From Nitrospirota bacterium (GTDB lineage: Bacteria; Nitrospirota; Thermodesulfovibrionia; UBA6902; DSMQ01), in the NCBI GenBank assembly GCA_016208965.1, contig JACQXB010000023.1, positions 95,474 to 159,473 on the forward strand: a stretch of 64,000 bases of DNA, in the 5' to 3' direction. Position 1 is the first letter of the stretch. Each line of letters begins with the position of its first letter. The position numbers and the translations under genes were made by a program. This document shows positions 1 through 64,000 of this stretch, in pieces. The notes under the pieces are model-generated. The model was not told the origin of the DNA. It was given only the letters and a program-made list of their open reading frames with translations, and did not search any database.

Positions 1-643
1 TTTTATTCCACTGTTTATGTGTCTCACCGATTGCTGATACAGGACATACCTCAATACATTTCCTGCAATCTCCACAGTCTTTTTTCTCCAAAAATCCCCC
101 TAACCCCCCTTCACTTCCCCCCTTAACAAGGGAGGATACAGAGAGGTCAAAATGGGATGATGAAGGATTAAGAGGCATATCTGTAAGGATTGTTGCAAGC
201 CTTATTTTAGAGCCAAATTCAGGATGCACAAGGAGGTTATTTCTTCCTATCCAGCCCATGCCTGCCCCGAGGGCTATCATCTTATGAGATAGATGCGCGG
301 TCTGTTTTTCCCAATCAATAATCTGGCTTGCTGGGATAGGAATTGCATTATAACCCATGCCCTGAATGGTAAGTGAAAGCTTCAAAGCGGTTTGGTCAAG
401 GAGAAGGTTAAGCATTTTATAATGGTGAAGATAATGGCGCGTAGGTCCAACTATAACGTCTCTAAGCACAGACTCGGAAACCCTTACACCTATGGAAATC
501 CCATATGATAAACCTTCTGTCTGGTCTAAAGGAAGTGCTTCAAAGTGGGCTCTTAAATCATCTATATAACTAACACCAAAGGCGGATACGCCTTCTGAGA
601 ATGCAAGTTCTTTCAGCTTATTATAGTTTGTTTCCCGTTCCAC
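1..643 (-). CDS. QueG-like 4Fe-4S protein (epoxyqueuosine reductase family); C-terminus runs off the window start
   Basis: Own minus-strand translation, absent from the ORF track, with GTG at 643-641. Reads VERETNYNKLKELAFSEGVSAFGV...HKMIALGAGMGWIGRNNLLVHPEFGSKIRLATILTD...CGDCRKCIEVCPVSAIG. Contains repeat-derived LVKGGSEGGLGGFLE in frame. Confidence 0.5.
   Translation of the reverse strand, partial: MERETNYNKLKELAFSEGVSAFGVSYIDDLRAHFEALPLDQTEGLSYGISIGVRVSESVLRDVIVGPTRHYLHHYKMLNLLLDQTALKLSLTIQGMGYNAIPIPASQIIDWEKQTAHLSHKMIALGAGMGWIGRNNLLVHPEFGSKIRLATILTDMPLNPSSSHFDLSVSSLVKGGSEGGLGGFLEKKDCGDCRKCIEVCPVSAIGETHKQWNK
90..140. repeat. GGGGATTT/AAATCCCC palindromic element, in-frame copy in the QueG-like CDS
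   Basis: AAAATCCCCCTAACCCCCCTTCACTTCCCCCCTTAACAAGGGAGG, related to 12491-12537 and 18257-18330. Confidence 0.6.
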
Positions 644-671
644 AAATCTTAATAAACGTGACTTTCCACTA

Positions 672-800
672 CAAAATAAAAAATAAAAAATAAAAATGCA
701 AAATTACAATTGAAAATTAAAAGATAAAAGGCGGCAAATGCAGATAAATTTGGATTTTAATTTGTAATTTTAAATTTTTCATTTTGAATTTTGAATTTCT
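672..800. repeat. Low-complexity tandem-oligomer hairpin (AAAATGC/GAAAATT arms)
   Basis: The two arms are built from A/T-rich heptamer-like repeats complementary to each other. Lies between convergent genes. Confidence 0.6.
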
Positions 801-803
801 TTT

Positions 804-1373
804 TTACAGCCATTTTTCAATCAAGGCAATTGACTGAGGACTATCCCATTCACGAGAACCTATAAACTTCCCTCTGACGATACCGTCCTTATCTATGATA
901 AAAGTCTCAGGAGCTCCTGTTATACCGTAGGCGCGAGCAACTTCATTAACATCATCTACAAGGGTAGGGGCACTTACCTTCTGTCTCTGAAAATAAGGGA
1001 TTAGATTTCTGGGGTCGTCTCTAAAAAGTATCCCAAGCATCTGAAATGGCTTGCCCTGCATTTTCTCATACAGACTTTCTTTATAAGGCATTTCTGCCTT
1101 GCATGTGGGACACCATGTTGCCCAGAAGTTTACAAATACAACCTTACCCTTAAGGTCAGAGAGTTTCCATACATTACCGTTTGTATCTTTAAGTTCAAAA
1201 TCCGGTGCAGGTTTACCAACTGCTGCAATTTCTTTGTATGTTCTTTCATTTGGAAGAAAAAGAAGAAGCGATACCCCAACAACAAGTAGAAAAATAAGTA
1301 TAAGTCCTCTGTATTTCAATTTAAAACCTCCATTTGGAAAAATAAAAATTAAAGCTCCCTGCAGTCCCGACAC
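804..1373 (-). CDS. TlpA/ResA-family thiol:disulfide oxidoreductase (membrane-anchored thioredoxin fold)
   Basis: Hydrophobic N-terminal anchor and the WATWCPTC CxxC motif in an AhpC/TSA-like context. Confidence 0.8.
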   Translation of the reverse strand: MSGLQGALIFIFPNGGFKLKYRGLILIFLLVVGVSLLLFLPNERTYKEIAAVGKPAPDFELKDTNGNVWKLSDLKGKVVFVNFWATWCPTCKAEMPYKESLYEKMQGKPFQMLGILFRDDPRNLIPYFQRQKVSAPTLVDDVNEVARAYGITGAPETFIIDKDGIVRGKFIGSREWDSPQSIALIEKWL

Positions 1374-1419
1374 TTCTCTGCAAGTTTACGACAGGACAGG
1401 AAATACACTCTTTGATTTT

Positions 1420-1902
1420 TTATTTTTTATCTTTGATTTTAATCAGCAAACACACTGCCTGTGCTGCAGTGCCTTGTCCTTTTCCTATAAATCCCATGCC
1501 CTCGTTAGTCTTTGCCTTTATATTAATTAAATTCCGAGGGATACCCGCCTTTGCAATACATTCTTTCATTTTCTCTATATGGGGCATAAGTCGTGGTTTT
1601 TCAATTATAACTACCGCGTCTATCCATAATATTTTAAAACCCTGAGCTTTTGCAATCTTCACAATCCTTGAAAGCATTCTTATGCTTGATACATCCTTCC
1701 ACTTTTTATCTGTGTCAGGAAAATGTCTGCCGATGTCTCCAATGCCAAGCGCCCCTATAATTGAATCAGTCATAGCGTGGCAAAGCACATCCCCATCAGA
1801 ATGACCAAGGAGCCCTTTTTCAAAGGGTATCTCTACCCCCCCTAAAATGAGCTTCCTCCCTTTAGCAAGCCTATGGCTGTCATATCCAATGCCTATACGC
1901 AT
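1420..1902 (-). CDS. ispF: 2-C-methyl-D-erythritol 2,4-cyclodiphosphate synthase
   Basis: MRIGIGYDSHRL...GHSDGDVLCHA signature, about 160 aa, directly downstream of ispD. Confidence 0.95.
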   Translation of the reverse strand: MRIGIGYDSHRLAKGRKLILGGVEIPFEKGLLGHSDGDVLCHAMTDSIIGALGIGDIGRHFPDTDKKWKDVSSIRMLSRIVKIAKAQGFKILWIDAVVIIEKPRLMPHIEKMKECIAKAGIPRNLINIKAKTNEGMGFIGKGQGTAAQAVCLLIKIKDKK

Positions 1903-1903
1903 A

Positions 1904-2031
1904 AAAATCCGAAATCCTAAATCCTAAATCCTAAACAATTCCTAAAATTCAAAGTTCAAATGCTCAAAACCGTTTCGAATTTTGGTCATTTGTATTTGTT
2001 TAGGATTTAGATATTAGAAATTAGGATTTTT
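1904..2031. repeat. Low-complexity tandem-oligomer hairpin (AAATCCT x4 versus AGGATTT arms)
   Basis: GAAATCCTAAATCCTAAATCCTAAA...TTTAGGATTTAGATATTAGAAATTAGGATTTT, between ispD and ispF. Confidence 0.75.
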
Positions 2032-2716
2032 CCTTTAGTAAATATTCCACCATCTCCATGTCCTCTGGTGTAGTTACTTTTATATTAAATGGGTCTCCGG
2101 GGATTACTTTTATCTTTCCCCCAATCCTTTCCACAAGCGCTGAATCGTCTGTGGCATAAAAACCTTCTCTATAAGCAGACTCATAAGCCCTTTTAAGTAT
2201 ACTAAAATGGAAAACCTGAGGGGTCTGAATCGTCCAGAACTTCCCCCGCTTCTGTGTAGAGATTACAAAACCATTATTGCCAACTTCTTTTAGTGTCTCC
2301 TTTAGGGGAAGACCAGGGACAACCCCATCAATTTTTTTATTACTAACTTCTGATATGACTCTTTTTATAAGCCCTTCTGTAACAAGCGGTCTTACGCCGT
2401 CATGAATTAAAATAATATCTCCATTTTTAATCAAACACAATGCATTATAAACAGAGTCCTGCCTTTCTTTTCCGCCAGTAACAATATGCCTTACTTTATT
2501 GAAGCTATAAGCCTCAACTATTTTAAGCCCCTTCTCCCTGTCGTCCTTCCCGAGCACAAGGATAATCTCTGTTATAGCGCCAACAGCATGGAGCCCCTTT
2601 AATGTATGAACCAGCAGGGGGGCGCCTGAGATATGAACAAAGGGTTTTTTTTGAGAGGAGCTAAGTCTTTTTCCAACCCCTGCAGCAGGAACTATAGCAA
2701 TTACATCTTTCTTCAT
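2021..2716 (-). CDS. ispD: 2-C-methyl-D-erythritol 4-phosphate cytidylyltransferase
   Basis: AIVPAAGVGKRL nucleotide-binding N-terminus, IspD length, gene order yacL-like/ispD/ispF. Confidence 0.93.
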   Translation of the reverse strand: MKKDVIAIVPAAGVGKRLSSSQKKPFVHISGAPLLVHTLKGLHAVGAITEIILVLGKDDREKGLKIVEAYSFNKVRHIVTGGKERQDSVYNALCLIKNGDIILIHDGVRPLVTEGLIKRVISEVSNKKIDGVVPGLPLKETLKEVGNNGFVISTQKRGKFWTIQTPQVFHFSILKRAYESAYREGFYATDDSALVERIGGKIKVIPGDPFNIKVTTPEDMEMVEYLLKEKS

Positions 2717-3720
2717 TAATGCCTTGCCATTCTCAATTCTTCTCTATCAGTGTCTTCCTTGAGTTTCGTGAAGATCATCCTTCCGCTTGTAGTTTGAAGC
2801 ACACTCGTTACAACAACATCAACATTCTTATTTATAAACCTCCTTGCATTTTCAACAACAACCATGGTTCCATCTTCAAGATATGCAACACCCTGATTTG
2901 GTTCCTTCCCCTCTTTAATTATAAAGATATTCATGGTCTCTCCGGGCAGAACTACAGGTTTGAGGACATTTGCAAGCTCATTGATATTCAGCACAGAGAC
3001 GCCCTGAAGCTCGGCTACCTTATTAAGGTTAAAATCATTTGTAATAATCTTGCCAGCAAGCATCTTGGCAAGCGCAACTAATTTAGCATCTACTTCTTTT
3101 ATCTTAGGAAAGTCCTCGTCTATAATCTTTACAGTGATATTGGACATCTTCTGGATTTTGTGCAAAACATCCAGCCCTCGTCTACCCCTTCCCCTTTTCA
3201 ATGAATCTGAAGAGTCTGCGATATATTGAAGCTCCTGCAGAATGAACTGGGGCAGAATAAAAGTCCCCTCTATAAAACCCACCTCGCAGATGTCCGCAAT
3301 ACGGCCATCAATTATAACGCTTGTATCAATAATCTTTAGGTTTTCTTCAGTAGAAGCACCCTTCGCTGCCTTAAAAACATCTGATAAGGTCAATCCCTTG
3401 CCCTTTTTTAATCCCACAAGAAGACCTGTGTACCCTAAAAGGGTATTAAGTATAAGAGGTGCGTAGATATTGTCTAAACTCACAAAGAATGTCTTTATCG
3501 GATAATAGAGCAATCTCGCAAAAATAAGTCCGAGTGATAGACCTATTAATCCCACAAACATTGAACCAAAGCCAACCCTGCTAAGGAGAAATTCCAGAAT
3601 AATGCCGAGTGCGCCAATCCCTGCACCAATAATGACGCCCTGATACTGGAGCCCTTCCCTTAATCCTATAAGATAACCTCCTGAAATAAAAACCAATAAA
3701 AATATAATCCTGTAAAACAT
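2716..3720 (-). CDS. Membrane PIN/TRAM-domain protein (YacL-like)
   Basis: Several N-terminal TM helices, a PIN-like block ([17 protein letters not shown]) and a C-terminal TRAM-like beta domain. Conserved position upstream of ispDF, as in Bacillus yacL. Confidence 0.75.
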
Positions 3721-3745
3721 CGTTATGTCCTTTCTCTGTTAAGTT

Positions 3746-5236
3746 TTAATATATCCTGAGGGTTACATAGAATTTTTGTCCCCCTCTATTAACAAACAGA
3801 AGTACGGTATCCCCTTCCTTTATATGATAAGTAATTTTATTGAATTCAGCTAAATTGCTTATCCTCTTTTTATTTACCTCTTGAATCACATCACCCTTTC
3901 TAAGCCCTGACTCTTCAGCAGCACTGTCAGACTCAACACTAATTATCACAACGCCTTTTTCATCTTTAGAGAGCCCTAATTGTTTGGCTATTTCGGGCGT
4001 AATGCCCATTACGGTAAAACCAGCAAGTTCATTTTCTTCTGTGGGCTTTTCGCCAAGCCTTTCTGGCATTGCCTCAGCAGAGTCCTTTGGCAACTCAGCA
4101 ATATGTGCATCAATGAAGATAGGCTTCCCTTCTCTGATAACTTTAAGTTTCACAGTGCTTCCGACCTCACTCTGCGACACCATATTTCTTAAGGATTCAA
4201 CATCCTTTATTGTTTTCCCGTTTAACTCTATTACTACATCGCCTTTTTTTAAACCTGCCTTTTCAGCAGGACCTCCTTTTAATATATCGCTAACAAGCGC
4301 ACCGTTAGAATTATTGAGGTTAAACTGCTTGGCTAAATCGGGGGTTACCTGCTGGATTGTAACGCCGAGCCATCCCCTTGTGACCTTTCCTGTTTTCACA
4401 AGTTGTTCCATTACCCTCTTAGCCATATTACTTGGCACAGCAAACCCTATTCCCTGATAACCACCTGTCCTTGAGAAAATTGCAGTATTTATACCAACAA
4501 GCCCTCCCCTGATGGTCACCAGCGGTCCCCCAGAATTGCCGGGATTTATTGCAGCATCGGTCTGGATAAAATCCTCATACTCAGCAATGCCCACATTTGC
4601 CCTTCCAAGTGCACTTACTATCCCCATAGTAACCGTATGACTAAGACCATAAGGGTTACCAAAGGCAAGGACGAACTCACCTACCTGAAGTTCATCTGAG
4701 TTGCTCCATTTTATAGCAGGCAGGTCTTTAGCGCCAATTTTTATAATCGCCAGATCTGTCTTAGGGTCAGTGCCTATAACCTTGCCTTTATATTCCTGTT
4801 TATCATAGAGAATGACCTTTATTTCATCTGCCTTCTCAATAACATGGGTGTTTGTTATTATATATCCATCCCCTGAGACAATAACCCCTGAGCCAAGGCT
4901 CTGCTCCTTCCATTTCTTAGGTGCGCGAAATGGCTCAAAAAAATTATCAAAAAATGGGTCATCAAAAAAGTGAGGTGCGGGGATATCCCTCCTTACAGTT
5001 TTTGTTGTTGATATATTTACAACCGTAGGGCTTACAGCTTTAACAATATCTGAAAATGCCTCGCTTTCTCCTGTAATGGATTTTGGAACCCTGGGCACAT
5101 AAGCGTAGGGGGAAAGTGTCCTCTTCGGGAGAAATTTATCTAAATTGCTCCCTATTACCACACCAAAGGCTATAGCAACTAAAAGCAAAATTATAAGTAT
5201 TTTTTTACTATTCATATTTTTAATTATACATCGCAT
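3746..5236 (-). CDS. htrA: Periplasmic serine endoprotease, DegP/DegQ/HtrA family, two PDZ domains
   Basis: Signal anchor, His/Asp/Ser triad blocks (TNTHV, DLAIIK, GNSGGPL) and two PDZ-like repeats. An alternative start exists at 5215. Confidence 0.9.
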   Translation of the reverse strand: MRCIIKNMNSKKILIILLLVAIAFGVVIGSNLDKFLPKRTLSPYAYVPRVPKSITGESEAFSDIVKAVSPTVVNISTTKTVRRDIPAPHFFDDPFFDNFFEPFRAPKKWKEQSLGSGVIVSGDGYIITNTHVIEKADEIKVILYDKQEYKGKVIGTDPKTDLAIIKIGAKDLPAIKWSNSDELQVGEFVLAFGNPYGLSHTVTMGIVSALGRANVGIAEYEDFIQTDAAINPGNSGGPLVTIRGGLVGINTAIFSRTGGYQGIGFAVPSNMAKRVMEQLVKTGKVTRGWLGVTIQQVTPDLAKQFNLNNSNGALVSDILKGGPAEKAGLKKGDVVIELNGKTIKDVESLRNMVSQSEVGSTVKLKVIREGKPIFIDAHIAELPKDSAEAMPERLGEKPTEENELAGFTVMGITPEIAKQLGLSKDEKGVVIISVESDSAAEESGLRKGDVIQEVNKKRISNLAEFNKITYHIKEGDTVLLFVNRGGQKFYVTLRIY

Positions 5237-5279
5237 GGTTTGATGTTGTAAACCCTTGTAGTTATGTTAGAATATTTAA

Positions 5280-5876
5280 ATGAAATCCTTTGTTGTAGCA
5301 ATTACAGGGGCAAGTGGTGCTATTTATGGGTTAAAGCTGATTGAGGAGTTGCTTAAGGTTAATTCAAAGATTTATCTCATTATTTCAACTCAGGCATTCT
5401 TAATTATAAAGACCGAGACAGGTATAAATCTCAAGGGCAGGACAGAGAGAGAGACAGGAAAAAAAGTTCAGATGCATTTCTCTTCTAATAAGATTGAATA
5501 TTATAGTGAAAAGAATCTCTCTGCACCTATTTCAAGTGGTTCTTTTATTGTAGATGCGATGCTTATTACACCATGCTCTATGAAGACCCTTTCTGGCATT
5601 GCTAATGGTTATGCCAACACCCTTATTGAAAGGACTGCTGATGTCTTCTTAAAAGAGGGAAGGCGGCTTATCCTCATGCCCCGTGAAATGCCGCTCAGTG
5701 CAATACATCTTGAAAACATGCTTAAACTTGCCCGCCTCGGAGTAAAAATAATTCCGCCGATACCTGCCTTTTATCATAAACCTAAGAGCATAAAAGATAT
5801 TGTAAATTTTGTTGTCGGAAAGACACTTGACGCCATCTGTATTCAACATTCTCTCTTCAGAAGATGGGAATTGTGA
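5280..5876 (+). CDS. ubiX: Flavin prenyltransferase UbiX
   Basis: VAITGASGAIYGLKLIEEL flavoprotein N-terminus, about 198 aa, UbiX/Pad1 family pattern. Confidence 0.88.
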   Translation: MKSFVVAITGASGAIYGLKLIEELLKVNSKIYLIISTQAFLIIKTETGINLKGRTERETGKKVQMHFSSNKIEYYSEKNLSAPISSGSFIVDAMLITPCSMKTLSGIANGYANTLIERTADVFLKEGRRLILMPREMPLSAIHLENMLKLARLGVKIIPPIPAFYHKPKSIKDIVNFVVGKTLDAICIQHSLFRRWEL

Positions 5877-5886
5877 ATTTTATTAG

Positions 5887-6717
5887 ATGGGCTATCTAAA
5901 AATCATACTCGCCATTGTTATATGGAGTTCTCTTGGGGTATTTGTAAGAAAGGCAGATATGCCCCTTGCAAGCACGGTATTTTATCCTGCGCTTTTTTCT
6001 CTGCCAATTCAATTTTTAATTTTATATAAAAACAAAGAGATTTCTTTGTCAGCTTTCAGGACGCCTGCACCGGTATTTTACCTTCTTGCACCATGTTCTT
6101 TAGCAAATACACTTCTTTTCTTCTACGCGTTCAAAAATACAACTATAGCCAATGCAGTCCTCACACACTACACAGCGCCAATATTTGTAGCTATATTGGC
6201 GCCGATATTATTAAGAGAAAAATCTTCTAACACTATCTGGCTTGCGATAATGATTTCCTCCATAGGGCTTTGGCTAATGCTCGGCGGCTTATCAGTAAGC
6301 AGCGGTGACTTTAAAGGCGTAATTGCCGGCACTGCCTCGGGATTGGTATACGCTATGATAATCTTGCTTTTAAGAACTATCTCTAAGACACATAGTTCTG
6401 TCTTTATTGTATTTATTCAAAATGCAATAATAGCCCTTTTGCTTCTGCCTTTTGCATCCACTTTGGTCTCATATCAATCGCTAATATACCTTATTAGCAT
6501 GGGATTAATACATTCAACTATTGCCCCATTGCTTTATGTTCAGGGATTTAGGACTGTTAAGGCAAATGAGGCAGCGGTTCTTGGATACTTTGAGCCTATT
6601 GGAGCGGTAATACTGGCTATAGTATTTTTTAATGAAATACCCGGCATTAATAGTTTGCTTGGCGGAGCTTTAATTTTACTTTCAGGCTTTCTAATTTTAA
6701 GGGCAAGACAAGAGTGA
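5887..6717 (+). CDS. EamA/DMT-family transporter
   Basis: About 10 predicted TM helices arranged as two EamA-like halves. Confidence 0.8.
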   Translation: MGYLKIILAIVIWSSLGVFVRKADMPLASTVFYPALFSLPIQFLILYKNKEISLSAFRTPAPVFYLLAPCSLANTLLFFYAFKNTTIANAVLTHYTAPIFVAILAPILLREKSSNTIWLAIMISSIGLWLMLGGLSVSSGDFKGVIAGTASGLVYAMIILLLRTISKTHSSVFIVFIQNAIIALLLLPFASTLVSYQSLIYLISMGLIHSTIAPLLYVQGFRTVKANEAAVLGYFEPIGAVILAIVFFNEIPGINSLLGGALILLSGFLILRARQE

Positions 6718-6739
6718 GGTTTCATCAGGGGGTATAATC

Positions 6740-8719
6740 CTACAATCTTTCCTTAACCAAATCCTCAACTACTAAGGGGTCTGCAAGGGTAGATATATCG
6801 CCCAAGTCCTCTACATCTCCGCGAGAAATTTTTCTTAAAATCCTCCTCATTATCTTTCCGCTTCGGGTCTTTGGAAGCCCTGCTGTAAATTGGAGTTTAT
6901 CAGGTGTGGCAATAGGACTTATAACCTTTCGCACATGGCTTATCAGGATTTTTCTTAACTCATCAGAAGCAGAATAGCCATCCTTAAGGGTGACATAGAC
7001 ATAGATTCCCTCGCCTTTTATCTCATGGGGGAAACCAACAACTGCAGCCTCAGCAACTGCCTCATGACTTGCAAGTGCTGACTCTACCTCTGCTGTGCCA
7101 AGCCTGTGACCTGACACATTAAGCACATCATCAATCCTTCCCATAAGCCAGTAATCACCATTCTCATCAACCCTTGCACCATCACCTGTGAAATATTTTT
7201 TAGGGAATCTCGAAAAATAGACTTCTTTTACTCTTTTGTTTTCAGGGTCCCCATAAGTGCCCCTGAGCATCCCGGGCCAAGGCTTTTCAATAACAAGGTA
7301 ACCGCCTTCATTTACTACTGCTGCCGAGCCGTCTTCTTTTATTACCTTTGGCACTATGCCAGGAAAAGGTCTGTTTGCTGAGCCCGGCTTTAATGTCATT
7401 GCCCCGGGAAGCGGTGTTATTAGGATTCCTCCTGTCTCTGTCTGCCACCATGTATCAACTACCGGGAGTTTGCCTTTCCCGACATGGGTGTGATACCACA
7501 TCCATGCCTCGGGACTTATCGGCTCGCCTACTGTACCAAGAAGCCTCAGGGATGAGAGGTCATGCATATTTACCCAGCTTTCACCTTCTTTCATTAATGC
7601 CCTTATGGCAGTTGGTGCAGTATAGAAGATATTAACTGCGTGCTTGTCAATAATATCCCAAAATCTATCATGCTTTGGATATGTTGGAATGCCTTCAAAC
7701 ATAAGGCTTGTTGCTCCTGCTGAAAGAGGCCCGTATAAGATATAGCTATGGCCTGTTACCCAGCCGATATCTGCTGTGCAAAAGTGAATGTCTTCATCAT
7801 GATAATCAAATATCCATTTAAATGTTAGATTTGCAAAAAGTAAATAACCACCTGTTGTATGAAGCACGCCCTTTGGTTTTCCTGTAGAGCCTGATGTATA
7901 GAGGATGAAAAGCGGGTCTTCTGCATCTATCCACTCGGGCTCACAATAGTTTTTAATGTCAGAGACTGACATCTCCTCATGCCACCACGAATCCCTGCCG
8001 GTCTTCATATTTACCTTTCCATTGCCAACCCTCTGGACAACAATTACCTTTTCAACCGTATGACATCCTTCAAGGGCATCATCAGCATTGGCTTTTAAAG
8101 GCACGAACTTTCCGCCCCTGACACCCTCATCAGCAGTAATGAGGAGTTTTGCCTTACAGTCCTGAATCCTGTCTCTAAGTGACTGGGAACTGAAGCCTCC
8201 AAACACAACATTATGGATTGCCCCAATCCTTGCACATGCAAGCATGGCTATTGGGAGTTCAGGTATCATGGGGAGATAAATGCTAACCCTATCTCCTTTC
8301 TGTATCCTGTTTTTCTTTAAGACATTGGCAAATTTATTAACCTCATAGAATAGTTGCTGATAAGTATAGGTCTTATAATCTCCATCATCTGCCTCCCATA
8401 TGAGTGCCGCCTTATTTCTTGTTGACGTACTTATATGTCTGTCTATGCAATTATAGGAGGCATTGAGTTTACCTCCCTGAAACCATTTAATTTCAGGCTT
8501 TTCAAAATTCCACTCTAAGACCTTATCCCATTTTTTAAACCATGTAATGTGCTTTTCTGCCATTTCAGCCCAGAAACATTCAGGGTCTTCAATTGACCTC
8601 TTATAGAGCCTTTCATACTCATCCATGCTCTTGATATAAGCCTTTCTGCTGAACTCCTCAGAAGGTGGAAAATGTCTCTTTTCCTCAAGCAACACATCAA
8701 TATTCTTTGCCTCTGCCAT
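6740..8719 (-). CDS. acs: Acetyl-CoA synthetase (acetate--CoA ligase)
   Basis: 659 aa with [14 protein letters not shown]-binding motif, WWQTETGG and the C-terminal [11 protein letters not shown] motif. Confidence 0.95.
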
Positions 8720-8773
8720 AAAACCTCCTACCCGATAGAATGAATTTATTAAGACTACTCAATATATTTTCTA

Positions 8774-9223
8774 TCAATCCTTATTCTCCATTATTATTGC
8801 ATCCTCATTGGGCAATTGGTAATAGCCCCTTCTTCTGCTCACAATCTTAAACCCTGCCCTCTCATATAGCCTTATAGCAGGTATATTTGACTCCCTTACC
8901 TCAAGTGTCAATGACTTGACATCAGGCTTCATCCTTCTTAATTCCTCTATTGCGGACTGAAGAAGCATGCTTCCGATGCCTTTCTGTCTGAATTCTGGTA
9001 TGACAATAAGATTTAGCACATTGGCAATGTCAAATATAATCCTTACACATACATAACCAATAATCTTTTTCTCTAAGGCTGCAACCTTTAGGATTGAATG
9101 CCCAAATTCTAACTCATACTTGAAAGAAGTTAACGTCCATGGGGTAGTAAAGCCTTTGGTCTCTATTGCAGAAACATCCTTGAGGTCCTCATATGTCATC
9201 TTTCTGATCGTTATCCCTTCCAC
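8774..9223 (-). CDS. rimI: Ribosomal-protein-alanine N-acetyltransferase (GNAT)
   Basis: GNAT acetyl-CoA motif (FRQKGIGSMLL). Overlaps the tsaB stop, giving the conserved tsaB-rimI pair. Confidence 0.8.
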   Translation of the reverse strand: MEGITIRKMTYEDLKDVSAIETKGFTTPWTLTSFKYELEFGHSILKVAALEKKIIGYVCVRIIFDIANVLNLIVIPEFRQKGIGSMLLQSAIEELRRMKPDVKSLTLEVRESNIPAIRLYERAGFKIVSRRRGYYQLPNEDAIIMENKD

Positions 9224-9915
9224 TTAAGCTCTGCCTCAGACCTCCTTATATAAAATGGTGTAAGGCTAACAATGTCAGTGGTTAAAGCTTCCTTTAATTT
9301 CTTAATTGCTATCTCTGCCACAGTTGAAGCTGTGGGGGCCATCCTTGATGATGGAGCAAAGAAGGCTTTTGTTCTCAAGGTATCTTCAATAAGTCTCTTA
9401 TAGAGCCTCGCCCCCTCACCCATGAAAACAGTTGGCACTTTAATCTCCTTTAAAAACTCCTGCGGGTTTATTGGGGTTTCAGGGATAATCTTTATACACT
9501 CACCGTCCTCCCACTTATAAAGTCCTGTATATACCTCATTCTTTCTTGCATCAAGCATTGGGCATATAAGATGAGAACAAAAAGCCAGGGCCCTTGCAAA
9601 TGCATCAAGTGTTGGCACAGGAATAATAGGCTTACCTGCTGCATAACAAAAACCTTTTGCTGTGCTAAGACCGATTCTAAGCCCTGTGAAAGAGCCTGGG
9701 CCAATAGAAACAGCAAAGGCATCAATGTCTTTTATGGATATCCGGGATGCTTTTAAAAGATGCTCAATAGAGGGCATGAGTCTTTCTGCGTGTGCAACCT
9801 TGATGTTGACTCTTATCTCGCTGATAAGCCCTTCTTCCTCATCAAGGATTGCCGCACTCCCTAACATCGTGGCTGTCTCAAGGGCAAGGATTTTCATAGG
9901 GGATAGTTTAATCAA
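9211..9915 (-). CDS. tsaB: tRNA t6A37 biosynthesis protein TsaB (YeaZ)
   Basis: MKILALETA...GPGSFTGLRIG motif. The probable true start is ATG at 9897. Confidence 0.85.
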   Translation of the reverse strand: MIKLSPMKILALETATMLGSAAILDEEEGLISEIRVNIKVAHAERLMPSIEHLLKASRISIKDIDAFAVSIGPGSFTGLRIGLSTAKGFCYAAGKPIIPVPTLDAFARALAFCSHLICPMLDARKNEVYTGLYKWEDGECIKIIPETPINPQEFLKEIKVPTVFMGEGARLYKRLIEDTLRTKAFFAPSSRMAPTASTVAEIAIKKLKEALTTDIVSLTPFYIRRSEAELKWKG

Positions 9916-9930
9916 AATGTTTAATAGAGT

Positions 9931-10012
9931 AAACCCCGTTAGAATTTTTCATCCCGTTAGATAGAGATATCTAACAGGACAAGCGGGGCATTCTATTCTA
10001 ACGGGGTAAACC
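9931..10012. repeat. CCCCGTTAGAA...TTCTAACGGGG inverted-repeat element (nested, intergenic)
   Basis: AAACCCCGTTAGAAT...CCCGTTAGATAGAGATATCTAACAGG...ATTCTAACGGGGTAAACCC. Confidence 0.75.
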
Positions 10013-10103
10013 CATATAAAACCAAAACCATTTTTTACTTCCTTGACACGCACTTGCTTGAGATGTTAATTTTTAAGCCAATTATCAAAAGGGCATCAAA
10101 GAC

Positions 10104-12989
10104 ATGACCATTGATTACAAAGACACTCTAAATCTACCACACACAGCATTTCCAATGAAGGCTAATCTTACACAAAAGGAAGTGGAAATGCTGAATTTCT
10201 GGAAAGAAAATAATATCTACCCCAAAATGGTGGATAGAGATAAAGGCAAGTCATATATCCTGCACGACGGACCTCCATACGCTAATGGGAATATTCACAT
10301 AGGCCATGCCTTGAATAAAATCCTTAAGGACATAGTTGTCAAATACAAGGCAATGTGCGGTTTTTACGCCCCTTATGTCCCGGGATGGGATTGTCACGGA
10401 CTGCCAATTGAACATCAGGTGGATAAAGAGAGCTCAAAGCTCAAAGCTCAAAGCTCAAAACCAGAAGACTCTGAACTACTCTTAAAGAAGAGGCAGTTGT
10501 GCAGGGAGTATGCAGCTAAGTTTGTAAATATTCAAAGGGAAGAATTTAAACGGCTCGGTGTGTTCGGAGACTGGGACAAGCCGTATCTTACCATGACCAA
10601 CTCCTATGAGGCATCTATTGTCATGGAGTTTGGAAGGTTTGTTGAAGGGGGCTATATATATAAAGGCAAAAAACCTGTGCACTGGTGCCCTAACTGCGTA
10701 ACTGCACTTGCAGAGGCTGAGGTTGAATATGCAGACAAGGAGTCGCCATCAATATATGTGAAGTTTAAGGTCAAAAATCCGGCAAATCTCAAATCTCAAA
10801 TCTCAAATCTCAAATTTGAAGGAGTTTTTTTCGTTATCTGGACAACTACTCCATGGACACTGCCTGCAAACATGGCTTTGGCGCTTTATCCTAAGTTTAT
10901 ATATCGCCTTGTAAAAACACCTGAAGGAGAGCTTATACTCGCACAGGATCTAATTAAAGACTGTATGGAAAAAATTGGTTACAAAGAAAGTGAATATATC
11001 GTAACTAAAGGGAGATGGGCAGGTGTTGAGCTTGAGGGCATTGTCTGTCAACATCCATGGCTTAACCGTGAGGTAGAGACTATACTTGGTGAACATGTAA
11101 CATTAGAACAGGGCACAGGCGTAGTGCATACGGCTCCGGGACATGGTGAAGAAGACTATGAGATGGGATTAAAATACGGGCTTAATGTGTATGCACCTGT
11201 TGATAACAAAGGTCGTTTTACAGAAGATATAAAAGACCTCGCAGGGCAAAATGTATTTAAGGCAAATCAGGCAATTATTGAAATACTCAGAGATAAAAAA
11301 GCTCTCATTGGAGAGCCTCAGAAAATAACACATTCCTATCCTCACTGCTGGAGATGCAAAAAACCAGTAATCTTCAGGGCAACTGAGCAGTGGTTTATAT
11401 CAATGGAGCATAAAAATCTTAAAAACAATGCCCTCGCTGAGATTGAAAAAGTAAGATGGATACCAACATGGGGTAAGGACAGGATTCATGGAATGGTTGA
11501 GCGCAGGCCCGACTGGTGTATATCACGTCAGAGGGCATGGGGTGTACCGATAACACTATTTCAATGTAAAGAATGTAAGGAATTTATAACTGATAGAGAT
11601 GTTATTGACAAGATTGTAAGAGAGGTTGAGATAAACAGTTCTGATGTATGGTTTGAGAAATCTCCAAAGGAGCTTCTCCCTGAGGGCTTTAAGTGTCCTA
11701 AATGCAGCGGCACAGAATTCTTAAAAGAGACTGATATCCTTGATGTTTGGTTTGACTCAGGCGTAAGCCATGCCGCTGTTATGGAAATTGACCAAAGGCT
11801 GACATGGCCTGCTGATATGTATCTTGAAGGAAGCGACCAGCACAGAGGCTGGTTTCAGAGCTCCCTTCTTGCCTCTACCGGCACAAGAGACAGATCGCCT
11901 TACAAGGCTGTTTTAACGCATGGCTTTGTGGTTGATGGACAGGGCAAGAAAATGTCCAAATCTATGGGGAATGTTATCTCTCCGCAAGAAGTGACAAACA
12001 AACATGGCGCAGAGATACTAAGGCTCTGGGTGTCTGCTGCTGATTACAGGGAGGACATGAGGATTTCAAAGGAAATCCTTGACAGGCTTGTTGAGGCCTA
12101 TAGAAAGATTCGCAACACCTGCAGATTCCTTCTTGGCAGTACTTATGACTTTGACCCTGCCATGATAATAAATAAAGATGCGCTTCTTGATATAGACCGC
12201 TTTGCAATGAGCTCACTTCAAGGACTTATTAGCAAAGTCAGCAGGGCTTATGAAGAGTTTGAATTTCACGAGGCGTTCCATTCAATCTATAATTTCTGCG
12301 TTACTGATATAAGCGCATTTTACCTTGATGTTCTTAAAGACAGGCTCTACACATTTAAGGCAGATTCTACTGAGAGAAAGTCCGCCCAATGGGTTTTATA
12401 TAACATTTTAATTTCTCTTACCAAAATGATGGCGCCAATACTCTCTTTTACAGCAGAAGAAATTTGGCAGCATATAAAAAGGCAGGCGGCAAATCCCCCC
12501 ATCCCCCCTTTGACAAAGGGGGGCGAGGGGGGATTTTTAGAAGAAAGTGTTTTTCTCACTGACTTTCCACAGGTAGAGAGAGAATACCTTGACAAAGGGC
12601 TTGAGGAAAAATGGAGAAGGCTTATAAAAATCCGCGATGAAGTCAATAAGTCGCTTGAAATTAGACGGCAGGAGAAATTTATAGGGAATGCGCTTGAGGC
12701 AAAAGTAGTGATTTATGCAAATGAAGCAATTTATAAGCTCCTTGAAGAATATAAAGGCTTTCTTCCTGCGCTTTTTATAGTCTCATCTGCAGAGACTTCT
12801 ACAAGCGTGGATATTCCGGTAGAGGCATACAAAAGCCCTACAGTTGATGGTTTGGCTGTCTTGGTTCAGAGGGCAGAAGGCAAGAAGTGCGGAAGATGCT
12901 GGAACTGGAGTGTAACAGTTGGAAAATATGAGGAGCATCCCTCTATTTGCGAAAGATGCTATAATGCCTTAAAAGGAGCTAATAAATAA
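10104..12989 (+). CDS. ileS: Isoleucine--tRNA ligase
   Basis: HIGH (PYANGNIHIGH), KMSKS and WTTTPWTLPAN motifs plus a C-terminal zinc-finger CxxC pair. Carries three in-frame repeat insertions (see repeats). Confidence 0.97.
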   Translation: MTIDYKDTLNLPHTAFPMKANLTQKEVEMLNFWKENNIYPKMVDRDKGKSYILHDGPPYANGNIHIGHALNKILKDIVVKYKAMCGFYAPYVPGWDCHGLPIEHQVDKESSKLKAQSSKPEDSELLLKKRQLCREYAAKFVNIQREEFKRLGVFGDWDKPYLTMTNSYEASIVMEFGRFVEGGYIYKGKKPVHWCPNCVTALAEAEVEYADKESPSIYVKFKVKNPANLKSQISNLKFEGVFFVIWTTTPWTLPANMALALYPKFIYRLVKTPEGELILAQDLIKDCMEKIGYKESEYIVTKGRWAGVELEGIVCQHPWLNREVETILGEHVTLEQGTGVVHTAPGHGEEDYEMGLKYGLNVYAPVDNKGRFTEDIKDLAGQNVFKANQAIIEILRDKKALIGEPQKITHSYPHCWRCKKPVIFRATEQWFISMEHKNLKNNALAEIEKVRWIPTWGKDRIHGMVERRPDWCISRQRAWGVPITLFQCKECKEFITDRDVIDKIVREVEINSSDVWFEKSPKELLPEGFKCPKCSGTEFLKETDILDVWFDSGVSHAAVMEIDQRLTWPADMYLEGSDQHRGWFQSSLLASTGTRDRSPYKAVLTHGFVVDGQGKKMSKSMGNVISPQEVTNKHGAEILRLWVSAADYREDMRISKEILDRLVEAYRKIRNTCRFLLGSTYDFDPAMIINKDALLDIDRFAMSSLQGLISKVSRAYEEFEFHEAFHSIYNFCVTDISAFYLDVLKDRLYTFKADSTERKSAQWVLYNILISLTKMMAPILSFTAEEIWQHIKRQAANPPIPPLTKGGEGGFLEESVFLTDFPQVEREYLDKGLEEKWRRLIKIRDEVNKSLEIRRQEKFIGNALEAKVVIYANEAIYKLLEEYKGFLPALFIVSSAETSTSVDIPVEAYKSPTVDGLAVLVQRAEGKKCGRCWNWSVTVGKYEEHPSICERCYNALKGANK
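10430..10462. repeat. In-frame heptamer tandem (CTCAAAG)x4 inside ileS
   Basis: GAGCTCAAAGCTCAAAGCTCAAAGCTCAAAACC, translated as SSKLKAQSSKP. Confidence 0.85.
10784..10816. repeat. In-frame heptamer tandem (AAATCTC)x4 inside ileS
   Basis: AAATCTCAAATCTCAAATCTCAAATCTCAAATTT, translated as NLKSQISNLKF. Confidence 0.85.
12491..12537. repeat. GGGGATTT/AAATCCCC palindromic element, in-frame copy in ileS
   Basis: AAATCCCCCCATCCCCCCTTTGACAAAGGGGGGCGAGGGGGGATTT, a near-perfect 21-nt-arm palindrome translated as NPPIPPLTKGGEGGF. Confidence 0.8.
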
Positions 12990-12995
12990 ACAAAA

Positions 12996-13457
12996 ATGCC
13001 AAGGGCTTTGTTTCTAACAATCGTATCTGTAAGTATAGTAATTCTTGACTATATAACAAAAAGGCTGATAGAGTCTTATATAAAACCCTTTGAGTCCATA
13101 GACCTGCTTCCTTTTTTAAAAATTGTCCATGTCAAAAACCCCGCGGGAGCCTTTAGTCTTTTTGCAGGACTCGGGAATAAGGGATTCATACTTATTTCCA
13201 TAGCAGCTATTATTTTTATAATACTGTATGCGATTAAGGTTCCTACAAGGCTTGAGCTTTTTTCTCTTTCCCTGATTTTAGGCGGAGCAATAGGCAACCT
13301 CATAGATAGGCTCACAATCGGAAAAGTCGTTGATTTTATTGATTTCTTTATAGGAAATTGGCACTGGCCTGCCTTTAATGTTGCTGACTCTGCCATAACC
13401 ATTGGCATGGTTTTGTTTTTATGGGTAAACTTAATGCAAAAAAGGCGATGTTATTGA
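12996..13457 (+). CDS. lspA: Lipoprotein signal peptidase (signal peptidase II)
   Basis: Four TM helices, [10 protein letters not shown] and VVDFIDF...FNVAD motifs, and the ileS-lspA gene order. Confidence 0.9.
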
Positions 13458-13512
13458 GGATTATTATATAAAACTAATATTACAACAAATAACATATCCA
13501 TAATTAAATATC

Positions 13513-14991
13513 ATGGCTAACGAGATAGTTATAAATGCAAACAGGGAAGAGACAAGGGTAGCCCTGCTTGAATCAGGACAACTCGCTGAACTCTATATAG
13601 AAAGAAAGAAAGATACAAGTCTCGTTGGCAATGTATATAAAGGGAAGGTCGTAAGGATTCTGCCAGGCATGCAGTCTGCGTTTATTGATATAGGACTTGG
13701 GAAGGCTGTATTTTTGCATGTTGCTGATGTACGTTGGAGTTTTGATTATCCTCTCTTTGGCGAGGATGTATCAGATGTTCTGCCGCCTGATTTACCCATT
13801 GAACAACTTCTTCAGGAAGGACAGGATATCCTCGTTCAGGTTTCAAAAGACCCCATTGGCTCAAAGGGCGCAAGGGCAACATCATATATAACTATTCCGG
13901 GACGATACCTTGTGCTCTTATCAGGGGTTGAACATGTAGGAATTTCAAGAAGAATCGTGGATGAGAATGAAAGAACAAGGCTTAAGGAACTTTCAATCGG
14001 TATCAGGCCTCCGGGCTTTGGTCTTATTTTAAGGACAGCTGCTGAAGGGTGCGCCGAAGAAGAACTTAAAAAAGATCTTGAATTTCTTATGTTACTGTGG
14101 AAAAACATCCAGGATAAAAAAGACAGGGTTAGTTCCCCACATTTACTCTATAGTGACCTTGACCTTATATTCAGGAGTGTAAGGGATATGCTCGGGCCAG
14201 AGATAAGCAGGCTTATAATTGATTCACGGGCAGAGTATAAGGAAATAGCAGACTTTGTTAATACATATTTTCCAAAACTAATATCAAAGATTGAACTTTA
14301 TGAAGAGCCCGAACCTATCTTTGATTTCTTTGATATTGAAATTGAAATACCAAAGGCGCTCGGGAGGCGGGTGTGGCTTAAATCAGGCGGCTATATTGTT
14401 ATAGATCAGACAGAGGCATTGATTGCAATAGATGTGAATACAGGAAAATTTGTTGGCAAGGCAACGCTTGAAGATACAATACTCAAGACAAACCTTGAGG
14501 CAGTAAAAGAAATCGCTTATCAGATAAGACTCAGAAACCTTGGCGGCATAATAATAATTGACTTTATAGACATGGAGAAAGAAGAAAACAGAAAAAAATT
14601 GTTTTCTGCATTCCAGGAGGCAATGTCTAATGACCGTGCAAAGAACACAATACTTCAGGTCTCAGAATTTGGACTTATTGAAATGACAAGAAAGCGAGTA
14701 AGGGAGAGTCTTGGCAGGACACTTTGTGAGACATGTCCTTATTGTGAAGGGAAGGGTTTTGTAAAATCTCCTGTAACTGTATGCTATGAGATATTCAGGG
14801 AATTAGTGAAAATAGGTCCTGAAAGCAAGAATGGCAAAATTGTTATAACCGTGCATCCACTCGTTGCAGACCTCTTATACGAAGAAGAGAGGGAAGGGAT
14901 TGAGGAAATTGAGAAAAAATATGGTTTTGGGTTAATAATAAAGACAGATAAAAACATACATCAGGAGTATTATGAGATTGTAACACTCTAA
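13513..14991 (+). CDS. rng: Ribonuclease G/E family endoribonuclease
   Basis: N-terminal S1 domain (VGNVYKGKV...PGMQSAFIDIG), DNase-I-like block (ALIAIDVNTGKF) and a Zn-link CxxCxG motif. Confidence 0.88.
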   Translation: MANEIVINANREETRVALLESGQLAELYIERKKDTSLVGNVYKGKVVRILPGMQSAFIDIGLGKAVFLHVADVRWSFDYPLFGEDVSDVLPPDLPIEQLLQEGQDILVQVSKDPIGSKGARATSYITIPGRYLVLLSGVEHVGISRRIVDENERTRLKELSIGIRPPGFGLILRTAAEGCAEEELKKDLEFLMLLWKNIQDKKDRVSSPHLLYSDLDLIFRSVRDMLGPEISRLIIDSRAEYKEIADFVNTYFPKLISKIELYEEPEPIFDFFDIEIEIPKALGRRVWLKSGGYIVIDQTEALIAIDVNTGKFVGKATLEDTILKTNLEAVKEIAYQIRLRNLGGIIIIDFIDMEKEENRKKLFSAFQEAMSNDRAKNTILQVSEFGLIEMTRKRVRESLGRTLCETCPYCEGKGFVKSPVTVCYEIFRELVKIGPESKNGKIVITVHPLVADLLYEEEREGIEEIEKKYGFGLIIKTDKNIHQEYYEIVTL

Positions 14992-14992
14992 A

Positions 14993-15079
14993 TTCAAGTT
15001 GCATGTCTCAAGTCGCAAGTTTCAAGTTTTGGATCGCAATCTACAAGTTTTAACTTGCAACCTGCAACTTGTAACTTTA
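14993..15079. repeat. Low-complexity tandem-oligomer hairpin (CAAGTT/AACTTG arms) after rng
   Basis: TTCAAGTTGCATGTCTCAAGTCGCAAGTTTCAAGTTTT...ACAAGTTTTAACTTGCAACCTGCAACTTGTAACTT. Confidence 0.75.
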
Positions 15080-15093
15080 AGCTATGAATTCTT

Positions 15094-15900
15094 ATGCTAA
15101 TGCCATTAAACGGTAAGTTCAGCAAACTAAAAGAGACCCTGAGGCAAATGGAGAGTGTTATCATAGCCTATTCCGGAGGCGTTGACAGCACCTTCTTATT
15201 AAAGGCTGCTTCAATGTCAAATCTCAAGCAAATACTCGCTGTAACTGCTGATTCTGAAAGCCTCCCCAAAAATGACCTTCTGATTGCAAAACAGATGGTA
15301 TCCTCCCTCAATGTGTCACATAGGACAATAAAAACAGAGGAACTTGGAAATGAGAACTTCTCAAACAATTCTCCCCAGAGGTGTTACTATTGCAAAAAAG
15401 AACTCTTCTGCAAACTAAAAGCTCTTGCATTGAAGGAAGGCTTCTCTTATGTCCTTGACGGCACTAATGCAGATGATGCAAATGACTACCGCCCTGGCAG
15501 GAACGCAGCCCTTGAGACAGGCATAAGAAGCCCGCTTTTTGAGGTAGGGCTTAGCAAAAATGAAATAAGAGAACTCTCCCGTGAGATCGGGCTGCCTACA
15601 TGGGATAAGCCTGCATCTCCATGCCTTGCATCAAGATTTCCATATGGGCAGAGGATTACTGCGGAAGACCTGAAAAAGATAGAGGAGTCTGAAAGGTTTT
15701 TAAAAAGATTTGGACTGAAAGAGCTGAGGGTAAGGCATCATGGCGATATAGCAAGGATTGAGGTTATGCCAGAAGAAATATCCATTTTTGCCAATAAGGA
15801 GAGGCGGGCAGAGACTGTTAGTTTTCTAAAGTCAATGGGCTTTAAGTATGTTACTATTGACCTCCAGGGCTTCAGAAGCGGGAATCTAAATGAGAAATGA
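15094..15900 (+). CDS. larE: PP-loop ATP-utilising enzyme, LarE-like sulfur transferase (TIGR00268 type)
   Basis: SGGVDST PP-loop and the PASPCLASRFPYG cysteine motif typical of LarE. Confidence 0.7.
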   Translation: MLMPLNGKFSKLKETLRQMESVIIAYSGGVDSTFLLKAASMSNLKQILAVTADSESLPKNDLLIAKQMVSSLNVSHRTIKTEELGNENFSNNSPQRCYYCKKELFCKLKALALKEGFSYVLDGTNADDANDYRPGRNAALETGIRSPLFEVGLSKNEIRELSREIGLPTWDKPASPCLASRFPYGQRITAEDLKKIEESERFLKRFGLKELRVRHHGDIARIEVMPEEISIFANKERRAETVSFLKSMGFKYVTIDLQGFRSGNLNEK

Positions 15901-17135
15901 ACGAAGCGGCATATCTCAATGAACTTGCCAAATGTGTAAGATGCGGGGCATGCAAGTCCCGCTGTCCAACCTACCTGACTGTATTAGACGAAACAACGGG
16001 TGCGCGCGGAAGAATTACAATGCTTGGGGCACTTATGGGAGATAGGCTTGCACCTTCTAAGAGGCTTTCAGAAAAAATATTCGAGTGCATCCTCTGCGGT
16101 GCATGCAAAGGGTTATGTCCAACAGGTATTGATATCTTAGAGACTATCTATCATGGAAGGATAAGGCTTAAAGGTTTCTATAACAAAGGACATCTGCTTA
16201 TGATGGCTATGCGTCTTTCTGCATCAAGGATGAATTCTGCTTTTTTTATCTTGAGAGGTGCGCAGAAACTCCTTTATCATTCACTCTACAAGCTCAATAA
16301 ATTTCCATATATCCCTGAAATAGCATCAATCTCCTTTAAAGAGGCCTCGCAGGTTTACCCCGTTAGAAAGAAATTTTCTCCATCCGAATTTTCTAACGGG
16401 GTTTATAAAGGCACAAAAAGAATCGGCAGGGTAGCAATATTTGTTGGCTGCAGTGTTAATTATTTTTATCCGCACCTTGGGGATAGCCTTCTAAATGTCT
16501 TACTTTCAAAGGACTACGAGGTTGTTGTGCTTAAGGGAGAGGTCTGCTGCGGCTCACCTATGAGGTCTTTAGGGCTTGAGGCAGAGGCAATAGCCCTCGC
16601 AAAAAAGAATGTAGAGCTATTCAGTAGGGTAAAGGCTGATGCTATACTATCACTGTGCCCTACATGCACAATAACTATAAAGAATGAATATCCACTACTG
16701 ATAGGAGATGGGATTGAAAAGATGATGGATGTCAATGAATTTCTCATAAATAATGATTTTTATAAAGGGTTAAAGATTTCCCCTCGTGTTGTCTCATATC
16801 ATGACCCATGCCATCTTAATTATGGTCTTGGAATAAGAAATGAGCCGCGAGAGATACTAAAAAACATTGATGGGATTGAGTTTGTAGAAATGGAGGACGC
16901 AGGTGATTGCTGTGGTTTTGGTGGTTTATTCAGCATAAACTTTAAAGAGTTATCCCAGAGGATAGGAAACAAAAAGGTCAAGTCTATTCATAACACACAT
17001 ATAGATACCCTTGTCACATCCTGCCCCGGATGTATAACACAGTTTGAAAGTATTAAAAGACAAGTTGGGTTTGATATTGATATACTGCATATAATTGAGC
17101 TCATTGATATGGCAATTAGAGGGTATGAAGTATGA
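15897..17135 (+). CDS. (Fe-S)-binding oxidoreductase with two CCG domains (GlcF/HdrD-like)
   Basis: Two CxxCxxCxxxCP ferredoxin motifs and two cysteine-rich CCG-type blocks (CCG...PCH; CCGFGG). Has an in-frame palindromic insert at 16357-16403. Confidence 0.75.
16357..16403. repeat. CCCCGTTAGAA...TTCTAACGGGG element, in frame in the Fe-S oxidoreductase CDS
   Basis: CCCCGTTAGAAAGAAATTTTCTCCATCCGAATTTTCTAACGGGGTT, translated as [15 protein letters not shown]. Confidence 0.75.
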
Positions 17136-18190
17136 CTATTCGTGAGCAGACCGAAGAAATAGAGAGACGGACCCTCCACCCAAAGGCATGTCTTAGTTCT
17201 CACAGCAAGGGTAGATTAAAACCTGAGAAAGAGGGTGAGATAAGGACATGTTTCCAAAGGGACAGAGACAGGATTATTCATTCAAAGGCATTCAGAAGGC
17301 TTAAACACAAAACACAGGTATTCCTTGCCCCCAGGGGAGACCATTATAGGACAAGACTCACACACACACTTGAGGTCTCACAGATTGCAAGAACGATTGC
17401 AAGGGCACTGAGGCTTAATGAAGACCTCACAGAGGCAATAGCACTCGGGCATGACCTCGGACACACACCCTTTGGCCACGCAGGGGAGAATGTTTTAAGA
17501 GAGATTTACCTCAGGGGGTTTAATCATTATGAGCAGAGCCTTAGGGTTGTAGACTTTCTTGAAAGGAATGGCCAGGGACTTAATCTTACACATGAAGTAA
17601 GAGACGGGATTTTAAAGCACTCAAAAGGCAGAGGGGAGGTCTTCTCTACATCCCTGGGGGCTGAAACACTTGAAGGACAGATAGTGAGGGTGTCGGATGT
17701 TATTGCATATGTAAACCACGACCTTGATGATGCCTTAAGGGCAGGGGTGCTGAAAAAAAGTGCTATCCCATCAATGTTTTTAAAGGTCGGTGAGAATCAA
17801 TCAAAGAGGATTGATACAATGGTTAAGGATGTCATCTACGCATCCATCGGGGCAGGGCTTAAAGAAATCAGGATGAGCAAGGAGATAAAAAAAATCACAT
17901 ACGCACTGAGGGATTTTCTCTATGAAAATATCTATGAGAGTGATGTAACAAAGAGGGAATTTAAAAAGGCAAAAAAGATACTTTTAGACCTTTATAATTA
18001 CTATCTTAAACATCCTGACGAGATCTTTTCAGCCTCGGCTGATTCGTCCCATGGCGAAAAGGAAATACCAAAGGAGGTAATTGGTGATAAAAATAGGCTG
18101 GTCTGCGATTTTATCGCCGGAATGACTGACAGATTCGCACTCATGCTGTATGAGAAACTCTTTCTCCCTCAGCCATGGATGGTGTTATAA
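17132..18190 (+). CDS. dGTP triphosphohydrolase-like HD-domain protein
   Basis: [15 protein letters not shown]...[13 protein letters not shown] motif, Dgt-like length and layout. Confidence 0.85.
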
Positions 18191-18256
18191 GAATCAAACT
18201 GTTACCCAAATTTCATATTATTAAGGGTCTCATAATTGAATAGACATTATTCAGAA

Positions 18257-18330
18257 AATCTCCCCTCACCCCTCTTTGCCAAAGAGGGGCTGTGTTCCTC
18301 CCTTTGGAAAAGGGAGGTTAGGAGGGATTT
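18257..18330. repeat. GGGGATTT/AAATCCCC palindromic element, intergenic double hairpin
   Basis: AAAATCTCCCCTCACCCCTCTTTGCCAAAGAGGGGC...CCTCCCTTTGGAAAAGGGAGGTTAGGAGGGATTTT. Confidence 0.75.
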
Positions 18331-18361
18331 TTTAAATCAATGTCCACATTATTTTGAGACT

Positions 18362-18420
18362 GTCTTAGCTATAAGCTCTTAGCTTTAAGCTTACAGCTTA
18401 TTAGCTTATTCGCTTATAGT
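18362..18420. repeat. AGCT-core heptamer tandem (TAGCTAT/AAGCTCT/TAGCTTT...)
   Basis: Self-complementary AGCT-containing repeats. The same flavour occurs at 44341-44376, 50787-50819 and 52639-52671. Confidence 0.7.
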
Positions 18421-18421
18421 T

Positions 18422-18459
18422 CCAAGCACCTTCCTGCGGGGTATTCTGGAAGGTGCTGG
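18422..18459. terminator. Strong stem-loop between convergent genes (possible bidirectional terminator; no U-tract)
   Basis: CCAAGCACCTTCC-TGCGGGGTATTCT-GGAAGGTGCTGG. Confidence 0.3.
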
Positions 18460-18479
18460 ATAAATAAGGCTCTGCCTTT

Positions 18480-19280
18480 CTATCTGCGGGAAGGCTTCTT
18501 TTTAAACTGCTTTTTCTTAGTAGTTTTTTTCTTTACAGGTTTTTTAGCACGTGGTTTTTTAAGGATAGTTTTAAGCTCCAATGCGTTTTTTGGTGCATAA
18601 CCAAAGGCATCGTTATTAAAGTAGAAATAAACATCCTTGCCCTCTTTTAAGTATGCTTTTATCCTTTTTGCATCTGCCTTTAACTGTTCCATTGTATAAC
18701 ATGTAGAGTAGCTGCCACCCTCACCATGTCTACTGATATATACAAAGTCAGCAGTTAACGGTAAATCATTAATGAATTCGGGCCAGTCTGCCATACACAA
18801 AGCCATATTTGAAGCCGCGAGTAGTTTAAAAACCTTCTGATTGATCCAGCTCTTATGCCTGAATTCAAATGCGTGCCGCACATTATATTGTTTGATGGCT
18901 TCGATAAAATCTCCCAGTGCCTTAAGGTTAGCCTTGAGATTTGGTGGCAATTGCCATAGCACCACCTCAAGTTTCTCCATAAGTGGAGCAGTGGCATTAA
19001 AAAATGTGGCTAAAGGCAGCTCAACATCCTTAAGTTTTTTTACATGAGTTATAAACCTGCTTCCTTTAAGGGCGAATGAAAAATCAGGCGGTGTCTCACT
19101 ATACCATTTTTCAAGGGTTTCTTTTTTAAGTAGCCTATGAAAGGTGACATTTAGTTCAACTGTGTCAAACTTCTTTATATAAAATGAAAACCATCCCTTT
19201 TGCGGGAGTTCTGAAGGAAAGAAACCCCCACCCCATGACTCATACATAAATCCACTGCATCCTATCCTGCACTTGAGCAT
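18480..19280 (-). CDS. DUF72 (YecE-like) protein with lysine-rich C-terminal tail
   Basis: IGCSGF.Y..W...FYP pattern typical of DUF72. Tail reads KKPRAKKPVKKKTTKKKQFKKKPSRR. Confidence 0.75.
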   Translation of the reverse strand: MLKCRIGCSGFMYESWGGGFFPSELPQKGWFSFYIKKFDTVELNVTFHRLLKKETLEKWYSETPPDFSFALKGSRFITHVKKLKDVELPLATFFNATAPLMEKLEVVLWQLPPNLKANLKALGDFIEAIKQYNVRHAFEFRHKSWINQKVFKLLAASNMALCMADWPEFINDLPLTADFVYISRHGEGGSYSTCYTMEQLKADAKRIKAYLKEGKDVYFYFNNDAFGYAPKNALELKTILKKPRAKKPVKKKTTKKKQFKKKPSRR

Positions 19281-19299
19281 ATCTTAATTTAAAGTATAC

Positions 19300-19386
19300 A
19301 TGAAAATTTTAAAATTTAAAGAAAAAATTTCAAATTTAAAAAGAAATCCGTAATTTTGCATTTTGAGTTTTTAATTTTGAATTTAT
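19300..19386. repeat. Low-complexity A/T-rich tandem-oligomer hairpin
   Basis: GAAAATTTTAAAATTTAAAG...CAAATTTAAAAAG...TTTTGCATTTTGAGTTTTTAATTTTGAATTT, between DUF72 and mnmA. Confidence 0.6.
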
Positions 19387-20621
19387 TCAATTATCCCTCC
19401 ACCAATAACCACATCGCCATTGTAAAAGACAGCGCTCTGACCCGGGGTCAATGCCCACTGTGGTTTATCGAATTCTACCAGAACCCTCTCGCCATCTACA
19501 GGGATTATTGTTGCAGGCTCTTCCTTCATTGTGGAACGCACCTTTACCATTGCCTTTATTGGTTCAGAGAGTGCTTCTATTGAAACCCAGTTTAATTCCT
19601 TTGCCTTGAGGGTCTCTTTCACAGAGTCTTCTCTTCTACCTACCACAATTGTGTTATCATCCCTTTTAATATTTACCACATAAAGGGGTTTTGAAGACGC
19701 AATACCAAGCCTTTTACGCTGTCCTATTGTATAGTATGCAAGACCCTTGTGCTCACCAAGAACTTTACCTTCCATACTGACAATAAAACCAGGTCTTAGC
19801 GCATAAGGTGCAAACTCCTTTATGAAATCAATATATTCCCCGTTGCCAACAAAACATATCTCCTGACTCTCAGCCCTTAAGGCATTCACAAGCCCAAGCC
19901 TGCTGGCAATATTTCTTGTTTCGTCCTTTCTTAACTCTCCAAGAGGAAAGATTGTCCTTGAAAGTTCTTCCTGTGTCATTATGTACAGGACATAGGATTG
20001 GTCTTTTTTGGGGTCAACGCCTTTCAGTAACGAGTGACGAGTGACGAGTGACGAATATTGAATCTGGGAACTTGAGAAGTTAAGAAGTTGAGAAGTTAAG
20101 TCAGAGAGAGTTTTTTGTCCTTTCTTATCTTCAGAACTTCCTATCTTCTTATCTTCTGTCTTCTTAATCCTCGCATAATGCCCTGTAGCTATCATCTCAG
20201 CACCGAGTTCCTGAGCCTTCTTTAAGAGAAAATCGAACTTTATGAATTTATTGCAGAGTATGCATGGATTTGGGGTTAAACCTGAGATATAGGAACTGCA
20301 GAAGTCCTCAATCACATACTTAAAGAATGCATCGCGGACATCCACTGTGTAATGCTCTATACCAAGGCTTTCTGCTACCTGTTTCGCAATATTAATGGTC
20401 TCTATGGAACAGCATATATTTGGATTCTTTATATCTCGCTGGTCCCATAACTCAAAGCTAAGCCCTATTACCTCAAAACCCATTTCTTTCAATAGATAAG
20501 CGGATACAGAGGAATCAACCCCGCCGCTCATAGCAACAACTACTTTCACCCCGTTAGAAAGCTCAGGTATAACTTTAGACCTTACACTCAAAGGGTAAGA
20601 TTTTTTTCTAACGGGGTTCAC
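19383..20621 (-). CDS. mnmA: tRNA 2-thiouridine(34) synthase
   Basis: SGGVDSS PP-loop, ATGHYAR and KDQSY motifs. The probable true start is GTG at 20549 (VKVVVAMSGG). A repeat-derived insert of about 45 aa lies between GHYAR and KDQSY. Confidence 0.92.
   Translation of the reverse strand: MNPVRKKSYPLSVRSKVIPELSNGVKVVVAMSGGVDSSVSAYLLKEMGFEVIGLSFELWDQRDIKNPNICCSIETINIAKQVAESLGIEHYTVDVRDAFFKYVIEDFCSSYISGLTPNPCILCNKFIKFDFLLKKAQELGAEMIATGHYARIKKTEDKKIGSSEDKKGQKTLSDLTSQLLNFSSSQIQYSSLVTRHSLLKGVDPKKDQSYVLYIMTQEELSRTIFPLGELRKDETRNIASRLGLVNALRAESQEICFVGNGEYIDFIKEFAPYALRPGFIVSMEGKVLGEHKGLAYYTIGQRKRLGIASSKPLYVVNIKRDDNTIVVGRREDSVKETLKAKELNWVSIEALSEPIKAMVKVRSTMKEEPATIIPVDGERVLVEFDKPQWALTPGQSAVFYNGDVVIGGGIIE
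20026..20160. repeat. Low-complexity repeat block inserted in frame in mnmA
   Basis: (ACGAGTG)x3, then GAGAAGTTAAGAAGTTGAGAAGTTAAG...CTTATCTTCAGAACTTCCTATCTTCTTATCTTC. Same GAGAAGTT flavour as 26006-26098 and 57515-57592. Confidence 0.8.
20550..20617. repeat. CCCCGTTAGAA...TTCTAACGGGG element between murQ and mnmA
   Basis: CCCCGTTAGAAAGCTCAGG...GATTTTTTTCTAACGGGGTT. It yields the spurious N-terminal extension NPVRKK...SNGV on the mnmA ORF. Confidence 0.7.
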
Positions 20622-21553
20622 CTCAATGCCTCCCTGAGCATTCCGTCATACCTCATTAAAAGTCTTCTGGCTTCAGAGTAGCCTACTCCTTTAACCTTCA
20701 TCAAAATAGCCATCTTCACATTTCCCCTAGCCCTTTTTAGAATACCCTCTGCTTCCTCTTCTTTAACCCCTGTTACCTGTATGATTATATTTCTCGCCCT
20801 CTTCCATAATTTTTTATTTACAGGTTTTACATCAACCATCAGATTCTGATAGACCTTCCCGAGTTTAACCATTGACAGGGTTGAGATCATGTTTAATATA
20901 ACCTTTGTTGCAGTGCCTGACTTTAGCCGAGTAGAACCTGCAATAATCTCAGGCCCTACAAGAATATTTACCAATCCATTAACAAAAGAGGGCATTTGAA
21001 TCTTATTAAATGTAATAAGCCATGTCTCTGCCTTTTTCCTTTTTGCCTCTTTTAATGCTGAAAGAACAAATGGGGTCTTTCCGCTTGCAGAAATCCCTAT
21101 AACCATATCCTTATCTCCAATATTTTTACCTCTTATTGCCTTGATTGCTGATTTAACATCATCCTCTGCCTTTTCAATTGAAGAAAAAACCGCCTTTTTT
21201 CCCCCTGCTATAATCGCCTGAATTTTATTGTGAGATATACTAAATGTTGGGGGTATTTCTGATGCATCAATAACCCCTATTCGGCCGCTGGTGCCAGCTC
21301 CCACATAAAAAATCCTTCCGCCATTTTTGATGGTCTCTGCCACAGCGGTTATTATCTTCTCAATTGAGGACTTCTCCTTTAAAATTCCCTTTAACCCTTT
21401 AACCTCTTCATCAATAAAAAGCTCAATAGCTTTCCCTATGCTTATGGTATCGAGGAATTTAGAGCGAGGATTTATGCTTTCTGTAATGTCCATACCTACA
21501 ATTTTTATAATACCATAAGAACAATCCGAAAAATAGATATAGAAAGTTGTCAT
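20618..21553 (-). CDS. murQ: N-acetylmuramic acid 6-phosphate etherase
   Basis: SIS-domain pattern (GAGTSGRIG...GISASGKTP) and a C-terminal UBA-like tail. The probable start is ATG at 21493 (MDITESINPRS). Confidence 0.85.
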   Translation of the reverse strand: MTTFYIYFSDCSYGIIKIVGMDITESINPRSKFLDTISIGKAIELFIDEEVKGLKGILKEKSSIEKIITAVAETIKNGGRIFYVGAGTSGRIGVIDASEIPPTFSISHNKIQAIIAGGKKAVFSSIEKAEDDVKSAIKAIRGKNIGDKDMVIGISASGKTPFVLSALKEAKRKKAETWLITFNKIQMPSFVNGLVNILVGPEIIAGSTRLKSGTATKVILNMISTLSMVKLGKVYQNLMVDVKPVNKKLWKRARNIIIQVTGVKEEEAEGILKRARGNVKMAILMKVKGVGYSEARRLLMRYDGMLREALR

Positions 21554-21730
21554 TACGAGCAGGTCCCTCGCTTGTCATTGCGATGCCGAAACTTCGGCAG
21601 AAGCAATCTCGTTTGTCGCTCGGGATAAACTCCGCAATCTGACACAAAGTGTCATTCTGATGCCGAAGTTTCGGCAGAAGAATCTCTTTTGAGATTGCCA
21701 CGTCCCGAAATGTCGGGACTCGCAACGACC
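21548..21730. repeat. Cluster of GTCATT-type REP-like hairpin units
   Basis: GTCATTACGAGC..., GTCATTGCGATGCCGAAACTTCGGCAGAAGCAATCTC, GTCATTCTGATGCCGAAGTTTCGGCAGAAGAATCTC and CACGTCCCGAAATGTCGGGACTCGC. Confidence 0.75.
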
Positions 21731-21818
21731 TTTCAGGTCGAAACTTATTGAAGAGTCCAGAAAATATTTAATTAATACCTATAACAGGCTCCCTATCGCA
21801 CTTAGAAAAGGGCGAGGC

Positions 21819-22928
21819 ATGAAGGTGTGGAGCTCTGACGATAAAGAATATCTGGATTTTGTTGGTGGTATTGCTGTAAATTGCCTTGGACACTGCCATC
21901 CAAAGGTTGTGATAGCCATACAGAAACAGGCACAAAGGCTCATACATGTATCAAATCTCTATCATATAGAGCCGCAGATAAAGCTTGCCAAACTACTTAT
22001 TGAACATTCCTTTGCAGATAAGGCATTTTTCTGTAACTCAGGTGCAGAGGCAAATGAGGCAGCAATAAAACTTACAAGAAAGTATGCAAAGAACCATTTG
22101 GGGTATGACAGGTATGAGATCATAACTGCCCTTGGCTCTTTTCATGGCAGAACCCTCGCTACACTCAGTGCCACAGGCCAGGAAAAATTCCAGGAGGGGT
22201 TTGAGCCCCTTGTTCCAGGGTTCAAGCATGTGCCATTTAATGATATTTCGGCCCTGAAAAAAGCAATAACAAAACACACCTGTGCGGTAATGCTTGAACC
22301 AATTCAGGGAGAAGCCGGTGTTAAGATGCCCTCAGAGGGATATCTTAAAGAAGTCCGTCAGGTGTGCGATGAGCATGGACTTCTCCTTATCTTTGATGAG
22401 GTTCAAACAGGAATAGGAAGAACCGGCAAACTCTTTGCATACGAACATTTTGGCATAGAACCTGACATTATGACCCTTGCCAAGGGACTTGGTGGAGGAG
22501 TCGCGATTGGCGCAATGTTCGCGAAAGAGCATGTCGCCCAGTCATTTCAGCCCGGAAGTCATGCCTCAACATTTGGTGGGAATCCACTTGCATGCGCTGC
22601 AGCTATTGCCACAATAGAAACACTGCTTGAAGACGGTATTATTATGGATAACTGTAAACGTATGGGAAAATACTTTATGAAACAACTTGAGAGACTGAAA
22701 AAGGAATTCCCATCTATTATAGCAGGGGTAAAAGGACTTGGACTTATGATTGGAATGGAGCTCACAAAACCCTGCACCAGTATTGTTAATTCCTGTTTTG
22801 AGCAAGGAATTCTTATAAATTGCACAGCAGGTAATGTGCTCCGTTTTACCCCTCCTTTAATCGTCACAGAAAAAGATATTGACCGTCTTATTGATGTGTT
22901 TGAAGATATATTCGGGGAAATTGCTTAG
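21819..22928 (+). CDS. argD: Acetylornithine aminotransferase (class III PLP aminotransferase)
   Basis: GGIAVNCLGHCHP, DEVQTGIGRTG and TLAKGLGGG (PLP lysine) motifs, next to argF. Homology continues in frame upstream of this ATG (see finding). Confidence 0.9.
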   Translation: MKVWSSDDKEYLDFVGGIAVNCLGHCHPKVVIAIQKQAQRLIHVSNLYHIEPQIKLAKLLIEHSFADKAFFCNSGAEANEAAIKLTRKYAKNHLGYDRYEIITALGSFHGRTLATLSATGQEKFQEGFEPLVPGFKHVPFNDISALKKAITKHTCAVMLEPIQGEAGVKMPSEGYLKEVRQVCDEHGLLLIFDEVQTGIGRTGKLFAYEHFGIEPDIMTLAKGLGGGVAIGAMFAKEHVAQSFQPGSHASTFGGNPLACAAAIATIETLLEDGIIMDNCKRMGKYFMKQLERLKKEFPSIIAGVKGLGLMIGMELTKPCTSIVNSCFEQGILINCTAGNVLRFTPPLIVTEKDIDRLIDVFEDIFGEIA

Positions 22929-22943
22929 ATTATACCAAGGATA

Positions 22944-23846
22944 ATGAAAAGAGACTTTTTAACACTAAAGGATTTGTCCCGAGAGGAATTAGATGCACTC
23001 CTTAAGAAGGCGTCTGAGCTTAAATCAGGTAAAGATGCCAATCAGTGTCCACTTATAGGTAAAAGCATAGGGCTTCTGTTTGAAAAGGCATCTACCCGCA
23101 CAAGGATATCCTTTCAGGTAGGGATATATGAGCTCGGTGCACAGGCAATATATCTTAATCCCAGCGAGATACAGCTTGGCAGGGGAGAAACCATTGAAGA
23201 TACCGCAAGGGTTCTTTCAAGGTATCTTCAGGGAATTATAATAAGGACATTTACCCATCAAAAATTAGAGAGGTTTGCTCAAAATTCTGCCATCCCTGTA
23301 ATTAATGGTCTTACAGATTTGCACCATCCATGCCAGGCACTTGCAGACCTTCTGACAATAAAAGAGAAAAAGGGAAGGCTTAAAGGTGTGCATCTTACAT
23401 ATATAGGAGATGGCAATAATGTTGCTAACTCACTTATAGAAGCATCTGCGATGACAGGGATCCACTTCACCATCGCTTGTCCGAAGGGATATGAACCTAA
23501 TAGTACAATTTATAAAAAAGCCCGTTCCGAGGGCGCCATAGTGAAAATTGTGAGAAACCCTAAAGAGGCTGCTAAGGCTGCTGATGTGCTTTATGCAGAT
23601 GTATGGGTAAGCATGGGACAGGAGAAAGAGTCAGCAAAAAGGGAGAAGTTGTTTAAGGGTTATCAGTTAAACAAAAGGCTTCTCAAACTTGCAAAGCCTG
23701 ATGCGATCGTTATGCACTGCCTGCCTGCACACAGAGGTGAAGAGATAACAGATGAGGCAATTGATTCGCCTCAGAGCGTTGTCTTTGATCAGGCTGAAAA
23801 CAGGCTGCACACGCAAAAAGCACTACTTGAGTTATTAATTAAATAA
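22944..23846 (+). CDS. argF: Ornithine carbamoyltransferase
   Basis: STRTR, HPCQ, DVWVSMG and HCLPA motifs. Confidence 0.93.
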   Translation: MKRDFLTLKDLSREELDALLKKASELKSGKDANQCPLIGKSIGLLFEKASTRTRISFQVGIYELGAQAIYLNPSEIQLGRGETIEDTARVLSRYLQGIIIRTFTHQKLERFAQNSAIPVINGLTDLHHPCQALADLLTIKEKKGRLKGVHLTYIGDGNNVANSLIEASAMTGIHFTIACPKGYEPNSTIYKKARSEGAIVKIVRNPKEAAKAADVLYADVWVSMGQEKESAKREKLFKGYQLNKRLLKLAKPDAIVMHCLPAHRGEEITDEAIDSPQSVVFDQAENRLHTQKALLELLIK

Positions 23847-23869
23847 AACTTTGAATTAGCTTTTCAAAA

Positions 23870-23899
23870 TTGACTTTTCCCTGAATTTCAAGATATATT
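23870..23899 (+). promoter_or_regulatory. Candidate sigma-70 promoter of the por operon
   Basis: TTGACT (23870-23875), then 17-18 nt, then ATATAT/TATATT. About 60 nt upstream of porG, which has a GGAGG RBS. Confidence 0.4.
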
Positions 23900-23960
23900 A
23901 AGTCTCTCTTTTTCTAACTAAACAAAAGAGCCTTGCAACAGTTTTTTTTGGAGGAAAAAC

Positions 23961-24536
23961 ATGGAGAAGATGATAGAGATTCTATGGCATGGCAGAGGCG
24001 GACAGGGGACAGTTACTGCCGCAAAGGTTTTAGCTAATGCATGCCTTAGTGGTGGAAGGCATGTTCAGGCTTTCCCAGAGTATGGACCTGAACGGTCAGG
24101 GGCGCCATTAAGGGCATTTAACAGAATAAGCTCGGGTGAGATCAGAATGCACTGCCCTGTGCTCCATCCACATATAGTCGGTATAGTTGACGCTACACTT
24201 CTGGATGGAATTAATGTCTCTGAGGGTACAAGAGATAATACGGTATTTATCGTGAATACATCAAAGGAGCCGGGAGAAATAAGAGAGAAACTAAATGCAA
24301 AACCCACACAAACTGTATTCACAGTTGATGCCACAAAAATAGCTATTGATTGCATTGGAAGGGCATTACCAAATTCTACTATGCTTGGTGCTCTTTGTAA
24401 GGCAATAAATCTTATTTCTCTGGAGACCATTTTAGAAGATGTCAGGAAAAGTTTCGGGAAAAAATTCTCTCAAAAAATCATTGATGGAAACCTTGAAGCC
24501 ACAAAGCGTGGATATGAGGAGGTAAAAGAAGGATGA
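23961..24536 (+). CDS. porG: Pyruvate (2-oxoacid):ferredoxin oxidoreductase, gamma subunit
   Basis: GRGGQGTVTAAKVLA N-terminus and the gamma-delta-alpha-beta gene order. Confidence 0.88.
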   Translation: MEKMIEILWHGRGGQGTVTAAKVLANACLSGGRHVQAFPEYGPERSGAPLRAFNRISSGEIRMHCPVLHPHIVGIVDATLLDGINVSEGTRDNTVFIVNTSKEPGEIREKLNAKPTQTVFTVDATKIAIDCIGRALPNSTMLGALCKAINLISLETILEDVRKSFGKKFSQKIIDGNLEATKRGYEEVKEG

Positions 24537-24826
24537 AAATTCCCGGATGGAAAGAACTTACACCTGGGGCTGTAATCCTTCAGGCAGGAAACGCTACAGA
24601 ATTCAAGACAGGCTCGTGGAGGTCATTGAAACCTAAATGGAAGGAAGAAAATTGTATTCAATGCCTGTTTTGCTGGATTTATTGCCCTGATATGTCTATT
24701 AAAGTAAAAGACGGTAAGAGAGGAGAATTCGATTATGACTTCTGCAAGGGCTGCGGTATCTGTGCTCTTGAATGTCCCGGGAAAAAAGGAAAGAAGGCAA
24801 TTGTTATGGAAGAGGAGGACAAATAA
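24533..24826 (+). CDS. porD: Pyruvate:ferredoxin oxidoreductase, delta subunit (2x[4Fe-4S] ferredoxin)
   Basis: CIQCLFCWIYCP and CKGCGICALECP cluster motifs. Confidence 0.9.
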   Translation: MKIPGWKELTPGAVILQAGNATEFKTGSWRSLKPKWKEENCIQCLFCWIYCPDMSIKVKDGKRGEFDYDFCKGCGICALECPGKKGKKAIVMEEEDK

Positions 24827-26004
24827 TGGGAAAGATAGTTGCAGCTACAGGAAATGAGGCAGTTGCAGAGGCATTAAGACAGATAAATCCTGATGTATGT
24901 GCTGCCTATCCTATAACTCCACAGACAGACATGATGCAGAGGTTTGCAAGTTTTGTCTCTGACGGAAAGGTTGATACGGAGATCATGCTTGTTGAAAGTG
25001 AACACAGTGCAATGAGTGCATGTATAGGCGCATCAGCAGGTGGTGGAAGGGTTGCAACAGCTACATCTGGTCCAGGGCTCGCCCTTATGTGGGAGATGCT
25101 CTATGTTGCTTCAGGCATGAGGCTTCCCATAGTGATGCCTGTAGTAAACAGGTCTCTCTCTGCACCATTAAACATCCACGGTGACCATTCTGATGCCATG
25201 GGTGCAAGGGACTCAGGATGGATACAACTCTGGTCAGAGAATGCACAGGAAGCATACGATAATACAATACAGGCATTCAGGATTGGAGAACACATGGATA
25301 TAAGGCTCCCTGTAATGGTATGTCTTGATGGATTTATCATAAGCCATTCTATTGAGAGAATGGAGTATCTTGATGATAATGTTGTAAAGGCATTTGTCAG
25401 GGAATATAAATCATTGAATCCTCTCCTTGATGTAGAAAACCCAAAAAGCATTGGTCCACTAATACTTCCTGACCTTTATCATGAATATAAAAGGGCACAG
25501 CATGAAGTCATGACAAAGGTAAAAGATGTGGTGCTTGATGTTGCAGAGGATTTCAAAAAGATAAGCGGAAGGAGTTATGGCTTATTTGAGACATACAGGC
25601 TTGATGATGCAGAAATAGCCGTTGTGATATTAAACTCTGCTGCCGGAACAGCAAAGGACATCGTGGATGAATTCAGGGAGAAAGGTATTAAGGCAGGTTT
25701 ATTGAAACCCCGACTTTTCAGACCCTTCCCGTATGAAGAGGTTGCCCATGCATTAAAGAACCTTAAGGCAGTATGTATTATGGACAGGGCGGATTCTTTT
25801 GGTGGATATGGTCCTCTTTTCATGGAGGTAAGTTCTGCACTTTATCCTCTTAACGACAGGCCGATAATGATAAATAAGATATATGGACTTGGTGGGAGGG
25901 ATTTCATGCCCCAGCATGCAGAGATTGTATTGGATGAACTTGTGGAGATTGTTAAAACAGGGAAATTTAAAACCATCAAAGAATATATTGGAGTTAGAGA
26001 ATAA
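24826..26004 (+). CDS. porA: Pyruvate:ferredoxin oxidoreductase, alpha subunit
   Basis: MGKIVAATGNEAVAEA...AYPITPQT pattern. Start taken at the TAATG overlap with porD, preceded by GGAGGAGG. The track ORF start at 24772 is upstream read-through. Confidence 0.92.
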   Translation: MGKIVAATGNEAVAEALRQINPDVCAAYPITPQTDMMQRFASFVSDGKVDTEIMLVESEHSAMSACIGASAGGGRVATATSGPGLALMWEMLYVASGMRLPIVMPVVNRSLSAPLNIHGDHSDAMGARDSGWIQLWSENAQEAYDNTIQAFRIGEHMDIRLPVMVCLDGFIISHSIERMEYLDDNVVKAFVREYKSLNPLLDVENPKSIGPLILPDLYHEYKRAQHEVMTKVKDVVLDVAEDFKKISGRSYGLFETYRLDDAEIAVVILNSAAGTAKDIVDEFREKGIKAGLLKPRLFRPFPYEEVAHALKNLKAVCIMDRADSFGGYGPLFMEVSSALYPLNDRPIMINKIYGLGGRDFMPQHAEIVLDELVEIVKTGKFKTIKEYIGVRE

Positions 26005-26005
26005 A

Positions 26006-26098
26006 AAAAACAAGAAGCTGAGAAGTTGAGAGATTGAGAAGTTATGATTCTTAACTTCTTATCTTCCTATTTTCTCAACTTCAATTAAGAATAAAGTG
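26006..26098. repeat. Low-complexity tandem-oligomer hairpin (GAGAAGTT/AACTTCT arms) between porA and porB
   Basis: GCTGAGAAGTTGAGAGATTGAGAAGTTA-TGATTC-TTAACTTCTTATCTTCCTATTTTCTCAACTTC. Confidence 0.8.
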
Positions 26099-26107
26099 AG
26101 GGAATAA

Positions 26108-27058
26108 ATGGAAACAACACCGCTTAGATTAAAAGAGCTTTCTAAGAAAGAGGTTTTATTAACAGCAGGTCACAGGATGTGCTCGGGATGTGGAGCACCT
26201 ATTATTGTAAAAATGGTTCTTCTCGCATCGGAGTATCCAGTAGTTGCATGCTCTTCAACAGGATGTCTTGAGGTATCATCATGCATTTCTCTGCTTACAG
26301 CATGGAAAATCCCGTGGATACATAGCGCCTTTGAGAACGCTGCTGCCACCATTGCAGGGACTGAGACGATGTACAGGGCACTAAAAAAACAAGGCAGGAT
26401 AGATAAGGAGATTAAATTCATCACTTTCTGTGGAGACGGCGGCACATATGACATAGGATTTCAGAGCCTTTCAGGTGCAATGGAGAGAGGGCATGACATG
26501 CTTTATATCTGCTATGACAACGGCGCATACATGAACACAGGTATTCAGCGCTCAAGCGCAACACCTTATGGTGCTGATACAACTACATGCCCGGCAGGTA
26601 GTGTTGTGCCCGGAAAACTGCAAAAGAGAAAAGACCTTACAAAGATAATGGCTGCACACAATATTCCTTATGTTGCACAGGCATCCCCAAGCCACTGGCT
26701 TGATTTGATGAAAAAGGTAAGGAAGGCGATTGAGATAAAAGGACCGAAATTCATGAATATAATTGCCCCGTGCAACCGTGGGTGGCGCTCAATGACTAAT
26801 GATGCAATACTTTTAAGTAGACTTGCTGTTGAGACATGCTACTGGCCATTATATGAAGTTGAACATGGTATTACGAAAATTACAGTTACACCAAAAGAAA
26901 AAAAACCGGTTATAGATTTCTTAAAACTGCAGGGTAGGTTCAAGCATCTATTCGCCCCTGAGAATGAATGGATGCTTAAGAAGATTCAGGAAGATATAGA
27001 TAAAGACTGGGAACTGCTTCTGAAAGCCGCTGTAACCGAGAAAGAAGAAGAAAAGTAG
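26108..27058 (+). CDS. porB: Pyruvate:ferredoxin oxidoreductase, beta subunit (TPP-binding)
   Basis: GHRMCSGCG cysteine motif and the GDGG..DIGFQ TPP-binding block. Confidence 0.92.
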   Translation: METTPLRLKELSKKEVLLTAGHRMCSGCGAPIIVKMVLLASEYPVVACSSTGCLEVSSCISLLTAWKIPWIHSAFENAAATIAGTETMYRALKKQGRIDKEIKFITFCGDGGTYDIGFQSLSGAMERGHDMLYICYDNGAYMNTGIQRSSATPYGADTTTCPAGSVVPGKLQKRKDLTKIMAAHNIPYVAQASPSHWLDLMKKVRKAIEIKGPKFMNIIAPCNRGWRSMTNDAILLSRLAVETCYWPLYEVEHGITKITVTPKEKKPVIDFLKLQGRFKHLFAPENEWMLKKIQEDIDKDWELLLKAAVTEKEEEK

Positions 27059-27097
27059 TTTAATATTTCCATTGACCCCTCTATAAATAATAGTTCT

Positions 27098-27517
27098 CTA
27101 AGGCGTTACTACCAGCACAGGGCAAGGGGCTTGTTTTATAACCCTTTCCACGACATTGTCGCCAAGGATTCTTCTGAACCAACTTCGCCTGGGAGTACCC
27201 ATGATTATAATGTCGCATCTTTCTTCGTGGGCTACTTCTATGATTTTTTTATGTGCCTCGCCCTCTTCAATTCTTGTCTTAATGAGTGCCATCTCTGCCT
27301 CAGCAATATTATCTATCTCAGAGATGGCTTTTTTGCTTTCTGAAGCAAGAACGTCTCTGATATTTTTAATCCCGGTCAGGTCAAGGTCGCCTTCATATGG
27401 GGGAACCACCTTTATTACTGTAATCCATGTCTTTTCATCGGACGCAAGTTTAAGTCCATGATACAGGGGTTCCTTGCAGCCGTTAACAGCAATGAGAATC
27501 TTTCTGCAGCCTCTCAT
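27098..27517 (-). CDS. Universal stress protein (single USP domain)
   Basis: KILIAVNG...IIIMGTPRRSWFRRILGDNVVERVIKQAPCPVLVV USP pattern. Confidence 0.8.
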   Translation of the reverse strand: MRGCRKILIAVNGCKEPLYHGLKLASDEKTWITVIKVVPPYEGDLDLTGIKNIRDVLASESKKAISEIDNIAEAEMALIKTRIEEGEAHKKIIEVAHEERCDIIIMGTPRRSWFRRILGDNVVERVIKQAPCPVLVVTP

Positions 27518-27524
27518 CCCTCAA

Positions 27525-28382
27525 TCACCTCACACAAAGCACAGGGCAGGCTGCATTGGCTATTACCCTTTCCGTAGTGCTCCCCATAATTGCCTTGTCA
27601 ATGCCTCTGTAACCATACGGCCCCATAATAATGAGGTCGTTTTTCTGTTTCTCTGCTGTTTCAATGATGTTTTCTGCGGCATTGCCTTCCTTAATTTCAG
27701 TTTTTATGGATATGCCCTGCCCGGAAGCCATGTCTTTGGCCGAGGCTAATACTTTTTCCGCCTCGTTATACAGGCTTTTTCTTATTGCGCCGGTCATGAA
27801 GAACTCTACCATCTCCTCATATCTCGGGATGACATATAGGACATTTATTTCCGCTCCGTCAATCTTTGAGAGTTCAAATGCGCGGTTCAGGGATTTTTTG
27901 CTGTAAATCGAGCCGTCAAACGGGAGAAGTATCGAGCCATACCTTCCTGTGCATTCGGAGCATGGTTTTTTTACTACCAATACATCACACGGGGAGTTCA
28001 CAATTATGCTTGATGTGACGCTTCCCATTAAAAGCCTCTTTAAACCCTTTCTGCCATAAGTGCCAAGAGCTATGAGGTCCGCTTTTTTGCCTTGTGCGAT
28101 TTCAACAATAACCTCAGGCGGCTCTCCCTCACATATAAGGGACTCTATATTTATACCCAGTTCCGATGTTATATCTTCCTGTGCCTGGTAGCATATCCTT
28201 TTGCCGACCTTCGCGCGTCTTTCCAATTGTTCCGGAACAGTTGCGAACTCTTCGGCATCGAAATATATGGCATGAACGAGGATGATTTTCCCACCGTGCC
28301 TTTTTACCCAGCTTGATGCCTCTTTCAGCGCCGCTTTGCTGAATAACGATTCGTCAAAGCCTACCAGAATAGTCTCGTACAT
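27525..28382 (-). CDS. Tandem universal stress protein (two USP domains)
   Basis: Two repeats each ending in G(S/Y)xG...GS(V/T)T..(V/I)...CPVL(V/C)V. Start chosen at ATG 28382 (MYETILVGFDES), preceded by GGAGG. Confidence 0.8.
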   Translation of the reverse strand: MYETILVGFDESLFSKAALKEASSWVKRHGGKIILVHAIYFDAEEFATVPEQLERRAKVGKRICYQAQEDITSELGINIESLICEGEPPEVIVEIAQGKKADLIALGTYGRKGLKRLLMGSVTSSIIVNSPCDVLVVKKPCSECTGRYGSILLPFDGSIYSKKSLNRAFELSKIDGAEINVLYVIPRYEEMVEFFMTGAIRKSLYNEAEKVLASAKDMASGQGISIKTEIKEGNAAENIIETAEKQKNDLIIMGPYGYRGIDKAIMGSTTERVIANAACPVLCVR

Positions 28383-28383
28383 A

Positions 28384-29148
28384 TCAGTGCGCACCTCCAC
28401 CTTTTCTGAATACAAGGCCAACGCCAAACCCTGCGCCCAATGCTATCGCAATAGATATAAGTCCGTAAAGGGCGCCGTTATCCCTTGCCATATCTGCCAG
28501 CGCCTTTACAAGCCCTGCCTGTTCTACAGATACATTGGTTTCCGCCTGTTCAATTATACGGCCGTTTTGTGCGGCATAAACCGTGACGATGTAATCTCCA
28601 TGAGGTGCCTCGTAAGGCCAGTCAAACTTTATGGAAAAGTCCTGCCCGCTATTTTTTTGCGTTAAAGAGATATTTCCCGATGAATTAGCATAAAGCCTTG
28701 ATGACTCCTTAAACTTTACAAATTCCTCAAACCATTTCGTCTTTTCATTTTCATCAGACACAGGAGTTATTTTTATATGATTTCCCAATGCAGAATAGCC
28801 GATAGTGTTTGCATCAGCCTCTTCCGGGCTCAGTATTTCTTCGAGCCTCTTTGTGCTGTGAAGGAAATAAAGATTAGGCGCATGTTCAAAATTAAGTTCT
28901 CCCTTGTTCATCCACAAAAAACCGGCTGCTTTCCCCTTTTTCTTGAAGCCTTGATGCCCTTCGGGAGATGAAACCTTGATTATCAGGTCAGCATTTTGAT
29001 CCGACTGTCCGCTTATGGTCACTATGCTTCCATGATAGAAAAAATCTATCTTTATGTGGCTGTGATTTGCATCTACAGTAAGCTCTGCAAAAGCCTTATC
29101 TGCAAAGAGCAAAAAAAGAATTAAAATTAAAAATCTGAAATTTTTCAT
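28384..29148 (-). CDS. Secreted, C-terminally TM-anchored hypothetical protein (possibly TIGR02186-like partner of TauE)
   Basis: Signal peptide MKNFRFLILILFLLFADKAFA and a C-terminal TM helix. Translationally coupled to the TauE gene. Family assignment unverified. Confidence 0.45.
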   Translation of the reverse strand: MKNFRFLILILFLLFADKAFAELTVDANHSHIKIDFFYHGSIVTISGQSDQNADLIIKVSSPEGHQGFKKKGKAAGFLWMNKGELNFEHAPNLYFLHSTKRLEEILSPEEADANTIGYSALGNHIKITPVSDENEKTKWFEEFVKFKESSRLYANSSGNISLTQKNSGQDFSIKFDWPYEAPHGDYIVTVYAAQNGRIIEQAETNVSVEQAGLVKALADMARDNGALYGLISIAIALGAGFGVGLVFRKGGGAH

Positions 29149-30065
29149 CAGTGTCCTCCTGCTTGTGCTAATAATATTGAAGGGCTAAGCGTGAGCTCGA
29201 AGATAATTTTTACTGTTACAGCAAGCACAATGCAGGCAAGAAGTATCTTGAGCTGCTCTGCCTTCAGCCTTCTTCCGAAGACCACGCCTACCTGTGCACC
29301 TAATGTAGAGCCCAGAAGCAGTAACACTGCAAGAATGAAGTCAACATTGTGATTGGTATATGCCTGCAGGAAGGTCACCTCTATGCATGTAAATAGAATC
29401 TGGAAAAGACTCGTTCCCACAACGACGTGCATAGGCATCCTCAGGATATAGACCATCACAGGCACCATGAGAAAACCTCCTCCCACGCCCATGATTGCAG
29501 CAAGGATGCCAACAAAGCCCCCGAGCACTATCGGAACGAGCGCGGAATGCGTTACGCCTGATTTCTCAAAGCGGGTTTGCATTGGAATCCTTTTCAAAAA
29601 AATTCCGATTTTGTTCTCATTATCTGTCTTTATTTCTTCGGTAGGCTTTTTCTTCATGATTGAAAGGCTCTCTATAAACATGTAAGTGCCTACTATTCCG
29701 AGCATCAGGACATATGTCATCTTTATTACGAAGTCCGCATTCCCCATTGCCCTCAGGACTTTTATCGCCTGAACACCGACAAGGCCGCCAAGGAAGCCTC
29801 CTGCAAGGAGATAAAGCCCCATCTTAAAGTCCACATTCCCCACCTTCCAGTGTGCATATGTCCCTGAAGTTGATGCCGCCACTATCTGGTTGGAGTCTGT
29901 AGCCGCAGCTACTGTTGCAGGTATGCCGAGCATTATCAGAAGAGGGGTCATCAGAAAGCCGCCTCCGACCCCGAAAAGCCCTGAAAGAAGCCCTACAACA
30001 AGTCCCAGCCCTATAGGTATAAGGACATGAATACTGGTTAATGCTACCGGCAGATAAAGATACAT
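29148..30065 (-). CDS. TauE/SafE-family anion (sulfite/sulfonate-type) exporter, DUF81
   Basis: Two homologous 4-TM halves with GVGGGFLMTP and GVGGGFLMVP motifs. Confidence 0.85.
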   Translation of the reverse strand: MYLYLPVALTSIHVLIPIGLGLVVGLLSGLFGVGGGFLMTPLLIMLGIPATVAAATDSNQIVAASTSGTYAHWKVGNVDFKMGLYLLAGGFLGGLVGVQAIKVLRAMGNADFVIKMTYVLMLGIVGTYMFIESLSIMKKKPTEEIKTDNENKIGIFLKRIPMQTRFEKSGVTHSALVPIVLGGFVGILAAIMGVGGGFLMVPVMVYILRMPMHVVVGTSLFQILFTCIEVTFLQAYTNHNVDFILAVLLLLGSTLGAQVGVVFGRRLKAEQLKILLACIVLAVTVKIIFELTLSPSILLAQAGGH

Positions 30066-30577
30066 TAAGCAACCTCCACTGATTTATTCGAATGCGATTT
30101 GTTTTGTCGGGTCAAAGTGACAATCGGAATAGATACCGTTTTAAGGAGCTTCTTAAGGTCTCTTATGGTCAGATTGCCCTTGTGTGTGACTTCAGGGCTT
30201 AATAAGACCATATCGATATTCTTATCTTTCTTTAACAAACCTTTTAAAGCAGAAGGGATATCCTCTGTAGCCGTGTAGATATTTGCGGCAATACCCGATT
30301 CCTTGCATTTTTCCTGAATGTCCTGCAACTTTTTTCCTTCTGCGTCTTTAGATGCCGAATTTTTCAATATCTCTCTTGCTGTTTCATGTTCATTGGCTTC
30401 GGCAAAGGTAACAGCAGTCATAAGGTCTTCAAATCTTTCGGAGAACTTCTTCTTATGGACCATCAGAACAGATATGCCCTTTCGGGTTATCTCTGCGAGG
30501 TAAAGAGCATATGAGAGCCCATCCTCTGAGATATCATCCGGAGAAGTCACAAATAACAGGTTCCTTTCCATTTCCAT
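30065..30577 (-). CDS. Hypothetical protein, divergent USP-like fold; first gene of the sigma-54 operon
   Basis: Alternating beta/alpha pattern (LLFVTSPDD...MVLLSPE...IPIVTL) without the USP ATP motif. Strong RBS AAGGAGG. Confidence 0.4.
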   Translation of the reverse strand: MEMERNLLFVTSPDDISEDGLSYALYLAEITRKGISVLMVHKKKFSERFEDLMTAVTFAEANEHETAREILKNSASKDAEGKKLQDIQEKCKESGIAANIYTATEDIPSALKGLLKKDKNIDMVLLSPEVTHKGNLTIRDLKKLLKTVSIPIVTLTRQNKSHSNKSVEVA

Positions 30578-30607
30578 GCCTCCTTACTCAGAATCCACCC
30601 TGATACA

Positions 30608-30624
30608 AAGCATAGAGGATGCCT
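30608..30624 (-). promoter_or_regulatory. Sigma-54 (-24/-12) promoter
   Basis: Minus strand reads AGGCAT-CCTCT-ATGCTT (GG-N10-GC; consensus TGGCAC-N5-TTGCW). The -12 element lies about 32 nt upstream of ATG 30577, next to an NtrC-type activator gene. Confidence 0.6.
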
Positions 30625-30629
30625 AAATG

Positions 30630-30641
30630 TAACTTATTGAT
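30630..30641. promoter_or_regulatory. Candidate activator-binding repeat, copy 1 (TAACTTATTGAT)
   Basis: Exact 12-mer repeated 88 bp away at 30718-30729, upstream of the sigma-54 promoter. Confidence 0.3.
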
Positions 30642-30717
30642 TAAAAAGAAAATAATGAGGAAGCCTCTAAAGGCTGTTTAAATTATGGACATGTAGAGAA
30701 TATTGAGAGACGGTAGA

Positions 30718-30729
30718 TAACTTATTGAT
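30718..30729. promoter_or_regulatory. Candidate activator-binding repeat, copy 2 (TAACTTATTGAT)
   Basis: Exact 12-mer copy of 30630-30641. Confidence 0.3.
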
Positions 30730-30796
30730 ATATTAGAATATTTTAGATGATGAGAACTAACGCAGAGGAGTGTTTAAAATATGAACAGTGTAAACT

Positions 30797-32128
30797 TCAA
30801 TCTTCTTTCAGAATTTTCCATAGGCTTGTTCTTGAAATACCTAATAACTCCGCTGCCTTTGATTTGTTACCGCCAAGCATCCTGACGACCTTTTCGGCAT
30901 ACTCTTTTACGACATCATCAACGGTTTTTATTTTGCTCGGGTCGATTGTTTCTATCTGTAATTCCCTGATGCCGTATGGCAGACTTTCAGGCGTTATAAC
31001 AGTGCCCTTTTCAAGGATGATTGCCCTCTCGATGATATTTTCAAGCTCTCTTATATTGCCCGGGTAGCTGTAATTTAGAAGTATGTCCATCGCTTCTTCA
31101 GAAAAGCCTTTTATTTTTTTATTGGATTTCGGAAGATGCTTTTGAAGAAAATGCGCACTCAGGGGTTTTATGTCCTCCTGCCGCTCCCTTAAGGGCGGGG
31201 TAAAGATTTCCATGACATTCAGCCTGTAATAAAGGTCTTCCCTGAAACGGCCATCCGTGATCAAAGATTTGAGATTCTGATTTGTGGCGGCTATAAATCT
31301 AACATCGACCTTTTGCGGTTTCGTGCCGCCGACTCTGTAAAATTCTCCTTCTTCGAGGACCTTTAGAAGTTTAGCCTGGAGGCTGGGCGTAAGCTCTGTA
31401 ATCTCATCAAGAGAAAGGGTGCCGGTGTCTGCAATCTCGACAAGTCCCTGCTTGGAAGCAATGGCTCCGGTAAAGGCTCCTTTTTCGTGTCCGAAAAGCT
31501 CGCTTGAAAGGAGCTCTTCGGTAAATGTCGCACAGTTAAGCGAGAGAAATGGCTTGTCCTTTCTTTTGCTTGTGAAGTGTATTGCCTTTGCTATAAGGGT
31601 CTTGCCAACGCCGGTTTCTCCTGTAAGAAGCACATTGAAGTCCGAATCCTTAATGCTTTCGACGGCGTCGAGAACCCTTTTCATGCTATCGCTTTTTGCG
31701 ATTATGGTCAGCTTCCTGTCTATATCGAAATAGGTTTTTAAGGCAACATTCTCCCTCTTCAATATCTCCATCTTCTCGATTTTCTTAACCCTTATGGTAA
31801 GGTCATCCAGGTCGAACGGCTTGGTGATATAATCATAAGCGCCCTTTTTCATTGCCTCTACTGCCGAACCTACGCTTCCGTAGCCAGTTATTATTATCAC
31901 TTCTGTATCAGGATTTTTCTCTTTCACTTTTTCCAGAAGCTCGATTCCATTCATACGGGGCATTTTTATGTCCGTGATGACAATGTCATACCTGCATTTC
32001 TCCAACCGCTCCAAGGCGTTGTAGCCGTCTTTTGTCCCTTCGGCAGGATACCCTTCTTCCTTCAATGTATCGAGAATATTGTTCAGAGTTATTTCCTCGT
32101 CCTCAACTACAAGAATCCTCAATGCCAT
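30797..32128 (-). CDS. Sigma-54-dependent response regulator (NtrC/AtoC family)
   Basis: Receiver domain (DIVITDIKMP), AAA+ with GETGVGKT, GAFTGA and ESELFGHEKG motifs, and a C-terminal Fis-type HTH. Confidence 0.92.
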   Translation of the reverse strand: MALRILVVEDEEITLNNILDTLKEEGYPAEGTKDGYNALERLEKCRYDIVITDIKMPRMNGIELLEKVKEKNPDTEVIIITGYGSVGSAVEAMKKGAYDYITKPFDLDDLTIRVKKIEKMEILKRENVALKTYFDIDRKLTIIAKSDSMKRVLDAVESIKDSDFNVLLTGETGVGKTLIAKAIHFTSKRKDKPFLSLNCATFTEELLSSELFGHEKGAFTGAIASKQGLVEIADTGTLSLDEITELTPSLQAKLLKVLEEGEFYRVGGTKPQKVDVRFIAATNQNLKSLITDGRFREDLYYRLNVMEIFTPPLRERQEDIKPLSAHFLQKHLPKSNKKIKGFSEEAMDILLNYSYPGNIRELENIIERAIILEKGTVITPESLPYGIRELQIETIDPSKIKTVDDVVKEYAEKVVRMLGGNKSKAAELLGISRTSLWKILKED

Positions 32129-32129
32129 T

Positions 32130-33683
32130 TTATTCCTCTTTTAAAGGCAATGTAATTACGAACGTGGTGCCTTTTCCTTCTTCGCTTTTCACCTGAATAT
32201 CCCCACCATGCTTCCTGATGATATTATAAACAATGGCAAGCCCCAAACCTGTACCTTTATCCTTTGTGGTGAAAAAGGGTTCGAATATTTTCTCGATGGT
32301 TTCCTGAGACATACCCTTTCCGGTATCTGTTATTTTTATTATGAGGTTATTAAGCTTATAGTCGGGTTCCGCGCTGACGGCAAGATTTCCCTCTCCGGAC
32401 ATCGCCTCAACTGCATTTCTGAAAAGATTTATAAATACCTGCTCCATCTGCTCAGGGTCAACGAAAACATTTATCTTGTCCCTCGGGGCTCCAAGTGAAA
32501 ACCGTATTTTCTCCGTGCTTACCACATCAGAGATATGCAGGTAAGCATTTCTTATCAGTTCATTGAACTCAATTTTACGGGGCTGAGGCTCCCTGCCCCG
32601 GGTAAACTCCAGAAGTTCGCTTACAATCTTTTTCACCCTCATCGTTTGGTTAAAAATGTCTTCCAACCCCTTTATTATAAAGGGCGGATATTCGTCTCCC
32701 ATATTTTTCTTAAGCCTCTGCGCAGTAGTATAGATGTTGCTTAATGGATTATTGAGTTCGTGTGCTACCCCTGATGCCAAAGTGCCGATGGCTACTAATT
32801 TCTTGCTCTGAAGAAGCTCTTTTTCCCTCTCTTCAAGCCGTACCCCCATATAGTTGAATCTCTGTATAAGGATATCGACTTCATCTCTACCCTTGTTCTT
32901 ACTAAAGCCTGAAACATATGTAAAATTCTCTTCGGATGTCTTCTCTACAGCTTCTGTCAAAATATTCAATCGCTTTAAGATGCCGCGGCTGATTATTAGA
33001 GAAATGCCAGGACCTATAAAGAGAAAAAACGGAAGTGCAAATAATATCATCGCTTGTGTCAAAGATAACGCTTTATCTGCTTTTCCCCTTGCGGTTTTGT
33101 CGAAGTCCTTGGAAAAGGCAATCATCTCCTCTCCGAGCCTTCTAATGTCCTTAATCTCTGCATCCAGTTTCCTTAAGTCTTCAATCAAGGTGTGGTTATC
33201 AGGAAGCGAATACAATTTCTTAAGCACTTCGGCGCTCATGAGAGGGCTTTCTAATGATGCCGCTTCAATAAGCGGCAATATGGCAGAATGCTGCATATGG
33301 GATTTACTGATTTTGTTAAGTTCACTTTGGAATTCCCGTACAATGTTCTCTATCTTGTTAAACCTTTGACTGTACTCATTAACGGTAGCCTTTAGTTCCT
33401 GAAGCTTCTTTCCGCTTCCGGTTGAATCACTTTCATAAAGAAGCATAGTTATTTCTTTTAAATAAACATGAACGGCTTCGAGTTCTTTTGGATCCCTATA
33501 GAGAAAATAATTCTTTTCATGCCGCCTTAGCTGAAGGGTTTTACTTCGAATTGTGTCCGACAGTTCGAGAAGCTGTATTTCTTTTCTAACTTCAACAAAA
33601 TTCAGATATCCAAACAGGACAAGAACAACCATAATAGAAGCACTTAAGAAAAAACCAAGGGTTATTTTCTTTCCGAGTCTCAT
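32130..33683 (-). CDS. Sensor histidine kinase (TM-sensor-TM-HAMP-HisKA-HATPase)
   Basis: H-box GVAHELNNPLS, N-box FRNAVEA, and G-boxes DTGKGM and GTGLGLAIV. Confidence 0.88.
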   Translation of the reverse strand: MRLGKKITLGFFLSASIMVVLVLFGYLNFVEVRKEIQLLELSDTIRSKTLQLRRHEKNYFLYRDPKELEAVHVYLKEITMLLYESDSTGSGKKLQELKATVNEYSQRFNKIENIVREFQSELNKISKSHMQHSAILPLIEAASLESPLMSAEVLKKLYSLPDNHTLIEDLRKLDAEIKDIRRLGEEMIAFSKDFDKTARGKADKALSLTQAMILFALPFFLFIGPGISLIISRGILKRLNILTEAVEKTSEENFTYVSGFSKNKGRDEVDILIQRFNYMGVRLEEREKELLQSKKLVAIGTLASGVAHELNNPLSNIYTTAQRLKKNMGDEYPPFIIKGLEDIFNQTMRVKKIVSELLEFTRGREPQPRKIEFNELIRNAYLHISDVVSTEKIRFSLGAPRDKINVFVDPEQMEQVFINLFRNAVEAMSGEGNLAVSAEPDYKLNNLIIKITDTGKGMSQETIEKIFEPFFTTKDKGTGLGLAIVYNIIRKHGGDIQVKSEEGKGTTFVITLPLKEE

Positions 33684-34189
33684 TATTACATTTTATAACA
33701 TTTAGGGAGAATTTTTGGTAGGTTCTACAGGGCAACCCTGCCTGTTTAATACTATGGATTTGTCTCATAGGTCAAAGACCTGTAACTTTTTTTGCGCCAA
33801 TCCCACCTGCAAGGTGGATTTGCAATCACAAGCCGGGCGCAGGGCGAGGGTGGAATCCCACAATCATAATATCAAACTCTTATGGGAAATCAGGATAAAA
33901 AAAAAGAGTATGGAAAATATTTGATTTATGCTATAACTATAATAAAAGTAACTTTTAAGAAGGATGCGAAACTCAGAAGAAAAGGCCGGGATTCAAGGAT
34001 GAAATAGCGGTCGGAACTACTACCAATATTGCAATATTGCGGCGTTGTCTGGAACAATTAAATTGACCCGGGTACCTCTCAGTCAAACCTACGAAGTGGA
34101 ACTGCAACAATTCGCAAAGGTGTTTATATTGAATTTGCCGTCTTTTATTCTTTATAATGAATCTTGTTCTTTGTTATTTGTGTGTTATT

Positions 34190-34220
34190 TCCGGATAGCT
34201 TAGTCGGGAAATTTGTTAAT
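34190..34220 (+). pseudogene. Decayed 5'-half copy of tRNA-Asn (fragment A)
   Basis: TCCGGATAGCTTAGTCGGGAAATTTGTTAAT compared with gene TCCCGGGTAGCTCAGTCGGCAGAGCAGGTGGCTGT/TAA. Ends in an intron-less loop, TGTTAAT. Confidence 0.5.
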
Positions 34221-34270
34221 ATATTAAGGAGGTGATTTAAAAAAACAAAAAATTAATAACATATGGCAAT

Positions 34271-34327
34271 TCCCGGGTAGCTCATCCCGAAACTTCGGGA
34301 CGAAGCGTCGGGAAGGTGGCTGTTAAT
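34271..34327 (+). pseudogene. Decayed 5'-half copy of tRNA-Asn (fragment B) with a small hairpin insert in the D-loop
   Basis: TCCCGGGTAGCTCA, then insert tcccgaaacttcgggacgaagc, then GTCGGGAAGGTGGCTGTTAAT. Acceptor, D-arm and anticodon stem are identical to the gene, and the loop CTGTTAA is uninterrupted. Confidence 0.7.
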
Positions 34328-34340
34328 ATGAAAGAATTAT

Positions 34341-34616
34341 ATGTATTGGGTTTATATCATAAAAAGTGCTTTAGTTAATAAATATTATGTCGGTCATACT
34401 GCTAACATTGAGAGTCGGATATTCCATCACAGGGCTGGTAGAGAGAAATATACTAAAATAGCTTCTGACTGGCAAGTGGTTTTTAGTAAAGAATTTAAAA
34501 CCCGAAAAGAAGCTAAAGAAGTTGAAAATTTCATAAAGAAACAAAAAAGCAAGATTTTTATTGAAAAAATTATTGCCGGAAAAGTAAACTTAAACATCAA
34601 CATTATTCCCGGGTAG
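34341..34616 (+). CDS. Small GIY-YIG (URI-domain) nuclease-family protein
   Basis: MYWVYIIKS...KYYVGHTANIESRIFHH...E.E..IKK pattern of COG2827-type GIY-YIG proteins. Its last 10 nt overlap the tRNA-Asn 5' end. Confidence 0.8.
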   Translation: MYWVYIIKSALVNKYYVGHTANIESRIFHHRAGREKYTKIASDWQVVFSKEFKTRKEAKEVENFIKKQKSKIFIEKIIAGKVNLNINIIPG

Positions 34617-34641
34617 CTCAGTCGGCAGAGCAGGTGGCTGT

Positions 34642-34975
34642 GCAAAGCGCAGCTTTCCTGAGAAATCAGGATTGAAAAATCGGGTGAATTCAGGGAAGCC
34701 TACACTACTTCGCAGTTAGTGGTCAGTTGTCAGCAGTCAGTGATTAGTTTTTTCAACTGATAACTCATAACTGTTAACTATTAACTCCACGAAGTGGCAT
34801 GGTAATCCTGAGCGAAGCCTGCTGAAGGGTATTTAAAGTAAGCAGGAATGTGCAGAGACTAAGGAGTGAGGAACCCAACCAATAAACTCCTGTTAGCGCC
34901 CGATCCCTAAATCCCGCACAAGCGGGATATGGGAGTGAGATAGTCCAAGCCTCATGGAAACATAAGGATAACTTG
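34642..34975 (+). ncRNA. Group I intron in the anticodon loop (between nt 35 and 36) of tRNA-Asn
   Basis: P1 helix GCUGU/GCAGC with a U:G wobble at the 5' splice site, and a terminal G. P/Q/R/S-like blocks are GAATTCAGGGAAGCC, AATCCTGAGCGAAGCC, TGCAGAGACTAA and GAGATAGTCC. No internal ORF. Confidence 0.82.
34707..34795. repeat. Low-complexity tandem-oligomer hairpin nested in a peripheral loop of the intron
   Basis: ACTTCG-(CAGTTAG/CAGTTGT/CAGCAGT/CAGTGAT...)-TTTTTTC-(AACTGAT/AACTCAT/AACTGTT/AACTATT...)-CGAAGT. Confidence 0.7.
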
Positions 34976-35161
34976 TAACCACCCTGTCGGGGGTTCGAAT
35001 CCCTCCCCGGGAGCCAACCCGTAAAATCCCTTCGGGATCACGGGTTGACACGTGGTGAGCTTTGCGAGTTTTACGTGTCAGTCTTTGATTCTCTTAGGGC
35101 ATGATATAAACCCCGTGATCAATTTATTGATTTTACGGGGTTAGTTTTTCTACCATACTGC

Positions 35162-35393
35162 ATGTACTACGTCTACATCCTTCAATGACATCAAACGCCG
35201 TTTCGCAGAGCATAATAGTGGAAAGGTTGAATCAACTATAAATCGCAGACCCATTCAGCTTATATATTATGAGGCCTATATTGAGAAGACCGACGCTGAG
35301 AATAGAGAAATCTTTTTAAAAAGCGGATCTGGTAAAAGATATCTGAAAAAGCAGATGAAAGTGTATTTTGAAAAGAATGGCTTAAGTTTGTAA
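35162..35393 (+). pseudogene. GIY-YIG nuclease-family pseudogene (internal deletion plus frameshift)
   Basis: MYYVYILQ then stop at 35186. The +1 frame continues DIKRRFAEHNSGKVESTINRRPIQLIYYEAYIEKTDAENREIFLKSGSGKRYLKK to TAA 35391-35393. The segment between the GIY and YIG blocks is missing. Confidence 0.7.
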
Positions 35394-35523
35394 TCACGTT
35401 ATCGTAGAGCGATTTTACGTGATGATTATCCGTGCTTACTCGTGTGTAGATTGTACATCTCATAATCTTTAGTCCTTCTTTATAAAGCAGTGTAGTAATT
35501 GTGTATTAGAAAGATATACACAG

Positions 35524-36672
35524 TTATCCCTTCCTTAATAGAAATTTCTCTAAGAGAGGTAAGGTGAACCTGTATTTACCCCTTCCTACTCTGAATATCA
35601 AACCTTTCTCCATAAGGCTTATCAATATCTGATTGAGGTAGTTTTTATCTATTTTTGCCTTTTCTCTTAATTCGGAAAATTTTATTTCCGGTGCCAATCT
35701 TGCCATTTCAAAAAGTATTTTCTGTTCACTGTCCGAAGCTTTATTAAATCTACCTGCAAAAAAACTTTCATCCAATTCTTTTAAGAGCAATGGGTGCATC
35801 TCTTTGAAATCTTTTAATCCTATTTTTTTCTTGGGGACGTTCTGAATCAGATAATAAGGATGGAATTGCAAGAAATATGGATAGCCGAAGGTTTCTTCTA
35901 TAAGGGCATCAATCAACTCATTTGTAAAATTAATATCTGAATTTTTCAAAGGCAACATTATAGCCTTTTGAGAAGCCTCTCTTGAGAGATTTCCTATGCT
36001 TTTTACTGTAAACATCCTTTCTGAATAGGTCTTGGCTTTAACAAGATTAGGAAAGAGTTGAGGCAGCCCTGAAAGCACAAGATAATATCTTAAACCTTCC
36101 TGTTGAACATGAGAAAAACTTTCAAGGAGTAAAGAGAGAGGATGATTGTCAGCTATCTTACCATCTTCAATAAAATGAAACTCGTCATAGAGAAAAACCA
36201 GACCATTGTATCTTGAATCAAGAATAGATTCATAAACATCCGTTAATACAGCTTCCAATCTATCTCCAAGTGTCCCTTTATATTTTTGTATAAGAACAGA
36301 AATAAAATCTCCCTCGATATCTTCCTTATATCCTCTACCAAAACCTATTAGAGGCTTCTTCAGTTTTTTTGCCAGAGAGATTCCCCTTGTTTTCGCAATA
36401 ATATCTGTCAAGAGGGCATTTAAAAATTCACTCTCATGATTGAGTTTGCTATTAAACTCGCGTTTTACAAAAAGCCATTTTTTCTTGGTGCATATCTCCT
36501 CAAACTTTCTTAGCAAAACTGTCTTGCCTGTTCCACGTATTCCTGAAAGAACCAGATTTTGTGGGAGCGACAGTGCAGAACTCAAGGATTTCTCAAACCC
36601 GAGGATTTCATCCTCTCTACCAGCCAGATAAGGTGGCATTATTCCATTACCGGGGCGAAAGGGATTGCTCAT
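35524..36672 (-). CDS. AAA ATPase of the archaeal-ATPase (PF01637-like) type with a C-terminal winged helix
   Basis: GREDEI...LSGIRGTGKT Walker A, VFLYDEFHF Walker B, and a C-terminal wHTH-like LISLMEKGLIFRVGRGKYRF. Confidence 0.8.
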   Translation of the reverse strand: MSNPFRPGNGIMPPYLAGREDEILGFEKSLSSALSLPQNLVLSGIRGTGKTVLLRKFEEICTKKKWLFVKREFNSKLNHESEFLNALLTDIIAKTRGISLAKKLKKPLIGFGRGYKEDIEGDFISVLIQKYKGTLGDRLEAVLTDVYESILDSRYNGLVFLYDEFHFIEDGKIADNHPLSLLLESFSHVQQEGLRYYLVLSGLPQLFPNLVKAKTYSERMFTVKSIGNLSREASQKAIMLPLKNSDINFTNELIDALIEETFGYPYFLQFHPYYLIQNVPKKKIGLKDFKEMHPLLLKELDESFFAGRFNKASDSEQKILFEMARLAPEIKFSELREKAKIDKNYLNQILISLMEKGLIFRVGRGKYRFTLPLLEKFLLRKG

Positions 36673-36711
36673 TTTTCTCCTTGTGTATAATTGTATAGTT
36701 AAATTTACTAC

Positions 36712-36741
36712 ACTATACTACACTTAATTTTGCCCTGTCAA
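36712..36741 (-). promoter_or_regulatory. Candidate sigma-70 promoter of the ATPase gene
   Basis: Minus strand reads TTGACA-N18-TATAGT, followed by RBS AAGGAGAAAA before ATG 36672. Confidence 0.45.
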
Positions 36742-36945
36742 GAGTTTTCCTTAGTTCTTTGAGGGGGAAGCAGTGCGAGGACGCAGATTGTGTCCAAGCC
36801 TGCGATCATTACCTTGTTTGTATTGGGCGATAGATTTCATTTTTGAATTTCAAGGGTATGGTTTGAAAATTGCCTAACAATGGTAGCCATTAATCATATC
36901 ACGATCTGTTGCGTTCCTATGTCCAGGCTGACCGCATTGTAAAAT

Positions 36946-37206
36946 TTATATTCTAACAAAATCTAAAACCCAATCAATTTCAATTATTCCACCGCGTCCA
37001 TTTCTATCGAATCTCATATAGCGATTTTTGATTTTGTAGCCCCACTTGTTGGTTATTCTAAAACCATTCCTTTCTGCAATTTCAGTCAAGAAGTTAGACG
37101 TATTAAAGGGAATGTTGCTTACGGAACTGTCGCCGACTACCATTATATAATGCCTGCCTTTGTCTAAGCATTTTGATATTTCCGCAAAGTGATCCAATAT
37201 GCTCAT
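36946..37206 (-). CDS. Small hypothetical protein, possibly the central remnant of a beta-class DNA methyltransferase
   Basis: 86 aa. LDKGRHYIMVVGDS and EIDWVLDFV resemble the blocks between motif IV and motif I of N4/N6 MTases, but neither DPPY nor FxGxG is present. Weak. Confidence 0.3.
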   Translation of the reverse strand: MSILDHFAEISKCLDKGRHYIMVVGDSSVSNIPFNTSNFLTEIAERNGFRITNKWGYKIKNRYMRFDRNGRGGIIEIDWVLDFVRI

Positions 37207-37212
37207 GAATAA

Positions 37213-38730
37213 TTACAAAGTCGCTTCATTTAATGTTGCTTTCGTCTCAAGACTGCTAACAAACTTCTCAATATCCGAAATTCTCACCTCTAAACCCTCT
37301 TTTTTAATAAAACTAAAGTAGCGTTCAGTATCAATAAAAGATTTTGGCGAAATAAACACGGAATATGATCTAGTCCCGTTTTTTACATACTCCTCAAGGT
37401 GTCGGTGTACCGAAAAGGATTCTCTAATGTGTTGTTGTGTTCCTGTTAGTAATGTAACTTCTACCAAAACAGTGTCTTGATCTTCTAAACATTCAATATC
37501 GGGACTTCCGCCAGAAGCAAAACTTGTTGGTAAGCCCTCGTCATCGGAAATAAAATTTGGTTTTACTACCACATTCGGTAATTTTTTGAGAATAGCCAAT
37601 GAAGTCAAAAATTCTAAGCGCAATGGTTGTTCTATAATTTTCAAGATATCATCATCTGAAGATTTTTTCCGTGCCAAATTAAGCATTTCAGCTTTAATTG
37701 ATTCCCATTCGTAATGTTTTACCCATTTTTCTAATTCTGCTTTTGTGGTTCTGACAGGCGATTTATAGACGGAAAGTGTTGCAATCAAATCAGTATCAAC
37801 TTTTCCGATATAATCAAAAAATTCTTTTTCTGTCTCAAACTCTTGGTAAGAAATATAATTTTTCAAAATATAATCTACGGTTGCTGTCTCTTTTGTATTT
37901 ATGTCTATAAAACGACTGCCCCCACGCAAAGAAAATAAACCAGTTAAACGCATTTTACGAATAAAATCATCGGGATAGTCTCCTAAAATGGAATTATCAT
38001 CTCTTTTCGTTTCGTTTAATAAGCTATAACAAAGTTCTAAAATTACTTCATTGCTTGGTGAATAGCCATATTTTTTGCGTAATTTCTTAATTTCACGATA
38101 TAGATTTTCAGCATTATCATTTTGCCAGCAAAGTAATAATGGAATTTCCAATCTTGAAATACCTGCGCCATTATAATCAGAATCATCATTCAAAAGTTTT
38201 ATTGTTTGTATCAGCAAGAGCAATGGCACATTTTTATTTAAAACTCTACGAAATGGGTTTTGTCGTTGGTATTTTGCAAAAGCATTAGCAAAAACCATTA
38301 ACTCATTTTCAGGTTTTTCTTTGTCCAGTAACATTTTTCCACTTTCAGAAAACTTTATTTCTTCATTTGCCCAATACCAAACAAACCCAAGCTCTTTGGC
38401 AATTTTAAACCAAGTATCAAATCTTGAAGGCCAACCTTTTTCAAACCCTGCTTCTTTATGGCTTTGCGGGTTACCGGAAAATACTTTTTCCGTTTCCGTT
38501 TCGCTTAATTCAATTTCATTTTTCCATTTATCTTTAATGGCAGGTGATACTTTCATCGGTTGGTATAATCCCTTTTGGATTAAAGTTTTAGCCACCTTAT
38601 TAATAAGTTCGTTTGTTAAGATTTCGCCATCGTATTCGCTGAGAACCAGTAGAAAATCTTTTAATCTTTCTGGATTTCTCATCGTTGTTGTAAACAGTAA
38701 TGGCTTGTATTCAGCTTGTCGTTTATTCAT
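37213..38730 (-). CDS. Type IIS restriction (or nicking) endonuclease, AlwI/BstNBI/MlyI/PleI-like
   Basis: TTTMRNPERLKDFL N-terminus, RLTGLFSLRG, and catalytic block GGSPDIECLEDQDTVLVEVTLLTGTQQHIRESFSVHRH. From memory these resemble N.BstNBI (PDMEIIYEDFIVLGEVT...Q...ES..V.RH). Adjacent to two m6A MTases. Confidence 0.62.
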   Translation of the reverse strand: MNKRQAEYKPLLFTTTMRNPERLKDFLLVLSEYDGEILTNELINKVAKTLIQKGLYQPMKVSPAIKDKWKNEIELSETETEKVFSGNPQSHKEAGFEKGWPSRFDTWFKIAKELGFVWYWANEEIKFSESGKMLLDKEKPENELMVFANAFAKYQRQNPFRRVLNKNVPLLLLIQTIKLLNDDSDYNGAGISRLEIPLLLCWQNDNAENLYREIKKLRKKYGYSPSNEVILELCYSLLNETKRDDNSILGDYPDDFIRKMRLTGLFSLRGGSRFIDINTKETATVDYILKNYISYQEFETEKEFFDYIGKVDTDLIATLSVYKSPVRTTKAELEKWVKHYEWESIKAEMLNLARKKSSDDDILKIIEQPLRLEFLTSLAILKKLPNVVVKPNFISDDEGLPTSFASGGSPDIECLEDQDTVLVEVTLLTGTQQHIRESFSVHRHLEEYVKNGTRSYSVFISPKSFIDTERYFSFIKKEGLEVRISDIEKFVSSLETKATLNEATL

Positions 38731-38734
38731 AGGT

Positions 38735-39640
38735 TTAATAGTTAGTGATCAAAACTTCTTTAATCACTTTTTTACCGTTATTGTGATAATTGATGTAATT
38801 GCTTTCTATTTTGTGCACTGTATATTTTTTCATCCATACTATCAATAAATCGTTTTTACTTCCGTTGTAGTGAGTGACATTTGATAAAGCAAATTTAACT
38901 CCCTTTTTGTCTAAATCAGCCACTATTTTTAATAAGTTCGATTCTGATTTTTCGCCCCAAAGTTTATTGTATTCACTTGCTGTTATTAGATATGGCGGAT
39001 CTAAATATACAAAATCATTTTTAAGATATTTTTTATCGGAAAAGAATTTATTAAAATCTTTTGAAGTTATAGATATTTTTTTATCGTGTACAAAATCAAA
39101 ATAGTCATTCAAGGCATTAACTACATTTTTATTAAAGTCCACATTTCCGACAGGAAGATTGAATTTTCCGCTACCATTAAATCTTAACATTCTATTGAAA
39201 CCATATATTAGTAATATGTATAAAATTAGAGGATCATTTTTTTTGTAATTATTAACGCACATCCTTAATTTTTCATAACCACCCTTGTTGAATCTTGCAT
39301 AATAGGTCTTTTTAAACTCCTTTTTCAAATAATCTGGAACAATATCTCTTTTATACGAATGAGATAACTTGTATTTATGAATAATTTTTTCAACACCTTT
39401 AAAAAACTTTTCGGGATTTTTTGCGCTGGCAATCAAAATTTTGTGTATATTTACAAGATGTTTATCTATATCGTTTAGAAAATATTTTTTTGCCTCAATG
39501 TTTAAAAATACTGTGCCTCCACCAAAAAAAGGTTCGTAAAAGTTATTTATTTCTTTTGGAAATAAATTTACCAATTGCTTCATTAATTTGTATTTATCCC
39601 CGACATAAAACAAAGGAGATCTTCTTATTTTATTGCTCAT
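38735..39640 (-). CDS. D12-class (Dam-family) N6-adenine DNA methyltransferase
   Basis: YVGDKYKL, FEPFFGGGTV (motif I) and YLDPPY (motif IV). Confidence 0.85.
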   Translation of the reverse strand: MSNKIRRSPLFYVGDKYKLMKQLVNLFPKEINNFYEPFFGGGTVFLNIEAKKYFLNDIDKHLVNIHKILIASAKNPEKFFKGVEKIIHKYKLSHSYKRDIVPDYLKKEFKKTYYARFNKGGYEKLRMCVNNYKKNDPLILYILLIYGFNRMLRFNGSGKFNLPVGNVDFNKNVVNALNDYFDFVHDKKISITSKDFNKFFSDKKYLKNDFVYLDPPYLITASEYNKLWGEKSESNLLKIVADLDKKGVKFALSNVTHYNGSKNDLLIVWMKKYTVHKIESNYINYHNNGKKVIKEVLITNY

Positions 39641-41445
39641 GTTTTTGCCTTGGTTACAAACAGGTATTCTTTGTGATTGTTGAAATTAGTATTGCCTGCG
39701 TTAAAATGCCTGTAATTTTTTTCAAAAACCTTAGTTGATCCTTTTGTCTGTAGAATTTTTTCTATTTCTTGAAGCGTAATCTTGTTGCGCGATGAGTTAC
39801 TTTTCGAATCGTAGGTATTATTATATGAAATAACTAGATATTGAGCGTCGAGGTCTCGCACAAGCTCTGCGAATTTATCCTTGGCGTTATTTCGGCAATA
39901 ATCGCTCATATTTTCTGGCTCCGGCTTTAGTGCAACGCCATAAAGTTTTGGTTTATCCCATTTAGTCAATGTTTCAAGCACATGATAAAATCTGCTGTAT
40001 TGTCTAGAATTGTAAGGTGGATCAATATACGCCACATCCACCTTTATTTTTTTAGCCAAAATATTTGCGTCCTCTTGAAAAATAGATATTTCTTGAACAT
40101 TAATCGGATCAATTGGTTTCATGAAAAAACTATCGTTTGTAAGTTCTTTCTTGAAATAGGCGTCGAAATGTCCAACTGTGTTAGCAATTTTATCAGCAGT
40201 ATAGAGTAGTGAAGCAATTAACATGTAATATTCTCTTTCAGTTAAATTGTTTTTATTTTTTTCAATATTTTCTCTGATAAAACCGATAATTTTTGCTGAA
40301 TTGCTGCTAAAAAATTTACCGCCAAACTTTTTGGAAAAATAATTTTCATCTAAATCATCGCTGTAAATATTATTATAGCTTTTAATAATGTTATCTATTT
40401 TATTTTTATCCCATACTTCATTACCAAAGAAAGCGCGATATATTGCGTAATTAGAATGCAAAAAATCATTTAATAATACATGGTTAAAATGTTTTGTCGC
40501 TACGGCAGAAACAACGCCAGTTCCTGCAAAAATATCAGCGAAAAAATCTCCACTGCATTCTTTGTTAATTATAGAAAAAATCCATTCAAGTAGTTTGTGT
40601 TTGTTTCCAATGTATCTGCGATTATGTAATTGGATATGATTTTTTTTTACTTGCGGAATGTAGAAATAATTCTCTTGGATTTTTTCGGCGGTTATTTCAT
40701 ACGCTGGTTTTTCAGCTTCAAACATTGCAAAAAGTGTTCCTTGTATTCCGTCAGCGATATAATCAAAACCCTCTTTTTGCTTTTTTAGTTTTTCATAAAA
40801 ACTATAATGATTATTTTCAGAGACAATAATGAAATCAACAACAGGTATCCCCATTATTTCTCCCGCTTGAACTATTTTTTCGACAATTTGATTATCTTTT
40901 TCGCTTGGCGAAGAATCACCCGATGGGTGGTTATGAATTAAAATAACACTAGCGGCATTTAATTCTGTCGCTGGATAAAAAATTTCTCTTGGATGGAGCA
41001 GTGCTTTATCCAACAAACCTACGCTAATAATTTCCTTTTTGAGCAGGGAATTTCTCGCGTTAAGATACAAACAAACTAAATGTTCTTTTTTCTTGTCTCT
41101 TAAGTCATAAGTGAGTGATAGAACATCTTGAGAATTTTTAATAATAATCTCGTTTGATTTTTCGTCCGCATAGAATCTTTTTACTAAAGAAATTGCAGAA
41201 GCAATTTGTAAGGCTTTAGCTTGACCAATCCCTGAAATTTCTACTAGATCATCAACAGTAATATTTAAAAAGTTTTTACCAAATTTTTTGATAATATTCT
41301 CTGAAAGTTGCCTGACATTTTTTCCCTTTATACCACTGCCTAAAAGAATCGCCAAAAGATCACTTTTGGAAAGTGCATCAGCTCCTTTTTGAAGAAATTT
41401 TTCTCTTGGGCGATCTATTTTGGGTATGTCCTTAATTTTTGGCAT
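39637..41445 (-). CDS. Fusion protein: RadC-like HhH+JAB domain (aa 1-225) plus D12-class N6-adenine DNA methyltransferase (aa 270-602)
   Basis: N-terminal half reads RPREKFL..G...LSKSDLLAILLGSG, HhH GIGQAKA and JAB ILIHNHPSGDSSPSEKD. C-terminal half reads RYIGNKHKLL, FADIFAGTG and YIDPPYNSRQY. Confidence 0.85.
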   Translation of the reverse strand: MPKIKDIPKIDRPREKFLQKGADALSKSDLLAILLGSGIKGKNVRQLSENIIKKFGKNFLNITVDDLVEISGIGQAKALQIASAISLVKRFYADEKSNEIIIKNSQDVLSLTYDLRDKKKEHLVCLYLNARNSLLKKEIISVGLLDKALLHPREIFYPATELNAASVILIHNHPSGDSSPSEKDNQIVEKIVQAGEIMGIPVVDFIIVSENNHYSFYEKLKKQKEGFDYIADGIQGTLFAMFEAEKPAYEITAEKIQENYFYIPQVKKNHIQLHNRRYIGNKHKLLEWIFSIINKECSGDFFADIFAGTGVVSAVATKHFNHVLLNDFLHSNYAIYRAFFGNEVWDKNKIDNIIKSYNNIYSDDLDENYFSKKFGGKFFSSNSAKIIGFIRENIEKNKNNLTEREYYMLIASLLYTADKIANTVGHFDAYFKKELTNDSFFMKPIDPINVQEISIFQEDANILAKKIKVDVAYIDPPYNSRQYSRFYHVLETLTKWDKPKLYGVALKPEPENMSDYCRNNAKDKFAELVRDLDAQYLVISYNNTYDSKSNSSRNKITLQEIEKILQTKGSTKVFEKNYRHFNAGNTNFNNHKEYLFVTKAKT

Positions 41446-41572
41446 AAATTATGTTTTAAGTAGTGATATTATATCCTATGTTCCTATCTGCACTGTTATG
41501 TTGCGATAAGTTTAATTTGTTCTCGCTCAATATTCAATTATAGTCGTTGTTTAAATAATCCCTCATTATAGG

Positions 41573-42874
41573 TTATCCCTTTTGCTCTTTCTTCCCTTTT
41601 GGCATGAATCGTTCCAAAAAAGAATTCGCTGGTGTTTCATCCGAAGTTTTTCTTTCAAATACTCGTAATGGAGTTTCAGATAAAATAGAAATTGTTCTAT
41701 CACATAAACGAGGAAGTGCTACTTCTGGGTCAACTTCTTGCATCTGTTTTTTATAACCTTCGAATGCTCTTGAAATTGATTCTTTAAATGCATAATCCTC
41801 TTCAAGACGAATTTTATGACCATAATTTCTTTCAAAAAACCATCCTAACCATATTAAAGGAAACGTCAAAGGGACTCGCTGCAAAAGATATGCCCACCAT
41901 TCAACTTTTCCAATATGCTCTGTAAAAGCATATATAATCCAACTTACCATTAGAACTAGAAAAATAAGACTACCTACAAACCCTACTACCCAATACTTTT
42001 TAGATTTAGTGATATCTTCTTTTCGTTGCCTGAATGAACTTGCTAATCCTGCGCTTGTCGCGCCAGGGAGCAAATCTTCAACCCTTTTTAGAGTATTGTC
42101 GGTATTCTCAATAAGCAAGTTTAATTTCTTTTCTCGTTCAGTTAAATCTTCTTTAATTTTTTCCGATTTTTCAGACAGTTCTTTTATTTCCTTTGCCCAG
42201 TTATCAACTTTTCCTTTTAAAGTTTCCATTGTTGAAGATAACTCTTTAGCGCCTTTTTCAGTTTGCTGAATTGCCGAAAGAATCTGTGTAGCTTTTTGGT
42301 TAATTTCTGCTGACTGGGTCAAGTTATCATTTATTTTCTTTGCGTTTTCATCAGAGGATGTTGTAATTGATTGAAGTTTTTCTGTGGTCTTTTCGACTTC
42401 TCCTAGAAAAATTTCAAGCTTATTTTTAAGATTTAACCCGCCTTCAAGGTCATTTTTGATCCTCTTAATTTCCACGTCCTGAATTTTTAATTGGTTTAGT
42501 TTCGTTTGATAGCCTAAAACCTCCTCGGAAAGATTATGAAATCCAAATTGCCAAATTGCGGTGTTGAGTTGTTCAATTGTATCGGTAAGATTTGTTATCT
42601 GGTCTGTTCCACCAGTAAGTCCGACCAAATACTTAGAAATTGCCTCAAGATTATTAAATAAAGTTTTCTGCACAGTAATTGGAAGTTGTATTAATTTTTT
42701 CTTCTCTATAGCATCTACAAGAATAAATTTGGCTGTGTTAAGATTTATAAAAGATTCATCAAGGGGAACAATACCGCGACTGGTGTCAAAACCAAGCTCT
42801 TTACATTTTGCAAATGCTGCGTTCTGTGCCTCCTCTGTAAAAGTAGTTAATATTTCCCATATTTTGTCTATCAT
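41573..42874 (-). CDS. Hypothetical coiled-coil protein with a C-terminal 2-TM hairpin
   Basis: Start taken at ATG 42874 (MIDKIWEIL), 7 nt after GGAGG. About 280 aa of heptad-rich sequence, then LLPGATSAGLASSFRQRK, two TM helices and YAFKESISRAFEGYKKQ. No family recognised. Confidence 0.6.
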   Translation of the reverse strand: MIDKIWEILTTFTEEAQNAAFAKCKELGFDTSRGIVPLDESFINLNTAKFILVDAIEKKKLIQLPITVQKTLFNNLEAISKYLVGLTGGTDQITNLTDTIEQLNTAIWQFGFHNLSEEVLGYQTKLNQLKIQDVEIKRIKNDLEGGLNLKNKLEIFLGEVEKTTEKLQSITTSSDENAKKINDNLTQSAEINQKATQILSAIQQTEKGAKELSSTMETLKGKVDNWAKEIKELSEKSEKIKEDLTEREKKLNLLIENTDNTLKRVEDLLPGATSAGLASSFRQRKEDITKSKKYWVVGFVGSLIFLVLMVSWIIYAFTEHIGKVEWWAYLLQRVPLTFPLIWLGWFFERNYGHKIRLEEDYAFKESISRAFEGYKKQMQEVDPEVALPRLCDRTISILSETPLRVFERKTSDETPANSFLERFMPKGKKEQKG

Positions 42875-42970
42875 ATTAATACCTCCTCTCTGCACTTACT
42901 AAAATCTACTTTTCCTTCCTCACCCCTTTAAACAGCTCCTCATCCGCCTTCTGATGAATAACTTTACCTT

Positions 42971-43330
42971 CTATTCCCAAAACTCGCTCAATCCCAGGCT
43001 TATTGCTATAGCCTTGTCAACCTCTTTAATCTTGTGTTCGGGAAGCGCTCCAACAAAATTCTCGAGTCTCTCTTTATCAATGGTATATATCTGCCCAAGA
43101 TGTACAACAGATTCATGGGGCAGTCCGCTTTCTTTTGGTTTTATTAATACGCCTACCGGCAATTCAGCAACTTTGAGGTTGCTTGTTATGGCAGCAACAA
43201 TTGTCAACCTCCCGACTTTATTACCTATGTCGTTTTGAATAACAAGTGCCGGATGAGGCCCTTTCATTTCCCTGCCCTTTGAAGGACTAAAGTCAAGAAA
43301 ATATATTTCACCACGCTTAGGCTGTTTCAT
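42971..43330 (-). CDS. mazF: Type II toxin, MazF/PemK family endoribonuclease
   Basis: RGEIYFLDFSPSKGREMKGPHPALVIQND...TIVAAITSN pattern. Confidence 0.88.
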   Translation of the reverse strand: MKQPKRGEIYFLDFSPSKGREMKGPHPALVIQNDIGNKVGRLTIVAAITSNLKVAELPVGVLIKPKESGLPHESVVHLGQIYTIDKERLENFVGALPEHKIKEVDKAIAISLGLSEFWE

Positions 43331-43602
43331 TTCCTCTTTGCCTTTCTGCCGGCTTTATATGTTGCAACAGGCTCTGCACAAATACTCAAAAAGTCTTCTG
43401 AAAGGCGCTTATCGTCATCTGCGATTTCCTTATAGATTCTTTCTGCTTTTTCAATAGCCTGCTGCTTCTTGTAATCACTAATCATTTTTGTAATAGCCTC
43501 TCTGACAATTTCGCTTCTGTTCTTTTTTAATCCCTTTGAAATCCTGTCTATCTCTTCAACAAGTTCTGCGGGAAAGCTTATCCCAAGTTTTACAACCGGC
43601 AT
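43327..43602 (-). CDS. RHH (CopG/MazE-like) antitoxin
   Basis: MPVVKLGISFPAELVEEIDRISK...NRSEIVREAI ribbon-helix-helix. AAGGAGG RBS before ATG 43602, and a stop overlapping the mazF start. Confidence 0.75.
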   Translation of the reverse strand: MPVVKLGISFPAELVEEIDRISKGLKKNRSEIVREAITKMISDYKKQQAIEKAERIYKEIADDDKRLSEDFLSICAEPVATYKAGRKAKRK

Positions 43603-43712
43603 TTTTACCTCCTTGAAATACCATATTCTACAAATTAGAATACCACAAAGAATACCATAATTCAAACTTAGATTTTTATATGCAAAGATTTACGGTGCAT
43701 TCTTAGCCATAT

Positions 43713-44339
43713 TCAAACCTCCAAATTTGGAATTGTTGTTACAGCTACCCCCTGAACCTGAAAATTTTCAGTCAGGATAATCGGCTTATGATTTTTATTA
43801 CTTGACCTCGGCATTAGAACAACACAATTTTTACTATGTTGAAACTCTTTCACAGTTGCTTCATCATCAATCATCGCTACAACTATATCCCCATTTTGTG
43901 CCGATGACTGCTGGCGGACAAGTATTAAATCTCCATCATTGATTCCAGCTTTGTTCATAGAATCACCTTTAGCCCTAAGCAAGAAGTATTTAAACCCTGG
44001 TTTTGCAAGGGAAACGGATACAGGAATATATCCTTCAATATTCTCCTGAGCTAAAATAGGCAAACCACAGGACGCCATACCAACTAAAGGAACATCTACT
44101 GTGCGGGCATGAACTGAATCCGAGTCAAGAACTTTAATTAATTGCAAATCTCCATTTGAACGTTTTCTCAAAATACCTTTCTGAATTAATTCCTCAATAA
44201 TTAAAGCAGCTGAACGAGGGGATTTATATCCAAGCTCTGTCATCAACTCACGCACAGATGGGGTTTTTCCCTTATGCATAAGCCAGTTTCGTATACAGCG
44301 GACTGCATCTGCTTGTTTTTGACTGAGTTGTATCTTCAT
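43713..44339 (-). CDS. lexA: LexA-family repressor (wHTH plus S24 peptidase)
   Basis: N-terminal PSVRELMTELGYKSPRSA wHTH, VPLVGMASCGLP cleavage region, GDSM serine and a conserved K (ATVKEF). Confidence 0.82.
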   Translation of the reverse strand: MKIQLSQKQADAVRCIRNWLMHKGKTPSVRELMTELGYKSPRSAALIIEELIQKGILRKRSNGDLQLIKVLDSDSVHARTVDVPLVGMASCGLPILAQENIEGYIPVSVSLAKPGFKYFLLRAKGDSMNKAGINDGDLILVRQQSSAQNGDIVVAMIDDEATVKEFQHSKNCVVLMPRSSNKNHKPIILTENFQVQGVAVTTIPNLEV

Positions 44340-44340
44340 A

Positions 44341-44376
44341 TAGCATTTAGCTTTTAGCTCTTAGCTTATAGCTTCC
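44341..44376. repeat. AGCT-core heptamer tandem
   Basis: TAGCATTTAGCTTTTAGCTCTTAGCTTATAGCTTCC, directly upstream of the lexA-like start. Confidence 0.65.
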
Positions 44377-44382
44377 ATGTTA

Positions 44383-44417
44383 ATACAAACTGTATCATGG
44401 TGTATAAAAAAAGTCAA
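44383..44417 (-). promoter_or_regulatory. Candidate lexA-like promoter with overlapping palindromic operator
   Basis: Minus strand reads TTGACT-N17-TACAGT. The perfect palindrome ATACA-AAC-TGTAT (44383-44395) overlaps the -10, and TGTAT repeats at 44401-44405. Confidence 0.35.
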
Positions 44418-44512
44418 GCCCCGAAGGTTTTCAATAGAGTGGCTAAGAAAGTGGATTCTTACAAGCATGGACCATGTCCGCGTGAAATACTTATGAAAGC
44501 AGATATGCTAAA

Positions 44513-45367
44513 ATGTTTCATATGAAAATACTTTTTTCAAAAAAATGCCTTGAATACTCCCAGCCCGGACATCCTGAATCACCCCAGAGAGTAAGCTTTA
44601 CATATGAGTATCTTAAAGATAAAGGTTTTGAATTTATAGAGCCGACTCCATGCAGTGAAGAGGACATACTATTAGCACACACGTCTGATCTTCTTCAGGA
44701 AGTAAAAAACGGAATTTTTTTTGATTCAGATACACCTGCATACCAAAATATATTTGAGCATGCAATGCTTTCTGCTGGAAGTGCAATAAATGCGGCAATG
44801 TTTGCATTGAAAGGCGAAAGGTCTTTTTCTCTTATGCGTCCGCCAGGACATCATGCAACAAGAAATAATCTTGGGGGATTCTGCTATTTTAACAACATTG
44901 CAATAGCCTCTTTAAAGGCTAAAGAACAGGTTGAAAGGATAGCAATTGTTGATTTTGACTGCCATCATGGAAACGGTACAGAAGATATTCTTCTTAACAA
45001 AAAAAACTTTCTATATCTTTCCCTGCATCAAAGCCCGTTATACCCGGGCACAGGGCTTACAAGCAGGGGAAACTGCGTCAATTATCCCCTGCCTCCGGGC
45101 ACCACTCCTTCAGAATATCTTTCTACGTTTGAGGAAGGATTAAGCAAAGTTAAAGAGTTCAACCCTGATTTGCTTGCAATATCAGCAGGGTTTGATACCT
45201 ATAAGCTTGACCCTATAACAAATATTTTACTGGAAAAAGAAACATACAGGGAAATCGGAAAGATGCTCTCTTCCCTTGGGAAACCTGCATTTGCAATACT
45301 TGAAGGAGGATACAGCAAAGACATGCCTGAATGTGTGTATGAGTTTTTAATCGGGCTTGGGGCTTAG
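44513..45367 (+). CDS. Histone deacetylase-family (AcuC/acetylpolyamine amidohydrolase-like) protein
   Basis: RPPGHHA, DFDCHHGNGT and EGGY zinc/active-site motifs. The start may be ATG 44522. Confidence 0.85.
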   Translation: MFHMKILFSKKCLEYSQPGHPESPQRVSFTYEYLKDKGFEFIEPTPCSEEDILLAHTSDLLQEVKNGIFFDSDTPAYQNIFEHAMLSAGSAINAAMFALKGERSFSLMRPPGHHATRNNLGGFCYFNNIAIASLKAKEQVERIAIVDFDCHHGNGTEDILLNKKNFLYLSLHQSPLYPGTGLTSRGNCVNYPLPPGTTPSEYLSTFEEGLSKVKEFNPDLLAISAGFDTYKLDPITNILLEKETYREIGKMLSSLGKPAFAILEGGYSKDMPECVYEFLIGLGA

Positions 45368-45726
45368 GTTTCCCCAAAAGCCTCTCTTACAGCGTCAAGC
45401 AGGGCGTCAGGGCTAAATGGTTTTTCAATATAATTAAATGCCCCTAATTTTAATGCCTTCACTGCTATCTCAACTGTGCTATACCCTGTTATCATTATGA
45501 CCTTTGTATCAAGGCATCTCTTTTTGATTTCCATAAGAACCTCAATGCCATCCATATCAGGCATCTTTAAGTCAAGCAGGATAAGCGGGAAACACTCCTT
45601 CTCAAGAAGTTCAAGTCCTTCTTTTCCGCTTGATATAGTTACCACGTTATAGCCTTGAGGGACAAGTGTCCGTTCACAGCTTATTCTTATAATATCCTCA
45701 TCATCTATAACTAATACTTTCTTCAT
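45364..45726 (-). CDS. Single-domain response regulator (CheY-like receiver)
   Basis: VLVIDDE...LILLDLKMPDMDG...K receiver motifs. 120 aa with no output domain. Confidence 0.88.
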   Translation of the reverse strand: MKKVLVIDDEDIIRISCERTLVPQGYNVVTISSGKEGLELLEKECFPLILLDLKMPDMDGIEVLMEIKKRCLDTKVIMITGYSTVEIAVKALKLGAFNYIEKPFSPDALLDAVREAFGET

Positions 45727-47324
45727 ACTTTCTCCTCCTCCAGCGGCAGCCTGATAAAAAAGCTTGCGCCTTTGCCGATTGTGCTTTTTACAAGCATACT
45801 TCCTCCATAATTTTTTACAATGCCATGACTTACGGAAAGCCCTAGCCCTGTTCCCTTGCCAACAGGCTTTGTTGTAAAAAACGGTTCAAAAAGTTTATCA
45901 AGGTGCTCTTCTGGAATCCCGCAGCCTGTGTCTGCAAATTCTATCTCAACAAACGGCTTATCGTCTGCAGTAATTCTGCGGGTCGCAATAGTTACGGTGC
46001 CTCTTTCATTCATTGCATCTGCGGCATTTATAAGCATATTAAGGAATATCTGCTGAATTTGTGATGCGTCACCGAGTGTAGTAAATGACTGCCTGCTGTC
46101 TATAGTTATATCAAACTTTATGTTATGAAACTTCTCCTGATTCTTTACCATATATATGGTTCGGCTTAACAGCTCATTTATAGCTACGCTACCTTTCTCA
46201 GAAGGTGTTGCCCTTGAAAATGTTAACAGTCCTCTTATTATTTTTGCGCATCTTTCAGCCTGCTCAATTATTACTTTAAGGTCTTCTGCATCTTCACTCT
46301 CAGGCGGGAGTCGTTTCAACATAAGATGTGCAAATGTCACAATTCCTGTTAATGGATTATTTATCTCATGCGCCACGCCTGCTGCCATCCTCCCGAGAGA
46401 TGAAAGTTTTTCTGTTTGCAGCAGCCCTGCATGTGTCTTTTGTATTTCTTCTGTTTTCTTTTTCACCTCTTCCTCAAGGCTCTGTGTCCACCGCTCCTGC
46501 TGTCGTCTTGCTGCCTTGATATCTTTTGTCATTAAGTTGAATGCAGTGGCTAAGACACCTATCTCGTCCTCGGTCATTACAGGAACAGAGTAATCAAAAT
46601 CACCTGCTGCTATTTTCTCCATTCCTTGTTTGAGCTGACTGACAGGTTTAGATACAAAGTTATAGAGGATTATACCGAGAGAGACAGAAATCGCCACAAT
46701 AAAGATAAATACATAGCCTGTGAGTGCAAGCCCTTGTCTGAATTTAGCCTTATCAAGAAGGGCAAGGGATAAATCCGCCTCTACAAACCCGAGTATCTTC
46801 TGCTCAGGCGGATGCACATGACACTTTGCTGTATAGCATGATGGATTGTTTGGTATTGGTTCAACAATTTTCAGTACCCTGAAATCCCTGCCTTTATACA
46901 CAGTCCACTTCTGCGGGTTTTGTATTAACACAGATGAAGTCTCCGGCTCTATATGACACCCTTCACAAGAAATAGATTTTTTATTAACTAAACCGCCTAC
47001 ATCTTCTTTTCTTGAAGAAAAGAAAACCCTGCCTTTATGGTCAAATATCTTTACCTTTTCTACTCCCTCTGCTATACTTATGTTTTCAAGGGTGTACTGA
47101 ATAGCGTCTCTTTGAAATGTGAGCATACTATGGCTGGTGCTGTCCTTTATATAGTCTATAAATGAACTGCCATACTTTAGAGCAATTGCCATAAGGTCTT
47201 TCTCCTGCTTATATGATAGTGCATACCAGAAAATGAAACTTCCTACCGTCATAATTACCCCTATGGCAATTATGAGTTTCGCAGCAAGAGATTTTGCAGG
47301 ATGGTAAAGGCTGTAATTCTTCAT
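45723..47324 (-). CDS. Sensor histidine kinase with a Cys/His-rich periplasmic domain (CxxCH motif), HAMP, HisKA and HATPase
   Basis: Periplasmic segment lies between two TM helices and contains CEGCH and CYTAKCH. H-box [11 protein letters not shown]-box NAADAM, G-boxes DTGCGI and GTGLGLSV. Confidence 0.88.
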
Positions 47325-47405
47325 AATTTAATTATAAAGGTCTGTCAATATTTTTAAAAGGATATTTTTATAAATTTTATAAATAAGTTAATAAGAACCT
47401 AAAGA

Positions 47406-47435
47406 TTGACAGAAACGGATAACTTCAGGTATAAA
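47406..47435 (+). promoter_or_regulatory. Candidate sigma-70 promoter of the nuo operon
   Basis: TTGACA-N18-TATAAA, ending 11 nt before the nuoA ATG. No Shine-Dalgarno is visible. Confidence 0.4.
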
Positions 47436-47446
47436 ATCAAATTGAT

Positions 47447-47818
47447 ATGCCTGGAACTTATATCCCAATAAATTATCTCCCTGTATTAATAATCTTAATT
47501 GCAGCCACATTGATTGGTCTCGCTCCTTTACTTATTGGCATAATCTTAAGACCACGAAGACCTTATCCAGCAAAACTTTCTCCTTATGAATCGGGGATTC
47601 CCCCTGTTGGAGAGCCGCGGGAGAGATTTTCTGTGAAGTTTTATATCATCGCAATGCTTTTTGTGGTATTTGATGTTGAGGCGGTTTTTCTCTATCCATG
47701 GGCTGTAGCATATGACAAAATAGGACTCTATAGTTTTATAGAGATGATGATTTTCATATATATCCTCCTCGTAGGATATATATATGCATGGGGAAAGGGA
47801 GCGATTGAGTGGGAGTGA
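47447..47818 (+). CDS. nuoA: NADH-quinone oxidoreductase subunit A
   Basis: Three TM helices with YESGI and FDVE...YPW motifs. Confidence 0.92.
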
Positions 47819-48435
47819 GAAAAAGTAAAGAGTTACGAGTTACGAGTTACGAGTTAGGTAACAAAGACAAAAACACAGAATACAGTCGGCTCAGGCGACC
47901 CGCCGTGGCAGGAACACAGAACACAGATACCGCATCATTAATAGAGGTAGAGGAAGGCATAAAGATAATACCCGGGGCGAATACGATTATTACCACCCTT
48001 GATAAAGTTGTAAACTGGGGCAGAAAATCAGCTCTCTGGCCAATGACCTTCGGGCTTGCCTGCTGTGCTATTGAGATGATGACTACTGGTTCAAGCTATT
48101 ATGACCTTGACCGTTTTGGAATTATTTTCAGGGCATCGCCGAGACAGTCAGATGCAATTATCGTAGCAGGCACTGTAACAAAGAAGATGGCACCCGTTGT
48201 CAGAAGGGTCTATGACCAAATGCCGGAACCGAGATATGTAATAGCAATGGGAAGCTGTGCATCTTCAGGTGGGATATTTGATACATACTCTGTTGTTCAG
48301 GGGTGTGACAGCTTTCTGCCGGTTGATGTTTATATCCCAGGATGTCCTCCTCGCCCCGAGGCTTTGATAGAAGGATTATTGAAACTCCAGAAGAAGATAA
48401 GTCAGGAAAAACTCAGGTGGAGTAGGTGGAGATAG
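47809..48435 (+). CDS. nuoB: NADH-quinone oxidoreductase subunit B
   Basis: [27 protein letters not shown] and GCPPRP cluster N2 motifs. The N-terminal extension is encoded by low-complexity repeats. Confidence 0.93.
47826..47930. repeat. Low-complexity repeats encoding the nuoB N-terminal extension
   Basis: (GAGTTAC)x3, then CACAGAATACAG...CACAGAACACAGATAC, in frame as [10 protein letters not shown]...NTEYS...GTQNTDT. Confidence 0.7.
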
Positions 48436-48460
48436 GGTTTAATAAAAGGAGGGAAACACA

Positions 48461-48907
48461 ATGAAGGTAAAAGATCTGCTTGCGTTAAAAGGTAGAGAGG
48501 TTATCTCTATGGAGTTAGACACTACTGTTGAGTCCGCAGTAAAAACAATGAGCAACAGACAGATTAGTGCCATATTGGTTACAAGCAGTGGTAAACCAGT
48601 AGGAATATTTACAGAGAGGGATGTCTTGAGATGCTATATAAAAACAGATGGGAAGCCATTTGGTGAGGTGCTGATTAAAGAGGCTATGACAACAGACCTT
48701 ATTGTGGCAGAACCAGAAGAGGAGTTAGACAATATAATGGGTATCATGATAGAAAAAAATATTAGACATCTTCCTGTAGTTGAAAAGGAGAGAGTAATAG
48801 GTATGTTGTCTATCCGCGATATTCTGAAGACTCAGGTTAGTAATATGCGGACGGAGATTCATTATATGAAAGATTATATAGCAGGGACGTTTATATCAGA
48901 GGGATGA
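48461..48907 (+). CDS. CBS-domain pair protein embedded in the nuo operon
   Basis: Two CBS motifs (ILVTSSGKPVGIFTERDVLR; HLPVVEKERVIGMLSIRDIL). Its stop overlaps the nuoC start (ATGA). Confidence 0.85.
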   Translation: MKVKDLLALKGREVISMELDTTVESAVKTMSNRQISAILVTSSGKPVGIFTERDVLRCYIKTDGKPFGEVLIKEAMTTDLIVAEPEEELDNIMGIMIEKNIRHLPVVEKERVIGMLSIRDILKTQVSNMRTEIHYMKDYIAGTFISEG

Positions 48908-49467
48908 TTATGGAAGCACGAGAGATTGCAGAGGCAATAAAGGAAAGATTTCAACTGGAGGTTAAAGATATTCAGGAATTTCGCGGACAGGTATCTGTAA
49001 TAATTAAAAAAGAGAGAATACATGAAATAATGAAATATCTGTATGACACGGCTGAGTTCTGCTTTGATTATCTTCAGGACCTTTGCGGAGTGGATTATCT
49101 TGACAAAAAAGAAAAAAGATTTGAAATAGTCTATCACCTGTATTCCTTCAGGCACAGACACATGATAAGGATAAAAGCAGAGGTGCCTGAAGATGACATG
49201 TTTATTAATAGTGTGGTATGTATCTGGGCAGGCGCGAACTGGCACGAAAGGGAAGCTTACGATATGTACGGAATTGTATTTAAGGGACATCCGGATTTAA
49301 GGCGGATTCTTATGCCTGAAGACTGGGAGGGCTTCCCCCTGAGAAAGGATTATCCGCTAAGAGGACCGGAAGGCTGGGAGTGGAAAGGCATTAAGGAGAT
49401 TGAGGAATTACATACACATGATGATGAAAGGGGTATTAAGACAGGGTTCAAGGGGTCAAGGGACTGA
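48904..49467 (+). CDS. nuoC: NADH-quinone oxidoreductase subunit C
   Basis: ANWHEREAYDMYGIVFKGHPDLRRIL and PLRKDYPL motifs. Confidence 0.92.
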   Translation: MIMEAREIAEAIKERFQLEVKDIQEFRGQVSVIIKKERIHEIMKYLYDTAEFCFDYLQDLCGVDYLDKKEKRFEIVYHLYSFRHRHMIRIKAEVPEDDMFINSVVCIWAGANWHEREAYDMYGIVFKGHPDLRRILMPEDWEGFPLRKDYPLRGPEGWEWKGIKEIEELHTHDDERGIKTGFKGSRD

Positions 49468-49540
49468 TACTAAAAGTGTCAAAGTATCAAGGTATCAAAG
49501 CGTCAAAGACTCCGATACTCTGTCACTCTGATACTTCCTT
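49468..49540. repeat. Low-complexity tandem-oligomer hairpin (GTATCAAA/GATAC arms) between nuoC and nuoD
   Basis: GTGTCAAAGTATCAAGGTATCAAAGCGTCAAAGACTCCGATACTCTGTCACTCTGATACTTCC. Confidence 0.7.
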
Positions 49541-49563
49541 AAATCCTCGAACCCTTTTTAAAA

Positions 49564-50784
49564 ATGGGAACCACAAAGTATAGTTTAAATAACGATGTAA
49601 AGAGTGGTTCTTTAGCTACTGAGGAACTCACACTTAGCTTTGGTCCACAGCACCCTGCTGCTCATGGGGTGCTCAGGTTAGTGCTTCAGCTTAATGGTGA
49701 AACCGTTGTTAGATGCACTCCATATGTTGGTTATCTTCACAGGGGCATTGAAAAGCTTGCAGAGCATAGAAATTATTTTCAAATAATACCGCTTACTGAC
49801 CGTCTGGATTATGTCTCATCAATGACTAACAACATTGGATACTGTATTGTTGTGGAAAAACTATTTGGGATTGATGTGCCTGAAAGGGCAAAGTTCATAA
49901 GAACCATTGCGGCAGAAATGTCCCGAATATTAAGCCATCTGCTGTGGCTTGGAACACATGCACTGGATATCGGAGCAATGACGGTATTCCTTTATTGCTT
50001 CAGGGAAAGGGAAAAATTCATAGATCTCTTTGAAAGACTTTGTGGGGCAAGGCTTACTGTAAGTTATCCACGAATAGGCGGAGTAAGAAACGATATAGGT
50101 AATAACTGGTTAGAAGACCTTTACAAACTTACAGAAGAATTCCCCATGAGGATTGAACAGTATGAGACGCTTATAGATAAAAACCGTATATGGTTAAGAA
50201 GGACAAAAGGCATTGGTGTTATCTCTGCAGAAGATGCAATAAACATGGGACTAAGCGGACCACTCCTCAGAGGCTCAGGAGTAGCATACGATGTGAGAAA
50301 ATTTATGCCATACAGTGCCTATGACAAGGTCAAATGGGAAGTCCCTATAGGTAAAAACGGAGATGTTTACGACCGTTACCGTGTGAGGATGGAGGAGTTC
50401 AGACAGTCAAATTCAATTATAAGGCAGTGCATAGAGAAAATCTCTTCAGGTCCGATTATGGCTCAGGCACCGAAGTTTATATTGCCGCCAAAAGATAAGG
50501 TCTTAACCGATATAGAACACCTCATACACCATTTTGTCCTCATAACAAAGGGGGCACAGACTGCCCATCATGGAGAGATTTATGTTGCTACAGAGGTTCC
50601 AAAAGGGGAGTTGGGTTTTTATATTGTAAGTGACGGCACAGGCAAACCATATCGCATGAGGATAAGGGCTCCGTCCTTTGTGCATATATCAGCACTGCCA
50701 AAACTTTGCGAAGGAGCTCTGGTAGCTGATGTAGTTGCAAATATAGGAAGCATAGATATAGTGCTTGGAGAATGTGATAGATAA
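49564..50784 (+). CDS. nuoD: NADH-quinone oxidoreductase subunit D
   Basis: [23 protein letters not shown] and the C-terminal [13 protein letters not shown] motif. Confidence 0.95.
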
Positions 50785-50786
50785 AA

Positions 50787-50819
50787 AGCTTATAGCTGAC
50801 AGCTATTAGCTTTAAGCTA
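50787..50819. repeat. AGCT-core heptamer tandem between nuoD and nuoE
   Basis: AGCTTATAGCTGACAGCTATTAGCTTTAAGCTA. Confidence 0.7.
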
Positions 50820-50826
50820 AAAATTT

Positions 50827-51291
50827 ATGTTTAAAGAGACTATTTTAAAAGAGATTGACGATATAAAGGCAAGGTATCCTGACCCTAAGAGTGCACTGCT
50901 GCCAACCCTGTATATTGCCCAGAGGGAGTTTGGATGGCTGAGCCATGAGGCTATGCATGTTGTTGCACAGTCACTGAACTTACCTGAGGCAATGGTTCGG
51001 GGAACTGCATCTTTTTATACCATGTTTAAGCATAAACCAATGGGGCGACACCTTATACAATTGTGCACTAATGTATCATGTATGATTTTAGGCGCTGAAA
51101 GGCTTGTAGATTTCCTTAAAAATAGATACAGTTTAGAACCTAATATCACAACCACGGACAGAAGGTTCTCACTCGTGATAATGGAATGCATCGGTGCATG
51201 TGATCGTGGACCGGCAATGCTGGTAAATACAGATTTTCATGACAGTCTTACAGAGGAGAGGATAGAAGAGATACTGGAGAAATATAAATAA
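50827..51291 (+). CDS. nuoE: NADH-quinone oxidoreductase subunit E (2Fe-2S)
   Basis: Thioredoxin-like 2Fe-2S pattern: C..SC...G, then ECIGACDRGPAM. Confidence 0.93.
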   Translation: MFKETILKEIDDIKARYPDPKSALLPTLYIAQREFGWLSHEAMHVVAQSLNLPEAMVRGTASFYTMFKHKPMGRHLIQLCTNVSCMILGAERLVDFLKNRYSLEPNITTTDRRFSLVIMECIGACDRGPAMLVNTDFHDSLTEERIEEILEKYK

Positions 51292-51304
51292 GGATTACTC
51301 ATGT

Positions 51305-51369
51305 GTCATTCCCGCAAAAGCGGGAATCCAGAAAAAAGGAACTGGATTCCGCATCAAGTGCGGAATGAC
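51305..51369. repeat. GTCATTCC...GGAATGAC compound palindrome (REP-like) between nuoE and nuoF
   Basis: GTCATTCCCGCAAAAGCGGGAATCCAG-AAAAAAGGAA-CTGGATTCCGCATCAAGTGCGGAATGAC. Confidence 0.85.
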
Positions 51370-51384
51370 AGGCAGAAAATCATT

Positions 51385-52644
51385 ATGGAAAAGATACTAT
51401 TAAAGAACATAGAAAATCCAGACTCTGCTGATATAAACGAATATATAAATGTCGGTGGATACAAAAACCTCTCAAAGGCTTTTGAATATCAGCCAAAGGA
51501 CGTAATCGAAGAAGTAAAAAAATCAGGGCTTAGAGGCAGAGGCGGTGCAGGGTTTCCAACAGGCATGAAATGGAGTTTTGCCGATGCTGACCCGAAATTT
51601 CCAAAGTATCTTGTTTGTAATGCTGACGAAGGCGAGCCCGGTACATTTAAAGACAGGCCGATCCTTGAGAAAAACCCTCATCTATTAATAGAAGGCTTGA
51701 TTATCTCAGGATATGCGATTAGAGCTGAATATGGTTATATCTATCTCAGGGGCGAATATCCTTATGCAAAAGAAGTTCTCAACAGGGCTATAAGGCAGGC
51801 TTATGAAAAGAATTATCTTGGGGACAATGTCCTCGGCAAAAATATAAAATTCCACCTCGCTGTATATCAAGGTGCAGGGGCATATATATGTGGTGAAGAG
51901 ACAGCCCTTATTGAATCCCTTGAGGGTAAAAAGGGACAGCCCAGAATAAAGCCACCGTTCCCGGTTAATGTTGGTGCATGGGGTATGCCCACTATTGTCA
52001 ATAACGTAGAAACGTTGTCTAATGTCCCGTATATTATTGAGGCAGGTGCTGTGGCATATTCACAGATAGGGAGTAAGGATTGTCCCGGACCGAAATTATA
52101 CTGCATAAGCGGCTGTGTTGAAAAACCGGGTGTGTATGAGCTACCCATGGGTATATCTCTCAGGAATATAATTTATACTCATGCAGGGGGTATTAAAGAT
52201 GGCAAGAAACTTAAGGCAGTAATCCCCGGCGGTATTTCAACGTCTGTGCTTCCCGCAGATAAGATAGACTGTCCAATGGATTTTGTATCAATGCCAAAGC
52301 ACGGCAGCATGCTCGGCTCAGGGGCAGTAATTGTTATGGATGAGTCGGTATGTATGGTAAAGGTAACTTACAGAGCATTAAAGTTCTTTGAACACGAATC
52401 CTGCGGTAAATGCGTTCCGTGCAGAGAAGGCACGGAATGGCTCAGGAAAATACTTGAGAGAATAGAGCAAGGTATGGGTAGAGAAGGAGATATTGAGCTC
52501 TTAAGTGATGTATCAGAAACCATATCAGGCAGGACATTTTGTCCTCTCGGAGACGGTGCAGCAGGTGTGGTCATTGGCATGTTAAAACACTTCAGGCATG
52601 AGTTTGAAGAACATATAAAAAATGCAAAATGCATTTTTAGCTGA
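51385..52644 (+). CDS. nuoF: NADH-quinone oxidoreductase subunit F (FMN/NADH-binding)
   Basis: GLRGRGGAGFPTG, NADEGEPGTFKDR and ESCGKCVPCREG motifs. Start taken at MEKILLKN; residues upstream in the track ORF are a translated palindromic repeat. Confidence 0.95.
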   Translation: MEKILLKNIENPDSADINEYINVGGYKNLSKAFEYQPKDVIEEVKKSGLRGRGGAGFPTGMKWSFADADPKFPKYLVCNADEGEPGTFKDRPILEKNPHLLIEGLIISGYAIRAEYGYIYLRGEYPYAKEVLNRAIRQAYEKNYLGDNVLGKNIKFHLAVYQGAGAYICGEETALIESLEGKKGQPRIKPPFPVNVGAWGMPTIVNNVETLSNVPYIIEAGAVAYSQIGSKDCPGPKLYCISGCVEKPGVYELPMGISLRNIIYTHAGGIKDGKKLKAVIPGGISTSVLPADKIDCPMDFVSMPKHGSMLGSGAVIVMDESVCMVKVTYRALKFFEHESCGKCVPCREGTEWLRKILERIEQGMGREGDIELLSDVSETISGRTFCPLGDGAAGVVIGMLKHFRHEFEEHIKNAKCIFS

Positions 52645-52671
52645 CAGCCATCAGCTATCAGCTATTAGCTA
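52639..52671. repeat. AGCT-core heptamer tandem between nuoF and nuoG
   Basis: AGCTGACAGCCATCAGCTATCAGCTATTAGCTA, overlapping the nuoF stop. Confidence 0.7.
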
Positions 52672-52674
52672 ATT

Positions 52675-55236
52675 ATGATAACAATAAACATTAATGAAAA
52701 AGAGATAAGGCTTGATAAGCCCGTAACAGTGCTTGAGGCTGCACGGACAGCAGGGATAAAGATACCAACCCTCTGTGCCCACGAATTACTTGAAGCATAC
52801 GGTGGCTGCAGGCTCTGTGTTGTAGAAGTGGAAAGAATGCTGAAACTCCAGACCGCATGTACCCTGATTGCTGCTGATGGCATGGTCATCAGGACCAAGT
52901 CAGAGGCTATATCTAATGCCAGACGGAGTATTTTGGAGTTTCTGCTTATAAATCATCCTCTTGACTGTCCTGTATGTGATAAGGCAGGGGAATGTGAGCT
53001 GCAGGACTTGGTTAATAAATATGGTGCGACTGCTGGAAGGTTTAAGGAGGAAAAGAGAAAGGTTCCAGAGAGTCATGAAGACAGAATCTTTACAAGGAAC
53101 ATGGAGCGGTGCGTCCTCTGCACAAGGTGTGTGAGGATGTGTAATGATGTTCAGGGAGCATCTGCTATCAATATTGTCGGCAGAGGTGGCAGATCAAGGA
53201 TGGAGCCGTTCTCTCCAACATCTTTTAATTGTGAATACTGTGGAAACTGCCTTACTGTATGCCCTGTTGGTGCAATCCTGAGCAGGCCCCATCTGCATAG
53301 CCTTAGACCATGGCAGATTGATAAAGAGGTAGAAACCATATGCCCTTATTGTGGTGTTGGATGTTCCTTTGTTGTGCAGGTAAGAGACGAGTCAATAAAA
53401 CGTGTGATTCCACGGTTTGGGTTTGGTTTAAACAACGGACTTTTATGTTCAAGGGGCAGGTTTGGTTATGAGGTTACAGGCAGTCAGGAGAGGATTAAGG
53501 TGCCTCTTGTGAGGATAGACGGGAAATTACATCAGAGCACATGGGATTATGCATTAAACCTTATTGCAGATAAGTTAAAGGATATAAGGGATACACACGG
53601 GGGCAGTGCGATTGCAGGTATAGCATCACCAAGATGCACTAATGAAGATAATTATGTATTCCAGAAATTTATGCGGATGGCATGTAAGACAAACAATATA
53701 GATTCAATTTCAAGGATTGGATTTGCATCTGCCCAGAGATACTTTGAAGACCTTTTAGGGCAGGGCATCACAGCAAACATAATATTAGGACTTAAGAACT
53801 CCGATATTATTTTGGTTCTGGGTGGTGACCCTACTGCTGTAAATCCGATTCTTGGGCTTTCTATAAGGGCTGCGGCAAGAAATGGAACGAAAATCGCTGT
53901 CATAGGTAATGCAAAAGGTCTTGAAAGATTCAAGACACTCAGGATTGTACCTGACATTTTTAAAGAGGCAGAGGTATTAGAGTACCTCTTAACAGAAATA
54001 TTTAGGGCTAAAGGTCTTCGTGGTGAAAAACCTGCGCTTGATAGAAAGATTGAGGGGCTTTCAGGAAAATCCTTAAAAATAGATATTGCTGGCCTTGCTG
54101 AATTAAAGGATGTGCTTCTTAGTGGTGGCTCTGTTTCTATTGTCCTGGGTATGGATGTTGTTCATCGGAGCAGAGGACACAGGATACTCTTTGCAGTTGC
54201 AGGCATTACTTATTTACTTGAGGCAAGGCTTTATCTTCTATCCGAGAGTTCAAACGAGCAGGGGCTCATTGATATGGGCTGCGTGCCTGACATGCTTCCG
54301 GGAGGAAGACCACTTGTGGTAGGTGATTTCAAAAAAAGGTTTGAAACTGTGTGGAAAGGAACTATCCCGGAAAAAGGAGGTCTTACCCTTATGGAGATAA
54401 TAGAGGCAACAAAAGATAAGAAGATAAAGGTATTATATGTCATGGGTGAGAATCCTGTTTTTAATCTTCCGAACACTTCTTATGTAAAAGAGGCTTTAAA
54501 ATCTCTTGATTTCCTCGTTGTTCAGGACATATTTCTCACAGAAACAGCAGAGCTTGCTGATGTGGTCTTACCTGCATCAGGTTGGTCAGAAAAAGACGGA
54601 ACATATACGAACCTTGAGAGAAGGATACAGCTTCTAAGAAAAGCAGTGAATACCCCGAGCAGTGCAGATGACTGGAGGACAATATCGGAAATTTCAAGCA
54701 AGATGGGATATGAGATGCATTATCCAAGGGCAGAGGATATAATGGAGGAAATCGCAACGGTCTCACCACTTTATAAAGACCTCACTTATGATGAAATTGA
54801 AAAAGGAAACTGTCTCTGGCCGTATAATGGCGAACCTTTAAGGGGTGTGGTAAGTGAGATTCCTGCTGCTGAAGAAACCTTCCGTGAATATAAAGAAGGG
54901 CTTTACCTTGCCCCTGAGAAAATCCTGTTTCATTCAGGGACACTCTCAAGAAGGGCTTTAGCCTTAAGGAAAATCTGCCCTGAGCCCACGCTTAAAATAG
55001 GAACTAATCATGCTGAGAAGCTCGGATTAAAAGAAGGCGATAATGTTAGTGTTTCTACTGCACAGGGCAGTATTAATGTTCAGGTCTCCATTGATACCGC
55101 TATAAAAGACAATAAGGTTTTGCTTGGCAATAATTTTGAGGGCAGAGGTGTATTCAGCCTGTTAAATTATGAGATTGACCCTATAACAAAGGTGCCCGGT
55201 ATAGAGGGTTGCGAGGTAACAATAGAAAAGATATAG
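52675..55236 (+). CDS. nuoG: NADH-quinone oxidoreductase subunit G (long form with molybdopterin-like domain)
   Basis: N-terminal 2Fe-2S (C..L.....GGCRLC), HPLDCPVCDKAGEC, 4Fe-4S CxxCxxCxxxCP, then an MopB-like domain. Confidence 0.93.
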   Translation: MITININEKEIRLDKPVTVLEAARTAGIKIPTLCAHELLEAYGGCRLCVVEVERMLKLQTACTLIAADGMVIRTKSEAISNARRSILEFLLINHPLDCPVCDKAGECELQDLVNKYGATAGRFKEEKRKVPESHEDRIFTRNMERCVLCTRCVRMCNDVQGASAINIVGRGGRSRMEPFSPTSFNCEYCGNCLTVCPVGAILSRPHLHSLRPWQIDKEVETICPYCGVGCSFVVQVRDESIKRVIPRFGFGLNNGLLCSRGRFGYEVTGSQERIKVPLVRIDGKLHQSTWDYALNLIADKLKDIRDTHGGSAIAGIASPRCTNEDNYVFQKFMRMACKTNNIDSISRIGFASAQRYFEDLLGQGITANIILGLKNSDIILVLGGDPTAVNPILGLSIRAAARNGTKIAVIGNAKGLERFKTLRIVPDIFKEAEVLEYLLTEIFRAKGLRGEKPALDRKIEGLSGKSLKIDIAGLAELKDVLLSGGSVSIVLGMDVVHRSRGHRILFAVAGITYLLEARLYLLSESSNEQGLIDMGCVPDMLPGGRPLVVGDFKKRFETVWKGTIPEKGGLTLMEIIEATKDKKIKVLYVMGENPVFNLPNTSYVKEALKSLDFLVVQDIFLTETAELADVVLPASGWSEKDGTYTNLERRIQLLRKAVNTPSSADDWRTISEISSKMGYEMHYPRAEDIMEEIATVSPLYKDLTYDEIEKGNCLWPYNGEPLRGVVSEIPAAEETFREYKEGLYLAPEKILFHSGTLSRRALALRKICPEPTLKIGTNHAEKLGLKEGDNVSVSTAQGSINVQVSIDTAIKDNKVLLGNNFEGRGVFSLLNYEIDPITKVPGIEGCEVTIEKI

Positions 55237-55247
55237 GATAAACAGGG

Positions 55248-56219
55248 ATGACCATATTAGAAATAGGAATTACTTTCATTAAGGTTTTTATTCTTGTCAC
55301 TATAGTCCTGCTTCATGTTGCCTATGCAACATATTGTGAACGTAAGGTAATCGGACACATGCAGGCAAGGCTTGGACCAATGCATGTTGGTCCGCATGGC
55401 TTGCTACAGCCAATTGCTGACTTTGTGAAGCTCTTCTTCAAAGAAGATATCATACCTTCAAATGCAGATAAGCCAGTTTTCTTTATAGCGCCGGTGATAG
55501 GGGTTATTGCAGCCTTATCATCTTTAGCTGTTATCCCTCTCTGGGAAACCTTCTCCATTGCCAACCTTAATATAGGAATCTTATATATATTGGCCCTTTC
55601 GTCATTAGGTGCGTATAGTATTATTCTGGCAGGATGGGCATCAAACTCAAAATATGCCTTCCTTGGCGGTCTCAGGGCATCAGCGCAGGTCATAAGCTAC
55701 GAGATTGCAATAGGACTTAGCCTTGTTGGAGTTATGATGCTTGCCGGAAGCGCAAACCTTGTAGATATAGTAAATGCCCAGTCAATGTATCCTTTTATAC
55801 TTGTGCAGCCTATAGCATTTTTCGTATTCATTATGTCAGCAATTGCTGAGACAAACAGGGCGCCGTTTGATTTACCAGAGGCAGAGAGTGAACTCGTAGC
55901 AGGTTATTTTACAGAATACAGTGGAATGAGATTCGGTCTGTTTTTTATGGCTGAGTATGTAGCAATGTTTATTATGTCTGCTATAGCGACAATCTGTTTT
56001 CTCGGAGGATGGAAAGGACCTGATTTCTGGGTTTTCTCATATGTTCCTCAGATAGTATGGTTTTTAATAAAAGTTTATGCATTGATTTTCTTCTATTTCT
56101 GGATAAGGGCAACACTTCCGAGATACAGGTATGACCAGCTTATGGGACTGGGATGGAAGCTCTTTATCCCTTTGGCACTGGCGAATATAGTGATAACAGG
56201 ATTGGTGAAACTATTTTAA
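55248..56219 (+). CDS. nuoH: NADH-quinone oxidoreductase subunit H
   Basis: ERKVIGHMQARLGP, ETNRAPFDLPEAESELVAG and RYDQLM motifs. Confidence 0.95.
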   Translation: MTILEIGITFIKVFILVTIVLLHVAYATYCERKVIGHMQARLGPMHVGPHGLLQPIADFVKLFFKEDIIPSNADKPVFFIAPVIGVIAALSSLAVIPLWETFSIANLNIGILYILALSSLGAYSIILAGWASNSKYAFLGGLRASAQVISYEIAIGLSLVGVMMLAGSANLVDIVNAQSMYPFILVQPIAFFVFIMSAIAETNRAPFDLPEAESELVAGYFTEYSGMRFGLFFMAEYVAMFIMSAIATICFLGGWKGPDFWVFSYVPQIVWFLIKVYALIFFYFWIRATLPRYRYDQLMGLGWKLFIPLALANIVITGLVKLF

Positions 56220-56313
56220 ATGCAAAAATTAAAATGCAAAATGCAAAATTAAGGAGTTTATAATTAAAAATGTTCCATAATTTTGATTTTTAATTTTTGA
56301 ATTTTAATTTTTA
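56220..56313. repeat. Low-complexity A/T-rich tandem-oligomer hairpin between nuoH and nuoI
   Basis: ATGCAAAAATTAAAATGCAAAATGCAAAATTAAGG...TTTTGATTTTTAATTTTTGAATTTTAATTTTTATT. Confidence 0.7.
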
Positions 56314-56321
56314 TTCTGGTT

Positions 56322-56882
56322 ATGACAACTAAAAAATTTATAAAAAAGGTATTCTTTATTGAGATTCTTCAGGGATTGGCTCTGACGCTGAAGCATATGT
56401 TTTCTCCTGCTGTCACAAGGCAATATCCCTATGAGAAAAGAGAAGCGGCTGCCGGCTTCAGAGGGCTTCATGCACTTGTAAGGGATAAGGAAACAGGTGC
56501 GGCAAAATGCGTTGGCTGCGGTCTTTGTGCAGCAATGTGTCCTTCCCAATGCATCCATATTTATACAATAGAAGGTGAAGACCACAAGAAGGTTGTAGAT
56601 AGATATGAAATAGATGTATTGAGATGTGTCTTTTGCGCCTTTTGTGTGGAGGCATGCCCTTTTGGTGCAATCTCATTAACTGAGCATTATGAATATTCTG
56701 ACTATGCAAAGGATGCCTTTTATATGACAAAGGAAAAACTGCTTTTAACCTGGGATAAATATATGGCAGGTGAAAAAGGAGAAGAGTATTTCAAAAAATT
56801 CTGGAGACCGATGAGTGAAGATTTTATACAGAAAATTCAAAATGCAAAATTCATGCCGACTTGTCGGCACAAGGGAGGATGA
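56322..56882 (+). CDS. nuoI: NADH-quinone oxidoreductase subunit I (2x[4Fe-4S])
   Basis: CVGCGLCAAMCP and CVFCAFCVEACP motifs. Confidence 0.93.
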   Translation: MTTKKFIKKVFFIEILQGLALTLKHMFSPAVTRQYPYEKREAAAGFRGLHALVRDKETGAAKCVGCGLCAAMCPSQCIHIYTIEGEDHKKVVDRYEIDVLRCVFCAFCVEACPFGAISLTEHYEYSDYAKDAFYMTKEKLLLTWDKYMAGEKGEEYFKKFWRPMSEDFIQKIQNAKFMPTCRHKGG

Positions 56883-56915
56883 AAATAGGCGGGATTTTCT
56901 AACCTCGCATTTTCT

Positions 56916-56982
56916 GTCATTCCGTGCTTGACACGGAATCCAGATCTTTTGTCTTCTGGATTCCTGCTTTCGCAGGAATGAC
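56916..56982. repeat. GTCATTCC...GGAATGAC compound palindrome between nuoI and nuoJ
   Basis: GTCATTCCGTGCTTGACACGGAATCCAG-ATCTTTTGTCTT-CTGGATTCCTGCTTTCGCAGGAATGAC. Confidence 0.85.
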
Positions 56983-57000
56983 AATATAATTAAGGGTCTT

Positions 57001-57513
57001 ATGCTACCTAAACTCTTTTTTGCATATTTTGCTGTGGTGATTGTTGGGACATCAATTCTTGTGATAACAAGAAAAAACCCTATTCACAGTGTTTTGTGGA
57101 TGTTGGTCCTCTTTGTTCACATAGCAGCACTTTATCTTTTTTTGAATGCCGAGTTTTTAGCAGCAATACAGATTATTATATATGCTGGGGCTATTCTGGT
57201 ATTGTTCCTCTTTGTCATCATGCTGCTAAACCTGAAAAGAGAGGAGATGGAGAAGAGATTTCAAAAACAATGGCCATTAGGTGTGTTTGCGGGTATGGTT
57301 TTTATAGTGTTTTTGGTATTGATACTAAGTCAGATTGTGGTGTTTCCACAGCTTGGTCCCTACAGTATTCAGGCAATACAGTCTGAGGGAAACCTCATGA
57401 CCGTTGGAAAGGTTTTATATACAGAGTATCTTTTGCCATTTGAAATAACATCTGTGATACTGTTAGTGGCTATTATAGGAGCAGTAGTTCTGGCAAAGAG
57501 GAAGGTTAATTAA
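57001..57513 (+). CDS. nuoJ: NADH-quinone oxidoreductase subunit J
   Basis: Five TM helices, VIYAGAILVLFLFVIML pattern, operon position. Confidence 0.9.
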   Translation: MLPKLFFAYFAVVIVGTSILVITRKNPIHSVLWMLVLFVHIAALYLFLNAEFLAAIQIIIYAGAILVLFLFVIMLLNLKREEMEKRFQKQWPLGVFAGMVFIVFLVLILSQIVVFPQLGPYSIQAIQSEGNLMTVGKVLYTEYLLPFEITSVILLVAIIGAVVLAKRKVN

Positions 57514-57514
57514 T

Positions 57515-57592
57515 GAATAGAAGATGGGAAGATAAGAAGTTTAGAAGATGTGAAATCTCAACCTCATTAACTTCTTAACTTCTCAAGTTCTG
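57515..57592. repeat. Low-complexity tandem-oligomer hairpin (GAAGAT/AACTTCT arms) between nuoJ and nuoK
   Basis: GAATAGAAGATGGGAAGATAAGAAGTTTAGAAGATG...TTAACTTCTTAACTTCTCAAGTTCTG. Confidence 0.7.
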
Positions 57593-57610
57593 TTTACCGG
57601 AGGTAAACGA

Positions 57611-57913
57611 GTGGTTCCGTTAAGCTGGTATATTGTTCTTAGTGCAGTGGTATTCAGCATTGGCGTCATAGGGTTTCTTACAAGACGCAACCTGATAATT
57701 GCTTTTATCTCTATAGAGTTAATGCTTAATTCTGTAAATATTAGCCTTGTTGCCTTTAGCCATTATCTTCAGTCTATAAAAGGACAGATTATGGTCTTTC
57801 TTGTAATCGCTGTGGCTGCTGCAGAGGCAGTAGTTGGTCTGGCTATTTTAATTGCATTATTCAGGAATAAACCAACAGTAAATGTTGATGAGATAAACCT
57901 ATTGAAAGGATGA
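57611..57913 (+). CDS. nuoK: NADH-quinone oxidoreductase subunit K
   Basis: 100 aa, three TM helices, IELMLN...AAAEAAVGLAI pattern. GTG start after a GGAGG RBS. Confidence 0.92.
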
Positions 57914-57915
57914 AA

Positions 57916-58036
57916 GCAGGATGCAAGATACAGGATACAAGATGCAAGATAAAAGACAAAAATTTTTATCCTGTATCATGAATCGTGAATCATGCATCAT
58001 GATGTATCATGAATCATGCATCGTGTATCGTGTATT
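57916..58036. repeat. Low-complexity tandem-oligomer hairpin (GCAAGAT/CAGGATA versus ATCATG/ATCGTG arms) between nuoK and nuoL
   Basis: GCAGGATGCAAGATACAGGATACAAGATGCAAGATAAAAG...TATCCTGTATCATGAATCGTGAATCATGCATCATGATGTATCATGAATCATGCATCGTGTATCGTGTAT. Confidence 0.75.
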
Positions 58037-58048
58037 GAGGGATAATAA

Positions 58049-59971
58049 ATGCTGAAATATACATTAATACCTTTACTGCCTTTGATTGCGTTTGTTATTA
58101 ACATATTGTTTGGCCGTAACTATATAAAAGACAAGGCTCACTGGATAGCGGTCCCTGCTGTATTAGGCTCTTTTGTACTTTCAGTATCTGTATTTATGGA
58201 TGTTTATGCAGGGAATGTTATTAACCTTAACCTCTATACCTGGATTGTATCAGGCAATTTCAATGTACCTATAGGTTTTCTCATAGACCAGTTGACAGCA
58301 ACAATGCTCATAGTTGTGACTTCTATCAGTTCTCTGATTTTCATTTATTCAATCGGCTATATGCATGGTGACAAGGGCTACCACAGATTCTTTGCTTATT
58401 TAAGCCTTTTTGTGTTTTCAATGCTTATCCTTGTGATGGCAAATAACTTTCTACTCCTTTACTTTGGATGGGAGGCAGTGGGTCTTTGTTCTTACTTTCT
58501 TATAGGTTTTTGGTTTGAGAAAAAATCTGCAGCAGACGCTGGCAAGAAGGCATTTATCGTTAACAGATTTGGAGATTTTGGATTTGGTCTTGGAGTTATA
58601 TTAGTATTCCTTACATTCGGGAGTCTTGAATATGTGGAGGTATTTGCAAATACAGGAAGCGTTTTAGGCCAGACTATGAATATACTCGGATACGAGGTAG
58701 ATACTATTACAGTGATATGCCTTCTACTCTTTTGCGGTGCTGTTGGAAAATCTGCACAGGTGCCGCTTCATGTGTGGCTTCCAGATGCCATGGAAGGACC
58801 AACACCTGTCTCTGCACTGATACACGCTGCAACAATGGTTACTGCTGGTGTATTTATGGTTGCCCGATGCAGCCCTCTGTTTAATCTCTCTCCTGATGCA
58901 ATGACAGTGGTGGCAGTTGTGGGGGGGATAACCGCAATATTTGCTGCATCAATAGGACTTGTGCAGAATGATATAAAACGGATAATAGCTTACTCTACTG
59001 TAAGTCAGCTTGGATATATGTTCCTTGCACTCGGCATGGGCGCTTACACTACCGCGATATTTCACCTTTATACACACGCATATTTTAAGGCACTATTGTT
59101 TCTTGGTTCTGGAAGCGTTATCCATGCACTACATAATGAGATGAATATACAGAAGATGGGAGGACTTAAAAAATACATGCCTGTTACATACTGGACATTT
59201 CTTATAGCATCATTAAGTATATCGGGAATACCGGGATTGGCAGGATTCTTCAGTAAAGATGAAATCCTATGGAGGGCATATACAGGTGGAGACTTGGGAA
59301 AATTTCTCTGGGTTTTAGCTATTGTTTCAGCCTTCATGACAGCATTTTATTCTTTTAGATTGATATACCTGACTTTTCACGGAAAATTTCGGGGGACACA
59401 TGAGCAGGAACATCATCTTCATGAATCCCCTCCTGTTATGACAATCCCTTTGATATTCCTTGCCCTTGGAGCAGTCGGAGCAGGCTGGGTAGGTATCCCT
59501 CCGCTTTTAATGGACCACGGGGATAAAATCGGAGAGTTTCTCGCACCTGTGCTTGGGCATCCAAAAGGTGAGGGCACACATTCTGAGGAATTGTTTGTTA
59601 TGGGACTCTCTGTCCTTATTGGGTTAGCAGGTATATTTACTGCTTTTATTATGTATCTTAAGAAGACCGATTTACCCTATAAGGTCGGCTCTGCATTTCA
59701 GCCTGTTTATAAGCTTCTTTACAACAAGTACTGGGTGGATGAACTTTATTATAAGACGATTGTAAAGCCTGCACTTATTGCCTCTGATAAGATATTTTTA
59801 GGGTTCTTTGACGGAAGGCTCATAGAGGGTGTTGTCAATGGTATTCCAAATCTTATCGGCAGTCTCGGACAGAGGTTAAGAAAGATACAGACAGGCGTTC
59901 TTTCTCATTACGGGATTATTATGGCATTAGGGGCACTGGTAATAATAGGGGTTATGATTTTTATAAAATAA
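58049..59971 (+). CDS. nuoL: NADH-quinone oxidoreductase subunit L
   Basis: 640 aa antiporter-like subunit with WEAVGLCSYFLIGFW, GKSAQVPLHVWLPDAMEGPTPVSALIHAATMV and a C-terminal lateral helix region. Confidence 0.95.
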   Translation: MLKYTLIPLLPLIAFVINILFGRNYIKDKAHWIAVPAVLGSFVLSVSVFMDVYAGNVINLNLYTWIVSGNFNVPIGFLIDQLTATMLIVVTSISSLIFIYSIGYMHGDKGYHRFFAYLSLFVFSMLILVMANNFLLLYFGWEAVGLCSYFLIGFWFEKKSAADAGKKAFIVNRFGDFGFGLGVILVFLTFGSLEYVEVFANTGSVLGQTMNILGYEVDTITVICLLLFCGAVGKSAQVPLHVWLPDAMEGPTPVSALIHAATMVTAGVFMVARCSPLFNLSPDAMTVVAVVGGITAIFAASIGLVQNDIKRIIAYSTVSQLGYMFLALGMGAYTTAIFHLYTHAYFKALLFLGSGSVIHALHNEMNIQKMGGLKKYMPVTYWTFLIASLSISGIPGLAGFFSKDEILWRAYTGGDLGKFLWVLAIVSAFMTAFYSFRLIYLTFHGKFRGTHEQEHHLHESPPVMTIPLIFLALGAVGAGWVGIPPLLMDHGDKIGEFLAPVLGHPKGEGTHSEELFVMGLSVLIGLAGIFTAFIMYLKKTDLPYKVGSAFQPVYKLLYNKYWVDELYYKTIVKPALIASDKIFLGFFDGRLIEGVVNGIPNLIGSLGQRLRKIQTGVLSHYGIIMALGALVIIGVMIFIK

Positions 59972-61506
59972 TGGAAAACGTAATTTTAAATCAGCTTAGT
60001 TATTCAATTCTCACAGTAATGGTATTTTTCCCTCTTTTAGGGGCGATTCTACTCCTATTTATGAAAAATGCAAACTCTATAAGATGGACAAGCCTTCTCA
60101 TAACAGTCGGGGCGCTTGCCGTTGCACTCCCTATGCTCAGCGCTTTTGACAAAACCACTTATCTTATGCAGTTTGTAGAGAGGCGGGAATGGATTCCATC
60201 ATGGGGGATAAATTACTTTGTAGGAATAGATGGGATAAGCGTCCTGTTTATCTTTCTCACCATCCTTTTAAGTATCCTCTCTGTTCTGGTTTCGTGGAAG
60301 GCTATTGAGACAAAGGTAAAAGAATTTTATATAGCCATCCTCATAATGGAAACAGGGCTGCTCGGTGTTTTTGTATCTTTAGATTTTTTCCTTTTCTATC
60401 TCTTCTGGGAAGCAATGTTGATTCCCATGTTTCTTTTAATAGGGGTATGGGGAGGGCAGCAGAGGGTTTATGCTGCAATAAAGTTTTTCCTTTACACACT
60501 TGTTGGAAGCGTGCTTATGCTCGTCGGGATTGTGGTATTGTATCTTTATAGTGGAAGGACACTTGATATCCTCGTATTAAGTAATATCAAATACCCCTTA
60601 TACCTTCAATATTGGTTATTCCTTGCATTTTTTGCAGCATTTGCAGTAAAGGTTCCAATGTTCCCTGTGCATACATGGCTGCCTGACGCCCATACAGAGG
60701 CGCCAACAGCAGGCAGTGTCATACTCGCTGGCGTGTTGATTAAAATGGGGGCATACGGATTTTTGAGGTTTTCAATTCCGATGTTCCCGGATGCAACAAG
60801 GTTTTTTATCATCCCTTTATTTATACTCTCTATCATTGCAATTATTTATGGGGCAATGGTCTGTTTTGCCCAGAAAGATTTAAAACGTCTTATTGCTTAT
60901 TCAAGCGTAAGCCACATGGGTTTCGTCACACTCGGTATCTTTACACTTAACACTCAGGGTGTTGAGGGTGGGATACTTCAGATGCTCAATCACGGTATTA
61001 TCACAGGTGCGTTGTTTCTAATGGTGGGGATTATTTATGAAAGGACGCACACGAGGATGATTGTTGACTACGGAGGCTTTGCGTCTCTGACACCATGGTA
61101 TGCAGGGATATTTATGGTATTTACACTTGCCTCCATAGGTCTTCCAGGCACAAATGGATTTATAGGCGAATTCTTGATTATCTTTGGGGCATTAAAGGCA
61201 AAGAAAATCTTGGGTATCCTTGCAGCAACAGGTATCATCCTTGGCGCTGGATATATGTTATGGCTTTACCAAAGGGTGTTTTTTGAAAGACCTAATCCAG
61301 CAGCCCATCATCTGATAATGGATTTAAACTTCAGAGAGGTAATAACTCTAATGCCATTGATTATTCTCGTCTTCTGGATAGGTTTTTTCCCTGAGACATT
61401 CCTGAGCTTTATGCATGCCTCTGTGGAACACCTTATCAAGCATATGAATACAGGCACTATGGTAGAAGATTCGATGGCTCAGCATATATGGGAGATTTTG
61501 AGATGA
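59971..61506 (+). CDS. nuoM: NADH-quinone oxidoreductase subunit M
   Basis: Antiporter-like with AFAVKVPMFPVHTWLPDAHTEAPTAGSVILAGVLIKMG. Confidence 0.95.
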   Translation: MENVILNQLSYSILTVMVFFPLLGAILLLFMKNANSIRWTSLLITVGALAVALPMLSAFDKTTYLMQFVERREWIPSWGINYFVGIDGISVLFIFLTILLSILSVLVSWKAIETKVKEFYIAILIMETGLLGVFVSLDFFLFYLFWEAMLIPMFLLIGVWGGQQRVYAAIKFFLYTLVGSVLMLVGIVVLYLYSGRTLDILVLSNIKYPLYLQYWLFLAFFAAFAVKVPMFPVHTWLPDAHTEAPTAGSVILAGVLIKMGAYGFLRFSIPMFPDATRFFIIPLFILSIIAIIYGAMVCFAQKDLKRLIAYSSVSHMGFVTLGIFTLNTQGVEGGILQMLNHGIITGALFLMVGIIYERTHTRMIVDYGGFASLTPWYAGIFMVFTLASIGLPGTNGFIGEFLIIFGALKAKKILGILAATGIILGAGYMLWLYQRVFFERPNPAAHHLIMDLNFREVITLMPLIILVFWIGFFPETFLSFMHASVEHLIKHMNTGTMVEDSMAQHIWEILR

Positions 61507-62954
61507 TTCTGAGCGATTTTAATCTGTTAAGCATAAGAGTGCTTGTCCCGGAAATTATTCTTATATGCAGCGCCCTAATCATCCTGCTTCTTAACCTTGT
61601 GGTAAAGAGAAAAGAGACTCTTGCATTTACAGGTCTCGTTGGAACACTTGTTTCTGCCTACAGTAGTTTTAAGCTTTATGCATTAAGCTTGTCCGGGAGC
61701 GAATTTATGGGGATGTTTGCATTTGACGGATATTCTATCTTTTTCAAATTTATATTTTATATAAACATCGTCCTTACGATATTTATTTCCATAAGGTACA
61801 TATCTATAGAAATGGCATCTTTTGGAGAATATTATGCCCTTCTTTTATTTGCTACATCAGGCATGATGATTATGGCGTCAGCCACTGACTTAATGGTCAT
61901 TTACCTCGGACTTGAGTTAATGGCACTTTCTACTTATATACTTACCGGGATATTGAGAAAACAGGTGCGCTCAGGTGAGGCAGCCATAAAGTATTTTCTT
62001 CTCGGTGCGTTCTCTTCTGCATTTCTACTTTATGGAATCTCACTAACATACGGTCTTACAGGGACTACAAACCTAAAAGAAATTGCAGTTGCCATGGAGA
62101 CATTAAATCTTCTGGGAAGTCCTGTTTTTCTCTTAGGTCTTATATTCTTTATAGTGGCTTTCGGGTTTAAAATTGCACTTGTTCCGTTTCATATGTGGGC
62201 ACCTGATGCATATGAGGGTGCACCAACATCTATTACTGCCTTCATGTCTGTAGGTCCAAAGGCTGCAGGATTCGCAGTCCTTGGCAGGGTATTTTTTGAG
62301 GCATTTGGATCCATGCACGTACAGTGGTCAAGCATTCTAATACCACTGTCTGTTCTTACAATGCTTGTTGGAAGCGTTACTGCAATTGCACAGACAAATA
62401 TTAAGAGAATGCTTGCTTACTCATCTATTGCCCATGCAGGATATGCACTTTTAGGTATAATCACTGGAACCAGTGAGGGATTATCAAGCATGATGAACTA
62501 CATGCTGATATATGCCTTTATGAATATCGGTGCATTTGCAGTTGTGATTATGCTTAGAAGCGAAGGCTTCATGGGTGAAGAACTGTCTGACTATGAAGGA
62601 CTTGCAAAGACTCGCCCTGTTGCCTCATCGCTCATGCTCATCTTTATGTTTTCCCTTACAGGCATTCCCCCGACAGCTGGTTTTATAGCTAAATTCTATA
62701 TCTTTATGAGTGCAATCAATGCAGGCTATACGTATCTTGTTATAATTGCTGTAATATTCAGCGCGGTTTCTGCATTCTTTTATCTAAGGGTTGTAATGTA
62801 TATGTATATGAAAGAGCCAAAGGCAGAGGTTGTTCTTTCTACATCCACCGCAATGAACATTGCCCTGACAGTGACAGTAGTATCTACCCTTGTTATAGGT
62901 GTATTTCCCTCAGCCCTCATAGAGCTTGCGAGAATGTCATTATCAGGTTTTTGA
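61503..62954 (+). CDS. nuoN: NADH-quinone oxidoreductase subunit N
   Basis: Antiporter-like with GFKIALVPFHMWAPDAYEGAPTSITAFM. Start taken at the ATGA overlap with nuoM (track ORF starts at 61488). Confidence 0.93.
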   Translation: MILSDFNLLSIRVLVPEIILICSALIILLLNLVVKRKETLAFTGLVGTLVSAYSSFKLYALSLSGSEFMGMFAFDGYSIFFKFIFYINIVLTIFISIRYISIEMASFGEYYALLLFATSGMMIMASATDLMVIYLGLELMALSTYILTGILRKQVRSGEAAIKYFLLGAFSSAFLLYGISLTYGLTGTTNLKEIAVAMETLNLLGSPVFLLGLIFFIVAFGFKIALVPFHMWAPDAYEGAPTSITAFMSVGPKAAGFAVLGRVFFEAFGSMHVQWSSILIPLSVLTMLVGSVTAIAQTNIKRMLAYSSIAHAGYALLGIITGTSEGLSSMMNYMLIYAFMNIGAFAVVIMLRSEGFMGEELSDYEGLAKTRPVASSLMLIFMFSLTGIPPTAGFIAKFYIFMSAINAGYTYLVIIAVIFSAVSAFFYLRVVMYMYMKEPKAEVVLSTSTAMNIALTVTVVSTLVIGVFPSALIELARMSLSGF

Positions 62955-62989
62955 TTAGTACCATCTTTTAGAAAGGAGGCATTTTTAAG

Positions 62990-63280
62990 ATGACCGAAAA
63001 ATCTGAGGAAGGCAAAACCCCTCATCTACCACAGGCAAATTTTATAAATCACATCCTTGAGTTAAGCACTGCTGCTTTTATCAGCATTGGCGTTATTCCC
63101 AACCCGCTAACCGGGGAGGCTGATAAAAACATGCTGCAGGCAAAGTATCTCATAGATACACTGGAAATGCTCGGAGAAAAAACAAAAGGCAACCTTACTG
63201 CAGATGAGGAGAAACAACTTGAGAATGTCCTTTTTAACCTACACACAATGTATGTAAAGATTTCAGAACCTAAATCCTAA
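62990..63280 (+). CDS. DUF1844-like small protein
   Basis: ...IGVIPNPLTGEADKNMLQAKYLIDTLEMLGEKTKGNLTADEE pattern, recalled from DUF1844 members. Confidence 0.55.
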   Translation: MTEKSEEGKTPHLPQANFINHILELSTAAFISIGVIPNPLTGEADKNMLQAKYLIDTLEMLGEKTKGNLTADEEKQLENVLFNLHTMYVKISEPKS

Positions 63281-63308
63281 AAATGATTACTGAGATAATC
63301 TGTGCGCT

Positions 63309-63917
63309 TCAAAGTTTTTTAAGCGCCCTCAGTTTTTGCTTTTGCTTCTTTGATGGTTTTCGTGGGTTACCTTTCCTTTTAGCAGACACTGAATAAATAT
63401 CATCATCTTTCATGTCTGTTGGCTCTACTGCTGTTTCCTCTAAAGCATGCTTTGTTGAATAAACTCCGTTAGAAAATTTATGTGTAGTTTTAAATTCTCT
63501 CTGCGCTACAATATTCTGCTTATTCTCCGTAAAAGGCGGTGCTTTTTTTCTGACGGGGTAAAGCTTTCTTTCAAATTCTTCTGCAGTAATAGAGGCAAAA
63601 CCTTTTTTGTTTGCAAAATCTGCTATCTCCCTGTCAGAGCTCACAGCAATCCATTGTCCTTGCTTTTCAGAGAGAATTCTTTTTATAAGAATGTCTGCCT
63701 TTTCACCCAGCCTTGAGAAGATAATATTTACATTGCCAATCCGCGTTTTTGTTTCGTTTAATTGTCCGCTCTTCCAGCCATCAAAGACAACAGTAACACC
63801 ATGCCCTTTTAATTCTGAATATCTCTGGAGTTGTTCAATGAGATTATTGCGAGCATTCTCAAGATTATTGTGGGCAATACCGATGAGGTTATAGCCATCA
63901 ATTAAAATATATGCCAT
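63309..63917 (-). CDS. NYN/PIN-like domain protein (YacP/Rae1-like)
   Basis: MAYILIDGYNLIG...HGVTVVFDG...IAVSSDREI pattern. The C-terminal half contains an in-frame palindromic insert. Confidence 0.7.
   Translation of the reverse strand: MAYILIDGYNLIGIAHNNLENARNNLIEQLQRYSELKGHGVTVVFDGWKSGQLNETKTRIGNVNIIFSRLGEKADILIKRILSEKQGQWIAVSSDREIADFANKKGFASITAEEFERKLYPVRKKAPPFTENKQNIVAQREFKTTHKFSNGVYSTKHALEETAVEPTDMKDDDIYSVSAKRKGNPRKPSKKQKQKLRALKKL
63463..63560. repeat. C(T)CCGTTAGAA...TTCTGACGGGG element, in frame in the NYN-domain CDS
   Basis: ACTCCGTTAGAAAATTT...TTTTTTCTGACGGGGTAAAG, translated on the minus strand as YPVRKKAPPF...KFSNGVY. Confidence 0.6.
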
Positions 63918-63969
63918 GGCTAATTGTAATAATCAATGCTTTATAAATCAATGAGCAAACGAAGACATA

Positions 63970-64000
63970 TGCCCGCGCAGGCGGGAATCCAGACGCCGTC
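63970..64000. repeat. Partial copy of the GGGAATCCAG REP-like element at the window edge
   Basis: TGCCCGCGCAGGCGGGAATCCAGACG, truncated by the window end. Confidence 0.5.

Follow-up and report, generated by a model that had tools for sequence, protein, structure and literature searches.

A complete RadC protein fused to a D12-class DNA methyltransferase in a horizontally acquired restriction-modification operon, one case of a portable RadC head

Introduction

Few bacterial proteins of unknown function are as widespread as RadC; according to the available text of a 2025 review, its activity is still undefined and its name derives from a mis-mapped mutation. Earlier surveys have catalogued RadC in fusion with helix-hairpin-helix (HhH) domains, ArdC, DnaG primase and DinG/Rad3 helicase (PMC3239186, PMC5512222, PMC11981726), and the accessible portions of these reports mention neither a methyltransferase partner nor a restriction-modification (RM) operon alongside such fusions. 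Links between RadC and DNA methylation are found in the setting of natural competence. In the DpnII system, DpnA is a competence-induced ssDNA methylase which protects incoming DNA (PMC3573125), and radC is co-regulated with dprA, ssbB and recA in the core SigX competence regulon of streptococci, which dpnA and dpnB join in DpnII strains (PMC5069739). Proteins that bind the bacterial beta-sliding clamp carry a motif with the consensus QL(S/D)LF (PMC9690074), and insertion-sequence transposases of mobile elements are described, in the part of the report at hand, as users of the clamp (PMC4549789). An interaction between a bacterial methyltransferase and the clamp was not found in the literature searched.

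The present work concerns a RadC-methyltransferase fusion encoded in a 64,000-nucleotide stretch of DNA, referred to here as the window, from a member of the Thermodesulfovibrionia. The searchable literature yielded no description of such a fusion, in agreement with an earlier sequence-only reading of this DNA, which knew of no characterised example.

Results

The fusion gene, RadC::M1 (39637..41445, on the reverse strand, as are all features described here), is the first gene of an RM operon and encodes 602 aa from an ATG start in a frame that is open throughout in the ORF listing of the window; its length sets it apart from the stand-alone proteins of about 220 aa typical of the RadC family. 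The N-terminal UPF0758_N domain (41152..41436; PF20582, aa 4-78, 80.7 bits) is presumed to bind DNA non-specifically and includes the HhH motif GIGQAKA (aa 72-78, 41212-41232); it is modelled by AF2 with a pLDDT of 85-93 and its fold weakly resembles that of the HhH domain of Hef (1X2I; Foldseek, E 0.24, TMt 0.56). It is followed by the RadC JAB/MPN+ domain (40780..41151; PF04002, aa 102-219, 127.8 bits), whose metal site is complete, comprising E154 (40984-40986) and HNHPSGDSSPSEKD (aa 171-184, 40894-40935). The head scores 217.4 bits against the NCBIfam RadC equivalog PRK00024 (cut-off 180) and matches the solved RadC 2QLC both in sequence (E=1e-25) and in predicted fold (TM 0.89-0.90, rmsd 1.7 A), the closest folds beyond RadC being JAMM isopeptidases. 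A linker of 48 aa, predicted to be unstructured (aa 223-270, 40636..40779), leads to the D12-class methyltransferase body M1 (39640..40635; MethyltransfD12, PF02086, aa 278-531, 122.7 bits; PADLOC MTase_II, 413 bits), with RRYIGNKHKLL at aa 276-286. Its motif order is of the alpha type and it is predicted to be an N6-adenine DNA methyltransferase; the SAM motif FAGTG (aa 306-310, 40516-40530) and the catalytic motif DPPY (aa 475-478, 40012-40023) are invariant across the family. The sequence-only reading had proposed an uninterrupted 602-aa frame joining a full RadC to a complete D12 methyltransferase through a linker of about 45 aa, and this is borne out by the ORF listing, Pfam and NCBIfam, with all of the motifs it quoted present at their coordinates.

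That reading also raised the possibility of a fusion created by sequencing, which is rejected. Between 39500 and 41600, contigs from four separate groundwater metagenome runs (10-15x depth, compared as contigs rather than raw reads) show 0 differences and 0 gaps. The same uninterrupted architecture is encoded by at least 120 protein clusters (90% identity), with 117 of the 120 listed clusters measuring 601-606 aa and the other three 543 aa, and by about 50 GTDB species representatives; the family is concentrated in genomes labelled Patescibacteria. RadC::M1 is therefore confirmed as a genuine gene fusion, complete on both sides. On one point the earlier reading needs correcting: the fusion is no isolated oddity, its architecture being frequent in metagenomes. 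The literature searches turned up no characterised example. An apparent insertion inside the fusion gene at locus L030 was discarded, the tblastn match there running on into the homologous M2 gene; long tblastn spans resembling insertions were also seen at loci L067 and L080.

M2 (38735..39640), a Dam-family m6A methyltransferase of 301 aa matching T4 Dam (4e-39) and DpnM (1e-16), begins within an ATGA overlap with the M1 stop codon. After a gap of 4 nt comes R (37213..38730), a 505-aa AlwI-family type II restriction endonuclease (RE_AlwI, PF09491, 138 bits; PADLOC REase_II, 432 bits) whose relatives are the BspD6I subunits, and beyond it an 86-aa ORF (36946..37206), a C-terminal fragment of another type II methyltransferase that accompanies the cassette in locus L001. 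Judged by gene content, the cassette is a three-gene AlwI-family, type IIS-like RM operon (RadC::M1, M2, R), in which M1 and M2 would each modify one strand of an asymmetric site, as the pair of m6A methyltransferases that such a system is expected to have. The two are fused into one M1::M2 protein at locus L072, and RadC-less M1+M2+R cassettes occur in metagenome-assembled genomes (MAGs; loci L068, L072) and are annotated on Firmicutes plasmids. In a type IIG/IIC enzyme, an N-terminal PD-(D/E)XK nuclease is joined to a gamma-class methyltransferase carrying a TRD and serves as the endonuclease of the system; here the N-terminal module has a JAB fold, the methyltransferase is of the D12 class, and a separate restriction-type gene follows wherever the gene downstream of a fusion could be read. 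Some 30 nt ahead of the ATG, the upstream intergenic region (41446..41572) contains a TATAAT-like box, likely marking the promoter of the operon; a consensus scan for promoters and terminators performed no better than on shuffled sequences. When k-mer avoidance was used to look for the recognition site, GATC proved to be depleted 4-fold across the window, with no further depletion of GGATC or GAGTC.

The cassette lies in an island with a GC content of 0.25-0.36 against 0.40, and in other genomes it has different flanks; these features mark the island as horizontally acquired and foreign to its Thermodesulfovibrionia host. A fixed integration site (a shared upstream element or att) was not found, upstream sequences differing between loci, and no tRNA was detected at 30-48 kb of the window. 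A tblastn search revealed no second radC in the window, and no dnaN was present among the ten large ORFs of the window that were scanned. No phage or plasmid record covered at least 80% of the fusion protein and no relative was found on a viral contig. Neither the RM operon, nor the low-GC foreign island, nor the QxxLF linker motif described below had been mentioned in the sequence-only reading.

The RadC head is a portable module, and the histories of heads and bodies are separate. Heads of about 90% identity are carried by D12-A, D12-B, C5 and C5+D12 triple-fusion bodies, the D12-A and D12-B bodies themselves being only 44-48% identical, and the converse of a shared head on different bodies is also observed; more distant heads sit on C5, D12 and N6/N4 bodies. 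RadC is thus fused to three methyltransferase classes (PF02086, PF00145 or PF01555) in at least eight RM configurations, and in each locus with a readable downstream gene that gene is of restriction type. Seven nuclease or nuclease-associated families were found downstream of the fusions, whose neighbours include RE_AlwI, R.HinP1I, RE_HpaII, RE_NgoFVII_C, EcoRII-C and MTaX1. In a neighbour-joining tree of the heads, which gives support for the clade-B grouping only, at least two well-separated lineages each include both D12 and C5 bodies. C5 is the most frequent partner in one inspected set of fused proteins. Two or more fusion genes, together with part of a further one, occur in a single MAG (L052, L074, L064), and P0133, at first sight a solo RadC, turned out to be a fusion fragment. 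The fusion in the window is one case of this wider theme of RadC heads on many type II RM methyltransferases.

Strong purifying selection acts on the head (dN/dS 0.02-0.06, dS 0.5-3) and persists after repeated exchange of bodies; recent copying is excluded as the cause of its conservation, because synonymous sites have diverged. H171, H173, S181 and D184 are invariant across fused and solo RadCs, and E154 is present in at least 90% of these sequences and invariant among the fusions. In P0125 and P0131 an HTH_3 domain precedes this same M1 body, which marks the N-terminus as a hotspot for accessory modules; in P0128 the body is fused to the self-cleaving peptidase fold S24. JAB-less HhH::methyltransferase variants exist (P0214, P0266, P0427, P0463), and 85 of 120 close relatives of the C5 body and 30 of 62 of the D12 body possess neither head nor leader. 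A distinct HTH controller gene lies upstream in many RadC cassettes, truncated ORFs consisting of RadC plus a stub are common, and at loci of the Sulfurimonas type a PLD/NgoFVII-type nuclease and a fragment of a methyltransferase come immediately after a solo RadC.

The linker holds a conserved segment, FDYIADGIQGTLFAMFE (aa 227-243, 40717..40767), with the core QGTLF (aa 235-239, 40729-40743) as a candidate beta-clamp-binding motif. Q235, L238 and F239 are invariant among fusions down to 41% identity; QxxLF occurs in 141 of 147 fusions and in none of 28 solo RadCs, which ordinarily end 10-20 aa past the JAB domain, as expected from the stand-alone form that the earlier reading took to be normal. 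The C5 fusions carry Q[ASVI]SLFDLL, while the motif is degenerate in two fused lineages (P0138, QYGIS; P0179, QITLS). At position 2 a G usually takes the place of the L in the clamp-binding consensus, and the conserved block is longer than a minimal clamp-binding motif, DYVADG preceding the Q. The motif is predicted to lie in a flexible, disordered stretch: the linker has a pLDDT of 22-29 in one AF2 model and about 50 in another, with no regular secondary structure, values that are lowered in part by shallow alignments; the first full-length model of the fusion had a pLDDT of 58. The motif also survives in relatives that lack RadC and have unrelated leaders (L065, L071, L072/73, P0189 QLALF, P0152 QLPLF, P0426 MQGTLF, P0430 QLSLLL), at the extreme N-terminus in P0189, P0426 and L072/L073, and is enriched among such relatives (6/29 and 3/29, against 0.23 expected). 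A role as a RadC docking helix or as a site for cis-cleavage by JAB is disfavoured by the predicted disorder and the RadC-less occurrence, the latter, since the motif is present without RadC, speaking directly against cleavage.

Discussion

The reading that best fits these data is that M1 has acquired an accessory module which may localise both methylation and the activity of RadC to DNA that is being synthesised or is entering the cell. The module would consist of a complete RadC, with its HhH domain and a JAB Zn-hydrolase domain with intact catalytic residues, together with the linker. The QxxLF motif, probably aided by the HhH domain, would tether the methyltransferase to beta-sliding clamps, either at replication forks or on incoming DNA being made duplex; the tethered enzyme could then move along newly made DNA that is still unprotected, scanning it in one dimension, and stay ahead of the endonuclease, and the JAB activity would be brought to the same clamp-loaded place. 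The sequence-only reading had offered the targeting of the methyltransferase to incoming or replicating DNA as one option; the linker motif and the co-regulation of radC with dpnA favour that option, while the mechanism is one that we infer. As a whole, the explanation that a RadC head and a clamp-type motif tether M1 within an acquired RM cassette is held tentatively, at slightly less than an even chance. It does not explain the strong selection on an intact JAB site, and the fact that most close relatives of the two methyltransferase bodies work without a head or leader counts against it. The shortness of QxxLF, the usual G at its position 2, the length of the conserved block and the two degenerate lineages weigh against it too. 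The selective gain from replication-coupled methylation is also not obvious, because restriction normally spares hemimethylated DNA in any case.

The conservation of the JAB site would be accounted for if the hydrolase itself were the point, RadC acting as a DNA-associated protease of the SPRTN/Wss1 type or as a nucleic-acid processor that the HhH domain and clamp motif merely position. Its tasks might then be to clear trapped methyltransferase-DNA complexes, or to cleave the fusion or the endonuclease and so set the balance of modification to restriction. SPRTN has a similar architecture, with a DNA-binding domain, a Zn hydrolase and a clamp motif, and C5 methyltransferases, the commonest partners in the inspected set, form covalent DNA intermediates. 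The invariant metal ligands, the low dN/dS of the head, the JAMM isopeptidases as nearest non-RadC folds and the self-cleaving peptidase fold on the same M1 body in P0128 are in keeping with such a role. However, m6A and N6/N4 enzymes make no covalent adduct and yet bear the same head, the JAB-less variants do without the domain, and survival of the motif without RadC argues against cleavage in cis. In their available text, Iyer et al. see no groove for a ubiquitin tail in RadC and favour a nucleic-acid substrate. We consider this explanation unlikely, though not negligible.

A similar, rather low probability is given to a role like that of DpnA, in which the head would recognise incoming ssDNA or its processing machinery and the methyltransferase would pre-methylate foreign DNA, such that a host or a mobile cassette could take up DNA despite its own endonuclease. 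This overlaps with the clamp model, the substrate being DNA at ssDNA entry rather than at replication forks. The Patescibacteria, in whose labelled genomes the fusions are concentrated, rely on DNA uptake. The SigX co-regulation and the protective function of DpnA point in the same direction, as do, in the accessible text of the earlier surveys, the RadC-like JAB proteins fused to ArdC and DnaG and their presence on conjugative elements. Against it, M1 is a D12 enzyme (PF02086) and not a homologue of DpnA (PF01555), the asymmetric site already accounts for a second methyltransferase, ssDNA methylation has no need of a clamp-type motif, and no relative was found on phage, plasmid or viral records.

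Less probable still, and already disfavoured, is the absence of any functional coupling, whereby RM cassettes land beside radC and a lost stop codon yields a harmless fusion or borrows the expression signals of radC, RadC remaining a housekeeping protein. The Sulfurimonas-type loci, the frequent truncated ORFs and the many methyltransferase relatives that dispense with the head are what such a history might leave. Yet the head moves with the cassette into a foreign host at the same low GC, occurs across three methyltransferase classes and at least eight configurations, is present several times over in one MAG, has an extra motif missing from typical solo RadCs, lacks a conserved upstream sequence, and stays under strong purifying selection through repeated body swaps. 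That a missed stop or frameshift merely joined two neighbouring genes can be dismissed at the level of contigs, given the four identical assemblies over 2.1 kb, the open frame shared by over 120 clusters and by some 50 species representatives, and the purifying selection on the domains flanking the junction.

If the clamp-tethering reading holds and the motif does bind the clamp, a new layer would be added to the ways in which selfish RM elements, once transferred horizontally, prevent restriction from overtaking modification, and we know of no earlier example in bacteria of DNA methylation coupled to the replisome. A broader and more doubtful form of the idea is that RM methyltransferases, above all in Patescibacteria, are clamp-tethered by an N-terminal QxxLF, and that RadC is a clamp- and DNA-associated Zn hydrolase acting on nascent or incoming DNA undergoing methylation, where it would, for example, clear methyltransferase-DNA complexes that have stalled, in a SPRTN-like way. 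Clamp-tethered RM methylation would then correspond, in bacteria, to the maintenance methylation of DNMT1-PCNA, and the fusions would disclose the cellular role long sought for RadC proteins, for which they in any case offer a testable handle. Since their annotation reads either "DNA repair protein RadC" or simply methyltransferase, the fusions are mislabelled in surveys of RM systems in candidate-phyla genomes.

The closest cassettes are those of the Lactococcus lactis plasmid NZ_CP065734.1 and of Macrococcoides caseolyticum pMCCL2, which have the same order of D12 M1, Dam-family M2 and AlwI-family endonuclease; their M1 is about 52-54% identical to that of the window but bears an unrelated leader of about 80 aa instead of RadC, and their endonuclease has about 590 aa as compared to 505. 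In eukaryotes, DNMT1 couples to PCNA through a PIP box. With this pair and with bacterial clamp clients, as far as the consulted text describes them (PMC9690074, PMC4549789), the fusion, a candidate client, shares by analogy a Q-x-x-L-F-type motif that lies in a disordered segment beside a DNA-modifying or mobile-element enzyme, and with it the idea of a tether to new DNA; it differs in having mostly Gly at position 2. The DpnII system (DpnM, DpnA and DpnB; PMC3573125) likewise combines two methyltransferases, of which DpnM is related to M2; in DpnII one of the two serves a special DNA state, whereas M1 is not its homologue and the pair in the window is explained by an asymmetric site. HTH::methyltransferase fusions carry a domain for transcriptional autoregulation, while RadC is an enzyme with a non-specific HhH domain. 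The earlier RadC fusions, to judge from the accessible text, resemble the present one in placing RadC at the N-terminus of enzymes that handle DNA in mobile or conflict systems, with functions inferred from context, yet they are mostly HhH-less forms on conjugative elements, whereas here a full housekeeping-type RadC is used. With stand-alone RadC/YicR (PF04002, TIGR00608) the fusion head shares the HhH N-domain, the JAB fold and the E..HxH..S..D site; it is distinguished by the post-JAB extension Y..DG.QxxLF, absent from the 28 solo RadCs scored, and by forming tight clades that are exchanged among RM systems and covalently joined to a methyltransferase.

The fusion and its restriction-modification operon

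The fusion of RadC to the methyltransferase M1 is encoded by a single open reading frame of 602 aa (39637..41445, minus strand), as the sequence-only reading had described, and each motif quoted there was found again at its coordinates. Pfam assigns UPF0758_N to aa 4-78, the RadC JAB domain to aa 102-219 and MethyltransfD12 to aa 278-531, all far over threshold, and the protein scores 217 bits against the NCBIfam RadC equivalog model (cut-off, 180). That reading had also considered a hidden stop or frameshift; none was found, the region 39500-41600 being identical and gapless in the contigs compared from four separate groundwater-metagenome runs, with a depth of 10-15x. The uninterrupted architecture occurs in at least 120 clusters at 90% identity among those listed (601-606 aa in 117 of them, 543 aa in three), and also in about 50 GTDB species representatives. 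The RadC-methyltransferase fusion is common, not exotic. The earlier observation is thereby confirmed, while its interpretation is only partly supported and is considerably extended here.

The fusion opens a minus-strand operon of three genes. It is followed by M2 (38735-39640, minus strand), a Dam-family methyltransferase of 301 aa whose start overlaps the fusion stop (ATGA) and whose close relatives include T4 Dam (4e-39) and DpnM, and then by R (37213-38730, minus strand), an AlwI-family endonuclease of 505 aa that starts four bases past M2. R scores 138 bits for RE_AlwI and 432 bits for PADLOC REase_II, and its catalytic region matches both subunits of BspD6I. Judged by homology, RadC::M1-M2-R appears to be a type IIS-like system with one methyltransferase per strand. 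Just downstream of R, an 86-aa ORF (36946-37206, minus strand) represents a gene fragment: its match to a type II methyltransferase model of 438 aa (PADLOC PDLC03362) is confined to the C-terminal 75 residues of that model, and the fragment travels with the cassette in locus L001 of another genome.

Host and genomic setting

Among the genes of the window are those for complex I, PFOR, acetyl-CoA synthetase and histidine kinases, and the IleRS encoded there shares 71-77% identity with those of groundwater Nitrospirae/Thermodesulfovibrionia MAGs; the gene content indicates a host that is no Patescibacterium. GC content falls from about 0.40 to 0.25-0.36 over roughly 35.2-42.9 kb, a dip that includes the RadC head, and in view of this dip and of the host the cassette is a foreign island. 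The flanks of the same cassette in other genomes are unrelated, often with genes for an HTH controller and a DUF4357 protein ahead of it. In L003-L008, L015 and L017 these upstream genes are a controller-protein-like HTH_3 gene (68 aa) and a DUF4357 gene (282 aa), both of which are absent from the window.

The genes directly upstream of the window's cassette (41573-44339, minus strand) encode a 440-aa protein, a MazF/RHH toxin-antitoxin pair (42971-43665, minus strand) and a LexA homologue (43713-44339, minus strand). The 440-aa protein has a coiled coil and predicted membrane segments, with only weak matches to coiled coils of the LmuB/ZorA/JetC type; its gene and the MazF/RHH pair are found alongside the cassette in L001 and L002 and in no other genomes. 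A decayed copy of the island is found in a Nitrospirae bacterium CG02 MAG (L063, 5917-9892), where, at the nucleotide level, the head and M1 start are 97% and part of R 94% identical to the window; the remainder of M1, the whole of M2 and the beginning of R have given way to unrelated sequence of about 2 kb. Truncated RadC ORFs with a methyltransferase stub of about 50 aa also occur in P0340, P0350, P0382 and L069. Across the whole window (1-64000), GATC is four-fold rarer than expected from a maximal-order Markov model on both strands (98 observed, 392 expected), and CCWGG (0.45) and GGWCC (0.56) are likewise depleted; GGATC and GAGTC show no depletion in the window beyond that of GATC. The three depletions suggest that the host lineage has long been under restriction pressure.

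A portable head on diverse methyltransferases

A profile-free scan run exhaustively over 1.84 billion representatives, followed by Pfam and gene-context look-ups, revealed full-length RadC at the N-terminus of methyltransferases of three families, namely D12 (PF02086), C5 (PF00145) and N6/N4 (PF01555). The window fusion is one instance of this general theme. In every locus with a readable downstream gene the fusion comes first and a restriction-type gene follows, yet of differing families: the Dam-like M2 and a 505-aa RE_AlwI in the window, RE_AlwI (about 605 aa) plus an N6_N4 M2 (L049, L056, L058, L062), R.HinP1I with Vsr (L074), RE_HpaII with Vsr (P0134), RE_NgoFVII_C (P0211), EcoRII-C (P0179, Armatimonadota) and MTaX1 (P0138). 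The contig of one RadC::D12 protein, P0122, stops ahead of any identifiable next gene. L076 is a triple fusion, RadC::C5::D12, and in the Patescibacteria MAG JAHILZ01 two fusion genes occur together with part of a third (L052, L074, L064). Behind the fusion with the second kind of D12 body (RadC::D12-B), R and the N6_N4 M2 comes a DUF6119 protein of 506-533 aa, at 10417-11937 in L049 and at 6163-7764 in L056.

Domain-wise comparison showed D12 bodies merely 44-48% identical to that of the window under heads 78-95% identical, and C5 bodies under heads about 90% identical. Conversely, the bodies of L046, L047 and L061 are 77-81% identical to the window's, and their JAB domains just 57-61%. The breakpoints are located in the linker, and these identities indicate that head and body have had decoupled histories. 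Between heads on different bodies dS is 0.5-3, dN 0.02-0.06 and dN/dS 0.02-0.06; this dS excludes recent copying as the cause of their likeness, and the ratios mark the head as a functional module under strong constraint. A neighbour-joining tree separates at least two head lineages of about 45% mutual identity, clade A and clade B (P0122/P0211, bootstrap 1.0), each on both D12 and C5 bodies, with P0179 apart. Since most close relatives of either body are headless, the head is an optional accessory.

Several related arrangements were noted. In the Sulfurimonas-type loci L115-L118, a lineage-B RadC of 250-264 aa opens a conserved block between tex and an acetyltransferase, followed by a PLD/NgoFVII-type nuclease (306 aa), an ORF of 103-108 aa and a 156-aa N6_N4 methyltransferase fragment. 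The Sulfurimonas-type protein P0307 carries YIRQGAVQKSLFDF close to its C-terminus, and precisely that segment is missing from its relatives P0308 and P0309. The N-terminus of the M1-type enzyme is a hotspot for accessory modules: other additions (P0125, P0131, P0128, P0173) comprise a controller-like HTH_3, an AAA_21 ATPase and a Peptidase_S24, the latter a LexA-like self-cleaving domain ahead of two D12 domains. In P0214, P0266, P0223, P0425, P0427 and P0463, several of which are contig-end fragments, the HhH N-domain of RadC precedes a D12 or C5 methyltransferase and the JAB is missing; some of these variants have a QxxLF-like motif and others do not.

A conserved motif in the linker

Nearly all fusions carry, right after the JAB, the block [FLVI]DY[VI]A[DE]G[IV]-Q-x-[TS]-L-F-[AD]-[LIM]-[LF]-E (aa 227-243 in the window, with QGTLF at aa 235-239). 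The block is independent of methyltransferase class (C5 fusions have Q[ASVI]SLFDLL) and is retained even at 41-46% head identity; Q235, L238 and F239 are invariant. Of 147 fused proteins, a sample dominated by one family, 141 have a strict QxxLF; none of 28 genuine stand-alone RadCs, which typically stop 10-20 residues past the JAB, has one. In the full-length AlphaFold2 model the motif lies in an unstructured segment (pLDDT 22-29), and in a head-and-linker model from a diverse alignment it reaches about 50, with the head confidently folded at 85-95.

The motif persists in RadC-less M1 relatives whose leaders are otherwise unrelated: L065 has the leader VADAGVQGTLFESLE, L071 a Lys-rich leader and then ETIQGFLFDI, L072 and L073 begin MEIQRSFF, and P0189, P0152 and P0157 have MSAAQLALF, QLPLF and QRTLFD, respectively. 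The same holds for those relatives of a RadC-fused C5 enzyme that lack RadC, with MQGTLFDLL (P0426), MSYQLSLLL (P0430), QIPLF (P0472), QPELFDL (P0478) and QK[DN]LF (P0537, P0542). Against composition-preserving shuffles, which predict 0.23 in each set, QxxLF appears in 6 of 29 C5 leaders (P<0.0002) and 3 of 29 D12 leaders (P=0.0004). Of the six C5 leaders, one may be what is left of a RadC and two are near relatives of one another, leaving about four independent cases. This retention and enrichment in RadC-less leaders speaks against a structural part of RadC or a site of cis-cleavage, and for a short linear motif that would serve the methyltransferase.

Possible roles of the head

High confidence attaches to the descriptive claims: the RadC head on RM methyltransferases is a real and portable accessory, it is under selection, and its linker contains a conserved motif. 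The best-supported model as a whole, to which slightly less than an even chance is given, is one of delivery: the candidate QxxLF would tether the methyltransferase to the sliding clamp and thus place it at DNA under synthesis, the HhH of the head would supply non-specific DNA binding, and the head would bring a putative Zn-dependent activity to the same place. Clamp tethering specifically is proposed more tentatively. The bacterial beta-clamp-binding pentapeptide is QL(S/D)LF, with acknowledged variability (PMC9690074), and the motif of the fusions fits it, yet with Gly instead of Leu at position 2; transposases of many IS families are described as binding the clamp (PMC4549789). The conserved block also exceeds a minimal clamp motif in length, and the versions in P0138 and P0179 are degenerate. 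A second precedent for the delivery model comes from competence: radC belongs to the core competence regulon with dprA, ssbB and recA, joined by dpnA in DpnII strains (PMC5069739), and the product of dpnA is an ssDNA methylase (PMC3573125); given this co-regulation, RadC::MTase may be the fused form of a pair that is elsewhere merely co-regulated.

An unlikely alternative is a DpnA-like role for incoming ssDNA. A role centred on the JAB, as a protease or in nucleic-acid processing, is about equally improbable. The clamp model leaves the intact JAB unexplained: its ligands E154, H171, H173, S181 and D184 are kept in all fusions, and it superposes on RadC 2QLC (TM 0.9, 1.7 A), with JAMM isopeptidases as the next structural neighbours; the motif, for its part, recurs in leaders that have no JAB. 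Passive fusion beside radC, set against the strong constraint on the head, is quite improbable, and an artefact, in view of the four metagenome runs, can be practically dismissed.

Comparison with known systems

Taken by itself, the RM cassette is an unremarkable AlwI-family system. Its RadC-less counterpart, M1+M2+R, is annotated on plasmids of Lactococcus, Enterococcus, Staphylococcus and Macrococcoides, and occurs in MAGs as separate genes (L068) or with an M1::M2 fusion (L072); the RadC fusion was found on no annotated phage or plasmid records or viral contigs. In the literature searched, no link was found between RadC and a methyltransferase fusion, REBASE entries of this type or DnaN, and none between a bacterial methyltransferase and a clamp-binding motif. 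Database labels read 'DNA repair protein RadC' or 'adenine-specific DNA-methyltransferase', and InterPro or REBASE may well list the bare architecture, uncharacterised. The portability of the head, its strong selection and the clamp-type linker motif render the function of RadC directly testable. The RadC fusion partners on record, in the parts of the sources consulted, are HhH, ArdC, DnaG primase and DinG helicase (PMC3239186, PMC5512222, PMC11981726); the novelty here is a recurrent accessory module on an RM system.
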